Positions 1 to 64,000 of a DNA stretch of 64,000 bases are shown in pieces. The notes below the pieces were generated by a model. It was given only the letters and a program-made list of their open reading frames with translations, was not told where the DNA came from and made no database searches. The position numbers were made by a program, and so were the translations under genes. Origin of the DNA: Octopus vulgaris. Taxonomy: Eukaryota. The stretch covers positions 170,376,001 through 170,440,000 of the forward strand of contig OX597814.1 in the NCBI GenBank assembly GCA_951406725.2, written 5' to 3'. Position 1 is the first letter of the stretch. Every line of letters starts with the position of its first letter.

Positions 1-840
1 TAGAACGTCAAGAAAGATTCCTTGTGGCATTGAGTTAATGACCTTTTATATTCCGAGTTCTAACCTTGCTGAGATAACTTTGCTTTCCATCCTTTTGGGC
101 CAGTTCAATAGTGAAGTAATAGGGTTGATGTAACTGACTTCCTCCTTCCCTCCTAAATTTGAAGCCTCGTACGGAATCATTATTTTTAGCATAATTTTCT
201 CCTGTTCCAAGCTTGTGGTACAAGAATACTTTACTTATACATTTTTGTTAGCCTTTTATTTGATTCCCGTCTTACGCTGTTGTGATAGGAATTTCTTACA
301 AAACAATGTGATAAGCAAAATTGGTTTTATTCACTTGATGAAAGCAAGCAAAGGGGAAAAGAAGCAAAGTAAAAATTAGTAAAATCTTGTGGTTTACTTG
401 AAGTATTTCAAGTATGTTATTAACAGATAAAAGATTATTATTAGAAGGTTAAAAACAATACTGATTACAGAAGACCAAATAAAATCAGTTATATCAGCTT
501 TAAATAACCCTTATCATAAACTGATAAATCTGTGGATGTTCAACAGTTGTTAGGAATAAGTAATTGTCATCAGCAATTCTATTGAACAAGAAGAGCATTA
601 TAGATTAAAAACAAAAACGTCTTCAAGAATGGTAATCATCAAGTGCCATTTGTGTTTTGTTGTAAATTAATTACAATTAATTGATTTATTTTGTTTTACT
701 ATTTTGATTCAACTTTTGCAATCTAGGTTAACAAGGGAATTGTGTGGATACTCTGTCTACTAGAAATAACAACCAAATCTCTTTCATATCACACAGTAAG
801 GAGACATTGAAGAATATGATTTTATATATATACATACATA

Positions 841-1959
841 CTAGCTGAATTACCCAGTAATACCCGGAAAAGCAGGAGTTATTTCCAGTTCCTATTCCCA
901 TTACACTGTTTCACGTCCTATCCCCAATCCTATGTCAATATATAAATTTTAGAATCAGTTAGGTGTAATTAAGCCATTAAATATTTTATTAACCTTTATG
1001 GTAATAGTTTATTGCTAAAAATAGGTATTACAAATTATTAATACGATTAGTTGGGTGAATAAGGAATGTCCCTGTTATTTTAACAAACGAATATGCATTT
1101 GAGTAAAATAAATGAGTTGACCGGTAATACTGGGAAAGCGGGGGTTATCCCCAGTTCCTGTTTACTGTTGCACTGTTCCATGTCCTATCCCATTTCCTGT
1201 TCAGTTTCTGTCTTCATGCCTAAACCAGCAAACATTGACAAATAGTCTGCATATTGTAGTTGGCATTGTCACGTGTCATAGCTTGGGGGACCCATTATAG
1301 ATTTTTATTGAAATCCAATTCACCTGTAATTCAACTGGATGTTAGGAACAAATAAATAACAAAATCAGATTTAACGTAGAAAATTATTTCAATATACCAA
1401 ATTTGAAACTTTTGACATAAATTTAAAATCTCACAATATGTGACAGCAACTGGGAAGACAGACAGTTATAGGACGTGACACACACACACACACACAAATT
1501 TACAAATGTACCTACAGGTAATCATGAGTTTAAAATAGTGTATAGTAGACATGTATGCATGTACATATCTGTAAATGTGTATGTGTATCTGTGTGTGAGT
1601 ATTTTTTTGCGATGGACATCAGAAAAGCCACCTACCCCCTCTTCTCTTAAAGCTATGTATTCTTCACATCCACCTTTCTGTGTGTGTGTGTTGTATTTGC
1701 AAAAGTAAAGTCACCATCACTCTGCTACTACCTTTCCCTCTGACTAATACTTTTTGCAACCTTCTCATTTTATCATATAATTCGCCCAACACCCCTGGGG
1801 AGCATATTATCGATTTTTATTGAAATCCAATTAGCCTATTGTTGAACTGGATGTTAATGTAACATGTATGCAAAGTTTCGAGAATATTGGTTTGCTGGTT
1901 TAGGCACCAAGATGGTCACAGACAGACAGAAAGACAGAAATTGCCTTTTATATATTAGA
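841..1959 (-). mobile_element. Non-autonomous Helitron-like element
   Basis: The - strand begins TCTAATATATAAAA followed by (CTGT)n and ends CTAG after a short GC hairpin (CCGGGTATTACTGG). It is inserted between A and T with no TSD and has internal duplicated blocks (about 855-930/1120-1195 and 1300-1345/1812-1856). Confidence 0.7.
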
Positions 1960-2184
1960 TATGTCTGGAAAAAGTGATGGTATGTTCAAGGAAGCACTTT
2001 TGATGATAGGTCCACCCTGTTCAAGTAAACATATAGGACTAAATGACTACAACTTTAACACTTGTATCATAGCTCTGTTGCACCTCTTCATTTTTTTTGT
2101 TCCCCTTCTGTTTTATCCATCAATCAATCATATAAACCTTATCACTCCTCCTAAATCTATCGATAAAGCAAAGTACCAATCTAG

Positions 2185-2590
2185 TACTCTCTTTACTCTT
2201 TTACTTGTTTCAGTCACTTGACTGCGGCCATGCTGGAGCACCGCCTTTAGTCGAGCAATTCGACCTCGGGACTTATTCTTTGGAAGCCTAGTACTTATTC
2301 TATCGGTTTCTTTTGCCGAACTGCTAAGTGACGGGGACATAAGCACACCAGCATCGGTTGTCAAGCGATGTTGGGGAAACAAACACAGACACACAAACAT
2401 ACACACACACACACACATACATATATACAATGGGCTTCTTTGAGTTTCCGTCTACCAACTCCACTCAGGGCTTTGGTCAGACCGAGGCTATAGTAGAAGA
2501 CACTTGCCCAAGGTGCCATGCAGCAAGACTGAACCCGGAACCATATAGTTGGTAAGCAAGCTACTTACCACACAGCCACTCCTGCACCTA
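2185..2590 (-). mobile_element. tRNA-derived SINE, family 1 (about 400 bp, central CA/TA microsatellite, AGAGTA-like tail)
   Basis: The - strand head AGGTGCAGGAGTGGCTGTGTGGTAAG...GGTTCAGTC has A- and B-box-like motifs. Many further copies occur in the window (e.g. 6865, 17343, 28763, 62155). Confidence 0.85.
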
Positions 2591-2835
2591 GTAGTACTGG
2601 AGTTAGTATAATCCCCTCCCCTCAAATTTGCTGGCCTTTTGCCTAAATTAGAAACAATTGTTTTGCCACTAGTAATAATTATATATTTTATGCATAAATG
2701 TATCTATTGATTCTCTTCCGTCTATCAATTTCTTGATTGAGTTTTATCGTCTTTCCTTTGTTCCTTTTCCTCCAATTTCATGTATTGATTTGTTGATTGG
2801 TTTTAAAACTATCAACCTGTCTTTATCATTTTCAG

Positions 2836-2953
2836 ATAATTCAAATACCATCTCATCAAACTCAGACGACCTTGCTGGCTTTCTGGATGTTTTCCTATTT
2901 AATGACTTAGCATCTACACAATTGAGACTGTCTCAAAGAGTTTTGTTGTTTAG
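2836..2953 (+). other. Candidate upstream exon (118 nt) of the EZH2 transcript, either 5'UTR or uORF-coding
   Basis: Pyrimidine tract TCTTTATCATTTTCAG acceptor, consensus donor AG|GTAAGT, non-repetitive sequence, one frame open throughout. No homology recognised. Confidence 0.5.
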
Positions 2954-3135
2954 GTAAGTAGCGTTTCTTAATACAGAGTTGTGTTTGACCAATACATTAT
3001 AAATGGAATTTTTTCATGATGGAAACTGTGTACCTGTTCATTCATACCTACCTTTTGCATAATGCCGAGTCAAGTGGCTCAAATAGAGTAAGAAATAAGA
3101 TAGAAAGAATATGATGATTTAGCAAAGAAATGTTT

Positions 3136-3364
3136 TTAACCCTTTCGTTACCAACCCGGCTGAAACCGGCTCTGGCTCTGTAGTACAAATGTCTTGTTTT
3201 CATAAATTTTGAATTAAAATCTTCCAGCAAACCTTAGTCACAATTTATGTTCCTAACACTAGCTGAATGATAACCAAGTTATTTTACTAAATTCTTTGTT
3301 ACATCTAAAATAATTGAAAGAAACACAGAACATCTCAAAATAAATACGGTAATGAAAGGGTTAA
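3136..3364. mobile_element. TTAA-flanked MITE family A (piggyBac-like ends)
   Basis: TTAA CCCTTTCGTTAC ... GTAATGAAAGGG TTAA: terminal inverted repeats plus TTAA TSD. Near-identical copies at 15354, 29780, 38369 and 52789. Confidence 0.85.
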
Positions 3365-3443
3365 ATTGTTTCTTAGTACAGGCAATAAAGGCTTCATTAG
3401 TTTATTATTTCACTACAAGAATAGAAAAAATGTTCTGTATATA

Positions 3444-4729
3444 CAAGGGTAAGTAAAAAAATTACATGCACTCTTGTTTCTGAAATTTATTGAAACAAAA
3501 GCAGGGTTTGAACAATTTCACCATTTCTTTACTTAGTCTCTTTGCTTTTCGGTGGACCTCTTCTATTGGTCTACAAGCTTGCTTGTTCCATCAGAGAAGT
3601 TTTTCAGCTGGTTGTGCAGCCATTTATGCACCACTTCCTGCATTTCTTTGCTCATAGCAAACCAAAGACCTCATAAAGGATGTTTGATCTGTCCAGAGAA
3701 GTGATAGTTGGAAGGGGCAAGATCTGAAATGCATGCAGGAGGTTCCAGCAACTCAAAACCCAATTTTTTAATGGTTTCAACAGTATGGGTGGTTGTATGG
3801 GTGTGCATTGTTGTACAACAATAAAACTTGATTTGGTAATAGACCTCAGCATATGGTGTGAATTACTACTTTCAGTTTGTTGGTTAGCATTTCACTGTAG
3901 CTTACACTGGTGACTGTAGACCTCCTTCTCCAGGTAATGTTCCTGTGTAGGCCCTTTGGCATCCAAAAAAATATAGCATCATTTTTTCTGTGGAAAATTG
4001 AGTTTAAAATTTTTTTTTCACTGGTAATTCTGGGTGTTTCCACAACATACTTTACCTTTTGGATTCTGGCTCAAAGTAATGAACCCAAGTTTCATCACCT
4101 ATGACTTTTCTATCCACAACAGCTGTGCCTTCCCCATTGTAATGGTCAAGTAAGTGTCGACAGATCTCCCCACGATTGTGCTTATGCACTTCTGAAAGCT
4201 CACTTGGCATCCGTCTCACACAGATTTTATAGAAGCGAATGTGGATGGTTTCATATGCAGAACCACGACTAATTTGCAAGGAACATGCCACCTTATTAAT
4301 GATCACTTGTCAGTTTGCCAGAACCATCTCTTGAGCTTGTTGAATCTTCCCATCAGTGGTGGATGTTGATGGGCGTCCTATTCTCTCTCCAGGCTTCACA
4401 TTTTTGGGGCCATTTTTAAACTTCCACGTGGTAGAGCACTGTCTCTGTATTTTACTGAAAGGCTGCAATGACAGCTTTCTGGAGTCCCTGACACTCCTTC
4501 ACACCAAAGTAATCGGATCACTGATTTTTGTTCTTCCTTGGTGCACACTACCAGCAGAGTGGCCATATTTACTCTGTAACACAAGAAAAAAAAAACTGGA
4601 ATGATTAAAGTCAAACCTTGCTTATGTAACCACAGGAGTACCATCTTTTAGCATGCAAGTGCTGAAGGAAGTGCAGTTAACCTAAAGAAAGTTTTAGTAG
4701 CAGTGTGGATAATGCTTAACTTCCCCTAG
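3444..4729 (-). mobile_element. Degenerate full-length mariner transposon (about 1.29 kb), transposase pseudogene
   Basis: - strand fragments MATLLVVCTKEEQKSVIRLLWCEGV, RRMPSELS (WVPREL-like) and GDETWVHYFEPESKR. Decayed TIRs (TA-CAAGGGTAAGT...ACTTCCCCTAG). Stops and frameshifts present. Confidence 0.85.
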
Positions 4730-5404
4730 AATTTATGGTAGCCTGTATGTGAGTGAGAGAGAGAGAAAGAGAGAGTATATGTGTGTGTGTATATAAAGGT
4801 TGAGCAAGAGATAGGGTATGACAAAACATACACTCAGATCAAGCATATTTGTAAATATCATAATGTAATTGTAGCAATTATTATATAAATATTTTTATTT
4901 AAGTGCTATGAGTATATTATGTATGGTGTGTGTGTGCGTGTGAAGAAAATCGCTACCCACTACCTATTACCTATCCAGGGTTACGGAAAGGAGACAACCT
5001 TCAGAGAAATCCGGAGTGGAGCACCGTAGGCGGTTTAGTGTTTGACCCTCTTCCTGCAGCTCCTGCAACCAAGCTGGGTGCCAAACGTAATGCTCTGCAC
5101 TCCTTTGGACTATGTCAGCAAGGTCGAGAGAGGAATCTTGACGATTGGGCTACCCAGGATTTTCTTACATCTAGCCCAGGCCTGCGCAAAACTGGAGAGG
5201 ACGTGAAATGTAAAAACCAGACTGGATTAGTTTATGCGCAACTCCATTGTCTCCCGAGACAAAAGGATGCCAACAACATGTGTGTGCGTGTATGTCTTTT
5301 ACTGGTTATAGGATTGCAACAAGGCTGGGGCACTGTTTTCAAGGGTTTAGTCAAGCTTATCAACCTCAGTAGTTATTTTCAAGTTTTAAGTCAACCTAGG
5401 CCTT

Positions 5405-5666
5405 CATCATCATCATCATCATCGTTTAACATCCGTTTTCCGCGCTAGCACGGGTTGGACAGTTCGACCGGGGTCTGGGAAGCCAGGAGGCTGCACCAGG
5501 CTCCAGTCTGATCTGGCAGTGTTTCTACAGCTGGATGCCCTTCCTAACGCCAACCACTTCGCGAGTGTACTGGGTGCTTTTTACGTGCCACCGGCACAGG
5601 TGCCAGGGGAGTCTGGCATCGGCCACGATCGGTTGGTGCTTTTAACGTGCCACCGGCACGGAAGCC
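5405..5666 (-). mobile_element. Short (GAT)n-tailed retroposon (SINE or LINE 3' end), family 3
   Basis: (CAT)n followed by CGTTTAACATCCG...GGATGCCCTTCCTAACGCCAACCAC. The same sequence recurs in both orientations across the window. Confidence 0.75.
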
Positions 5667-6629
5667 TTGTGAATGAAATTAGGTAGACAGCAACAGTATG
5701 AAAGTCCATTGATTGTACTACCAGCCTGAAATTATATATGCTTCATGTATTTGTACCATTACAGCCTTTTCTGTTGCATTTTGCATCTAATTCTTTTTAT
5801 ATTTAGGTTTTCCCTGAGCCCAATTGTGTTCCCATTATTCATGTACAGTAACATTACACATCCAGTAGAATATTCTCATTTCTTCACTCCTTTGCATTCA
5901 AGTCCCTTTTCCTATTGTTATGCATCATTGTTGTTTATGCACAAAGATCAAACAATCTGCTTTTCACTTTGAAGGAGAGGGGTCCTATGTTAGCAGCAGC
6001 TGTACTAACTCCTTGAACTTTTCCATTCCATTCTTACTCTTGCTGCTGTGTTTACAGAACACCCTTTGTTACTACCAATTAGGTTACCTAGGAAACAATA
6101 ATCTATCAAGTACTTCTAGGGAGACATCTGAACATGTGAGAGAGTCTTTTTCATATTATGTACTTTTAATGCTTACTGTGCTTGTGTATCTGTCACATAA
6201 AATTGAGTGTGTGCATGTGTGTTTTTTATTGATCTGTCTTGTCTGGTCTCTTGAAGCTATATGTCAACACTATACATTTGTCTGGGTATGTGATCATCAT
6301 CATCATCATGTTTCTTAATATTGTAAATCTATGAATGGCCATAAGTCCAACGAAGGCTAGCAAGCTGAAACATCAAAGTCAATCACCAGTCTCCTTGCAA
6401 AAAAAAAAAAAAGTATCATGTATAATCCAAATAAGAAAACAAAAAAAAAAGGGTTTAGCACATCTGGTTTCTATACCACTTTATTTTTAATTCCAATGTA
6501 TGCAGAAGTTCCATGTGAAAAGTTATGTAATAATTGTGGCTTTAAACATTAGAGTGGCACTTCAGATTTGCAACAAAAGGTGCATTCTAATATATATGAA
6601 ATGTGTGTATATGCATGTGCATATATATA

Positions 6630-6846
6630 TTTCTTTACTACCCACAAGGGGCTAAACATAGAGGGGACAAACAAAGGGATTAAGTCGATTATATCGACCC
6701 CAGTGCGTAACTGGTACTTAATTTATCGACCCCGAAAGGATGAAAGGCAAAGTCGACCTCGGCTGAATTTGAACCCAGAACACGTGACAGCAGACGAAAT
6801 ACGGCTACACATTTCGCCCTGCGTGCTAACGATTCTGCCAGCTCGC
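6630..6846 (-). mobile_element. tRNA-derived SINE, family 2 (about 210 bp)
   Basis: - strand GCGAGCTGGCAGAATCGTTAGCAC...GGGTTCAAATTCAGCCGAGG (A- and B-box-like). The conserved core TTTCATCCTTTCGGGGTCGATAAA recurs many times in the window. Confidence 0.85.
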
Positions 6847-6864
6847 ATGTGCATATATATGTCT

Positions 6865-7100
6865 TTTAGTCTTTTATCTGTTTCAGTCATTTGACTGTGG
6901 CCATGCTGGAGCACTGCCTTTAGTCTAACAAATCAACGCCAGGACTTATTCTTTGTAAGCCTAGTACTTATTCTATCAGCCTCTTTTGCCAAACTGCTAA
7001 GTCACGAAGATGTAAACACAGCAACATCAGTTGTCAAGCAATGGTGGGAGGACAAACACAGACACACAAACATATACACATATAAATATATTTATGTGTG

Positions 7101-7131
<31 letters not shown>

Positions 7132-7154
7132 GATGATGATGATGATGATGATGA

Positions 7155-7202
<48 letters not shown>

Positions 7203-7371
7203 ACACACACAACAGGCTTTTTTCAGTTTCCGTCTACCAGATCCACTCACAAGGCTTTAGTCAGCCCGAGGCTATAGTAGAAGACACTTGCCCAAGGTGT
7301 CACGCGGTGGGACTGAACCCAGAACCTTAAGGTTGGTAAGCAAGGTACTTACTACACAGTCACTCGTGCCT
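6865..7371 (-). mobile_element. SINE family 1 with expanded internal (TA)n(GAT)n(TA)n microsatellite
   Basis: Same head and tail as 2185-2590; microsatellite at about 7095-7210. Confidence 0.85.
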
Positions 7372-7445
7372 ATATATATATATAATAATAATAACCATCA
7401 TCATCATCCTTTAATGTCTGTTTTCCATGCTGGCATGGGTTAGAC

Positions 7446-7750
7446 CAGGGTTCGGAGGACTTTTTAAACCAATTACCTCAAAATATATTTATTTACACTG
7501 ATGTTACTCCCTTGATTTGAAAGGAAGAAAATCATAGATTCTTTGAAATCAAAAGGTTTATTAAATCTATTTTATTGACTCTATTTATATGACGTTGGAC
7601 AGATGTAGTGTTGTCAAAAGAAAAATTTCTGTTGCAACAAGGAAAACGTTTTCTACATAATTTTACTTATGTCTAATTAGTCCCCATTACCCAACAAGAA
7701 TTTCATTTTTACCCCACTTGGGGTAAATTACCCTGTTTCGCCGATCCTTG
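7446..7750. mobile_element. hAT-like MITE inserted in a family 3 element
   Basis: Ends CAGGGTTCGG...CCGATCCTTG. 8-bp TSD GGTTAGAC/GGTTAGAT (7438-7445, 7751-7758). Confidence 0.7.
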
Positions 7751-8003
7751 GGTTAGATAGTTTGACTGAAACTAGTAAGCTGGAGAGCTACACCAGGTTC
7801 CAGTCTGATTTAGCGTAGTTTCTCCAGAGTCTAATGGGTGCTTTTTACGTGCCACCAGCATGGGTGCCAATTTATGTGACGCCAGCATTGGCCACAACTA
7901 TGATTTCTCTTGGCTTGACAAGCCTTCTTAAGCACAGCATAGCGCCAAAGCTTTAAGTCATTTGTCATCATCTCCATGAGGCCCAACATTCAAAGCATAT
8001 ATA

Positions 8004-8284
8004 CCGTTCGTGTCCGTTGCCAGCCTCGCCTGGCCCCCGTGCCGGTGACACGTAAAAGCACCATCCGTTCGTGGCCGTTTGCCAGCTCTGTCTGGCACCT
8101 GTGCGGGTGGCACGTAAGAAGCACCCACTACACTCACGGAGTGGTTGGCGTTAGGAAGGGCATCCAGCCGTAGAAACACTGCCAGATCTGACTGGGCCTG
8201 AGGAAGCCTTCCAGCTTCACAGACCCCAGTTGAACCGTCCAACCCATGCTAGCATGGAAAGCGGACGCTAAATGATGATGATGA
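8004..8284 (+). mobile_element. Young family 3 retroposon copy, (GAT)n tail
   Basis: Nearly identical to 26515-26792 and 37855-37992, CpGs retained, internal repeats of GACACGTAAAAGCACC. Confidence 0.8.
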
Positions 8285-11200
8285 TATATATAAGAGTACT
8301 TGATGTCATAGCAGAAATTAATAATATTTTCAGTTTGGTTGCATCAGTTTCTTGCTACTCTGAGTTTTGTCTATGAGTGTGTGTGTCTATATATACAGAT
8401 TCTGTAAGCAAATAATGTTTAACACTTACATCACCAGTGAATATATTCATAAGCCACATGAAAGGAAGAACAAATCAAAAGCTGTATGGTACTTTGTTTC
8501 GAAATCATAAAACGAACACTGTAGATATAAACATTTCTACCACTTAGTATTATGCTGTGTGATCTGGCTAAATTAAACTACGGACAATATTTTTCTGCTG
8601 TTACTAATATGCAGACAGAACAAACTCCTGCACTGGCTCTAAGCTCAAAGTACTACACTATATCGATCATGTAATTTGTTGATCTTAGACAATGTACATT
8701 ACTTTTCTTGCCTCAGTCTAGTTATTAAAAAGAGGAAGGTATTTCTATATTATGGTTGAGCATTTAATTTTAGATAAGAGCATACAACTGTGAAAATATT
8801 TGCTCCAGCAATTCGTGTGCTAATTTACCAAAATAGGAAAGGTTAGCAAATCAAACAAAAAGAAAAAAATACCTTGTGCCAGTAGGGTAAAAAAAAAAAA
8901 GGTTAAAATGTTTAGAGTTCTCTCCATGCTGGGGTACCTCTTATGCACGTATTTGCTTTGTGTATTTGTCGGTTAGTGTTTTGTCTGTTCATGCTTAAAG
9001 TTGTTTAGTTGCAGGTTAGCTTTGATCAAGCAAATTTATGATCAGAGGTATTCTAGCCATGACTATCTCCTGTTGCTTTTGAATCTTAAAGCAGTTAATT
9101 TACAGTCTCTTACTGTCCACATTTCCATGCTTGCATAGGTCAGATGGAGTTTGTTGCTGCAGATATTTCAACAGCTAGACACTCTTCCTGTTTCCAAGCA
9201 AGGTAATATTTCTCTGTAGCCAGACGTAGTTTACATGGAAGACTGGGAGTGAACAGCATTGCTTGTATGACAGCAATGTTCATTTACAACCATCATGTAA
9301 TGCCAAGACAAAGGTACATACATACATATGATGATGATCATCATTAGTGTTCTCCTTCTATGCTAGCATGGATTGGATGGTTTGATAGGAGCTAATGAGT
9401 CAGAAGACTGCATCAAGCTCTACTGTCTGCTATGGCATGGTTTCTGCAGCTGGATGCCCTTCCTAATGCCAACCACTTTATAGGCATACATGTCAGACAC
9501 CCACACAGTTTCTGTCTACCAAAATTCATTCATAAGGAAGACATTTGCCCAATGTGCTACACAGTGGAACTAAACCCAAAACCACATGGTTTCAAAGCAA
9601 GCTTCATCCTGGAAGTAAAGAGCAAAGATACATCATCTTTGATAAACACAGGCAAAGAGAATAAATCTAAATTCTTCTGTGAAGATAAACATGTGGTACA
9701 TAGAACATCTGTATACTTCACTTATGATGTGATCAGAATGAATGATAGAATTATTCTGTTAAATTGTTCTTAGTTGTTGTTGTTGTTGTTGTTAAATCTC
9801 AGGCCACCTCTGAAATGGCAATTGTTAAATCATAAATATTTCAGCTGTAGCCATCCAATCAATTTTTTTTCTTTTTGAGACAGCAGACATGTATTACTTT
9901 CTTTTTAAAGACAGCTGTATATCAATATGAAAGAGATGTGGCTGCTACTTCTAACAAGTCAAATGACCGTGTACAAAATTTCTTCAGTTTAATGTGGAGA
10001 TTATTGTTATAATCCCTACACTGGCAAAATTCATGATAAGCCTTATCAAATAAACAGAATTAGCACACCCCTCACTGTCCTTTTTTAAAATTCTGACCCT
10101 TAGTCAGCCTTAATCACACAAACATATGATCATCATTTACCCATAGTTTTACTATCCAGAGCCCTCTTTTTTTCAAGATAGTAGGATTTGAGGGTGATTT
10201 AACTGCTCTTTCAGCCATGTAGAACAGTAATTCTCAACCACATTTTTACCCATGAACCCCTTTGATTATTATTTTATTCTGATGGACTGCCATAGCCATT
10301 CAGTGTTTAAATGCTAGCTTTATAGATGCATCTTCTCAAATTCCTATTTGGTTTTTCACCCGTTCGCTTGTATAAGTTTGCCATAGTTCTCTCTCTGAGA
10401 GAACATGTTTCAGTTGCCAGAAACATGTTATACTATGTAAAACATTAGAGAAAGAAACCTAGCTGTTTCTTGCAAGAAATACATTTCAAGTAAAAGTTTT
10501 TTTTCATGGACCCTTAAAACACTACTGTGGATCCCTAATTTTCTATTTTGCTTGCATGGAGCCTCAGAGTTGATGTAGTGACTCCCTTGTAGGCTCAGAG
10601 AATATTGCAGTCCTTGGTTGGCCCACTTGCCCGTTTGGTTATTAGGTCATCATTGATATCTCTGTATTTAAGCAGTGTCTATAGGGCAAGAATTAGTCTT
10701 ACAAAACCATCCCTCCTTAAGTATGGGCTAAGAAATCACTTGTTAATTTTATAGTGCATCTACTAATCCATCTGTTGAGTTGCATTTTATCTCCTGGTGG
10801 TAACTATGTACAACTAAGCAAGTGTAGGATGTGGGTAATTTTGAAATGATTTTAGCAACAGATGGTGGTTCAAATTCCTTTGGTTATTGACTTTTTCTAC
10901 AGTTCTCAGTACTCTGGTAATGTAGAATTTCAGTGATTTGAGGAAGATCTGATTGTTGTTTTTGTATCTTGAGCAACTGCATAGCTCTGATCTTTTCAGG
11001 TTTTAGTGGACAGTCAAACAAGCACAAGCTAAATTTTGTGCTCTCCAGGTTACCTCTGATTGAGCAGACATATGACCAAAGGCTTTCCAAATGTTACCTT
11101 CCTACTTCCCCCTTCCTCCTTTTTTCTATCAGCTTTTTTTTTTTTTGGAACAGTAGGAGGGATTAGGATGGAGGTATATATTTCATTGCTATTTCTAGCA

Positions 11201-11317
11201 GGTCAAGAGACCATGTAGTAACTCCTTCACTGACTTGCTTTTATGTTCTAGTAGTGATTCTCATGGGATGGGATGGTGACTGTGGAGTTTAGAAAGCAGG
11301 CAGACAAATTGCCCTGT

Positions 11318-11495
11318 TTAACCCTTTAGCATACAAACTGGACAGATCCAGCCTCTCACACCTACCCTACACTGTCATTCTAAAAATGAACAATCACATC
11401 ATCGAAGTTTCAAAGTTGTTAGATAATACATGATTAATTCAAAACAATGTGAAAAAATGAGCATTACATTTAACTTCTGAATGCTAAAAGATTAA
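11318..11495. mobile_element. TTAA-flanked MITE family B (internally deleted)
   Basis: TTAACCCTTTAGC...GCTAAAAGATTAA. Homologous to 18338-18550, 21097-21323, 31842-32061 and 33332-33559. Confidence 0.7.
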
Positions 11496-11626
11496 TATAA
11501 TTAAGATTTTTTTTAAAAATTGTCCTACATTATGGTTGAGAGAGAATTATTATTATTATAAATATAAACTTAATTTTATCGTCTCATTTATAAAGAAGGA
11601 GGGAAAAGGTAAAAAGTTTCACAGAT

Positions 11627-11764
11627 AAGAAGCTAGCTTCCCAACCACATGGTTCCAGGTTTAGTCCCATTGTGTGGCATTTTGGGCAAGTGTCTTCTAC
11701 TATAACCTTGGACCAACCAAAGCTTTGTGAGTGAATTTGGTAGATGGAAACTGAAAGATGCCTG

Positions 11765-11820
<56 letters not shown>

Positions 11821-12258
11821 GGAGAGTTCACAAAAAGAACAAGACGAAGACAGGTGGTGTAGAAAACAAACAGATGTTTTAGTATAACGCTCAGGAATTG
11901 AAAAAGTCTTTTACATTTTGAGCCTATGCTCTTCTACAGAAAGGGACACAAAAAAAAACAAATAGAGAAACAGAGAAAGAGAAAAAAAATGTGTGTAGTG
12001 GCTACCGATCTATCATGGCAACACACACACACACACACACACACAGATGCATGTGTCTGTTTGTCCCCCTGCCATTGCTTGACAACTTATGTTGGTGTGT
12101 TTATGTCCCTGTAACCTAGCGGTTCAGCAAAGGAGTCTGATAGAATAAGTACTAGGCTTACGAAGAATAATTCCTAGGGTCAATTTCTTCAACTATAACC
12201 CTTTATGGTGGTGCTCCAGCATGGCCGCTGTCAGATGGCTGAAACAAGTTAAAGAATA
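11627..12258 (+). mobile_element. SINE family 1 with a roughly 200-bp insertion (11818-12018) in its TA microsatellite
   Basis: SINE 5' part at 11627-11766 and 3' part at 12050-12258. The insert is homologous to 27137-27310. Confidence 0.75.
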
Positions 12259-13418
12259 ATTTTTGTGGCCCTGGCATTTATCAGTTTGAGAACCACTAAT
12301 ACAGTAGATATAGAAATTAAAGACAGGAGATCAAAGCAAAGACAATGATATTGAAATAATTGTATTCATTTGAATTCTGGGAGGATTAGAGTGTAAACCT
12401 ATCCTTAATTAGTGATATGGGTTTTTTGTTCTTTTTTAAATTTTAGCTAATCTCCTCAAGCTCCCTACAAACCGATAAGGTGATAACAACCACCACTACC
12501 ACCACCACCACACCCATCACTACCACTTTCTGAACTGGGAGATGGAGAATAATTGAATGAAATTAATATTTATTTTGAATTCTTATAGGAAAAACAAGAG
12601 TAGAATGGAACTCCATAGAGACTTAGTTGTTGTGAAGAATGATGTCGGCAAAGTATTGAATATGATGTCTGGGAAGCTTTTGTGGTGGTGCTTTAAGCTT
12701 CAGCTCTCATTTGGCTTTGGCAAGAGATTAACTGTGATAATAGCTTTGATAATCTTTAGTTGTGATCGTTTACATTTGTCAAAAGCTCTTGTTATCTGTT
12801 CCTCTTGAGAATTACAATTAAAATGTCGTTAGTGTTTTGGTGACATAATGACTAAAAGACAGTAAACAGTTTCCATTCTGGCTTTCAGATATGATTTTGA
12901 TTCAAGAATTCTTTTTAAGCCTATTCAACCAATTGGATACAACATTGAATAATCATAGAAATTGTATTTGTGCATGTTTTGTGTGTGTGTGTGTGAGAGA
13001 TGTGCTGTTTTCATCATTATTTCAATATTTTATATGTGCATCTGCTCTGGAATATATGCATTCATATAATTATAGCACTTATGTGTGGGTTTATATGTAT
13101 GTGTATATATTTTCTTATTCTTTTACTGGTTTCATTAATGGACTGTGGCCATGCTGAGGCACCACCTTCAAGAGTTTTTGGGGTGGCGTGGACATATGGT
13201 AACACAAGTATGTGTATCAAGTGTACTTTCTCATTCCATCTCTCTCTCCCTTCCTCTCTCTCTCACATAAAATCTACATACATGCATACATATCTAAATA
13301 AGTGCCTGTAGAACATAAATAGTGGAACATTTATTGTCATCAAACAACTGACAATGTTGTAAAGCTTACAAAATGTCCTTATCTGTCAGTTTATAAGTTA
13401 CATAGTGTATGATGTGTG

Positions 13419-13454
<36 letters not shown>

Positions 13455-13828
13455 GTTGTGTCAACACTGATTTTTTTTTCTTCTTTATTTGTCTTTGGTT
13501 TCATCAATACCATGAACACAGGAAAATCAATGTCACCGTTGTTTCTATACAGAATCCTTTAAATAGCTTTTAGTGCATTTAATGAACAGCAGCTGAGTTG
13601 ATGGAAGCTTACATGAGGAGCAGGAGGGTAGAGTCGGAATGGTGTGTGGAGGGACTTTTGAGGACAAACATTTACGGATCAGAAATCTTAAATTGATTTG
13701 AATGTGGTCAAGTCACTTTGTTGTTTTTATTGTTACCCCTCTTACACCATTCTGTTTGGTTTGCAGTAAAAGAGTGACATTGCCAAAAGTTCATTGACTG
13801 ATATCATCATTGGGTTTCATATCTTTAT

Positions 13829-13864
<36 letters not shown>

Positions 13865-15312
13865 GGTTGTTGTGTCTAAAAGAAGGGGTACTGTCCATGA
13901 TCTTTGCAGGCCAACACTTTTAGGTTCTGAAGGGAAAGGACTGGGCATGATGGTTGGTTGTGCCAAGAGTAATGAGAGAGGGATAGAAAAATGGGCTGGG
14001 GTTGCCTGTGTAGTGGGGATATAAGATCAGCTAGTTCTGAGGTACAGGGACCATTTTATAAATGATGCAATAGACAGAAAAAGGAAACAGCAAATCTGTG
14101 GGTCAGAAGCTGGGCCCTCAAGCTGGTGGCACATAAAAAGCACCCACTACACTCTAGGAGTAGTCGGCATTAGGAAGGGCATCCAGCTGTAGAAACTTTT
14201 CCAGATTGGATTGGAGTCTGGTGCAGCCTTCTGGCTTGCCGGCTCTCAGTCAAACAACCCAACCCATGCCAGCATGGAAAACACATTAAACGATGATGAT
14301 CCATGATGCTGATGATGAGTACAAGTCAAGAAGACCATCAGATATCAGGGCTTTAGTCCTCATAGATGTGATTACACATGATCGAGATGAGAGTTGATAT
14401 ATTTCTATACATGCTGACTCATCTAACCCAAGCCAGCTTCAAAACAACCGTATGTTAAAACAGTGATTATAGAAGATTATGCATGCTGGCATATATAGCT
14501 ACCAAAGACAACCACCTAAAAAATTGGTAGTTGATAATAGTGTCACTAGCACAGCACCATATCTATAGTAAAGACAACCCTAAATGACCTACTCTACTTA
14601 GCTCTCAGTAAATACCACACAGTGTTGCCAAAGGAAAAATATTCAAAAGGAGCTGAATTTGTCAAGAATATGATCTTAAAAGCAAAAAGTTGGAGCTAAT
14701 AAGTAGCTGTTATCCTTTCACTTTGTTGTCTTAGCTTTTGATATTCACTCACCAAATATTATCCAAATGTGTGTATGTGTTTTTTAAAATTGGCAGTATT
14801 TTTTTTTGTTACTGGTATGTGAAAAAAAATTGAATCTTGTTTTATAGTTTTAGTTATTTTATGTTTCACTTGATGATTTTGTCTAGAGCTTTGAGTAAAC
14901 ATACTACACAATACAAAAGAGAACTTAATTTTATATTATAGCATTTATCTTTTACTTGTTTCAGTCGTTGGATTGCAGCCATGCTGGGGTACCACATTAA
15001 AGGGTTTTAGTTGAACAAATAGACCCCAGTACTTATTTTTTAAACATCATACTTATTGTATCGGTCTCTTTTGTTAGACTGCTAAGTTATGGGGATGTAA
15101 AGAAATGAACACCGTTTGCCAAGTGGTGTTGGGAAGAAACACACACATATGATGAACTACCTCATGGTTTCTGTCTACCAGATTCACTCACAAAGCACTA
15201 GCCCAGTGCTATAGCAGAAGATTGAACCCAAGACTGTGTGATTGCAAAACAAGTTTCTAAACCACATAGCTATAAACATAATATAGAATATGTAACACAT
15301 TTTCTTATTCTA

Positions 15313-15892
15313 TTTATTCAGTCACTTGACTGCAGCCAAGCTGGAGCACCAACTTAACCCTTTCGTAACTGTATTTATTTTGAGATGCTCTGTGTTTCTT
15401 TCAATTACTTTAAATATAACAAAGAATTTAGTAAAATAACTTAGTTATCATTCAGCTAGTGTTAGGAACATAAATTGTGACTAAGGTTTAGTGGAAGATT
15501 TTAATTCCAAACTTATGAAAACAAGACATTTGTACTCAGAGCTAGAGCCGGTTTCAGCCGGGTTGGTAATGAAAGGGTTAAGGGGCTTTAGTCAAACAAT
15601 TGACCCCAGGACTTATTCTTTGTAAGCTTAGTACTTATTCTATTAGTCTCTTTTGCCAAACTGCTAAGTTACAGGGACATAAGCACACCAACATTGATTA
15701 TCAAGTGATGGTGTGGTGACAAACAGACACACACACGCGGTGGGCTTCTTTCAGTTTCCGTCTACCAAATCCACTCACAAAGCCCAAGGCTATAGTAGAA
15801 GGCACTTGCCCAAGGTGCCATGCAGTTGGACTGAATTCAGAACCATGTGGTTTGGAAACAAGCTTCTTACCACACAGTCACACGTGCGCCTA
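15313..15892 (-). mobile_element. SINE family 1 interrupted by MITE A (15354-15581)
   Basis: The SINE sequence GGAGCACCAAC|TTAA...TTAA|GGGGCTTTAGTC resumes on both sides of the MITE. Confidence 0.85.
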
Positions 15893-17342
15893 TGACTAAA
15901 AGAAAAGGAAATGTTGGTAATTTTAAATAATTTTAACTAAATAAATTATAATGTATATAAGATTGCAGTGGTATCTTGACTAAGAAACGCGATTTCATTA
16001 ATTTTAAAGCAGTCTTTAGCTTTATGTACATATAAATGGCTGACAACAAAATGGAGAGAATTCTACTGCAAAATCATTTGCAGTGTAAACCATAACCTTT
16101 TATTTCTTCCAATGATGCAACATTACACACAAGCAGAATTGAAGAATCATGGAATTCCATTAAAAGTAAATTATTGTACCATGCTTAGAACTTCAAGACA
16201 ACCTCTTCTTAACTCACAAGAATTTACCTGGCATCATTCTCATGAATGTATGGATGCTCTTTCTACAAAATGGAAACTGGTTTACTGTGTAATGGTGATT
16301 AAGCATTTATTTTCCTTTCGCTTTGTTGTCTGCCGATATATGTATAGAAAATGAAAGATCACCAATTTCAAATTACAATATAACTCAATACAAAGCACAT
16401 TTTAAAATTTCATGATCTATAGATTATAGTAATGTCTTATCCAGAAATTGAGATCAAAGCAAGAGCACTTAGGTATTCATCAATGAAGAAACTCTTGTAG
16501 ATGTGTACCACTGAACAAGGCATAACTTCTTTGAAAATGTAAATTATGATTATGTTAATGAATTTTTAAAAAAAAATTTTATAAATAGAAATAAGGTAAA
16601 TCCAGTACTATTTTAACAATTCAATAACTTGCTCAGAAACTTGATCATGATAGTTGCACAACATAATTATGTTAGAGGAGAGAAATAGAGCACATCTATA
16701 ATAATACACCGGAATGCTTTCAGTCGCTATTGTAATAGGCTAAATATAAACTTGGAAATTTTTTTTTATTCATCATGCCTTTCACTTTCATACTCGTAGT
16801 GAATAATAATAAGGTCAGGAGAATATCATAAAATTTTTTTTATGTTGTGCAACAGTCATGATTAAGCTATTGAATAGTTAAAAAGAGGTGGACTTCTTTT
16901 CATTCTGAATAAAATAAAATTTTATTTTTCTCTTTAAAATCTCCTCTGTTTAACGTGGAGATTATTGTTATAATCCCTACACTGGCAAAACTAATGATGA
17001 GCATTATCAAATAAACTGAATTAGCACACCCCTCACCGTCCTTTTTTAAAATTCTGACTCTGAGTCAGCCTTGATCACACAAACATATGATCATCATTTA
17101 CCCATAGTTGCATTATCCAGAGCCCTTTTTTTTTTCAAGATAGTAGGATTTGAGGGAGATTTGACTGCTCTTTCAAGTTAATCAAGCAGCCATGTAGAGT
17201 AGTAATTCTCAACCACATTTTTACCCATTTTTGAAATTTTCTTTCAACCATCACAGTATGTATGAAACAAAGGTCTAACAGAAAGTCTGCAAACAAGCAT
17301 GGACATTTAGGACAAACTTATGGAAATACTTTCAACAAGCAC

Positions 17343-17725
17343 AGGCACAGGAGTGGCTGTGTGGTAAGAAGCTTGCTTCCCAACCACATGGTTCTGGGTT
17401 CAGTTCCACTACATGGCACCTTGGGCAAGTGCCTTCTACTATAGCCTCGGGCTGGCCAAAGCCTTGTGAGTAGATTTGGTAGATGGAAACTGAAAGAAGC
17501 CCATCGCATATATATATGTGTGTTTGCGTTTGTCCCCCAGCATTGCTTGACAACTGATGTTGGTGTGTTTTATGTCTCTGTAACTTAGCAGTTCAGCAAA
17601 AGAGATCAATAGAGTAAGTCGTAGGCTTACAAAGAATAAGTCTTGGGGCCGATTTGTTCGACTAAAGGCGGTGCTCCAGCATGGCTGCAGTCAAATGACT
17701 AAAACAGGTAAAAGAATAAAAGAAT
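17343..17725 (+). mobile_element. Full-length SINE family 1
   Basis: AGGCACAGGAGTGGCTGTGTGGTAAG head through AAAGAATAAAAGAATAA tail. Confidence 0.85.
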
Positions 17726-18845
17726 AAGCAAAGGGTTAAGACAGGCATGAGGAAACAAAAAAAAAACAGCATCTAGGTACCAACTGAGCCCTGCTTATAC
17801 AAAAACTGAACAGGTTCAAACCTTGTTACAAATGTGCTCATGTGTCTTACATAAATGGAGGGGGTGAGAACCTGATTATTACAAGTAAAGCTAAATTAGG
17901 AGATAGGTGCCAGATTTTAAGAAGACAGTGAAGCTATATCTATTCAAAAAAGGTCTAAATTTAGCTTAAGAAAAAAAAAAGCTAAACTGTCAACGTTGTA
18001 ATCATAAAGTGATATATAGAAACTTGCTTGCTAACCAAGTGATTTCAGGTTCAAATCCACTGTGTCACACCTTTTGCAAGTGTCTTCCACCATAACCCTG
18101 TGTTGACCAAACCTTTATGAGTGGATTTAGTTGGCAGAAGTTGAAAGAAGCCTGAGTATGTGTGTGTGCACACTCCCATGCATCTACATGTGTAAGTTTG
18201 TGTTTACACTTGTGCTTCTCTGAGAAACCACAAGCTACAAGCAGTTATTTTGTTATTTCTCTTGTGGATGAATTGTCTTCTGGCTTTGCACTTTCAGAAG
18301 ACATATGAAATAAGAGCTCTCCTGATTGAAAAACAGTTGACCCTTTAGCATTCAGATTACTTTATCAAGTGTAATGCTCATTTATCCACATTGTTTTGAA
18401 TTAATCATGCATTATCTTGTAGCTTTGAGATTTCAGTGATATGATTGTTTACTTTTAGAATGGCATTGTAGGATAGGTGTGAGAGGCTGAATGTAAAACA
18501 AGTAGAATACTTTGGGCCAGATATGACCTGTTGAAATGCTAAAAGGTTAAGGGCTAGTTATATGGTACGCGTCCAGCTGTTAAACAATGCCATGATAATA
18601 GATATTCACTACCCTAAGCTAGCATGGAAAAACAAGTGTAAAAATAAATGAACAAACAGAATGCCACCTTCCTGCTTACTGATTCTCTTGATATGCAGGT
18701 GTGGCTGTGTGGTAAGAAACTTGCTTCCCAACAACATGGTTCCAGGTTCAGTCCCACTGCATGGCACCTTGAGCAAGTGTCTTCTACTTGAGCTGACCAA
18801 AGCCTTGTGAGTGGATTTTGGTAGATGGAAACTGAAAGAAGCCCC

Positions 18846-19240
18846 TTATTTACATTTGATGGATATTTGTCCTCATCTTGTTTGTTGTTAACACGTTTCG
18901 GTTGATATACCCTCCAGCCTTCATCAGGTGTCTTGGGGAAGTTTCAAACCTGGGCTCTTATTCCTAAGGTATTTTTCGATGTTGTTGTTGTTGTTGTTAT
19001 TATTATGCAGGTCACTGCATGGAATCAAACTCAGTGACCCGAATAATAATAATAATAATAATAACAACAACAACATCGAAAGATATCTTAGGAATGAGAA
19101 CCCAGGTTCAAAATTTCCCCAAGATACCTGATGAAGGCTGGAGAGAATATCAGCTAAAACGTGTTAACAACAAGATGAGGACAAATGTCCGTCAAATGTA
19201 AATAATGTGCATAATTCCTCATCTCTTAAATATAGAACTG
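18846..19240. mobile_element. Fold-back retroelement with hammerhead-like motifs, inserted in a family 1 SINE
   Basis: Inverted arms 18846-19017 and 19032-19205 with a 14-nt loop. Flanking direct repeat AACTGAAAGAAGCCC (18830-18844, 19236-19250). CTGATGA-stem-GAAAC motif in both arms (degenerate TAAAAC on the right). Confidence 0.8.
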
Positions 19241-22131
19241 AAAGAAGCCCATCGTGTGTGTTTGAATCTCTGTAACTTAACAGTTTGGCAAAAGAGGCTG
19301 ACAGAATAAGTACTAGGCTTACAAAGAATAAGTCCTGAGCTTGATTTCTTCGACTAAAACCCCTTAAGGCAGTGCTCCAGCATGACCACAATCAAATTAC
19401 TGTAACAACTAAAAGAATAAGAAGAATGTTATTTTTATATTGGTCACTTAAATATCGTTCATAATGTAGTTTTCTTCATTTTTTTTTTTTAAATTTCTTT
19501 TATGTGTTTGTTAATTTGTTATTCTTCATCTAATATTAACATGGTCAGTGGTTTAGACATCACAGTTTTTTTTTTATTACCATCTGTGTATCATTATGCA
19601 TAATATTTTTCATCTGAAACAACTGTTAAATCTAGTAACATTTTAATGGTCAACAAGTTACACGTACACACATTTAAAGATATTTTACTATTGTAATAAC
19701 GGTTTGCCTCTAAATTACGTGTTTTTTATTTTTGTTTTTTTTTTTTTTTTCCATTTTCCTCTTAAAACTAGTTAATGGAGATCAATCTTCTGTTTGTTAA
19801 TTTTATCCTTTCTCACATCTTTTGAAAATAAACTTTGGTTATTTCCTTGTGGTTTTTCTTTCCTTTTCATATCTAGTGATGCCATTTGATTGATTTTAAA
19901 ATAGTCAATTTATAGATTTGCTTTTAAGTACATATTTTAAAGTTGCGATAGTATCTTTTTATTTATTTATTTTTTTTATTTATTTATTTTTTCCAAATTT
20001 TCTTTTATTGGATTTTTAATTCAGAAAATGTTTTGGTGTTTAAAATGAGGGTACTGTTGCTAACCAATACTCAACTTGAATACTATCATTTTCTTTCACA
20101 TCATTGATCTGACCATCTTGCTGTTAATGACTTAACTAAAAAAAAAATTTTTTAAAAACATTTTGTTTACTTGAAATTTTGTTCAGGAAATAAAAGCCAG
20201 AATTCTTCATCAGTTTATTCTTGACCTAGCTATGGGTTATAGATATCTAGCTTTTCTGGGTAAGTTATATGAAAGATTATCATGCTGTTCAGATGGTCAA
20301 GATTTGTCTGTCTTCCACTTGGTACTGTCTTGTGGGTGAAGAAAGAGTTAATTACTAGAATGCTATTGTCTCCAAAATGTAAGTTGCTGTTCCTCTATTT
20401 AGGTTTTAGGATTGATTCAGTTAATTTTATACCCTTGTACTTTATACTTGCTTGAACAAATTGACCCTAGTACTTATATTTTTTTTTAAAAGTCTGATAG
20501 ACAGATATTTTTATCAATCTCTTGCTGAACCACTAAGTTAGCAGGACATAAACTAACCATCACCAGATGTCAAGCAGTGGTGGGAACAAGCACAGCTGCA
20601 ACGACACACGCAACATAAAGAGTTTCTGTACTGTTTCCATCTACTGAATCACTAACAAGACATTGGCTGATCTGGAGCTATAGTAGAAGACTCAAGATGC
20701 CACGCAATGATGCTGAAACCACATGGCTGTGCCATCGAGATGATTTTTCTAAAGATGTCTTTATTGCAGCTAATTGAGTAAAACTATGAAAACTATTCCA
20801 ACCATGATCATCTGACTTAAAATCAGATGTAGTATAATCCAGAACAGTATTATCCAGTATATCTTTCCAGGGAGATTTGGTTATTGTCATTATTTCTAGC
20901 AGTTCGAGTGACTATTTAGAACTTCTCTTATTGCTTGTGTTGTTATCTTCCTGAGGAGTCAGTATAGTGAATGTCAACAAGACTGAACTATGAACAAAAT
21001 CTGGGAAGCATTGCTTGTAAAGTATCCAGATAGAATATCTTCTCCATTTTTAACAATTCTACCTCCAATATTTTTGGTATAAATTCATAATTTACTTTAA
21101 TCCCTTAGCTTTTAAACTGGCCGTATCTGGCCCAGATATGTCTCCTGTTTTAAGTTCAAACTGGCCAGGTCTAACTTCTCACACCTACCCTACAATGTCA
21201 TCCTAAAACTAGACAATAACATCATTGAAATCTCAAAGCTGTGAGACAACACATGATTAATTCAAAATTATGAATGAATAAGCTTTTCATTTGGCAGAGT
21301 AATTTTGCACACTAAAGGATTAACGATATTCTTTACTGACAGTTTTCTCAAGTACATCATGTTGGAATAAATATTGAGCTACAAACTGTACATGGTAATT
21401 TCTAATTCTTACATGTCAGTTCATTTTTGTTTAGAAAGCCAAAGGAACTACTTGCTCAGAGATGGGAATTATTCCAAAGAATTTTTCTGGCATTTAAAAT
21501 TTTGCTCTTCTATGTCATGTATGCATGTGTGTGTGAGTGGTTTTTTTTAATTTTATTTCCTGCTGCAGACAACTGAATGAAAGAGAGAGGGAAAGAGAGA
21601 GAGAAAGATGAGAAGTGATATAAAGGAAGCATTAACGTTCTTTCCACTCTGGAGAGATGATTAAAAAAAAACTTTTTTTTTTCTCTTCACTTCCTGTCTC
21701 CTTAGTATGCAATGTTAGCACCTAATTAATTCTCTTCTAAAACTACTAGATGGCAAAGGATAATAAATAGATAATACCAGGCTTTCACAATTTTATTACC
21801 TGTCGCTGGTTGTTTTTTACATCATCATCATCATCATCATTATTATTATTATTATTATCATCATCATTATCATTAACATCAGAAACTTCATAATTACCAT
21901 CATTTATTTTAATTATTTTTGCCAGAAATATCTTCTATTGTAATTGTTAGCTATAATCTTTAACGATTGTGTTTCTGTCAATTTTGTTTTATAAGATAAC
22001 ATATTTTTACTGGTGAAATAAAACTATTTTTAAAAGCCAAAAAAACAAAGGGTATTTATTTATTCTTCCCAACTAAATAAAGAAGAATAATTATTTGACT
22101 TTTCCTTCATTTATTTATTATTTATTTTCAG

Positions 22132-22149
22132 TGATTGGTGATATCAAAA
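22132..22149 (+). other. Candidate 18-nt microexon (5'UTR)
   Basis: Long U-rich tract ending TTTTCAG, then TGATTGGTGATATCAAAA, then consensus donor GTGAGT. Splice signals are the only evidence. Confidence 0.3.
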
Positions 22150-23798
22150 GTGAGTGATTACAAGAAAAGGTGTGAGGAAATGTGATATTTTGACTGACTA
22201 GGCACTAGTAATGTGAAATTGTATTGGGTAGGAACTAGAAAAAGGTTGTTTCACCTATGTGAACCTTCAATAATGCATCATATAAGTATCATTAATTCAA
22301 CCCCTTCATTAGCAGCATCACTCATAGGACCAACCACCTCTACTCAGATACCTGACCTGGTAGGAATAGCAGTTAAATTTCCTTCAAAAATACACCCTAC
22401 AGTCTTAAGGAAAGGAAGGCCACACTGGATTTTCAAAAGGAGCTAGCTGGTTATAGATAAAATGTCTTTGATTATAGATCTGTCTGCTTGATCAGGGATA
22501 GCCTGAGACTAATTAACAACATTATTACATAATTTATATCTACTATAACCTTATTTATTTATTTAGTATTTTTTGTTTTTCAGCCAATTGGTTTCAGGTT
22601 CAGTCACATTGCATGGCACCTTGGGCAAGTGTCTTCTATTATAACCTTGGGTCGACTAAAGGTTTATCAATGAATTTGGTAGGTGAATATTGAGAGAAGT
22701 TTGATGTGTGTGTGTGTGAGTTTGTATCTCCTTGTCTTGATGTGTGATTGTTGCAAGCAAGTCTCACCATCATACAAATACTGTCCTTTATTTGTGATCT
22801 TCAATAAGAACATGTCCAGCCATGGCAGAAATATTAGCTTTCTTGGTGACAAGAAGGGTGTCCAATTCTAGAAAATCTGCCTCAACAATTCCATCCAACC
22901 CATGTGAGCATGGAAATGTGGATGCTAAAACAACAACGACGATGGTGGTGGTGATGATAATGATGATGACGAAGATAATCAAGAGGAAGATAATGACTTT
23001 CCTTTCTTATTCTTGATAAAAGTGCTTTAGCTTGTTGGTTATTTTATCATTAACCACTCTTGTTGTCAACAGCTGTGTCTAAAGTATTAATCATTGAGGT
23101 TAATTATTCAGAGATGTCATCTACATGAAAATTAGTAAGTTAATACTACATATTTAATGCAGGGAGCATTAGAACTCTAATTACAAATAATTGTGTAAGA
23201 ATGACAAAAGACAAAAACATTAGCGCTGCAACTAATATCATTTTAATCATTTCGGTAAATAAATGTTTAGAAGTGTCTTCCTTCCTTCCTTGCTGAAATG
23301 ATTAATATAGGCGCAGACATGGCTGCGTGGTTGTTAAGAAGCACTCTTTGCAACCACGATTTTGGATTCAGTTTGTATGTGAATTTGGTAAATGGAAACT
23401 GTGTGGAACCTCATCATATGTGTGTGTGTGTGTGTGTTTGTGTCAAGTTTCATGCATACAGTGTGTAAATATAAGAGGTGTGGGTTCGAGTCCCATGCAT
23501 ACAAGAAACCCACTTTTTTTCCTTTGAGGACTGTTTGCCCCAATATTAGACTATTTTCTTTAGTCAATACACATTGATCACTTATAAGCTTTAAGCTTAT
23601 AAATATTATTATTATTATTTACAGAAATGTCACTTGTCACTGCTTCTCAATTTATTGCAGAAAACATACATACATACATATTTAATCATATCAAAGGGAA
23701 ATGGAATTTAATTAAAATTAAAAACATTTAATTAAAATTTACATTTCCAGTGGTCTAACGTGTAAAAAGATTTAGCCAAAAAGGCTATATATTAGTCA

Positions 23799-24264
23799 TA
23801 CGATGTAGTGTATATTTAAACACATAAGGAATCCACTTATAGGAATTCTACATGCTAGAAAGAACAGCTAAGTTCTATAACCACAAAAATTGGGGATAAA
23901 ATTCGGAAGGAATAAATTTGGAAATGAAAAACATTTACCATCTAGTTTCCTGGACCAATCCAAGGAAAAGTTAGTTTGTATAAACACGAGACAAGTAGTC
24001 TTGTTTGTCTCATGTGGATATGTTTAACACTAGGTTGGACCTGCTGAAGAAAATCAGACCTTGTGAGTTCTCCTTGACTCACTAAAAGAAGATTAGAAAC
24101 CAACTGGTCCAGGAAACTAGATGGTAGATGTTTTTCATTTCCAAATTTATTCCTGTCAAATTTTATCCCCAATTTTTGTGGTTTACACAACCTAGCTGTT
24201 CTTTCTAGCGTGTAGAATCCCTATAAGTGGATTCCTTATGTGTTTAAATATACACTATATTGTA
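23799..24264. repeat. Long inverted repeat (about 160-bp arms, about 147-nt spacer) at the end of an AT-rich interspersed element
   Basis: 23799-23957 is the reverse complement of 24105-24264 with about a dozen differences. The upstream body (about 23685-23813) recurs at about 27907-28038. Confidence 0.9.
24034..24117 (+). ncRNA. Type I hammerhead ribozyme motif
   Basis: Stem I CCTG(24040-43)/CAGG(24110-13). Core CTGAAGA at 24044-50. Stem II AATC..GTGAGT/ACTCAC..GATT. GAAA at 24096-99. Stem III ACC-AACT-GGT. GUC cleavage triplet at 24107-24109. The stem II closing pair is a non-canonical A.A. Confidence 0.7.
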
Positions 24265-24283
24265 CATACATACATACATGCGA

Positions 24284-24395
24284 ATGGCTTAGCGGTTAGG
24301 GTGTTATACTCACAATTGCAAGATCGTGGGTTTAATTCTCAGACCGGGCATTGTATTGTGTTCTTGAGCAAAGCACTTCATTTCACGTTGCTCTA
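24284..24395 (+). mobile_element. tRNA-derived SINE head, family 4 (CORE/Meta-like)
   Basis: TGGCTTAGCGGTTAGG...GGGTTTAATTCTCAG...TTGTGTTCTTGAGCAAAGCACTTCATTTCAC. Related copies at about 29395, 33880 and 48770 (- strand). Confidence 0.65.
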
Positions 24396-24553
24396 CAGTC
24401 ATTTCATCAGCAGACATGTGGCACATGGGTGCACCTGTACAGGTAATGTCGCTCATGTGAACATTATAAACAAATCATCTGTGTGGTTGTTCAGTAAGAA
24501 ATTGCTGAACGCTCATATGTCATCTAACGATGGGAGAGTCCACGACATGATTA

Positions 24554-24920
24554 TCTATTATATAAAATCTGTTGTCTGTCTGTGTGTGTGTGTGGCTTCT
24601 AGGATCTTAGGCATCCTCCATCCGATTGCACTCAAATTTGATATGTAGATACCAATGGTATCAGGGTGTGTATAAGTCTTGAAAAAATTACAAAAATCAA
24701 TTCCAGGTGAGAATGCAATCGATAAAGCTGTGGGAAATCGTTTTCCTTTGGAATAGAAAAAAAAAGTCTATCTTTATTTCTTCTTTTGCTGGTGTCTCAA
24801 ATTTAGGTTAAATCAGTGTTTCTCAAGGGGGAGACCTATGGGATGGTCAGACAAGTTGTTTTGAGAAAATTTGGTTTAAACTCAGCACTGTCCATTGGAG
24901 GTGGGGCGTTTTGCTCGTGT
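24554..24920 (+). mobile_element. Helitron-like element, 5' part
   Basis: Starts A|TCTATTATATAAAATCTGTTGTCTGTCTGTGTG, the same 5' architecture as 841-1959. The 3' end was not identified. Confidence 0.5.
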
Positions 24921-25497
24921 ATATATATATAACTACTGGTATTGGGATGTAAACATCCCAACTTCGTGATCAGGCAAAAGGAAATGTTAGAATAACTACC
25001 AGACTAGAAAATAAGTACAGGAGTTAGTTCAACTAAAACCCTTCAAGGCAGTGCTCCAGCATGGCCGCAGTCCAGTGACTGGAACAAGTATAAAAGATAA
25101 AGATAATAATTGTCATTGTGCTAATGTCTTTTCCTCACCACATAGTAATTCTTTTTATTTTATTTTTTTTCTATACTCACTTCATCAAATATGTTAACGC
25201 TAACTTAACTATGTTTCTGTCTGTTTCACTTCCTGCAAGTACAATTTGCCACACAGTTTTGCTATTTTCTTTTCGTAGCTGGCAGCATGATTGTAACTTA
25301 GTAAGTTCTGAGCAAAGCAAGATCTTAATCTGGTTTCGTTGTCTGATGGATCTATTTCAATTACATCACTTATTTGTAGCTTGAATGGTTATCTTTCCTG
25401 GGTGTAAGGGGCAGGAAGCTTTTCAGTATGTATTAACAAGCGAGTGCTAAGTCAAGAAGTTCACACTCCAACCACCAACATTGTCTGTCAGCCTCCC

Positions 25498-25528
<31 letters not shown>

Positions 25529-26514
25529 AGAGCCATGGTGTTTTTGGTACTAGGCAAAGCTATTTTAAAAAAAATTACACATATATACATGTGTGTGTGT
25601 GTGTGTGTGTTTGTAGTATGATGATGATACATATTTAAACGTACATTTTATCTCATCTTCATCCAACCATTTTAACTTCCTTTTCTGATTTCTAATCCCT
25701 ACAATTTAGAAAAACAATTGAATGTATATACCATCAGGTAAATCTATTTACTCACTAAATAGATGGTTTCAATAAGTTTTTTTCCTTCTTCTAATTTTGA
25801 TAATGATGGAGAACAAAGATTACATATATATATATATATATATATATAAGTATATATCATCATCATCATCGTTTAATGTCCGCTTTCCTTGCTGGCATGG
25901 GTTGGACGGTTTGACTGAAGTCTGACAACCCAGGAAGCTGCACCTGGCTCCAATCTGATCTGGCAGGGTTTCTACAGCTGGATGCCCTTCCTAACATCAA
26001 CCACTCCGAGAGTGTAGTGGGTGCTTTTTATGTGCCACTGGCATCGATCACGCTCGAATACTGATTTTTATGTGCTAGTTGCACAGGAGCCAGTCTGGTG
26101 GGAGTGGCATTGACCATACTCAAACGGTGCTTTTTACATGCCACTGGTATCGGCCATGATTTCACTTGACTCAACAGGTCTTCTCAAGCACAGCATATTG
26201 CCCAATGATTAAAGGGTACTCTTAAAGGCAGTACCTCAGCATCACTGCATTCTGATGACTGAAACATGCTAAAGAAAGATATATATATGTATGTATACAG
26301 ACATAGTAACAATATACTAAAAAAAGTGAGTGCTCAACATTGCATGTGTAGGTAAATATTTTTTTTTAATAGTAGAGTGTTGTCAATGTGATACACTAAT
26401 GGCTTGATGCAGATATATTCACAATTGTTCAGTTGTAGTTACAGTTATAGACAAGACACTCTCACCTAAAAGTCACTATTTAAATATGGTTATCTATCTA
26501 TATATATATATATG

Positions 26515-26792
26515 GCCCCCGTGTTGGTGGCACGTAAAAGCACCATCCGTTCATGTCCATTGCCAGCCTCGCCTGGCCCCCGTGCCGGTGACACGTAAAA
26601 GCACCATCCGTTCGTGGCCGTTTGCCAGCACCCACTACACTCACGGAGTGGTTGGCGTTAGGAAGGGCATCCAGCCGTAGAAACACTGCCAGATCTGACT
26701 GGGCCTGATGAAGCCTTCCAGCTTCACAGACCCCAGTTGAACCGTCCAACCCATGCTAGCATGGAAAACAGACGCTAAATGATGATGATGAT
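26515..26792 (+). mobile_element. Young family 3 retroposon copy
   Basis: Near-identical to 8004-8284 except for one deleted internal repeat unit; (GAT)n tail. Confidence 0.8.
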
Positions 26793-27106
26793 ACAAATAT
26801 TCTATAATTATAAACATAATTATAATTAGGGGTCAGCTTATTGCTTCACCACATACTGAATTTAGAAATAGGAGTTAAAAATTCCTTTTCTACTACTGTA
26901 AGAATCTCCACGCCAGTAACACACTTTTTTACATAGGCAAAAAGAAAACTAATGAATCAAGATGTGCTAATTCATTCTAAAAGTTGTGGAGACTTTTACA
27001 GTAGTAGAAAAGGAATTATTAACTCCTATTTCTAAATTCGGTATGTGGTGAAGCAATTAGCTGACCCCTAATTATAATTATGTTTATAATTATAGAATAT
27101 TTGTAT
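26791..27106. repeat. Long inverted repeat (121-bp arms, 74-nt spacer)
   Basis: 26791-26911 is the reverse complement of 26986-27106 with about 5-6 mismatches. Confidence 0.9.
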
Positions 27107-27136
27107 AATTTTACCCTTTTATTATTAATATATATA

Positions 27137-27310
27137 GTTGAAATTTACGGAAAAACAAAAGCTGGAGACAGGTGTATGAACAACAAGCAGGTGTATTAGT
27201 TTGACGCTTGGAAAGTGAGGAAGTCTTTTATGTTTCGGGCCTACGCTCTTCAACAGAAAGGAATAAGAGAAAATAAACTGAGAGAGAATAAAAAGAACTT
27301 GTGGATTTTG
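27137..27310 (-). mobile_element. Microsatellite-associated repeat resembling a Penelope pLTR fragment
   Basis: Homologous to 11818-12018. The - strand carries TTGAAGAGCGTAGGCCCGAAACATA (hammerhead-core-like). Both copies are flanked by TA/CT/CA microsatellites. Confidence 0.45.
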
Positions 27311-27354
<44 letters not shown>

Positions 27355-27373
27355 CTCTCTCTCTCTCTTTCTT

Positions 27374-27417
<44 letters not shown>

Positions 27418-27865
27418 CACACACATATAAATAAAACAAATTATAGAGATGGAAAATGGAATATATGAGAAACTTTATTATTCACACTGATTGTTGCGAC
27501 ACATTTTACATTGATCCCTTGCAGATGGAATACTGTACAACTGGTTGTCATGCATCCCTTGGTGCAGACATATCTCTTCAGGTGATATTATAAGGAGTAT
27601 CTCATTAAATAAACTCGGTTTTATTACAGCATGTTGCCACTGACAGTATGTTTAAGCTGTTAGGCAGGAATGGTAAGGGACAGATTCTGTTGCGACTATA
27701 GACAAAGACAGGGAGAAATTAAGAAAAATATGACGGAAAATAAAACATACAATAAAGCAAAATTTTTTGTGTTAGTATTCACATATAGTTACTTCCATAC
27801 CCACACTTGCTGTACACACTCTCCCATATGCAGAGTTTGCATATATATGCATATGCACACGCACA

Positions 27866-27909
<44 letters not shown>

Positions 27910-28433
27910 CATATCAAAGGGAAATGGAATTTAATTAAAATTAAAAACATTCAATTAAAATTTACATTTCCAGTGGTCTAACGCGTAAAACAATTTTAGT
28001 CAAAAAGACTATATATTAGTCATACGATATAGTGTGTATATATATATATATATATGTTTAGCTACAGCAAGGAATTGTCTACTTTATACAGTAAAATGGA
28101 TGTAAAACAGCTGGCTGCTATTAAAACTGATACCTTTTTTTTTTTCATTTTATTGATAAAATAACCACAATTTATCAAATAACCAATTTTGGCAAAAAAA
28201 TATGTATGTATAAATCTTTATTCTGATAGCCCGTCTATTAATAGAAATGTGCCTAGTGATTAATTTATTTTTTCTGGAAATTTCTAAATGAATTTTTAAT
28301 TAGTAGCTTTTTTTTTTTTATCACTTTAAGTCAATAATTTAGCCCCTATTTTGGCTAAATTTATATATACAATTTTGGCTAAATATATATATATACAATT
28401 CTATATTTAATTATTTTTCAGATTCTATAGATA

Positions 28434-28476
28434 ATGGAGAACAGATCAAAACCTACAAATCAGGATGAAACCAAAA
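28434..28476 (+). CDS. EZH2: Putative first coding exon of EZH2 (MENRSKPTNQDETK, ends phase 1); exon starts 28422 or 28431
   Basis: Acceptor TTATTTTTCAG, in-frame TAG 6 nt before the ATG, good context ATAATGG, consensus donor GTAAGT. Phase 1 matches both downstream exons. No homology support. Confidence 0.65.
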
Positions 28477-28762
28477 GTAAGTCATCAAACTTGACAAAAA
28501 ATCTTGTTTCTCTTTTTGCTCCTTTTTTTTATTGTCTGTTGTTGTATTCTCTCTGTCTTTTTTTTTTGGCTTTTTTATTTTTGTATTTTATTTTGCAAAA
28601 CTAACACATTACAATTTGTAATCAAAATGAAGAAATGGAAAAAAAAAGTAAATGAAAATTAATTTCTGAGAAAGAAAAATACCATTGACAATTAAACAGC
28701 ATGATATAAAGATTATTCTCATTCTGTCTGGTTTATAACATAAATCCTGGTTACTATAAACA

Positions 28763-29110
28763 ACTCTTTACTCTTTTACTTGTTTCAGTTATTTGACTGT
28801 GGCCATGCTGGAGCACCGCCTTTAGTCGAGCAAATTGACCCCAGGACTTATTCTTTGTAAGCCTAGTACTTATTCTATCGGTCTCTTTTGCCGAACCGCT
28901 AAGTTACGGTGACGTAGACACACATACATATATATACACATATATACGACGGGCTTCTTTCAGTTTCCATCTACCAAATCCACTCACAAGGCTTTAAGTT
29001 GGCCTGAGGCTATAATAGTAGAAAACACTTTCCCAAGGTGCCACGCAGTGGGACTGAACCCGGAACAATGTGGTTGGTAAACAAGCGACTTACCACACAG
29101 CCACTCCTAC
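28763..29110 (-). mobile_element. SINE family 1 (young copy)
   Basis: Colinear with 2185-2590. Confidence 0.85.
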
Positions 29111-29779
29111 TCCTAATTCATTTGGTAGTTCTTTAAAACAAAGAGAAAAATTCTTGCAGGTAGATGTGAAGTGGCTCTCTATATTGTCATTATTGTGTGT
29201 GCGTGTAACAATCATAAAGCAGCTGGTTATTATTTTCTTTAATATGACACTGGACTTTAGTCTTGATTGTAATTAAGGTGCATATGCTTTTGAAATCTTT
29301 TACTGCTTTAGTCATTAGACTGCTGCAGGCTTGGGCACCGCCTTACAGGATGTTTGTCAGTTACATCAACTCTTGTACTTATATTAGTGAAAGTGTGTGG
29401 CCTTGTTGTTAGGATGCTGTACTCACAATCTCAAGATTGTGCATTAGGTTCCTGGTGCCCATGAAACTACATGGACCCTAAGTAAGGCATGTGCAAAATT
29501 TGAATGAAATTAGTCGTGTAGTTCTCAAGATTTAGGGAAACACAACTCACAATCTCAAGATTGTGCGTTAGGTTCCTGGATAAGATGGCGCATTATGTTC
29601 TTGTGCAAAACACTTCATTTCATGTTTCTCCAAGGTTTCCGATTCAAAGGGAATGTTGTGTTCTCAGTCAATATATGTTATGGAAACCAGGTAACCTGCC
29701 TTATGAGTCCCAGGACTCTATAACAGTAATGTCCATTGGGTTGATGATGATGAGAACTTAGAATCATCATTATCATCAT

Positions 29780-30008
29780 TTAACCCTTTCGTTACTGTAT
29801 TTATTTTGAAATGCTCTGTGTTTCTTTCAATTATTTTAAATATAACAAAGAATTTAGTAAATTAACTTCGTTATCATTAAGCTAGTGTTAGGAACATAAA
29901 TTTTGACTAAGATTTGGTGAAAGATTTGGAATCAAAACTTATGAAAACAAGACATTTATACTAAAGAGCCAGAGCCAGTTTCAGTCGGGTTGGTAACGAA
30001 AGGGTTAA
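29780..30008. mobile_element. MITE family A nested in the tail of a family 3-like element
   Basis: TTAACCCTTTCGTTAC...GTAACGAAAGGGTTAA splits CATCAT|TTAA|TGTCCATTTTCCATGC. Confidence 0.85.
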
Positions 30009-33000
30009 TGTCCATTTTCCATGCTGGCATAAGTTAGACAGTTTGACTGGAACTGGTAAGCCAGGGAGCTGCACAGGCTCCAGTCTGTTTTGGCTTGGTT
30101 TCTACAGCTGGGTACCCTTCCTAATGCCAACCACTCCATAGAATGTACTGAGTGTCATTTACATATCACCAACACGGTGCCTTTTGCATGTCACTGGCAC
30201 AGGCCTTTTGTGTGTCTCCTGCATAGGTATCTTTGTGTGTCACCAGCATGGGTTAGGGTTAGGGTCTTCACCTATCCCTGGCATTGGCTACAACTCTGAT
30301 TTCACTTGGTTTAACTCGTCTTCTCAAGCACTGCAAATCACAAATATTTTATCAATCTGTATTTATCGAGTGGAGACTTGCAATGCAAGACTTTTTTTTT
30401 TTTTTCTGTCCTTCAGTACTGCTTTCTCTCTCTCCACTCACGCCCCCAGTTGAAGGAGTCTTGTCTTGCAAGTTACTTAGTGACCTCACTGCTGCTAGTA
30501 TCATATCAAAAGCACCCAATACACTAGAATGGGCATTCAGCTGTAGAAACCGTGCCATAAGTAGACAGCATGGATTGGTGCAGTCTTCTAATTTACCATT
30601 TGCAGTGAAATTGGTCAACCCATGCCATCATGGTAAACAGTTGTTATATGATGATGATCATGATGCTATTTATTGAGTGGCTACGTTACCTTTTGATATA
30701 GCATCAGTTTTGTTTAAAAACAAAAAACAAAAATGTAAAGAAAATGGTAGTATTGTGTGAAACATGAAAAACAAGAACAAATGACCATTTTCAAAGTTGG
30801 TGTAGATTTGTAACAAAATATCTGACATCTCAGTTATAGTTTAATTCTACTGAGTGTTTTCAACTACATATTTCATTGTTTATCTACTGTCCTTCAAATA
30901 CTGCTTTATTTCTTTTTACATCGTTATTGTTTACACTGTTGTCATTGTCATCATCAGTAGAATTGCTTCGAGGTGTGAAAATAATTGACTTGAACTAAAG
31001 TTCTTATTGAACAAACGAACAGCTGTAGATATTCCAGCTGTGACTAGCCTGTCTTTCTGAAAATCCAGAACTACATTGTCCAACAAATTTTTTTTCTTTT
31101 TTAAAAATAGTAGGGTGCAGTCTGGGAGAGATTCAGCTGCTGTTTCTTATTTCTTTATTGCCCACAAGGGGATTAAGTCAAGTACATCGGTCCTAGTGCA
31201 TAACTGGTACTTAATTTATCGACCCCGAAAGGATGAAAGGCAAAGTTGACCTTGGCAGAATTTGCACTCAGAACGTAACAGCAGACGAAATAGCACTAAG
31301 CATTTCGCCCAGCATGCTAACGTTTCTGCCAGCTCGCCACCTTTTTCAGCTGCTGTTTCTGGCAGGTCAAGCAACTGTATTGATAGTTTCTTGTTGATTC
31401 GCTTTAATGTCTTTTTTCACAAATGCATCCATTTGTTTCAATATCATTGAAAAAAGGGTATTTTGACTAATCCCCCTTAGATTTTATTCAAGAAAATTTT
31501 TCTGCACCTCCATTCCTAATTCATCTGCCCCTGTTCACTTCTGCTCATTTCTTTGTGGCTCCTACTGATTATGCTTACCCTCTTTTCTAAACGGTAGTAA
31601 CCATGTAGCTCCTCTGCAACAAGAACATGCTCTTCCCCCTCGTCTTGTGGTTCATAGTCTTACAAGCTTTGTGGCGACCTCACTTTTGCCAGTGGCACAT
31701 AAAAGCACTCTGTATATACTGTAAAGTGGTTTGTGTTAGATGAGATACGGTATAGTCTTTGAATCTATCAGATCCTGTCAAAATGTCTAACCTTATTAGT
31801 GCTTGTTGACATAGGGACAAACTTCATAGAGGTTTTAAATTTTAACCCTTTAGTATTTAAACCAGCCATACAAGGCCCAAATATTCTATCTGTTTTATAT
31901 TCAAACTGGCTAGATCTACACCTTCCCTACAATGTCATTCCGAAAATAAGCAATCACTACATTGAAATTTCAAAGCTATGAAATAATGCAAAATTAATTC
32001 AAAACAATGTGAATAAATAAGCATTACATACAACAGAGTAATCTGAACATTAAGTGGTTAAAAGTTGATTCCTTAGTGTTAATTGTTCTGAAAGTGAATT
32101 CTTCCAGCTAGTTGTTCTGGAAGTGAATTCCTGGAATATTTTTGTGAGCACCAATATTTGGAAAGTCTTTCATTCTTAATCATGCAATAATGCAGTTTCT
32201 GCATTAGCGTAATAGAGTTATTGCGATTGAATTATTTAAAGTAAAATCTGACGGCATTGCCATTAGTTGGTGCTAAAGGGCTTTGTGTGATCTAATTCTT
32301 TTGCCATTAGATGATATTAAAGAAAACCTGATTCTTTTGATATTTGAGATTAATGTTTCAAAATTGTAATTGTATTTTAGAATTCTTTTTATGAATACTT
32401 TTGAAGGGTATCTTCCTCTCCAATAAAGCACCAAACTGCATTCCCGTGCTTATTGATTTTTTTTTGGATTTTTTAACCTGATTTCAAACGCTGTTAGAGA
32501 AACAAGCATGGGGGTAAAATATCTGTGAAAGGATTTGAATGGTTAGGTGGTCTTTAGATTAAAAGGCTGCATGTAATAGATGGTGTGGAACTTCGGAAGA
32601 AAATAATTGTTTGATTACAAATTAAAAAGAGAAGGCTGCATCTTCTACTTTTGGTCAAAGATAAATTATGACTTTCAAAATTAGCAACAGAATAGGTTCT
32701 CATTGTAAAAGCAAAAGAGAGGAGAGAGGACAAAGTACGACAATAAAAGAGAAATGTGAAGACTTATTAGGGAAGAACACTTTTTCATCTGATGAATAGA
32801 TACTTTTCTTCTGATGAGTGCCAGTGATTGAAGAGACACTTAAGACACTTTTCCGAATGAGTGTCCCTTTTATAATGAAAATAAAGTCCAAACCATCATT
32901 AATATAAATGATTAGTAATACAACTTAGTGTATTTGATGATATAAAGACACACAAGCATGTTAGATGCACCTCAGTATCAACGGTGCATATTCGTGAGAA

Positions 33001-33269
33001 AACATGTCTAGTGCATTAATGTATGTAATATTTAAAGTGATCTAGCAGTACATTACAAAACAATACAAAAGCATTTACTGTATATAAAAAGTAAGTTAGC
33101 AGTGCTGCTAAACATAAAGCAAGGCATCACGACAATTGAAAATAGTCTGCATGATTACTGTGATAAAACCTGCAAGAAAAATCAAAGCAGAATAATACAT
33201 TTTATAAAAAGCATGCATAAGTAAATGTTATTATTATGGAGTCAGGTTTGGTAGAGGAGACTGTCTGGA

Positions 33270-33722
33270 TTAACTCTTTTGATGTCAATCTGCCTAAAAC
33301 TAATCCTGGTTCCATGATACAAATTCCTATTTTAACCCTTTAGTGTTTAAACCGGCCATATCCGGCCCAAATATTCTATATGTTTTATATCCAAACAGGC
33401 AATATCTAGCCTTTCACACCTACCCGACAATGCCATTCTAAATATAAACAATCACATCATTGAAACCTCAAAGCTATGAGATAATGCTTGATTAATTCAA
33501 AACAATTTGAGTGAAAAAGTATTACCTTTAACAGAGTAATCTGAACACTAAAGGGTTAAACTGATCTAAATTGAAGCTTTCCATCAAAATTTCATGTTAA
33601 TTTATGTTCCAAACACCAGCTTAATAACGACAAAGTTATTTTATTAATTTCTTCATTATTTTCTAAATTAGTTGAAATGAAAGCAGTGAATTTCCACAGA
33701 AATTTAGTAATAAAAGGGTTTA
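33270..33722. mobile_element. Old MITE A-like element with a MITE B (33332-33559) nested at an internal TTAA
   Basis: Outer TTAACTCTTTTG...TAAAAGGGTT; inner TTAACCCTTTAGTG...CACTAAAGGGTTAA. Confidence 0.7.
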
Positions 33723-36700
33723 AATTAACTTATAGTAGTGAACATCAGTGACAAAATTAGCTTATGAGTAGCCCAACTTCTCATATTGGCCCCAGGGTAA
33801 TATTTTTAAGCATGTAGGGGTGGGGATGTGTCTTGTATACCATCAAATATATATGTTTTTAGTAATTTATTCAAAGGCATGTGGTTTAGTGGTTTAGGTA
33901 TTGGGCTCGTGATCATAAGATCATGGGTTCAATTCAGGGACAGAGCAGCCTGTAGTGTCCTTAAACAAGACACTTTCACATTTCTTTAGTCCAGTCAGAT
34001 TAAAATGAATACCAGAGACAGTCACCCCTGTTGCAGACAGACATTTTTTTCTTTTCAGTAGGGGTCTTCTCTCAGTCAATCGGAAACTAGGGTAAACTCT
34101 GGTGGAAACCATTATTATGATTATGTTGTTACATCACAAAAGGGCAAGGTTGCAGTTATTTTTTTTTAGCTTGGAATCACCTAATATCCCATGTTTTTGG
34201 AGTATGTTTAGTTGCTTCTTATGAGGTGAGATTCAGGAAATGTTGTTTATGCTCACATGCGTTATTGTGGTTTAACCCAAAATTTGTTATTGAGTAGACC
34301 TATGATCAAAAACATTCTAGTAAGGGCATCTCTGTTTCTTTCCTCCTCCACCCTCAATATATTCTACTTTGATTGACATTTTCCAGCATGCAGAGGGTAT
34401 GATTTGAAGGAGATTTGGTTGTTATTTCTACCTGCTTGAGTGACCACATAAAGGCTCCTTGTTGGCTCATACAGAGCTGTGCAACATTTTAAAGTAAACA
34501 AGCAGGTCACATGAACACATCATGATAAGTCTAAAAGCATATAGTGAAGCATCTACATCTCAATTGACTAATGATCTAATCTCTGTTCATGATACTGATT
34601 CTATGACTGTGATATACACAAATCCATCTATTCATCTATTCATAATCCATAGACCTAAAGAGGCTGCTGCAGGTACATAGCAAAGTGCATTTCAGTAGGA
34701 AGGCAATCTAATGGCACCTGCTTTCTTTCCAAATATTGTTGGCTGTTAGTTTCACTGTAAGACGTTCTGCATTTTGACAAGTATTATTTTTAATCCTGCT
34801 GGGTACGTACTCACCTTCTTCACCTTGAAGGTGGAAGTGGTGTTGGAAAAGGCTTGAATGTTAGTCATTTCCCTGCTCACTTCTCTTGTAAAATTCTTCA
34901 TCACCATTCACCCCAATATATTTATTTATTCTCTAGAATATTATAAAGTTATCATATAATGCTGTAATGTACATTGAACTGAATATAGTATATTAGAAGC
35001 GAAGAATCTTGCATTGGTGACAAGTTATTATCATTTCCTCCAAATTAATTATTGTTAATGTTTGACCTGCAACATTATTTTTGTTGCACTTGGATAATCG
35101 TTGATGTAAGCAGTAAACTAATATCCTGAAAAATTCCATAAATTGTCAGCTATTTTCTCAATGGTTTATAGCCTTAATTTGAGGAAATAAACCTGTCCAT
35201 ATTTAATTAACTGGTCATGAAGAGAGAGTGTTATAGATAGGTGTCTTATATAACATCTGACTGACAACAAACTACTACATATTTTGTATAGATAGTTTAT
35301 TATTTTATTAATAGCCCTACCACATCACTGAAATTTGTTCTTCAAATTTGCTTCTACCACATTGCTGGCATATATGTTTCCTGTTAGGATATGAAAATGT
35401 TATTGCAAATGAAAAGTACCAGCTGCCTCAAACATCTAAAGCATAGATGTATATGAGGACAATACAATAGGTATGGATTTGGCTATACGGTAAACAAGTT
35501 TGCTTCCCAGCCACGTGGTTTTGGGTTCAGTCCCACTGTGTGGAACCTTGGGCAGGTGTTTTCTGCTATAGACCGAGCCAACCAAAGCCTTGTGAATGGA
35601 TTTGGTAAACAGAATCTGAAAGAAGCCCTATGTGTGTCTGTCTGTCTCATTGTCTTGACATTGTGTGATTGTTGTAAATGAGTACCATTCATTTCCAATA
35701 TTCTGTGGTAATGTCTGGGTTACCCAACAGGTAAGGGTTGGCAACAGGAAGGGAATCCAACTGTAGAAAATCTGCCTCAATATATTCTGTCTGACCTATG
35801 CAAGCATGGAAGAGTGGATATTACAATGATGAGGTCTGTCAAAAAGGAAGCCAGATTTTTTTAAAAAGCAATTACCATCTATTTCAACTCCATTCCCACT
35901 TAGGCAAGTGTCTTCTATGTATGTGTGTGGTGTGTGAGAGTTTGAAGGTTTCTTGTCTCTTAACATTGTACTCTAACTGTAAACAAACTTCTCCATTATA
36001 CCAATGGTGCTGGTTACTTGCAATCTTCTTTGGAAGAACGTCCAGGCATTGTGCTGTGCATGTTCAAAGGATTAGAGAAAATTTCCTTGTTTGGAAACTG
36101 TTGGTGATTGACAACAGGAAGAACATCCATTCAGAGAAAATTCTGTTTCAATGAATTTCATTTTGGCCCACACAAGCATAGAAAAGTGAATGTTAGAGTA
36201 ATGGCAATGATGTCTCCTTCAAAATTGTTCCCTCCACTACTGATGTACTGCTCCTCACCTTTTCTTTTCTTTGCGGTATTGGAATGCATTTTCAAAAGTA
36301 GTATGCAGTTCTCAGAAAATTTTCTAACTTTTCTTCTATTGTATGAAACCAGCAATCGTCAGAGTATCAAAAATCTGCAGAAGCCCAATCTTAAGAGTAG
36401 GCTTAGGCTCCTGAGGGTTGGGGAAGAGCCATCCCATGCTTTGCCAAAAAGTCATAGATAAGATGTGCTGTCTAAGCAGTCAGCATCCAGATTTTGTTTG
36501 TCCAAGTCTCAAGTCTCTTCTTTCATACTGCTTCTCTCAAACACCAACCTGATTGGAAACACTCACTCCTGACATTGCATTTGGCTTCATACATTATTTG
36601 AAAAGTCTCTGTAGAAGTTTTACCCTCTGAAACACTATTTCATCCAAACACATTACTCCATTGTCCTACTTGTATCAAGTTACCAACTGCACAAACATTC

Positions 36701-38368
36701 CATGTTGCAGATTAATGACTGATATACCATGATGGGGCTATTATTAGACTGAAGGGCAAGCTCACCTGTATACAGTACTGCAGTCATGAGTACACTCCAC
36801 TGGCTGGTTGGCATGCAGTTTTAAAAGTTTGGTGTCTTTTTGGACGGACTGTGTGTGTGTGTGTGTGTGCGCGCGCGCGCATACAACAAAACCTCCTGAA
36901 ACTAGAAACCCTTTAAGTATTACCCCAAAGAAGGACAATTATTCTATTAAAGTATGGCGTAATGGAAACAACAAAACCATCATAATCCAAGAAATCAAGA
37001 ACCCTTTCACAAGTTCAACCCTATGAGAATGCAGGACGACTTAGAATTGTAAGACCATACAAATGATAGTAGTAGTTGTCTCCTCCTCCTAAATACCTCC
37101 TTCTGTACAGATATGAAAATTGTTATTTTTGTTATTCATTGGCAGAATCAGTAAAGTGTCAGATAAACTACCTTGTAGTATTTAGCTACATCCTTCGATG
37201 TTCTGAATTTGAATACTGATCACAATCAACTTTTGTCTTTTATCCTTCTGGGTCATTATTTTATTGAGTATCAGAGTTAGTGTATTAACTACACCCTCCT
37301 TTGAGAATTGTCTGGCCCTGTGCCTAAGTTAGAAATTGTTATTGTTGTTGTCATCATCATCATCATTAATTGTTCATTATCTCGGCTGTTATTGTTGCAA
37401 GGAATTTATTGTGAATAATAGTGAATTAGGCAAGATTAATTCAGGGATGTCTAGTTAGGTACCACAATTCAATTTGCACTGGGGGATCAAATTAGCCTTG
37501 ATTCAATTGATTATATCCAAATTTTCCTTTGTCATGTTCAATCAAAACAAATAATTACAATTATTAATCTGTTTCAAGAGAGCAGGATAGCAGACACAGT
37601 TATAGTGCATGACAAAATTCTTATGCAATATTCAGTTATGACTCCCACATTTTGTATTCCGATCGCATTGGAGTTGATTTTGTATATTTTAACCCCCATC
37701 ATCAATAAACTATCTTGTAATATACATGGAGTAAAATTTCTTGTGTTGGAAATGCTTAGTTTTTTTAACTTTCAGACTTGATAAAACAATTGGCGATAAT
37801 AAATTATGAATTAATTTCTGTATCACTTTGTGTAATTTATAGCTTTGCATCATTGTTAGGAAGGGCATCCAGCCGTAGAAACACTGCCAGATCTGACTGG
37901 GCCTGACGAAGCCTTCCAGCTTCACAGACCCCAGTTGAACCGTCCAACCCATGCTAGCATGGAAAGCGGACGCTAAATGATGATGATGATGATTGTTAGA
38001 ACTCACCCTCATCATCATTTTAATGCCCACTTTTCCATGCTGACATGGTTCAAACAGAACTTGTAGCAGCTTTTCTATAGCTGGATACCCTTCCTATTTC
38101 CAGCCCCCACTTGCTTCCAAGTAAGGTAATATTTTCCCATGACCAGGCATATTTTTCATGGAAAATAAGAAATGGACACCATTTGCATGAAGGTGTCATT
38201 CTTTTACAACTATAACACAATGTCAAGGCCAAGAGATAGTAACACACACATGCATATACAATGGGCTTCTTTCAGTTTCCGTCTACCTAATCCACTCACA
38301 GTTTTGGTCAGCTTTGGGGCTATAGTAGAAGACAGTTGCCCAAGGTGCCACACAGCCATACCTGCTAC

Positions 38369-38580
38369 TTAACCCTTTCATTACCAAACCAGCTCTGGCT
38401 CTGAGTACAAATGTCTTGTTTTCATAAGTTTTGAATTAAAATCTTCCACCAAACCCTAGTCACAATCTATGTTCCTAACACTAGCTGAACAATAAGTTAT
38501 TTTATTAAATTCTTTGTTATATTCAAAGTAATTCAAAGAAACACAGCATCTCAAAATAAATACAGTAACGAAAGGGTTAA
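38369..38580. mobile_element. MITE family A
   Basis: TIRs and TTAA TSD; colinear with 3136-3364. Confidence 0.85.
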
Positions 38581-39486
38581 TATTGAGAGTAAAATAGTAG
38601 AAACAATTGAGTGATTTGTCAAAATTCTTTTGCACTATTTATTTACATTCTCAATTGAAATCATCTATTGGTTGATTTTTCCTATTACACCTTCTCTGTC
38701 AATAAAATAAAATACCAGCAATAAACTGGTACTCAATTTAATATTCCCCAACACTTGTAACTGTGTATGTCAATGTTGGAAATTATTGTTAATCAACTTC
38801 AAAAACACACACATATTGATGTCAGATTACTGCTGCTGGATTAACTGTGAATCAACTGGTTGTATAATGCTGTCTAGTTCTTTTATGAAAGGTTTTCTTG
38901 GCATTAATAGTTTTCTTTTGCACGATATAATTCATTTAATTCTTTGCTCCCATTTTCTCTCTTTCATTCACACTCATAATTAAATTAAAATAAATATTTC
39001 AATCAAAAGATGATAAAATAGCTGAGTCAGGACCAATTCCAACATTTTAAAGATTCACTAATATTTTCTTGTCTCTGCGTATTTGTATAGAAGCCAAAAT
39101 TCGTGTTCTGTATGCCTCTGGTTATTTAAGAAACAGGAAATTTATCAATAGTTTTAGCAAGCTCGTATTAACTAACTATTATTATACATTTGTCAAGAAT
39201 TGTATGGCAGCAGAAACAGTAAACTGCCAGACATGAAATGCTTTACAATATTTAAGCATGTCTTTTTCTCTTTTCCTTCCACAGATAATTATTCTCATTC
39301 CCCACTGTCAATGGACCACTGTCCAAAACGTCAAACACACACTTAATTTGTTCTTTACAGTATAAAATATTGTGTACTGTTGACTCGTGTTGTGTCCACT
39401 GTTTTTTCACTGGTTTATTCAGCACACTGATACAGACACTTGGTTTATCAGATTACACTGGATCTAGTATTAATATTTATGTTCTA

Positions 39487-39705
39487 GAGGTGGTGAGCTG
39501 GCAGACTCATTAGCATGCTGGGCAGAATGCTTAGCAGCATTTCATCCATCCTTAATATTCTGAGTTCAAGTTCCTCTGGGGTCCATTTTGTCTTTCATCC
39601 TTTCGGGGTCAATAAAATAAATACCAGTTGAGTAATGAAGTCGATGTAATCGTTTTAGCCCTTCCCCCTAAATTGCTGGCCCTGTGCCAAAATTTGGAAC
39701 CAGTA
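39487..39705 (+). mobile_element. SINE family 2
   Basis: AGGTGGTGAGCTGGCAGA head, GAGTTCAAGTTCC B-box, CATCCTTTCGGGGTCAATAAA core. Confidence 0.8.
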
Positions 39706-39945
39706 TTTCATTCATGTTCTGTTATGCTCTTAGTTCAAATCATAATGGAGGCTAACATCCTTTTGAGATAGATTTAGAAATTTCTAGTCAAATACCACGC
39801 TTCATTAAAATGACTACATGGCCTCCTCCAGAAAAACTGTCCTTGTGGTGCCAAAATTAGAAACAATTAACAGAGTTAGCAGAAATGCTAAAGCAGATGA
39901 CTAAATCCATCAAAATAATTTTATTTCATTTTTCTACATTATATA

Positions 39946-40570
39946 GTGGAAACGCTATGTGATGAGGTGGAAATGGTGAGAGGGTTTTGTTATTTTGGAG
40001 ATAGGGTGGATGTAAGTGATGGATGTGAAGCAGCTGTGACAGCAAGAGCAAGACTTGGCTGGGTAAAGTTCAGGGAATGTAGAGTGTTATTATATGTGAA
40101 AAGGTTCTCCTTGAAGATGAAAGGAAGGGTTTATCAGAGTTGCGTGAGATCTGCAATGCTGTATGGGAGTGAGACATGGTGTCTGAGGGAAAGCAAAATG
40201 GCAATTTTGAGACGGACCGAGAGTGCGATGGTGGGAGCAATGTATGGTGTGAAACTATTGGATAAAAGGAGGGCTGAGGACTTGATGGGGATACTGGTAT
40301 CGGAGGAATCGGTGGAACAGCTGGCAAGCGCGAATGGAATGCAGTCATATGGAAATGTGTTCTGAGGAGAGTGCTTGAGTTTAAAGTGAATGAGCTGCAA
40401 AAGTAAGATCGACCAAAGAAAACGTGGAGGGGACAGGTGGAGGAGGAGATTGAGGAGGGTTGGCTTGAGGAGGAGGATGTCTAAAACCGGGCGAGATGGT
40501 GTGAGAGCAGTTGCTGTAAGAGTGAGGTAGATCTAGCCACCCCTGTTAATGGGGACAAACCCGGATTTAA
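39946..40570 (+). mobile_element. RTE-clade LINE 3' fragment (reverse transcriptase C-terminal region)
   Basis: Translation FCYFGD...VTARARLGWVKFRE...KGRVYQSCVRSAMLYGSETW is the typical RTE post-RT signature. 5'-truncated and frameshifted near 40340. Confidence 0.85.
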
Positions 40571-40679
40571 AATATTGGGATTCATTCATATCTTTAAACA
40601 TTGTTTAAGATTTGTTTTCCTTTAATCTCTGATTTTAATAAATATTTATTGCCAAATAACTCCAACTTTGTCTCCTCAG

Positions 40680-41398
40680 ACCAGAATAGCTGACCAAAAA
40701 CTGGACTGTTGCTTCAGATAACCTCTGATGAGACAAAGTTGGTGTTATTTGGCCACATGGGTACTGAATACGTCTTGAGGAAGAAAGGAGAAGCATACAA
40801 GCCAAAGAACTTTGTGCCCACTGTCAAGCATGGTGGTGGAAGCATAATGCTATGGGGATGCATCTCTTTCAGTGACACAGGTAACCTTGTTGAAGTCCAT
40901 GGAATCATGAGGAAAACAAGTGAGAACTTGTGGTGAGACTTGAAGACCTGAGTGATGGTTAGGAAACCAACCAACCTGACACCACTCGAGGCTTTCGCTA
41001 ATGAAGAGTAGGCCAATATCTCATAGGAGACATGCAGGAAGCTTGTGAACACATACAGGAATCATCTAGAAGCAGACATAAAAAACAAAGGCTATGCTAT
41101 TGATTACTAAAGGAAGATATCAGACTCAACAAACCTTGAGTATGAATAATTTTGAACAGCCAAACCATCTAACCCATGCCAGCATGGAAAGCGGACATTA
41201 AACGATGATGGTGATGCTGGTGGCACTTTTTGAAAATCCATGAATAAAATAACACTGAAATGAAGAATTTCTTGAATTATGTATTGATGTTATTTTTTCA
41301 CTTGCTGGTCACATATAACTCACAAACAAACTTGACAAAATGCATTCATTTCATCACAAAATAATTTTGAGATGAATAATTTTGAGGACAACTGTATA
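40680..41398 (+). mobile_element. Tc1-like transposon remnant with IR/DR-type right end
   Basis: SDETKLVLFG...PTVKHGGGSIMLWGC motif. ATGAATAATTTTGA is repeated at about 41142 and 41372, and the element ends ...GGACAACTG-TA. Confidence 0.8.
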
Positions 41399-44300
41399 TA
41401 TATGTGTGTGTGTATGTGTGGCAGATGCCAGCGCCGCCTGACTGGCATCCGTGTTGGTGACACGTAAAAGCACCAACCGATCGTGGCCGTTTGCCAGCCT
41501 GCTCTGGCCTCTGTGCCGGTGGCACGTAAAAAACACCCACTACACTCACGGAGTGGTTGGCATTAGGAAGGGCATTCAGCTGTAGAAACACTGCCAAATC
41601 AGACTAGAGCCTGGTGCAGCCTCCATGGCTTACCAGACTCCGGTCGAACCGTCCAACTCATGCTAGCATGGAAAACGGACGTTAAATGATGATGATGTAT
41701 ATCCACTCTACCTAAAATTTTGAGTTTTATATCAGATGTTTTCAACTGTTACATTTCAATGTATATAGAAAATTTATGTATGTGTGTGCGACCAGGAATT
41801 CATTGGTGAGTGTACCTTCCTTTTTTAGGACAACTGTATATATAGTGTGAATTAACTTAGATTTGGCTACTATTTCCAGCAGCCATTATTCATAGAAACT
41901 TTCTAGTTGGTTCACAAACTAATTTGAGTGATATATACCTCATGAGCATGTGAACTAAAGCAACATAAGATTATGCATGCTGTATAGAAATTTTATAGAA
42001 TCACTGCTGCAACAAAACATGTTAGATATCGAACTACTCAAACTGTGCCACTTTTAGTAACTGTGTTACTTTTAGAAATGCAAATACCGTTAAATGCATT
42101 TATTTCATAGTAATAATAATAACCCTTTTGTTGGACATTTGTCATGCTGTTTACATGGAATCACAACAATACCATTGTTGCTCTCTCCAGAAAATTCATA
42201 GATTCTCTCCTGGAAATTGATTTCTGCGCGTAATTCTGTTTATATATATAAACAATGAATTGTCTTGGTAGAAAAGGATGCTTCATATTTTGGTTATATG
42301 TAATACATAGTTTAAAATCTCCATGTGGTATAAACCTAGTTTCTGCTGTAAAACTGTTTTAACATTTTCTTGAGAATTAATTATTTCTGCTGTTTACAAA
42401 AGAAAAAAACGCAATAAAAATCAATTTTTAAGTTTTATTGCAAATAATGGAGTATAATGAAAAATGTGACATGGTAATGATCTTCACCTGTTTGGAATTT
42501 GATTTACACACACACACATACGTAAAACAACATAATCAAGATAGATGAGACTGACTTTATCTATGCACAAGATCACATGTTTATAGAAGGAAATGAAACT
42601 GTGTTACATTAATGCCCATTTTCATGAACATTTGTGGTAAATCAAATTGAGATTTGAAACCAGCTCGACTATAGACACTTAATTATAAGCTGTTAACCCT
42701 TTGCCTTCCCTAATATCATGTGATATGCAAGACATGCCCCCCCCCCCCCCGGGGGGGTATCCATATGTCAAGTACGACACACATTCCTAATTTTTTTCAG
42801 CCACCAGAGTGGCTTAGGGATTATGAAAGGAAAGGATTCTCTTACTTTGAGCCCTTGAAACAAGGGCTAACTAGAATTCTGAAAACAAGCTTGGACGCTT
42901 AGGTCAGATTTGTGAAAATGATTTAAACCTTTATCATTCAGATTACTCCTTCAAATGTAATAGTGACATTTTCAAAATGTGATTGCTTAGTTTTAGATAT
43001 TGTAGGTTTAGAGAATTGAGAAGCCAGATATAGATGGTTTGAATACTAAAGGATTAATGTGATTAGTTGCTCTGTTAGAAATAATAGCCAAATCTCTCAA
43101 GCCACACTCTACTATCTTTAAAAAGGAAAGACATATTGGAAAGATAAATGTATTTCTAGATAGCCCTAAAAACATGCTTTTGGTCAAAGTTTTGCTCCAT
43201 TAGATGTGAGCTGAGCATAAACAACAGCTCCTCCTTTTACTGGTTTGATACTTATTTTGTTGACCTCAGAAAAATGAAAGGCTAAGTACATGAAATTAAA
43301 ACACCTGTGACACGTAAAAAGCACCATCCGAACGTGCTTGATGCCAGCGCTGCCTTGACTGGCCTCCGTGCCAGTGGCACGTGAAAAGTACCAACCGATC
43401 GTGGCCGTTGCCAGCCTTGCCTGGCATGTCAAAAGCACCCACTACACTCACGAGTGGTTGGCGTTAGGAAGGGCATCCAACTGTAGAAACACTGCCAGAT
43501 CAGACTGGAGCCTGGTGCAGCCTTTTGGCATCCCAGACGCTGGTCGAACTGTCCAACCCATGCTAGCATGGAAAATGGACATTAAATGATGATGATGATG
43601 ATGAAAGTAAAAGGCTATAACTAAATTCCAAAAAATCTTTTTATTCACTGTTCAAACAATCTGCTATCATAATTATGTGATGAGAAAGATGTACATGTTT
43701 TTCTTCAAGAAATTACATATTTCAGTGTCAGTAGTGGAAATTCATATTCTTTTCTTTTAGTGGCTTCACCCAGAGTCTGGTGCTATATATATATATATAT
43801 ATATAATTTTCAATGTTCAAAACTCTCTTCTTTATTATGTCTTGTAAAAAGGGGTTCTGTCTTCAGTGTAAATGCATCAGTGAGCTTTTCTTTCCATGTT
43901 ATTAGTTAAGAATTACTGGTTAAAATAATGAACTCTTGTGATGATGTTGATATATAAAGTTGATATCACAAATACTCAAAAAATAGATATGTATATAATC
44001 ACTGTGGCCTGGCATTGTGTTTGCATTTAAAAAACTTTTTTTTTTAATGGTTTACAAGGATGCACTGCATCTCATTTTAGATATTTTCCTAATTAGTTGT
44101 GGGGAAATTGTGGAAGAAATCATTACTCGTGGGCTGCTGTAGTAGGAAGTATTATGTCAGTATAATGAACTGAGGCTGGAGAGACCTGGCCTGAAAGCTC
44201 TTGCTGAAGAGTGTTAAAGGCATCCAAGGATTAGATCTTTCACTTATAAGTATTTACAATTTGACAGGCTGTCTTGGGTTTTTTTTTTACATGAAGATAC

Positions 44301-45030
44301 TGGCTTAAGGTTCCACTCTGTTGGGTCAGACTGGAACCACATGATAGTTTTTATCTATTCATTGACTGCAACCATGCTAGGGCACTGCTGCCTTGAAGTG
44401 TTTGGTCAAACAAATTGACCCCGGTATTTATTCTTTGGGGGCTTATTCTATCAGTCTCTTCTTGCCAAACTGCCGATTTATGGAAACATAAACAGCCAAT
44501 ACTGGTTGTCAAGTGGTGTTAGGGGACAAACACACACACACGTCAGGTTTCCATACAGTTTCCGTCTACCAAATTTACTCACAAGGTATTGGTTGGCCTT
44601 GCACTTAGCCATGTCTGTAATAGATGTGTTACTTTTTTTTCTCTTATATTTTCTTTTTATTCCTGTATAAAGATTAATGAAAATGAAATATATACATATT
44701 CCACATGTTAAAGAGTATCTATTTTCTTCAGAACTGTTTTATTATTATATAATGCCTTTAATATTGCTCTTAATTCATTTTCCATTTCATATCAAACTTT
44801 CTCATGTTATAATTGTGTAATCATGTAATATGCTGTGTTTTTGTATGCATGTCTGTATGCATCTGTGCATGTATGTGCACATATCATGTGTAAATAAATC
44901 ATTTCTCATGCCATGTTATATTTAACATAAGTCTATAACGATTTTTTTTTTAATTCTATACTGAATACTTATTTTTCTTTAAAACTTTTTTAAACTTTTT
45001 TTTTTCCATTTTATTAAAATTTTTATTCAG

Positions 45031-45075
45031 GTGGGTTTTTGAGACCATCCCCTGTCCGGTTAGGCAAAAAGCCAG
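45031..45075 (+). CDS. EZH2: Putative 45-nt symmetric (phase 1-1) EZH2 microexon, (S)GFLRPSPVRLGKKP
   Basis: Extended U-rich tract ending TTTTATTCAG, donor CAG|GTAGG, GC-richer than its flanks. Joins 28476 to 57359 without a frameshift or stop. Confidence 0.6.
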
Positions 45076-46929
45076 GTAGGGCTTCTCTATTAATATATCC
45101 TCTAGATATTTTCTGCCTCATATACTTCTGTTGTTGTTTTTTTTCTCTTTTTTTATTTACATTATTTTGGTTTTATACATACATGTTTGTTTTTTTTTAC
45201 GTATTTATATTAATTAAATATGTATAAATATACATTGAATATATATATAGTGTAATGTTCCGTTTATTGGTGTTTTCAGTAAAGAAGTATTCTATCCAGC
45301 AATAGATGAATATTTAATATACACATAATTTTAAATTGAGCTACTGTAAGTTCCATGCTTATAGTACTGAAGTTGGGTGAGTTTGTATAGCATGCCATAT
45401 GCTATTGGGCAATCTGTCAAACTCGAGATACAACATGGCTGTTCTCTTAGAAAACAGGAGAAAGAATGAAAGAAAAAGGCACATGACAAAAAGAGACCAA
45501 AAAAATGCATGATGAAGGATGTCCCCTTAGTCTATTAAAGTGGGAATAAATGATGGTTAAAGTGATTAACTCAACAGAGAAAGGTTAAAGTTTGTCAGAC
45601 AGTATGCTTGATCTGGAAACTCCAATGACCTACTGAATTCCAGATATGAAATTTTTACTAGGTGCAAGCATATGGATAACTTTCTACTATTGAACTGGAG
45701 AATACCACCCTCTCCAGATTAAGCATAATGTCGTTCTCTGTTGAATGAACCACTCTAACTATTGTTGATTCCCACTTTAATACATCAAGACGATACAACT
45801 CATACTCTCTTCCTTCTGTACTTTTTACTTTATCTTTTTTTGTTATGTGTTTGTTTCTCTCAGAGAGCAACCATGTATCTTGAGTCTAAAAGATTGCCCA
45901 TTTGTACATGACATATTATACAAGGTTACTCAGCTATAGTACTATTGTTAGCATGAAACTTATAGTATCTCAATTTTAAATCCTGTGTACATTAAAGATT
46001 ATTTATATATATATAATGGAAATGTGATTAGAGGAATTACTCAGTGGTCAGTGGCATGAATTTAGACTGCAAAGATGAAGAAGCATATGTTAATTATTGT
46101 ACAAAATAAATTCTTGATTTCATGGAACCATCTTCATTTTAAGAGGAAGGGAGACAAATTAACACCCTTAGTAGTGATTGCTACTGATTCTAAGTGATAA
46201 GGGATGATGATTTTGAAAGGAATCAAGTGTTGTCATACCTTAACATCGGCCAGACATAAGAATTAAAGATATACAGAATATTGTACAAGATAAATTTTTG
46301 ATTTAAAGAAACTGGTTTTGCTGAGAGAAAGGAAGCAAATACCTAGTGATGATTGCTACCAGCTCCAAATGAACAGGAGTGATCAAAAGGAATTAAGAAT
46401 TCTTTTAACCAAATTAACATGCCATTAAGTAATAAGTAAATTTTTTTTTTTTTTTTTATGGAGACAAGACTACAGCTGTGAATGTGTGTTTCTGCCCCAG
46501 AACAGCATTATCAGAACAGCATTGTTTTACCTTGTCTCCATCCAGACTTAAGTCTTAGACATAAAAAAATTATTTAAGAACATATACACATATATGGTAA
46601 ATGTATGAGCCAAATACTGAGATTTACTCTAAGCAATTGATATTCCTCCCTTGTAATTTGTGCCCTTGTGATTATTATTTTATTGTTTATTTTATATTTT
46701 ATGTTAAATTATTTTTTTGTATTATCCTTTCCTTCTGAAATGAATTTTTTTTTTAAAGATTATTTTCAAATTTCTATATATTTATGTATATATTTCTATG
46801 TTTCTAAGTTATCTTATGGCAACTGCTAGCATAGGTTTGTTTCTTTAAAAAGGGGTCAGGCTTAACATTCTTCTTTCTTTGATTGGCTCTGCTTCACTAT
46901 CCTCACAAATAACATCAACAGCAATAATA

Positions 46930-47885
46930 ATAATGGTTTCAAATGTTGCCACAAGGGCAGCAATTTTGCAGGGAGGGGATGAGTTAATTACATCAACCCC
47001 AGTGGTACTTATTTTATTGACCCTGATAGGATGAAAAGTAAAGTTGACCTCAGCAGAATTTGAACTGAGAATGTACCAACGAGTGAAATGCCACTAAGCA
47101 TTTTGTCCAGTGCACTAACAATTCTGTCAGCTCGCTGCCTTAATAAGTTTGGAGGAGGGGGGCTAGTTGATTACGTTGACCCCAGTGCTCAACTGGTCCT
47201 TATTTTGTCAACCTTGGTGGAAATTGAACTCAGAACATAAAGTCAAACGAAATACTGCTTAGCATTTCTCCCAGAATAATAAATAATAATAGTAATAATA
47301 ATAACCATGATAATGGTTTCAAATTTTAACACAAGGACAGCAGCTTAGTGAGAGTGTGTAAGTTGATAACATTAACTCCAGTGCTTGACTGGTACTTATT
47401 TTATCAATATCAAGAGTATGAAAAGCAAAATCGACCCTAGCAGAATTTGAATGTAAAAAGGCCTGAAGAAATTCTGCTAAGCATTTTCATTTGCTGTGCT
47501 AATGATTCTGCCAACTCACTGCCTAATAATAATCTTTTCTACTATAGGTACTAGTTGATTATGTTGACCCTGAAAGGGTGAAAACCAAAGTTGGCCTTAA
47601 CGGAATCTGAACAAAGACCAAAGCTGGAAGAAATATCACAAAGAATTTTGTCTTGTGTTCCAATAATTCTGCCAATTCTTTGCTTTAATGATAATGATAA
47701 TGCTTTCAAATTTTGGCACAAGGCTATCAATTTTGAGAAAGGGATAGGTTGACTCCGGTGCTCAGCTGGTACTTATTTTATCAACCTTGAATGGATGAAA
47801 AGCAAAGTTGAACTCAGAACATAAATGCCGCTAAGCATTTTGCCTGGTGTGCTAATGATTCTGCCCGCTTGCCGCCTTACTAATA
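46930..47885 (-). repeat. Head-to-tail cluster of five diverged family 2 SINEs separated by (TAA)n
   Basis: Units start at about 46933, 47145, 47311, 47533 and 47700. Each has parts of the GGTACTTATTTTA / GATGAAAAG / GAATTTGAAC / CTAAGCATTT motifs. Confidence 0.85.
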
Positions 47886-49271
47886 ATAATGATAATGTCT
47901 TTCTATTTTTCTAAGTCTGTTTCTCTAACAATAACCACAATAGATAAATAAATAGATAAAGCAGTAAAGATTATTTTAAAATCTTTCTTCTCCAAGAATT
48001 CCATAGGTTATGTTGCACAAACACAATACACTTTATCTGTTACCTTTGTATGCCTCCACTGGCCGTGTAAACTTTCTTTGATTATCCTGTGAGGAGACAC
48101 ACAGTTGGGTCTTGCAGTAAGGTAGAGACATTTGGTTGTATTATTCAATTTCTGGTGCTTTCTTTATTATCATATATTACTGATTGACCTTATTACTGTG
48201 TGAAAAGAAATTTCTTTACACTACTGAAGTGAAAAGAAAATTCTATTCATAGCTGTAGAGAAGATTGTAGATAAAAAATAATATGGCTTATTGGAGCATT
48301 GAATCATTACAAAATATTTACTTGTCTTCTGGTTTGTCTGACGCTTGTGCTGACAACTTTTTTGTCTACACTGAAGTTTTTGTTTTAGAACTTCTGGAAG
48401 GACCTTTTTTTTTTTTTTTTTTAACAACAGCTACTTTCATAAGGAGAAATAGATAGAAGTGTTGGGTATGACACATTCTGCAATTTAATTCACAGCTTTA
48501 TTTCACTGCTTATAATAACATTTTGTGAAATGAAATAAGTTCATGTGCTGTGAAAGAGAAATGAGGTGTGATGCTTTTGATGGACAAGACCTTTCTTTGT
48601 AGAAATGAATGGTGTTGACTAGAAAGTTATCCTGCAATGCACAAGTCCGGGCAGATTTGTTTATGGAAGACTATCAGTCACCTGTGCATACCAGCCTGTC
48701 CTCTCCATGCTACTGATGCTATCGAAGGGAAAGACAAAGGCCAATACAGCTTGGCACCAGTGACGTCGCAACTCATTTCTACAGCTGAGTGAACTGGAGC
48801 AATGTGAAATAAAGTGTCTTTCTCAAGAACACAACACACAGCCTGGCCTGGGAATCAAACTCACTACAACCTGAGCCATGCATATATATATGCATATGGT
48901 TCAAAATGTACCAAAAACAGAAAACAGACAGGCTCCATTTAGGTCTCTTCTGATTCTAAGTCTCAGTTTAATGCCCTCCCTCACTCACTCATTATTCTCT
49001 TATCTGTCATTAACCTCCTCTCTTATCAAGGCATCTCCTTACTACTACTCTCTTTCTATCTCTCACTCCCTATCATCATCATTTAACATCCGTTGTCCAT
49101 GCTGGCATGGGTTGGACAAGTTGATAGAGCCCTTACAGTGTCAGATAGAATAATCGTAGCATTTGTTCTGGCTCTGTCTCCACTGTTCAAATGCAACCAA
49201 AGTCAACTCTATCTTTCTTTCTCCCACTGTCACTCACTCTCCTTCCCTCCCTCCCTCCTCCTGTCTCTCTC

Positions 49272-49309
<38 letters not shown>

Positions 49310-51242
49310 CCCCCACACACACACACACACACTATTTCACTTTGATTCTCTTCCATCATTCTTTCTTCTGTCATCCCAAAGATCTGATCCTCTTTCATCT
49401 CTCTTCGACCTGCTGGGTATGAAATAACCTTCTGAAGCTGTTAAACGGACACATTTTAGTTAGCTTGACAGTAATACTATCTTTCTAGTGTTGGTCACGA
49501 TAAGATACATTCAGTGAATTCTGTAAAGTGATTGGTGAATGAACAAGCACAGCATAAGATAAAAACTCTTTACACTTCTGAAAGACATGACTGCTTCTGG
49601 AGTGTTCATGGCACGATAAAATATAACCCTGTATACCCTAAAAAAAAATCATTGACAGGAAGAAGAGTATCCAGCTGTTTTAAACATGATAAAATTGGAA
49701 TATATAAACAGTTGTGGTTCCTCTGCAACTCTTGCTGGAAAAGTGAATGTAAAAACAGTGCTGATAATAAGGCAGCCTATATAGTGACAGTCAATTAATC
49801 CTCAGTAACTTCTCATTGCATTATCTTCAGTTAGTTTTGCTCTGTACACACACGTGTCTTTTATGAAGCACTTACTGTTGTGTTTCTATTTCTGTGAACT
49901 TGGTTGTGATTAGATTGAATTTGTGTATTTCAGGTTTAGAATAAGGTACACCATATCTCTGTATGTTGTAAGAGCATCTAGAAGAGGCTAACAAGAAGGG
50001 TATCCAGCTATAAAACACTGCCTCAGAAAAAAAAATTTCAGTTTTTGCCATCATAGAAAAACACTTGTAAAATGTTAAGCTTAAATTTTTGTGTTGTAAT
50101 ATTATTTAAGCAACAGCAGCTAAGAGCTTATGGTATTTGTATGTTATAAGAAAATACTTCTTATCAAAGACAGGAAATTGCTAGCTTCTTTAAACTCATG
50201 TTCAGGCTAGGAAGCTGGTGGTGGTGGTGGTGGTTAAAACCCAGATGGCATCCTCATCCAATTTTTACTGATTTGTGGAACATTTTCTGCATTTTGCTTA
50301 GAGCTGTTTCTTGCTGATGCATCTTTGTAATAAGGTGAAATCTGATTGAATATTTCTGTGAAGGGGCAAGGTGAGGAGAGGCTGGTTGGGTTTCTGTTAA
50401 TTATGCAAACTATATCTTCATTTAGATTTCTATATATGTAGAGCTTGTTTAGTCAGAGATATGCTATTTTTAAATTCCTTAAACATGCTTATTATATCTT
50501 CTCCAAACATATCCATGCTGTTGCTATTCAAGTCATGTGAATGCTAGTCCTTTGTTCCTATATAATCCTATGGAGGGAGAAGTTTAGATACCATTAAAAG
50601 GATGACACACAACTAACTTTTACTTTTCAGCGCCATCAAAGCTACTTGTGGAGACACCAAAACATCTGCTCTTTCTTTCTTGAACAAGGCATCATCATAA
50701 AACAAAAGCTACTTTACTGGACATTATTGTAATGCAGATGTCAAATTCATTAATAGTAGTAAATATTTTCCTGAATTCTATGTGTAATTATGTTTTTGTA
50801 TTTATTCATCCAAAGTTCATGATTGAGATCCAGAGATATAGGTAACAAAAAAAAAGATGAATCATCTTTTCGTGTCCTAAAAGATCTTATATAACAAGAA
50901 ACTCTGTTATGAAGGAGAGAGCCAACAACTTCATATGAATAACTTCTTCATGTATTGGGATCAGTAAATGCTTGTGTTGCCACCATCATCATCATTATTT
51001 TGTATTTCATTTTTTCTTTGCTAACATGGGTTAAATGGGACATTTGGAGGCAGTGTTTTATGCCCAGATACTATTCAATCACCTCTTATAGGTTTATCAC
51101 ACACTGGCACATGCAGGTATCCAATGGTTTCATCTGGAGGAAGAGCTGTGTTCATAAAGCCTCAGCAGGCTCTGAGACCAGTGTATCCACATAGTTTCTG
51201 TTCTCCTGGAGCAACGACAGAGAAATCATCAACAGTATAGAT

Positions 51243-51571
51243 CAAGGGTTCTAACTATTTTTTATCTGTAGACCCCTTTGATTACTATTTTATTCTGGTA
51301 GACCCCATAGCCATTCGATATTTAAAAACTACTTATATAAAAACTTCTTTCAATGTTCCTATTTTGTTTTTCTCCACATTAAATTTATGTAGGTTGGACT
51401 ATGTAAAATGTTAGAGAAAGAAACTGTGCTGTTTCTTGCAATGCACACCAATACATACATCTGAAGCAAAATTTTTAATGGGCCCTTAAAATACTATTGT
51501 GGATCCCCAATTTACTATTTCGTTGCATGGACCCCCCAAAATTTTATATGGACTCCAGTTGAGAACCACTG
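51243..51571. mobile_element. hAT (Charlie-like) MITE
   Basis: CAAGGGTTCTAAC...GTTGAGAACCACTG TIRs, 8-bp TSD GTATAGAT/GTGTAGAT. Related copies at about 10225-10570 and inverted at about 52180-52385. Confidence 0.8.
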
Positions 51572-52562
51572 GTGTAGATAGTTAAGATTGTGATAATGAT
51601 GAACTGAAGTAGTTTTTGAGTGAGGGAATGTGGGAGGAATGAGTGGTTTTGAATGGCCCCTAGTTGGAGGTGGTATGAGAACAATTAATTATTTTTATGG
51701 GTGTGTGCACATAGATGTATGCATATTTGTGTATTTAGAAGTATGTGTTGTATGTATAAATTAAGAGCTACGATGTTAATATGAATGATATACAACATTG
51801 TAAGTAGCAGTTATTCGGTTTTCCATACAGCAGCTGGAGGGGGTCTCTACTAGCACAGCATATCACTACTTCCTGTGGTTCTTTGTCATCTTTGTGATGT
51901 TTCACCTCCAGAGATCAGCTTTCACCATTTTTTCCCCATCTCTAGTTTCATTTTAATGCTCCATAGTTGTGTATGTGTGTATTTGTTGGTGTAAGCTATT
52001 GTCGACTTTTGTTCTTTTATGTCAGAAGTTAGCTGTTTGTAAAACAGTGATTGTACCAGAGTCAATATAACTAACTACATGCCCTTGAAGTTGGCATCTC
52101 AGTTTGTTTGTAGTCCAGTGTTTGAAAGTATTTAACAATTATATGTGTAAAAAGAATGTATATGTGGAGATATGTAAGTAATTATATTGCAAGAAACAGC
52201 TCAGTTTCTTTCTCTAAGATTTTACATAGTTCAACTTACACAAGTTAATGAGTGAAAAACGTAATAGAAATTTTGAAAAAAGTATCTATAAAACTAGTTT
52301 TTAAGCATTGAATGGCTATGGGGTTCCACCAAAATAAAATAGTAATTAAAGGGGGTCTATAGTTAAAAATGGTTGAGAACCCTTGCAAGTGGCAAAGCAA
52401 GCATCACTAGTGCTGGTGAAGTGATTGACATTAGAAAGGGCATCTGACCGTAGAAATTGGTGGATAACACAGTCTTTGGGTGTTAAATGATAATATTGAT
52501 GACAACAAGGATATACACAAACATTCTTGAATATAAGATTTATGCAAGTTTTCTTTATCATA

Positions 52563-53306
52563 CTAGCTGCGAAGCTTCCCGAAGGGCAGCATTCATGTTA
52601 GTTCCACTATTGGGCCCGCCTTGTGGCCCTCTACCCTTGTGTAACTTGATTTGAATGTACATGAAGATATTTCAAATGCCCAAACTTATTTCTGCGAATG
52701 TGCTAAGCACTGATGCTGATCATAGTTTAATCAATATGTGTGGAAGCAAGGTAAATGCAGTAAAGTAGTGGGGTCAGTGGACCCCCATTTAACCCTTTTG
52801 TTACTGTATTTATTTTGAGATGCTCTGTGTTTCTTTCAATTATTTTAAATATAACAAAGAATTTAGTAAAACAACTTAGTTATCATTAAGCTAGTGTGTG
52901 GAACATAAATTTAGACTAAGGCTTGGTGGAAGATTTTAATTCAAAACCTATGAAAACAAGACATTTTACCACAGAGCCAGAGCCGGGTTAGTAACAAAAG
53001 GGTTAAGCGGCCCTTCAGAAATTGAACCTCCTTACGATACTCCCTGGGAGTTCATAGTATGAAATTTATTGTCATTGCTCTGATTTGGTTGCCATTGCCA
53101 TGTATTTAGTTTAAAATGCAGTAAAAATAGTGGTGGTTGGTGGGGCTCCAATTAGGTGGCCTTTAAGAAAATAGACCCCTTAGAACATTCCCTGAGATTC
53201 AGAGAGTTGCTGGTTTGAGTTTCATTGTCCTTGAACCAACAGTCTAGGAGTTAACGATAATAAAAATGTAACGGACAGAGAAACATCACTCAGATTTATT
53301 ATAGGA
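52563..53306 (-). mobile_element. Helitron-like element carrying a nested MITE A (52789-53006)
   Basis: The - strand starts A|TCCTATAATAAATCTG and ends CTAG|T next to a GC hairpin (+ strand GCTGC...CTTCCCGAAG..GCAGC). Confidence 0.65.
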
Positions 53307-53925
53307 TGTGTAATGATTTCTGTATAAATTGTCTGGCATTTTCTTTATTATATCCGATGTATTTTGAGTATAATTTCTTAATACATAAATCTGTCTCCTG
53401 ATTTCAGCACTTGTAACAAAGAGAAGCTGTAAGTCAGCTTCTATACAGCAAGAGAATACAAACTGTAAGTGCTTCTGTTCTATATATTGTATATGCGCAC
53501 ACACTTACACACACTCACAATACTATATACACACATACTTTCATACACACAGACTCACAATAATATATACAGTTATGCAATATTATATACAATTAACCCC
53601 CTGTTTTTTCTCCTTTAAAATTTAATGGATTTTGGATTTCATAGACTGAAAAATAATAATAATAATCATTATGATGACGATCACAACTATAGGTACAAGG
53701 CTTAAAATTTAAAAAGAGGGGATAAATTGATTACATCGACCTCAGTGCGTAACTGGTACTTAATTTATTGACCCCGAAAGGATGAAAGGCAACATCGACC
53801 TCAGCGGAATTCGAACACAAAACATAGTGACAGGCAAAATACTGCTAAGCATTTCACCCAATGTGCTAATGATTCTGTCAGTTCACCACCTTAATAATGA
53901 TGATGATATTAATTATAATAATAAT

Positions 53926-54960
53926 GTACCAAGAAAAAGTGGGGGAAGAGGACTTATTGGATGCGAACACAGTATTAGAGCAGAAGAAAACAACATAGCA
54001 TGGTATGTAAAAAATGCCACAGAACTGCTATTGTTAGAAGTAAGAAGATCAGGCTCGTGTAGGATGGAAGATTGCAAAGATAAAGCACTATACAAGAAAT
54101 TGAAAATGAATGAAACTGAAAATAGGTGGATAAAGAAAAGAATGCATGGTCAATTTCATAGAGATGTTGAAAATAAGACAGACAGAAAAAAACATGGCTG
54201 TGTCTGACTAAAAGTGATTTAAAACCGGAAACGGAGGCTCTAATCTGTGCTGCCCAAGAGCAAGCACTAAGAACAAATTACATAAAATACAGAATAGACA
54301 ACGCAGCAGAAAGTGATATCTGTGGACAAAACGGTGAAACCATATGGCATATTACCAGCCAATGTACACCACTAGCCCAGAAGGTGTATAAGAGATGCCA
54401 CGACAATATAGCCAGGCTTGTCTATTGGACATTCTGCAACAAGTATGGACTTGACAGAGCAAAAATTGGTATGATCACAAACCTGAAGGCATCGTCAAAA
54501 ATAGAAGTGCAAAGATCCTATGAGATTTTATGATTCAGTGCGACCATGAGATAGAGAATAGGGAGCCAGACATAGTCTAAATTGAAAAAGAAAACAAACA
54601 ATGCTGTATCATAGATGTAGCATGCCCAGCTGACAATAAGATATGCGATAAGGGAGAAAGAAAAGTCAATAGATATGACAGGTTAGCTTGGGAAGTTAAG
54701 CAGTTGTGATCAATGAAAAAGGTAGCAGTAATGCCAATAATTGTCGGAGCCCTGGGAACAGTGAGCAAAAATCTCGAGAAGTATGTGGAACAAATAGGGG
54801 CTGCAATAAGGGTAGAGCACTTGCAGAAAACAGCACTGCTTGGAACTGCTCGAATTCTCCGTAAGGTGCTCAAAAAATAAGAGGTGTTACCTTAGTTCAC
54901 TGGTACAGTGGACAGGTGACACTGTAGTACATCTCCAGCATTAGAAGCTGTGCAAGGGCA
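53926..54960 (+). mobile_element. R4/Dong-clade non-LTR retrotransposon 3' fragment (restriction-like endonuclease)
   Basis: VPRKSGGRGL...MHGQF...LKPETEALICAAQEQALRTNY...CG..GETIWHITSQC...HDNIARLV...PDIV..IIDVACP...LQKTALLGTARILRKVL. Several stops. Both ends are embedded in (TAA)n, the known Dong target. Confidence 0.85.
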
Positions 54961-54969
54961 ATGATAATA

Positions 54970-55555
54970 ATAATCATTTCTACTACAGGCACAAGGCTTG
55001 AAATTTGGAGAGAGGGGTTAAGTTGATTACATCCACCCCAATACTCAACTAGTACTTAATTTATCGACCCTGAAAGGATGGAAAGCAAAGTCAACCTCGG
55101 CAGAATATGAAATCAGAACATAAAGACAGGTGAAATACTGCTAAGCATTTTGCCCAGCATACTAATGATTCTGCCACTCACCGCCTTAATAATAATGATG
55201 ATGATAATAATAATAGTAAGAAGATAGGGATAATGATGAGGAGGAGGGTTTTCAGCACTTGAAGGCTTACTGAAATCATGGATTCCAAGAATAAGACCAC
55301 TTTTGAGTCAAGTTGAGTAGTAGTAGTAGTAGTAGTAATAGTTTGAATTTTTGGCACAAGGCCAGCAATTTGGGGAAGGGGATAGTTGATTACATTGACC
55401 CCAGTACTCAACTGGTATTTATTTTATTGACCCCAAAAGGATGAAAGGTAAATTTGACCTCAGTGGAATTTGAACTCAGAATGTAGTGATAGGTGAAATA
55501 CTGCTAAGCATTTCATCTAGCTTGCTAACAATTCTGCCACCTTGTTGCCTTAATA
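54970..55555 (-). mobile_element. Two family 2 SINEs in (TAA)/(TAG)n context (a third lies at 53685-53895)
   Basis: Same core motifs as 46930-47885. Confidence 0.8.
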
Positions 55556-55957
55556 ATAATAGTAATAATAATAACAATAACAACTCCAACAACCACAACA
55601 ACAATAATATTATAATGTTTACTAATGAATTATGTATTTAAGCTTTTTTTTCTTTGCATTATTAAAAGTAATAGAAAGACTGGTTCTAGTTTCCCTTACC
55701 TAAAATCACTTTCTCTCTCCTGTTCTACTTCCAATCGCAGGGGCTCTTTTGGCTCCTTAGTCTTTCATCATGGTATAAGTACCTTGCAGATTATGAAAGC
55801 ACCCAGTACACTCTGTGCATTGGTTGGCATTAGGAAGTGCATCCAGCCTTAGACGTCATACCAAAATTGAGACATTGGAGTGTGGCATGGTCCTCTCTCT
55901 GTCATTGGATCCAGCTGATTCTCGTGCTAATAGAAAAAGTGGATGTACAATGATGAT

Positions 55958-55959
<2 letters not shown>

Positions 55960-56024
<65 letters not shown>

Positions 56025-56210
56025 TACACCTTCTAGGTTTGTTCAATGTTTTAAGTCAAGCTTGCAGTTTTTGTTAACTGAATATACTGAATGGTGTAGT
56101 TAAAACAAAATTTCTCATTAAACATCAAATAATTAATATTTGTCTATTTTACAACTTGATCTTTTGTGTGGTAAGAATTCATAATAATTTCAATACCATA
56201 TACAAAAGAA

Positions 56211-56260
<50 letters not shown>

Positions 56261-56336
56261 CATACATACATATACACACACACTATATACATATATATAT
56301 ATACACACAAAGAAATATATATACACACACATACAC
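55960..56336. repeat. Microsatellites: (CT)n at 55960-56018 and self-complementary (TG)n(TA)n(CA)n at 56210-56336
   Basis: Directly visible in the sequence. Confidence 0.95.
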
Positions 56337-57358
56337 TTGGTGTTAATCTGTCAAATAAAACAAAAGCCATGCAGTAATAATATTGATCAGTCAGTCTTTA
56401 GAATGTCTGTCCACAAAACAATGCAAAGTTCTCTCTCATTCTTTCCAAAGCAGACAGAACCAACCAAGTTCTTGAGTATAAAACAGTGCATTCATTGAAT
56501 GTTTTTAGCTAGAAAAATCTGTACATATGTGCTATAAAGTATCTGAACTTCTTGAGGTCATTTAGAAATATAGATTGGACAATATAATTTGACAGTGTAT
56601 GTGTTGTATATGTGTGTGTGTTTGTGTGTGTCTGCTCTGTATTGCTTCTACAGAGTTTAATAATAAAATGAGCCAATTAAAGTGGTTTGTTCAGAAAATA
56701 AAGTTAACTGGAGTTAATGTACTTTTTTTTTTTTTTTTTTTTTTAAACTTTTGTTCTTCTGGTTATTAAGCTACTGCTAAAGATACTAATTCTCAAAGTA
56801 TAGAAATCACAATTTTAGCTTACTTTTATCTGGTTTTTATCTGTTATTTTGTTTTTGTTTTTGTCTGTGTGTTGGTGTATATATTATGTATATGTATGTG
56901 CCTGTATTTATATAAATGTATGTATATATGGCTGCTATATATACATATATGAACATATGCCTGTGAACTTACATTTATGTTTTTGCATTTATATATATGT
57001 GTGTCTGTATATATATATATATATATACATACATACATACATACATACATATGTTTATGAAGCTTTGCGTGTGTGTGCTTTTATTTATTGATTGATTGAT
57101 TGATTCTTCACTGACTGGAGCATAGATCAATAGCCATTTTAATGATGTTTCTTAGGTGGCCATCTCTTCTACACATCTTTCTCCCCAATAAAAAAAAAAG
57201 GTTAACAAGATCTATTATTTGAATTTTTTTCAAGTCTCTCTCTGTCTGTCCGTCTCTCTCTCTCTCTGCACACTGACATACACACACATATACACATATA
57301 TGTGCATACTTTCTGCATAGTATATTTGTTATTTTTTTTTTTCTATTTGATTGTCCAG

Positions 57359-57495
57359 CCAACCAGATAGGTGCTGACAGCAAACAGGATGGGCCTGCCT
57401 CCAAACCTGCCAGTACTGACTGGCGAAAGCGAGTTCGTGGCGAGTACATGCGCCTTTGTCAAGTGAAGCGGTTTAAAAGAAATGATGAGGTTCGG
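57359..57495 (+). CDS. EZH2: EZH2/E(z) exon, N-terminal SBD helix: (A)NQIGADSKQDGPASKPASTDWRKRVRGEYMRLCQVKRFKRNDEVR
   Basis: Matches human EZH2 [25 protein letters not shown]. Acceptor after a poly-U tract ending GTCCAG. Donor GTAAGT in phase 0, at the same position as in the vertebrate gene. Confidence 0.93.
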
Positions 57496-58644
57496 GTAAG
57501 TGTGGACAATTCATATACTGTATCTATGACAGAAAATTGTGTGTGCATATGCAAATGTATGGCAGAATCAGCGGGAGTACCAGACAAAATACCTTGTGGT
57601 ATTTATATTCTTCAGTCAGATACTCACTGAGTTTTTTTTTTTTTTGAGTAGTCATGTAGTAACTCTACAGCAAAAAAACTTGTCGTGTTTTGGTGTGTTC
57701 TTTCATAGTTTTACCCGTCTTTTGACATAAAGTTGCCTTTTTGGGGTTCATAATCTTGCAAACTACATAACGGCCTCACCAGTGCTGGTGGTATGAAAAA
57801 AGCACCCAGTACATGCTGTAAAATGGTTGACATTAGGGATGGCAGCCAGCTGAAGAAACCATGCTAAAGCAGACACAGGGGCGCAATGCAGTCCTTGGAC
57901 CTATCAGATCCTGTTAAACTTCCCAACCCATACCAACATGGAACATGGGCATTAAATAATGATGATGATGATGATGACAATAATGATGACCACAATCTTT
58001 CTTCCCCTGAGACAGCTAAAATAAATATATCAGGATTGATGTAATTGACTGTACTCTAGAAGTAGGTGCCCTAGCATGGCTACAGTCCGATGGGAATTAC
58101 AGGATTGACTTGTTTCTTCTGTTAATTGCTTAGCTGTATCCATGTATGAAACCCAAGTTTGATGCTTGTATGTCGTCATCATCATCGTTTAACGTCCATT
58201 TTCCATGTTAGCATGGGTTGGACAGTTCGACCTGGATCTGGGAAGCCAGGAGGCTGCATCAAGCTCCAGTCTGATCTGGCAGTGTTTCTACAGCTGGATG
58301 CCCTTCCTAACACCAACCACTCCGTGAGTGTAGTGGGTATAAAGAATATATCAGTATATGCACTTAAACCTACATTTGTACTGAATTACTCCTTTTTTTT
58401 CATTTGTGTAAATTCTTTTGTGTGTGTGATATTAAGATAGAACAAAGAGATCAGATTAATCAGTCGATTACATCAACTCCAGTAATTGAATGGTACTGTA
58501 TTTTTAATTGACTTCGAAAGGATGAAAGGCAAAGCCAACCTTGGCAGAATTTGAATTCAGAACATAAAGAGCTGGATGAAATGCCACTAAGCATTTTGCT
58601 CAACATGCTAACAGCTCTGCCAGCTCACCACTTTTAACAATAAT

Positions 58645-59006
58645 AAACAAGAACACTGAGAGAGCACAAACCTTTGCCAAAGCAACACCAACATCCTCTC
58701 AATAGCCAGAGATGATTTTTAAAATGAAAATATCTGAAATAAACTCGACTGCTCTCACAAATGAGAAAACTAAAAATGAACCTGACCGCTCTCAAAAATT
58801 AAGTAAAAAGAAAAATAATCTAGAATCCTTGTCTTGTACCCGATTGATCCCAAAATAAATCAGTTCATGCCAGTCATGAGGTCTCCCTGAAAGTTTCATC
58901 CGAATCCATCCAGCAGTTCTTGAGATATCTTGTCCACGGACAAACAAACAAACATACAAATGCAACTGAAAACAGTACCTCTGCCTTTACTAAGGTGGTG
59001 GTAATA
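58645..59006. mobile_element. Helentron-associated (HINE/DINE-like) non-autonomous element
   Basis: Starts AAACAAGAACAC...ACCTTTGCC, has (CAAA)n near the end, then terminal hairpin ACCTCTGCC-TTTACTAA-GGTGGTGGT-AATA. Confidence 0.5.
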
Positions 59007-61002
59007 CATCAATGTGGAAGCCTTTACCTGAGTGTTCGACCTACTAGAAATAGCAATGAAATTTTCTTCAGACCACTCTTGACTATCATTGAAAATGAGT
59101 GAAACAAAGAACCAGAGTAGTTGCTCTGGTATTTCTTTTACTAACATTGGAATGATGAAAGGCAGTGTTGACCTCAGGAAGATTTGAACTCATAGCACTG
59201 AGACCCAGAACAGATATTGCAAGACACTGTAGGAGCTTGTTGTGAAAGCATGTGGGTTTTTGGGCTCTGTCCTACTGCTTTGCACTTGTAAAAGTTTTTT
59301 CGACTTTATCCTCAGGCTGAACAATGCCTTGTGAGTGTACTAAATTTTCCTAACAATACTATGTTAGTGTCCTGTACTGAGATATTAATCTGTGTGCGTG
59401 TGTGTGTGTGTTTAAACAGAAAAATGAAATAAAGAAATTAGAAAGCACTAATGTATATTTGAATGTAGAAAATGATGGTGCAGGACTACTAACCTTTCAC
59501 CTACCTCCTCCTCCCTTCGTTGCTGCTGAAATACCAAGAAAGCATGTGAAACCAGTCCTGATAAGGAGAGATAGCACTCAGAGATTGGATTTGAAAGCCG
59601 AAAGGAAGTTATGATATGGAACAACCTTCTCTCATCAAGCAAACAACATGGAGCACTAGCAAATGGCTGCATCTAGGGACAACTACAATCCATTGCCACA
59701 GATCAAGACAAGTGAAGATATACTGTTGGCATCCTGTGTTCTGCAAAGAGTCAAAGGAATTAGGAAGAAGAAGAAGAAAGAAATTTTAGATGTAATCTTG
59801 TTATTTGTGGTGTCTTTATATATTATGGTCTAAGATGGCAATTATCATTATACACCTAGTGAATTTTAGTTGATCAATAATAATCTATCAGGAAAAGGTT
59901 GCAAGATGCAACGAAAATTTTAGGAAAATAAAAATAAGTAGAAATTTTATCAGTGAGTGTGTTACATTATAAGGCACAAAAAGAAAATAACTCTCCCCAG
60001 ACAACAGAATATGCTTCAACACACAAACTCATATAAAGAATCTTGCAAAGCAAATCCCAAAACAAAATCTATCAGGAGTTATTGTTTAACTCTGGTCAGT
60101 CTTCATCATGTGCAGTTATGAGCAATTGTGTTCCACTTAATGCCAACTTTTCTTTCTGTTTTTGTTTCCACTAGCATATATTAATTATTAATATTGTTAT
60201 TATGGCCGATACCAGTGTTGTGTAACTGGTACAAGTGACCAAGTCCTCTGGCAATATACTGTGCATAAGAAGACCTGTCAAACCAAGTGAGTTCATAATC
60301 GTGGCCAATACTGGTGTTTCATAACTGGAACCCCTGTCAATGACATGTAAAAAGCACCCTCTACACTCTTGGAGTGGTTGGCAATAGGAAGGGCATCCAG
60401 CAGTAGAAACCATGCCAAATCAGATGGGAACCTGGTGCATCTCCCCAGTCTTCAGTCAAACCATCCAACCTATGCCAGCATGGAAAACAGATGTTAAATG
60501 ATGATGATGATTGTTATCATGTAGGGAACACCAAGTTGGAAATCTTGATATTTTATGTCAAAGACAAATACTTATTCAACCATATGCATCAATGCTGTTT
60601 TATGCAGTTTATCGTCATCATCATCATCGTTTAATGTCCACTTTCCATGCTAGCATGAGTTGGAGGATTTGACTGAGGACTGGTGAACCAGATGACTGCA
60701 CCAGGCTCCAATCTGATCTGGTAGAGTTTCTACAGCTGGATGCCCTTCCTAACACCAAACACTCCTTGTTAATAAATTAAAATCTCTCTCTCTCTTTCTT
60801 TCTCTCTCTCTCACCAAAAACTGTTGACAAAAACAGGTTCAGTATCCAGTCAGCCTCATCTGATTATCCCATTCCTACCCTAAAAGACAGTGTATGCCCA
60901 CAGTTTTAGGATTACCAATTCCAGTAAAAAATGATTAAAATAAGACTTTCACAGCAATCCTGTGTTCTTTGATCCTTTTATACACCTGTTCTTACCTTAC
61001 AG

Positions 61003-61131
61003 TGTGCATTTTCCTCCAATCGTAAACTAATCAATGATGAACTGGAAAAACATAATTGCTGGTGGAAGGAACAACCCAGCCAGCCTCTTCATGCTCCAGA
61101 AACTTTCAGTCAAATACCAGTTACAAGAAAA
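61003..61131 (+). CDS. EZH2: EZH2 exon, EED-binding domain: CAFSSNRKLINDELEKHNCWWKEQPSQPLHAPETFSQIPVTRK
   Basis: Aligns without gaps to human [30 protein letters not shown]...TRE. 129 nt, phase 0-0, CAG and GTAAGT sites. Confidence 0.93.
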
Positions 61132-61456
61132 GTAAGTTTTAATTCTTTGATATAATTTTGCCATTATTTCACTCCTTACTGCTTTATCCTCTAAATCGTA
61201 CACATACATTAATGTGCATGTGTGTGTGTGTTTGTGTTTGATGGTGTGAAAGACACATAGGCATATTACATACACCCCAATATAGGCAGCACACATTCAG
61301 AGAAATGAGTTTTTGGGGCATTAAAACATGAAATAAAGACCCAACTTTTCAGATAGGAGCCAGAGGCGAATTTTTGAGATTCTTTTTGGAAAAAATGCAC
61401 TTTACATGCTATCAAATTCAGTGTGTGTATATATATTATATATATATTATTATTAT

Positions 61457-61560
61457 TAATCAAAGGACATATTATATCTACCTGCTGGAAATAACAGTCA
61501 AAATAAGAGTTTTGACTGTTATTTCCAGCAGGTAGATATACTTAGTATGTCCTTTGATTA
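61457..61560. repeat. Near-perfect palindrome (about 47-bp arms, 6-nt loop TAAGAG)
   Basis: TATATCTACCTGCTGGAAATAACAGTCAAAA and TTTTGACTGTTATTTCCAGCAGGTAGATATA pair perfectly; TAATCAAAGGACATA/TATGTCCTTTGATTA extends the stem after a bulge. Confidence 0.95.
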
Positions 61561-61741
61561 GTTTTAATCCTTCAGCTATTTAATGCTTTTGCTGGGGTGG
61601 GCAATCACCTATATTATTGATTCTGTTATTATCATTTTTAAATTGTTACACCAGATAATAACAGAGTCAATTGTATCTTCGCAAATTACTTCTTTTCCCA
61701 TGAATTATTTGCTCCATATTGAAATATATATATATATATAT

Positions 61742-62117
61742 AGTTCCACTGCATGGCACCTTATGCAACTGTCTTCAACTGCAGCCTCACGCTGACCAAA
61801 GCCTTGTAATTGGATCTGGTGGACAGAAACTGAAAGAAGCCCATCATATATATGTGTGTTGTTGTTGTTGTGTCTGTGTTTGTCCCTCCATCACCTCTTG
61901 ACAACTGTTGTTGGTGTGTTTACATTCCCATAACTTAGCAGTTCAGCAAAAGAACCAATAGAATATGTATAAGGCTTAAGAAAATTAAATCCTGGAGTCA
62001 ATTTATCCAACTAAAAAATCACTTCAAGGTGGTACTCCAACATAGCCGCACCAAGTGACTGAAACAAGCAAAAGAATAAAAGAAGAATAAACTACTTACC
62101 ATACAGCCACTCCTGCG

Positions 62118-62157
<40 letters not shown>

Positions 62158-62530
62158 CGTAGTAAGTAGTTTGTTTACCAACCACATGGTTCCAAGTTCA
62201 GTCCCATTGCATGGCACCTTGAGCAAGTGTCTTCTACTATAGCCTCAGGCTAACCAAAACCTTGTGAGTGGATTTGGTAAGAGGAAACTGAAAGAAGCCT
62301 TTTGTATATATGTATATAAGTATGTGTCTGTGTTTGTCCCCCATCAACATTGCTTGACAACCGATGCTGGTGTGTTATGTCCCCATAACTTTGCAGTTTG
62401 GCAAAAGAGACCAATAGAATAAGTACTAGGCTTAGAAAGAATAAGTCCTGGGGTCGATTTGTTCGACTAAACGTGGTGCTCCAGCATGGCTGCAGTCAAA
62501 TGACTGAAACAAGTAAAAGAATAGAAGAAT
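61742..62530 (+). mobile_element. Two tandem 5'-truncated family 1 SINEs around a (TA)n tract
   Basis: Copies at about 61742-62085 and 62155-62530, with a short inverted SINE head at about 62091-62120. Confidence 0.8.
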
Positions 62531-62732
62531 ACACACACACACACATGTATGTATGTATATACATCTATATAAATTAGTCTTTTCAGCCTAATTAAGTTGG
62601 GTATTCTCTAACATTTATCAGTTGAAATTCATTAATTACATAACATTATTTACTAACTATTCAAAATAATATTCTTGCTTCCCCAATAAATTCCTTTTCT
62701 TTCTTTTTTTATTTCTGCTACTTACTTTTTAG

Positions 62733-62849
62733 TGTGAAGTTGAAAGTGGTATGAGCTTCCCTCACCAGATGGCACCATTGAGAGTAATGAATGCTTTAAA
62801 ACCAATTCCGACCATGTATAGTTGGGCTCCACTCCAACAGAACTTCATG
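62733..62849 (+). CDS. EZH2: EZH2 exon, BAM and start of SAL: [39 protein letters not shown]
   Basis: Matches human [39 protein letters not shown]. 117 nt, phase 0-0. Confidence 0.95.
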
Positions 62850-63357
62850 GTACTACTTTACTTTCCTTATTTCTATAGAGTCTGCTCTCTTTGATTTTTA
62901 TACCTTTGGCTGTTTCAATTCAAAAGAATTCAAAATATCTAACGTGAATTAAAATCTTCTTTGATCTTCTTCCTATCTGAATGATTGCCTTCAATGCCAT
63001 GTTTTTTTATTTGTTTCATAATAATCAGTCTTTTCTTATAATTGATGTTGAGATTTTCTTTTCATTATTCCTCCACTTAATGTTTAACTCCAGTTTTTAT
63101 ACTTTTCGTTTTATGTTTTCAACATATTTTTATGATTAAATTCAACTTTATGCCTTTCATTTTTATGTTCTTTTTTACCTATTGTTATATTTAATGTCAT
63201 TTTATGTCTTATTTCATTTTTTTTTTTCAACTATTTTTTTTATGTGCTCTCTCTCTCTCTCTCCCTCTCTCAAACCTCTCCTCTATTTATAATATTTAAC
63301 TGTTAATGTCTGTCGTTCATCACCTCAAATCACATGCTGGACCTCGTGTCTTTCAAG

Positions 63358-63622
63358 GTGGAAGATGAAACAATACTTCACAATATTCCATATATGGGCG
63401 ACGATATTCTAGATCAAGATTGTGCTTTCATTGAAGAACTATTAAAAAACTATGATGGGAAAGTCCACGGTGATAGAGACACAAAATTTATAAATGATGA
63501 TCTGTTTATGGAGCTTGTTGATGCTTTATGGGCCAACTATAATGATACTGACCCTGAGCAAAGAGAACTGTCTTCACCCTCTTCACAGAACACAAATGAT
63601 GGCATAAAAACAGAGTTAAAAG
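63358..63622 (+). CDS. EZH2: EZH2 exon, SAL/SRM/start of SANT1: [41 protein letters not shown]...
   Basis: Near-identical to the PRC2 catalytic subunit motif [40 protein letters not shown]. Acceptor TTTCAAG, donor AAG|GTAAAG in phase 1. The gene continues beyond the window. Confidence 0.96.
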
Positions 63623-64000
63623 GTAAAGAACTTTCCCTGTTGAATAGAAGTTTCTTTTACAGAGTCTGAAAAATAATTCATCCTAATTTATTGTCTCTTG
63701 CTTTCACCACTTCTCTCTCTTACACTCTCTCTCTCTCTCCCCCTCCCCCTACTTCTCTCCACCTTTCTCTCATACTGTATGGTAAACAGATAAATCTCCT
63801 CAAACTTGGATTATCAAAATTTCTTGAGTCGTAACTATATTAGTGCTCTTCTTTATTTTCTCATAATATCAGCCTGTGGCTAATCATCATCTTCATCATC
63901 GTTTTAACGTCCACTTTTCCATGTTTGCATGGGTCAGACAGAATTTGTTGTAGCTGATTTTCCTATGGCTGGATACTCTTCTTGTTGCAACCCATATCTG

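Follow-up and report, generated by a model that had tools for sequence, protein, structure and literature searches.

What is a hammerhead ribozyme motif doing inside a long inverted repeat upstream of EZH2 in the genome of Octopus vulgaris, and does the repeat belong to the ribozyme? The motif lies in a 64,000-nt stretch of DNA (the window, whose coordinates are used throughout), for which a first-pass annotation, made from the sequence alone, had proposed a ribozyme-processed hairpin retroelement with an antisense arm that may switch cleavage off. We consider it quite probable that the locus is a single insertion of a dispersed non-coding family with a unit of ~497 nt and a conserved hammerhead, likely a retrozyme-like parasite of Penelope enzymes, and that the hairpin was likely born at insertion. 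Directly established in this reading are the structure of the unit, the fixed 3′ ends, the microsatellite flanks, the divergent arms made from one template and the covariation of the ribozyme.

The insertion takes up 585 bp (23680–24264), since the left arm outruns the inverted repeat and reaches about 23680. Its parts and neighbours are the following.

23664..23679, plus strand: (CATA)n flank; a second copy is at 24264–24279, making it a candidate target-site duplication within a microsatellite.
23680..24264: whole insertion; two divergent 5′-truncated pieces of the ~497-nt non-coding unit, 3′ ends outwards.
23680..23959, minus strand: inverted arm; unit positions ~228–497, starting inside stem III and ending at the distal preferred 3′ end of the family.
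23799..23957: left strand of the 160-bp inverted repeat; partner 24105–24264.
23960..23964: inversion junction; five unassigned bases between the arms (sequence read against the family alignment).
23965..24264, plus strand: forward arm; unit positions ~90–389, ending at the proximal preferred 3′ end of the family.
24030..24120, plus strand: type I hammerhead motif with an extended helix I and a two-part helix II; predicted cut after 24109.
24095, plus strand: additional A, conserved, that separates helix II from GAAA and faces the variable base 24051.
24099..24108, plus strand: stem III; in the family a perfect 10-nt palindrome, broken in the locus copy by T>C at 24104.
28434..28478, plus strand: first coding exon of EZH2; all 15 residues agree with the matched EZH2 protein.

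With (CATA)n on both sides of the insertion, a target-site duplication is indistinguishable from the microsatellite itself. The inverted repeat is as had been described, with its 3′ arm starting at 24105; the two strands have 92.5% identity over 160 columns, enclose a loop of 147 nt and are predicted to fold into a rod of about −269 kcal/mol. The ribozyme had been placed in the loop of this hairpin, which is true of its core only: the arm contains the cleavage site together with the 3′ strand of stem I. The inverted arm has no ribozyme core. A second short piece of the family, also lacking the ribozyme and 89.5% identical to the left arm, is found on the minus strand at 27889–28050; its (TA)n end lies some 385 bp upstream of the EZH2 ATG. 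Another foldback in the window (26788–27109, with 124-nt arms, 95% complementary, and a 74-nt spacer) has a MITE-like look and is unrelated to the hammerhead family.

The type I topology claimed for 24030–24120 is present in every element: stem I (24040–43/24110–13), CUGAAGA (24044–50), stem II (24052–55/24091–94, with A24051 facing A24095), GAAA (24096–99), the ACC-AACU-GGU of stem III and GUC (24107–09); the core, C3 U4 G5 A6 N7 G8 A9 / G12 A13 A14 A15.1 / U16.1 H17, is complete. A motif descriptor, composed once the motif had already been seen, gave one match in the window and none in 100 block shuffles. The Rfam hammerhead models, which the first-pass annotation had put forward as a check on 24020–24130, gave no match at E ≤ 10 in that interval, in 22000–26000 or in a copy of the family's old subfamily with a G10.1–C11.1 pair. 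Stem III is one base off a palindrome, as had been noticed: the base is the C at 24104, found in two of 56 rows that were not picked on the stem III motif, and it takes the predicted intermolecular stem III helix from −13.0 to −7.6 kcal/mol. Competition between duplex and ribozyme is likewise borne out in computation, as in nearest-neighbour folding the monomer's active fold comes out 6.9 kcal/mol less favourable and, with the left arm present, 19.6 kcal/mol less favourable, i.e. about 12.7 kcal/mol more. The locus copy is probably inactive: its ribozyme is single (no tandem of two), the palindrome is broken, and the cleavage site is covered by an antisense arm.

The family to which this copy belongs is dispersed and ORF-less, with a unit of 30–32% GC defined by mapping loci on one natural copy. 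An 18-mer across stem III has 417 exact matches in the genome versus none for its reversed control; a DNA search of the genome gave at least 1661 first-look candidates (a lower bound, no copy number), with the best 40 places at 89–100% identity. An older subfamily has the same unit and the same ends as the young one; two natural monomers are identical at 402 of 465 aligned bases, and single copies go down to 70–78%. The loci were picked by likeness to the locus copy (L001–L029), by the stem III motif (L031–L060) or by the 5′ part of the unit (L092–L120), so the frequencies given here are no genome-wide estimates. Duplicates of the same place (L030, L035, L040, L041, L053, L059 and L091) were omitted, and the comparison of arms and tandems omits eleven more.

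Among 83 distinct insertions, 42 have a head-to-tail junction, in both subfamilies and with no ORF between units, and 37 have an inverted arm; partial tandems and inverted segments are the insertion anatomy of Penelope. Two complete ribozymes in tandem were found in a single insertion (L097). No long tandem arrays were found among the 83, the longest arm having ~1.8 units, and the same-strand motif pairs L151 and L152, fetched as array candidates, are partial tandems. The outer 3′ ends fall mostly (95 of 119) into two clusters ~105 nt apart, and 74 of 88 terminal ends run into a microsatellite, a count that omits 102 internal read-throughs. Neither the unit nor the joints between tandem units contain an RT or GIY-YIG ORF; the family lacks the telomerase-like RT plus GIY-YIG ORF of an autonomous Penelope-like element (PLE). 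The retroelement of the annotation, non-coding and equipped with a type I hammerhead, a stem III that is palindromic and inversion in the style of Penelope, is supported by the family at large. Short hairpins at window positions 23987–24017 and 24215–24234 apparently keep their pairing between subfamilies, as judged by eye.

The proposed ribozyme structure was laid on 53 aligned copies, where 89.6% of the cells are paired, versus 21–40% for slid controls. Changes on both sides were seen in 10 of 27 pairs, including three of the five in proximal helix II; the copies being related, these counts stand for few lineage events. Helix III and proximal helix I are nearly invariant, with about a third of the rows picked on that motif. 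The family motif has the three covarying helices and the open helix I of a type I hammerhead, and the covarying, family-wide ribozyme on which the first-pass annotation had staked its reading is there. Within the core, N7 takes all four bases, U4, G5, A6 and A9 are kept in 75–79 of 79 rows, and G12, A13 and A14 in 54–56 of 56. The 3–8 pair is C–G in 44 of the 79 parsed rows, U–G in 21 (U3–G8 hammerhead cores are weaker), U–A in 10 and C–A in four; the Fisher p of 0.013 ignores kinship and includes about four misregistered rows, and the core table omits copies missed by the motif parser (e.g. L093, L101, L102, L106, L113, L116). U3–A8, a known natural hammerhead variant (PMC4209133; PMC3088659), arises two or more times on a tree made from the sequences with their core masked, which is no more than suggestive, as there are C–A singletons too.

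The A·A closure of stem II, which had been taken as a possible sign of decay, is a trait of the family, since an extra A stands ahead of GAAA in 77 of 79 rows, across subfamilies, and faces a variable base; the pair that follows it is G10.1–C11.1 in the old subfamily. With the extra A before G12 there is no paired 10.1–11.1 directly at the core, and motifs without such a pair were rejected in PMC3088659 unless activity had been measured. A mismatched base of helix II (U·U) is on record for the axolotl ribozyme HHR_Amex2, described as cleaving weakly as a monomer and well as a dimer (PMC7229834). No insertion before G12 is among the core variants described in text passages of PMC3088659, figures and supplements apart (these are 2a/2b, A6a, U13a and an insertion between 9 and 10.1), nor did the literature searched for extra core nucleotides give one; a similar variant may be present among the ribozymes aligned in the supplements of PMC4209133 and PMC7229834. 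Judging from the aligned copies, the ribozyme is under selection in the lineage of the family. A CUGA/UCAG hairpin and a GGACC/GGUCC pairing that occur in the best fold of the monomer were considered as a conserved switch and rejected, as they are not kept in the old subfamily.

We propose the following life cycle. Rare copies with two complete ribozymes in tandem would be transcribed, and the transcripts would cleave as a dimer via the palindromic stem III; the monomer set free in this way would circularise. Both strands of a TA-rich microsatellite would then be nicked by a Penelope RT/GIY-YIG protein, and each nick would serve as primer for cDNA that starts at one of two internal sites lying about 105 nt from each other; copying would pass the ribozyme site and continue into the next unit. 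Both cDNAs would be kept and joined at their truncated ends, leaving a divergent inverted repeat of random overlap. Inverted 5′-truncated copies and partial tandems are reported as typical of PLEs (10.1101/2021.04.23.441226); the purified PLE protein PAc is reported to cleave and extend both strands, with AT-rich DNA preferred and two internal start sites (PMC11167929), and a circular-template model was proposed in PMC4209133. In its strongest form, the proposal sees in the family a circular RNA that actively parasitises Penelope enzymes and whose core is an undescribed variant requiring the A between C11.1 and G12; its hundreds of insertions would record how RT set out on both nicked target strands, from two fixed internal start sites, and went on round the circle. 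That form is tentative, and we lean somewhat against it. Several observations speak against the retrozyme model, among them the single double-ribozyme tandem among 83 insertions, the lack of Rfam recognition, the computed cost of the active monomer fold, the search for an autonomous partner among sampled PLE loci (described next), which found none, and the ~105-nt distance between 3′ ends, to be compared with the 30–40 bp of the optional PLE tail that comes from two RT start sites (PMC11167929).

Autonomous GIY-YIG PLEs are abundant in the genome; an open frame of 781 aa is present in many of them, and some have (TA)n at their end. The best 30 of 148 scored GIY-YIG matches, taken with 1.5-kb flanks, have no sequence in common with the family, whether compared by BLAST, by tblastn or with the family covariance model, the last run on these sampled loci. 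The dominant autonomous Penelope-type family has a minimal hammerhead of its own, with a U3–A8 core and a short palindromic helix III, in its 3′ repeat; this minimal hammerhead is found downstream of the GIY-YIG matches at L065, L067–L073, L075, L083, L085 and L090, and a related motif is part of another repeat (L005, L046, L079).

Does the cycle need cleavage at all? None of the 30 copies picked 3′ of the cut site begins there, and the 131 mapped 5′ ends have no truncation peak at it, so that the template must have been intact at the site, as either a circle or an uncleaved multimer. It may be that PLE enzymes mobilise uncleaved multimeric transcripts, with the ribozyme a relic or rarely needed and no circle formed. 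This explains the intact cut site equally well, because unprocessed RNA was the main substrate of PAc in vitro and ribozyme mutants were still inserted; the PAc ribozyme, moreover, is reported to have required protein for cleavage (PMC11167929). The report that eight of nine Xenopus retrozyme dimers failed to cleave (10.64898/2026.07.22.740005) also keeps this alternative alive, as do the mixed units of some old tandems and the frequency of U3–G8 cores in the family (21 of 79). Against it, the core and the helix pairing were kept, with compensatory changes, while the subfamilies diverged, and the cut-to-cut monomers folded as circles are more stable than shuffles (z of −3.1 and −3.7, though the antisense strands reach −2.7 and −3.0). 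On balance we regard mobilisation of uncleaved multimers as rather unlikely and prefer the retrozyme-like cycle. Between tandem units of the old subfamily, 29 of 122 polymorphic sites are unlike, three loci accounting for most of them, and one circle per tandem therefore does not fit every case. In these loci (L097, L111 and L129) the units differ at 6 of 18, 4 of 7 and 6 of 6 family-polymorphic sites, unlike most tandems; template switching between RNAs or later recombination may have mixed them.

Another possibility is that the copies are 5′-truncated pseudo-LTR remnants of an unsampled autonomous PLE rather than a self-propagating non-coding unit. The insertion anatomy is that of PLEs, the sampling of partners covered 30 of the 148 scored matches, and most genomic PLE hammerheads are reported to be single truncated remnants, some of them in opposite-strand pairs 100–700 bp apart (PMC4209133). 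Yet the end of the unit is joined straight to its own start in the 42 insertions with a head-to-tail junction, and the unit has no RT or GIY-YIG match; we therefore find the remnant explanation improbable, and a non-coding unit that propagates as such preferable.

The two arms of one insertion differ at 18 of 221 family-polymorphic sites in the young subfamily and at 8 of 102 in the old one, versus 44–45% between insertions; a single template was therefore copied into both arms, in one event. Elsewhere the divergence between arms is 6.5–7.3%, near the 7.5–10.3% between insertions. Two linked polymorphic differences at the locus had hinted at arms from two different RNAs, an option that the comparison of arms rules out for the family at large. 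All inverted insertions but one (36 of 37) are purely divergent, with the 3′ ends outwards and with breakpoints scattered over the whole unit. The breakpoint pair of the locus is repeated in none of the other 36, L010 being close. The stem III palindrome was considered as an inversion hotspot on the strength of four of 30 copies and rejected on the flat spread of the 131 5′ ends, which number 3, 3 and 4 per 10-nt bin around stem III and the cut site, like other bins.

The 160-bp hairpin is thus likely a by-product of insertion and no switch. It is not a feature of the family either, as it had been suspected to be, since 46 of the 83 insertions have no inverted arm and the breakpoints are scattered. 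The reading in which the antisense arm is a kept functional part, one that toggles or silences cleavage and makes the element tolerable in an EZH2 transcript, could draw on several features of the locus: the arm covers 24105–24120 and raises the cost of the ribozyme fold as computed above, the ribozyme is on the EZH2 strand, and the sequence before the ATG would allow a 5′-UTR intron. It fails on the family, where the arm is missing from more than half of the sampled insertions, 5′ ends do not pile up near stem III, and the arms decay uncompensated, differing by 6.5% at ordinary sites, near the 7.5% between insertions. At the locus itself each arm has 7–8 differences from the family majority in 170 columns, and a lone ribozyme with a 3-bp stem III is probably dimer-dependent anyway, to go by PMC4209133 and PMC7229834. 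We regard a switch as very improbable; the competition between arm and ribozyme is an accident of one copy and no conserved device. A DNA transposon of foldback or MITE type whose terminal inverted repeats span 160 bp, suggested by a long inverted repeat enclosing a short spacer, can be set aside almost with certainty, given that the repeat is not terminal (the left arm is ~120 bp longer), that its length and position vary by copy, that most copies have none, that the polar ends lie in microsatellites and that the 83 insertions share no fixed terminal inverted repeats. An insertion-born hairpin in a retrozyme-like element is left as our preferred account.

The EZH2 exons of the window match a protein labelled Octopus sinensis EZH2; the N-terminal coding exons start at 28434, 45033, 53407, 57361, 61003, 62733 and 63352 (spanning 28434–63666), and the first three are micro-exons of 14–19 codons. 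The first-pass annotation had put the ribozyme in the sense strand of the EZH2 locus. The strand is indeed the same, but the element ends 4.17 kb upstream of the ATG and outside the coding introns. It is possible that it lies in a 5′-UTR intron, since an acceptor-like ag precedes the ATG by about 12 nt; a CpG profile did not locate the promoter. The contigs of four sequencing runs (two of them RNA by guess, two unlabelled) contain pieces of the family of 82–161 nt with several differences each, and no empty insertion site was found among the joints seen in them. The unique flanks of the locus have no cover in the two RNA-guess runs, which is uninformative either way on transcription of the locus. 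We conclude that the locus is probably a dead copy without a demonstrated role in EZH2. Among 37 candidate frames of the window, 36 had no Pfam match and the one that did is an EZH2 exon. On its minus strand, a low-repeat stretch at 2679–2957 has a protein-like frame interrupted by stops, and a homologue search with the protein-like part (2747–2932) came back empty; on its plus strand it has a canonical splice donor near 2950.

We found no description of such a hammerhead ribozyme, retrozyme or Penelope ribozyme from an octopus or other cephalopod in the literature searched (Repbase and subscription papers outside its scope). The closest relatives in organisation are the metazoan non-LTR retrozymes, known from coral, mussel and axolotl (PMC7229834) and from a vertebrate survey (10.64898/2026.07.22.740005). 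Like them, the octopus family is non-coding, low in GC and resident in a genome that contains PLEs; its units join head to tail, and its type I hammerhead has a helix III that is palindromic. HHR_Amex2 shows that a mismatched base of helix II can go with cleavage (PMC7229834). The unit is longer than the circles of 170–400 nt in PMC7229834 and inside the range of 51–972 bp in the vertebrate survey (10.64898/2026.07.22.740005). Unlike the metazoan retrozymes, the octopus copies are dispersed, with up to ~1.8 units per arm and no arrays, and are described here from DNA; they have two fixed 3′ ends, microsatellite targets, frequent inversions and a long, two-part helix II with a constant extra A before GAAA.

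The canonical EN+ PLEs (Penelope/Poseidon, and PAc of Anolis) share with the family the partial tandem, the inverted 5′-truncated copy, targets rich in AT, two alternative 3′ ends and a hammerhead that has a base between positions 9 and 10.1 as well as a palindromic helix III. The octopus unit differs from what is described for these elements in having no RT–GIY-YIG ORF and 3′ ends ~105 nt and not 30–40 apart, and it has no match to the pLTRs of the 30 sampled PLE loci. As to the core, covariation from C3–G8 to U3–A8 and the G10.1–C11.1 of the old subfamily link the family to PLE minimal hammerheads with a U3–A8 core, such as that of Schistosoma Cercyon (PMC4209133), and to natural core variants (PMC3088659). 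The extra base between 11.1 and G12 sets the family apart from the core variants in text passages of PMC3088659 and PMC4209133, figures and supplements apart, and makes it a natural hammerhead variant that Rfam misses.

Mobilisation of retrozymes by Penelope proteins is presented in 10.64898/2026.07.22.740005 as a hypothesis drawn from co-occurrence and pLTR similarity, with a mechanism yet to be worked out. The octopus family puts the insertion marks of Penelope on an ORF-less ribozyme unit, with both inverted arms from one template. Should it be an active circular-RNA parasite, it would offer direct evidence that PLE proteins move retrozymes, and a 0.5-kb substrate for learning how the tandem and inverted ends of Penelope form. 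In sum, the family resembles a metazoan non-LTR retrozyme in how it works and a PLE in how it inserts.
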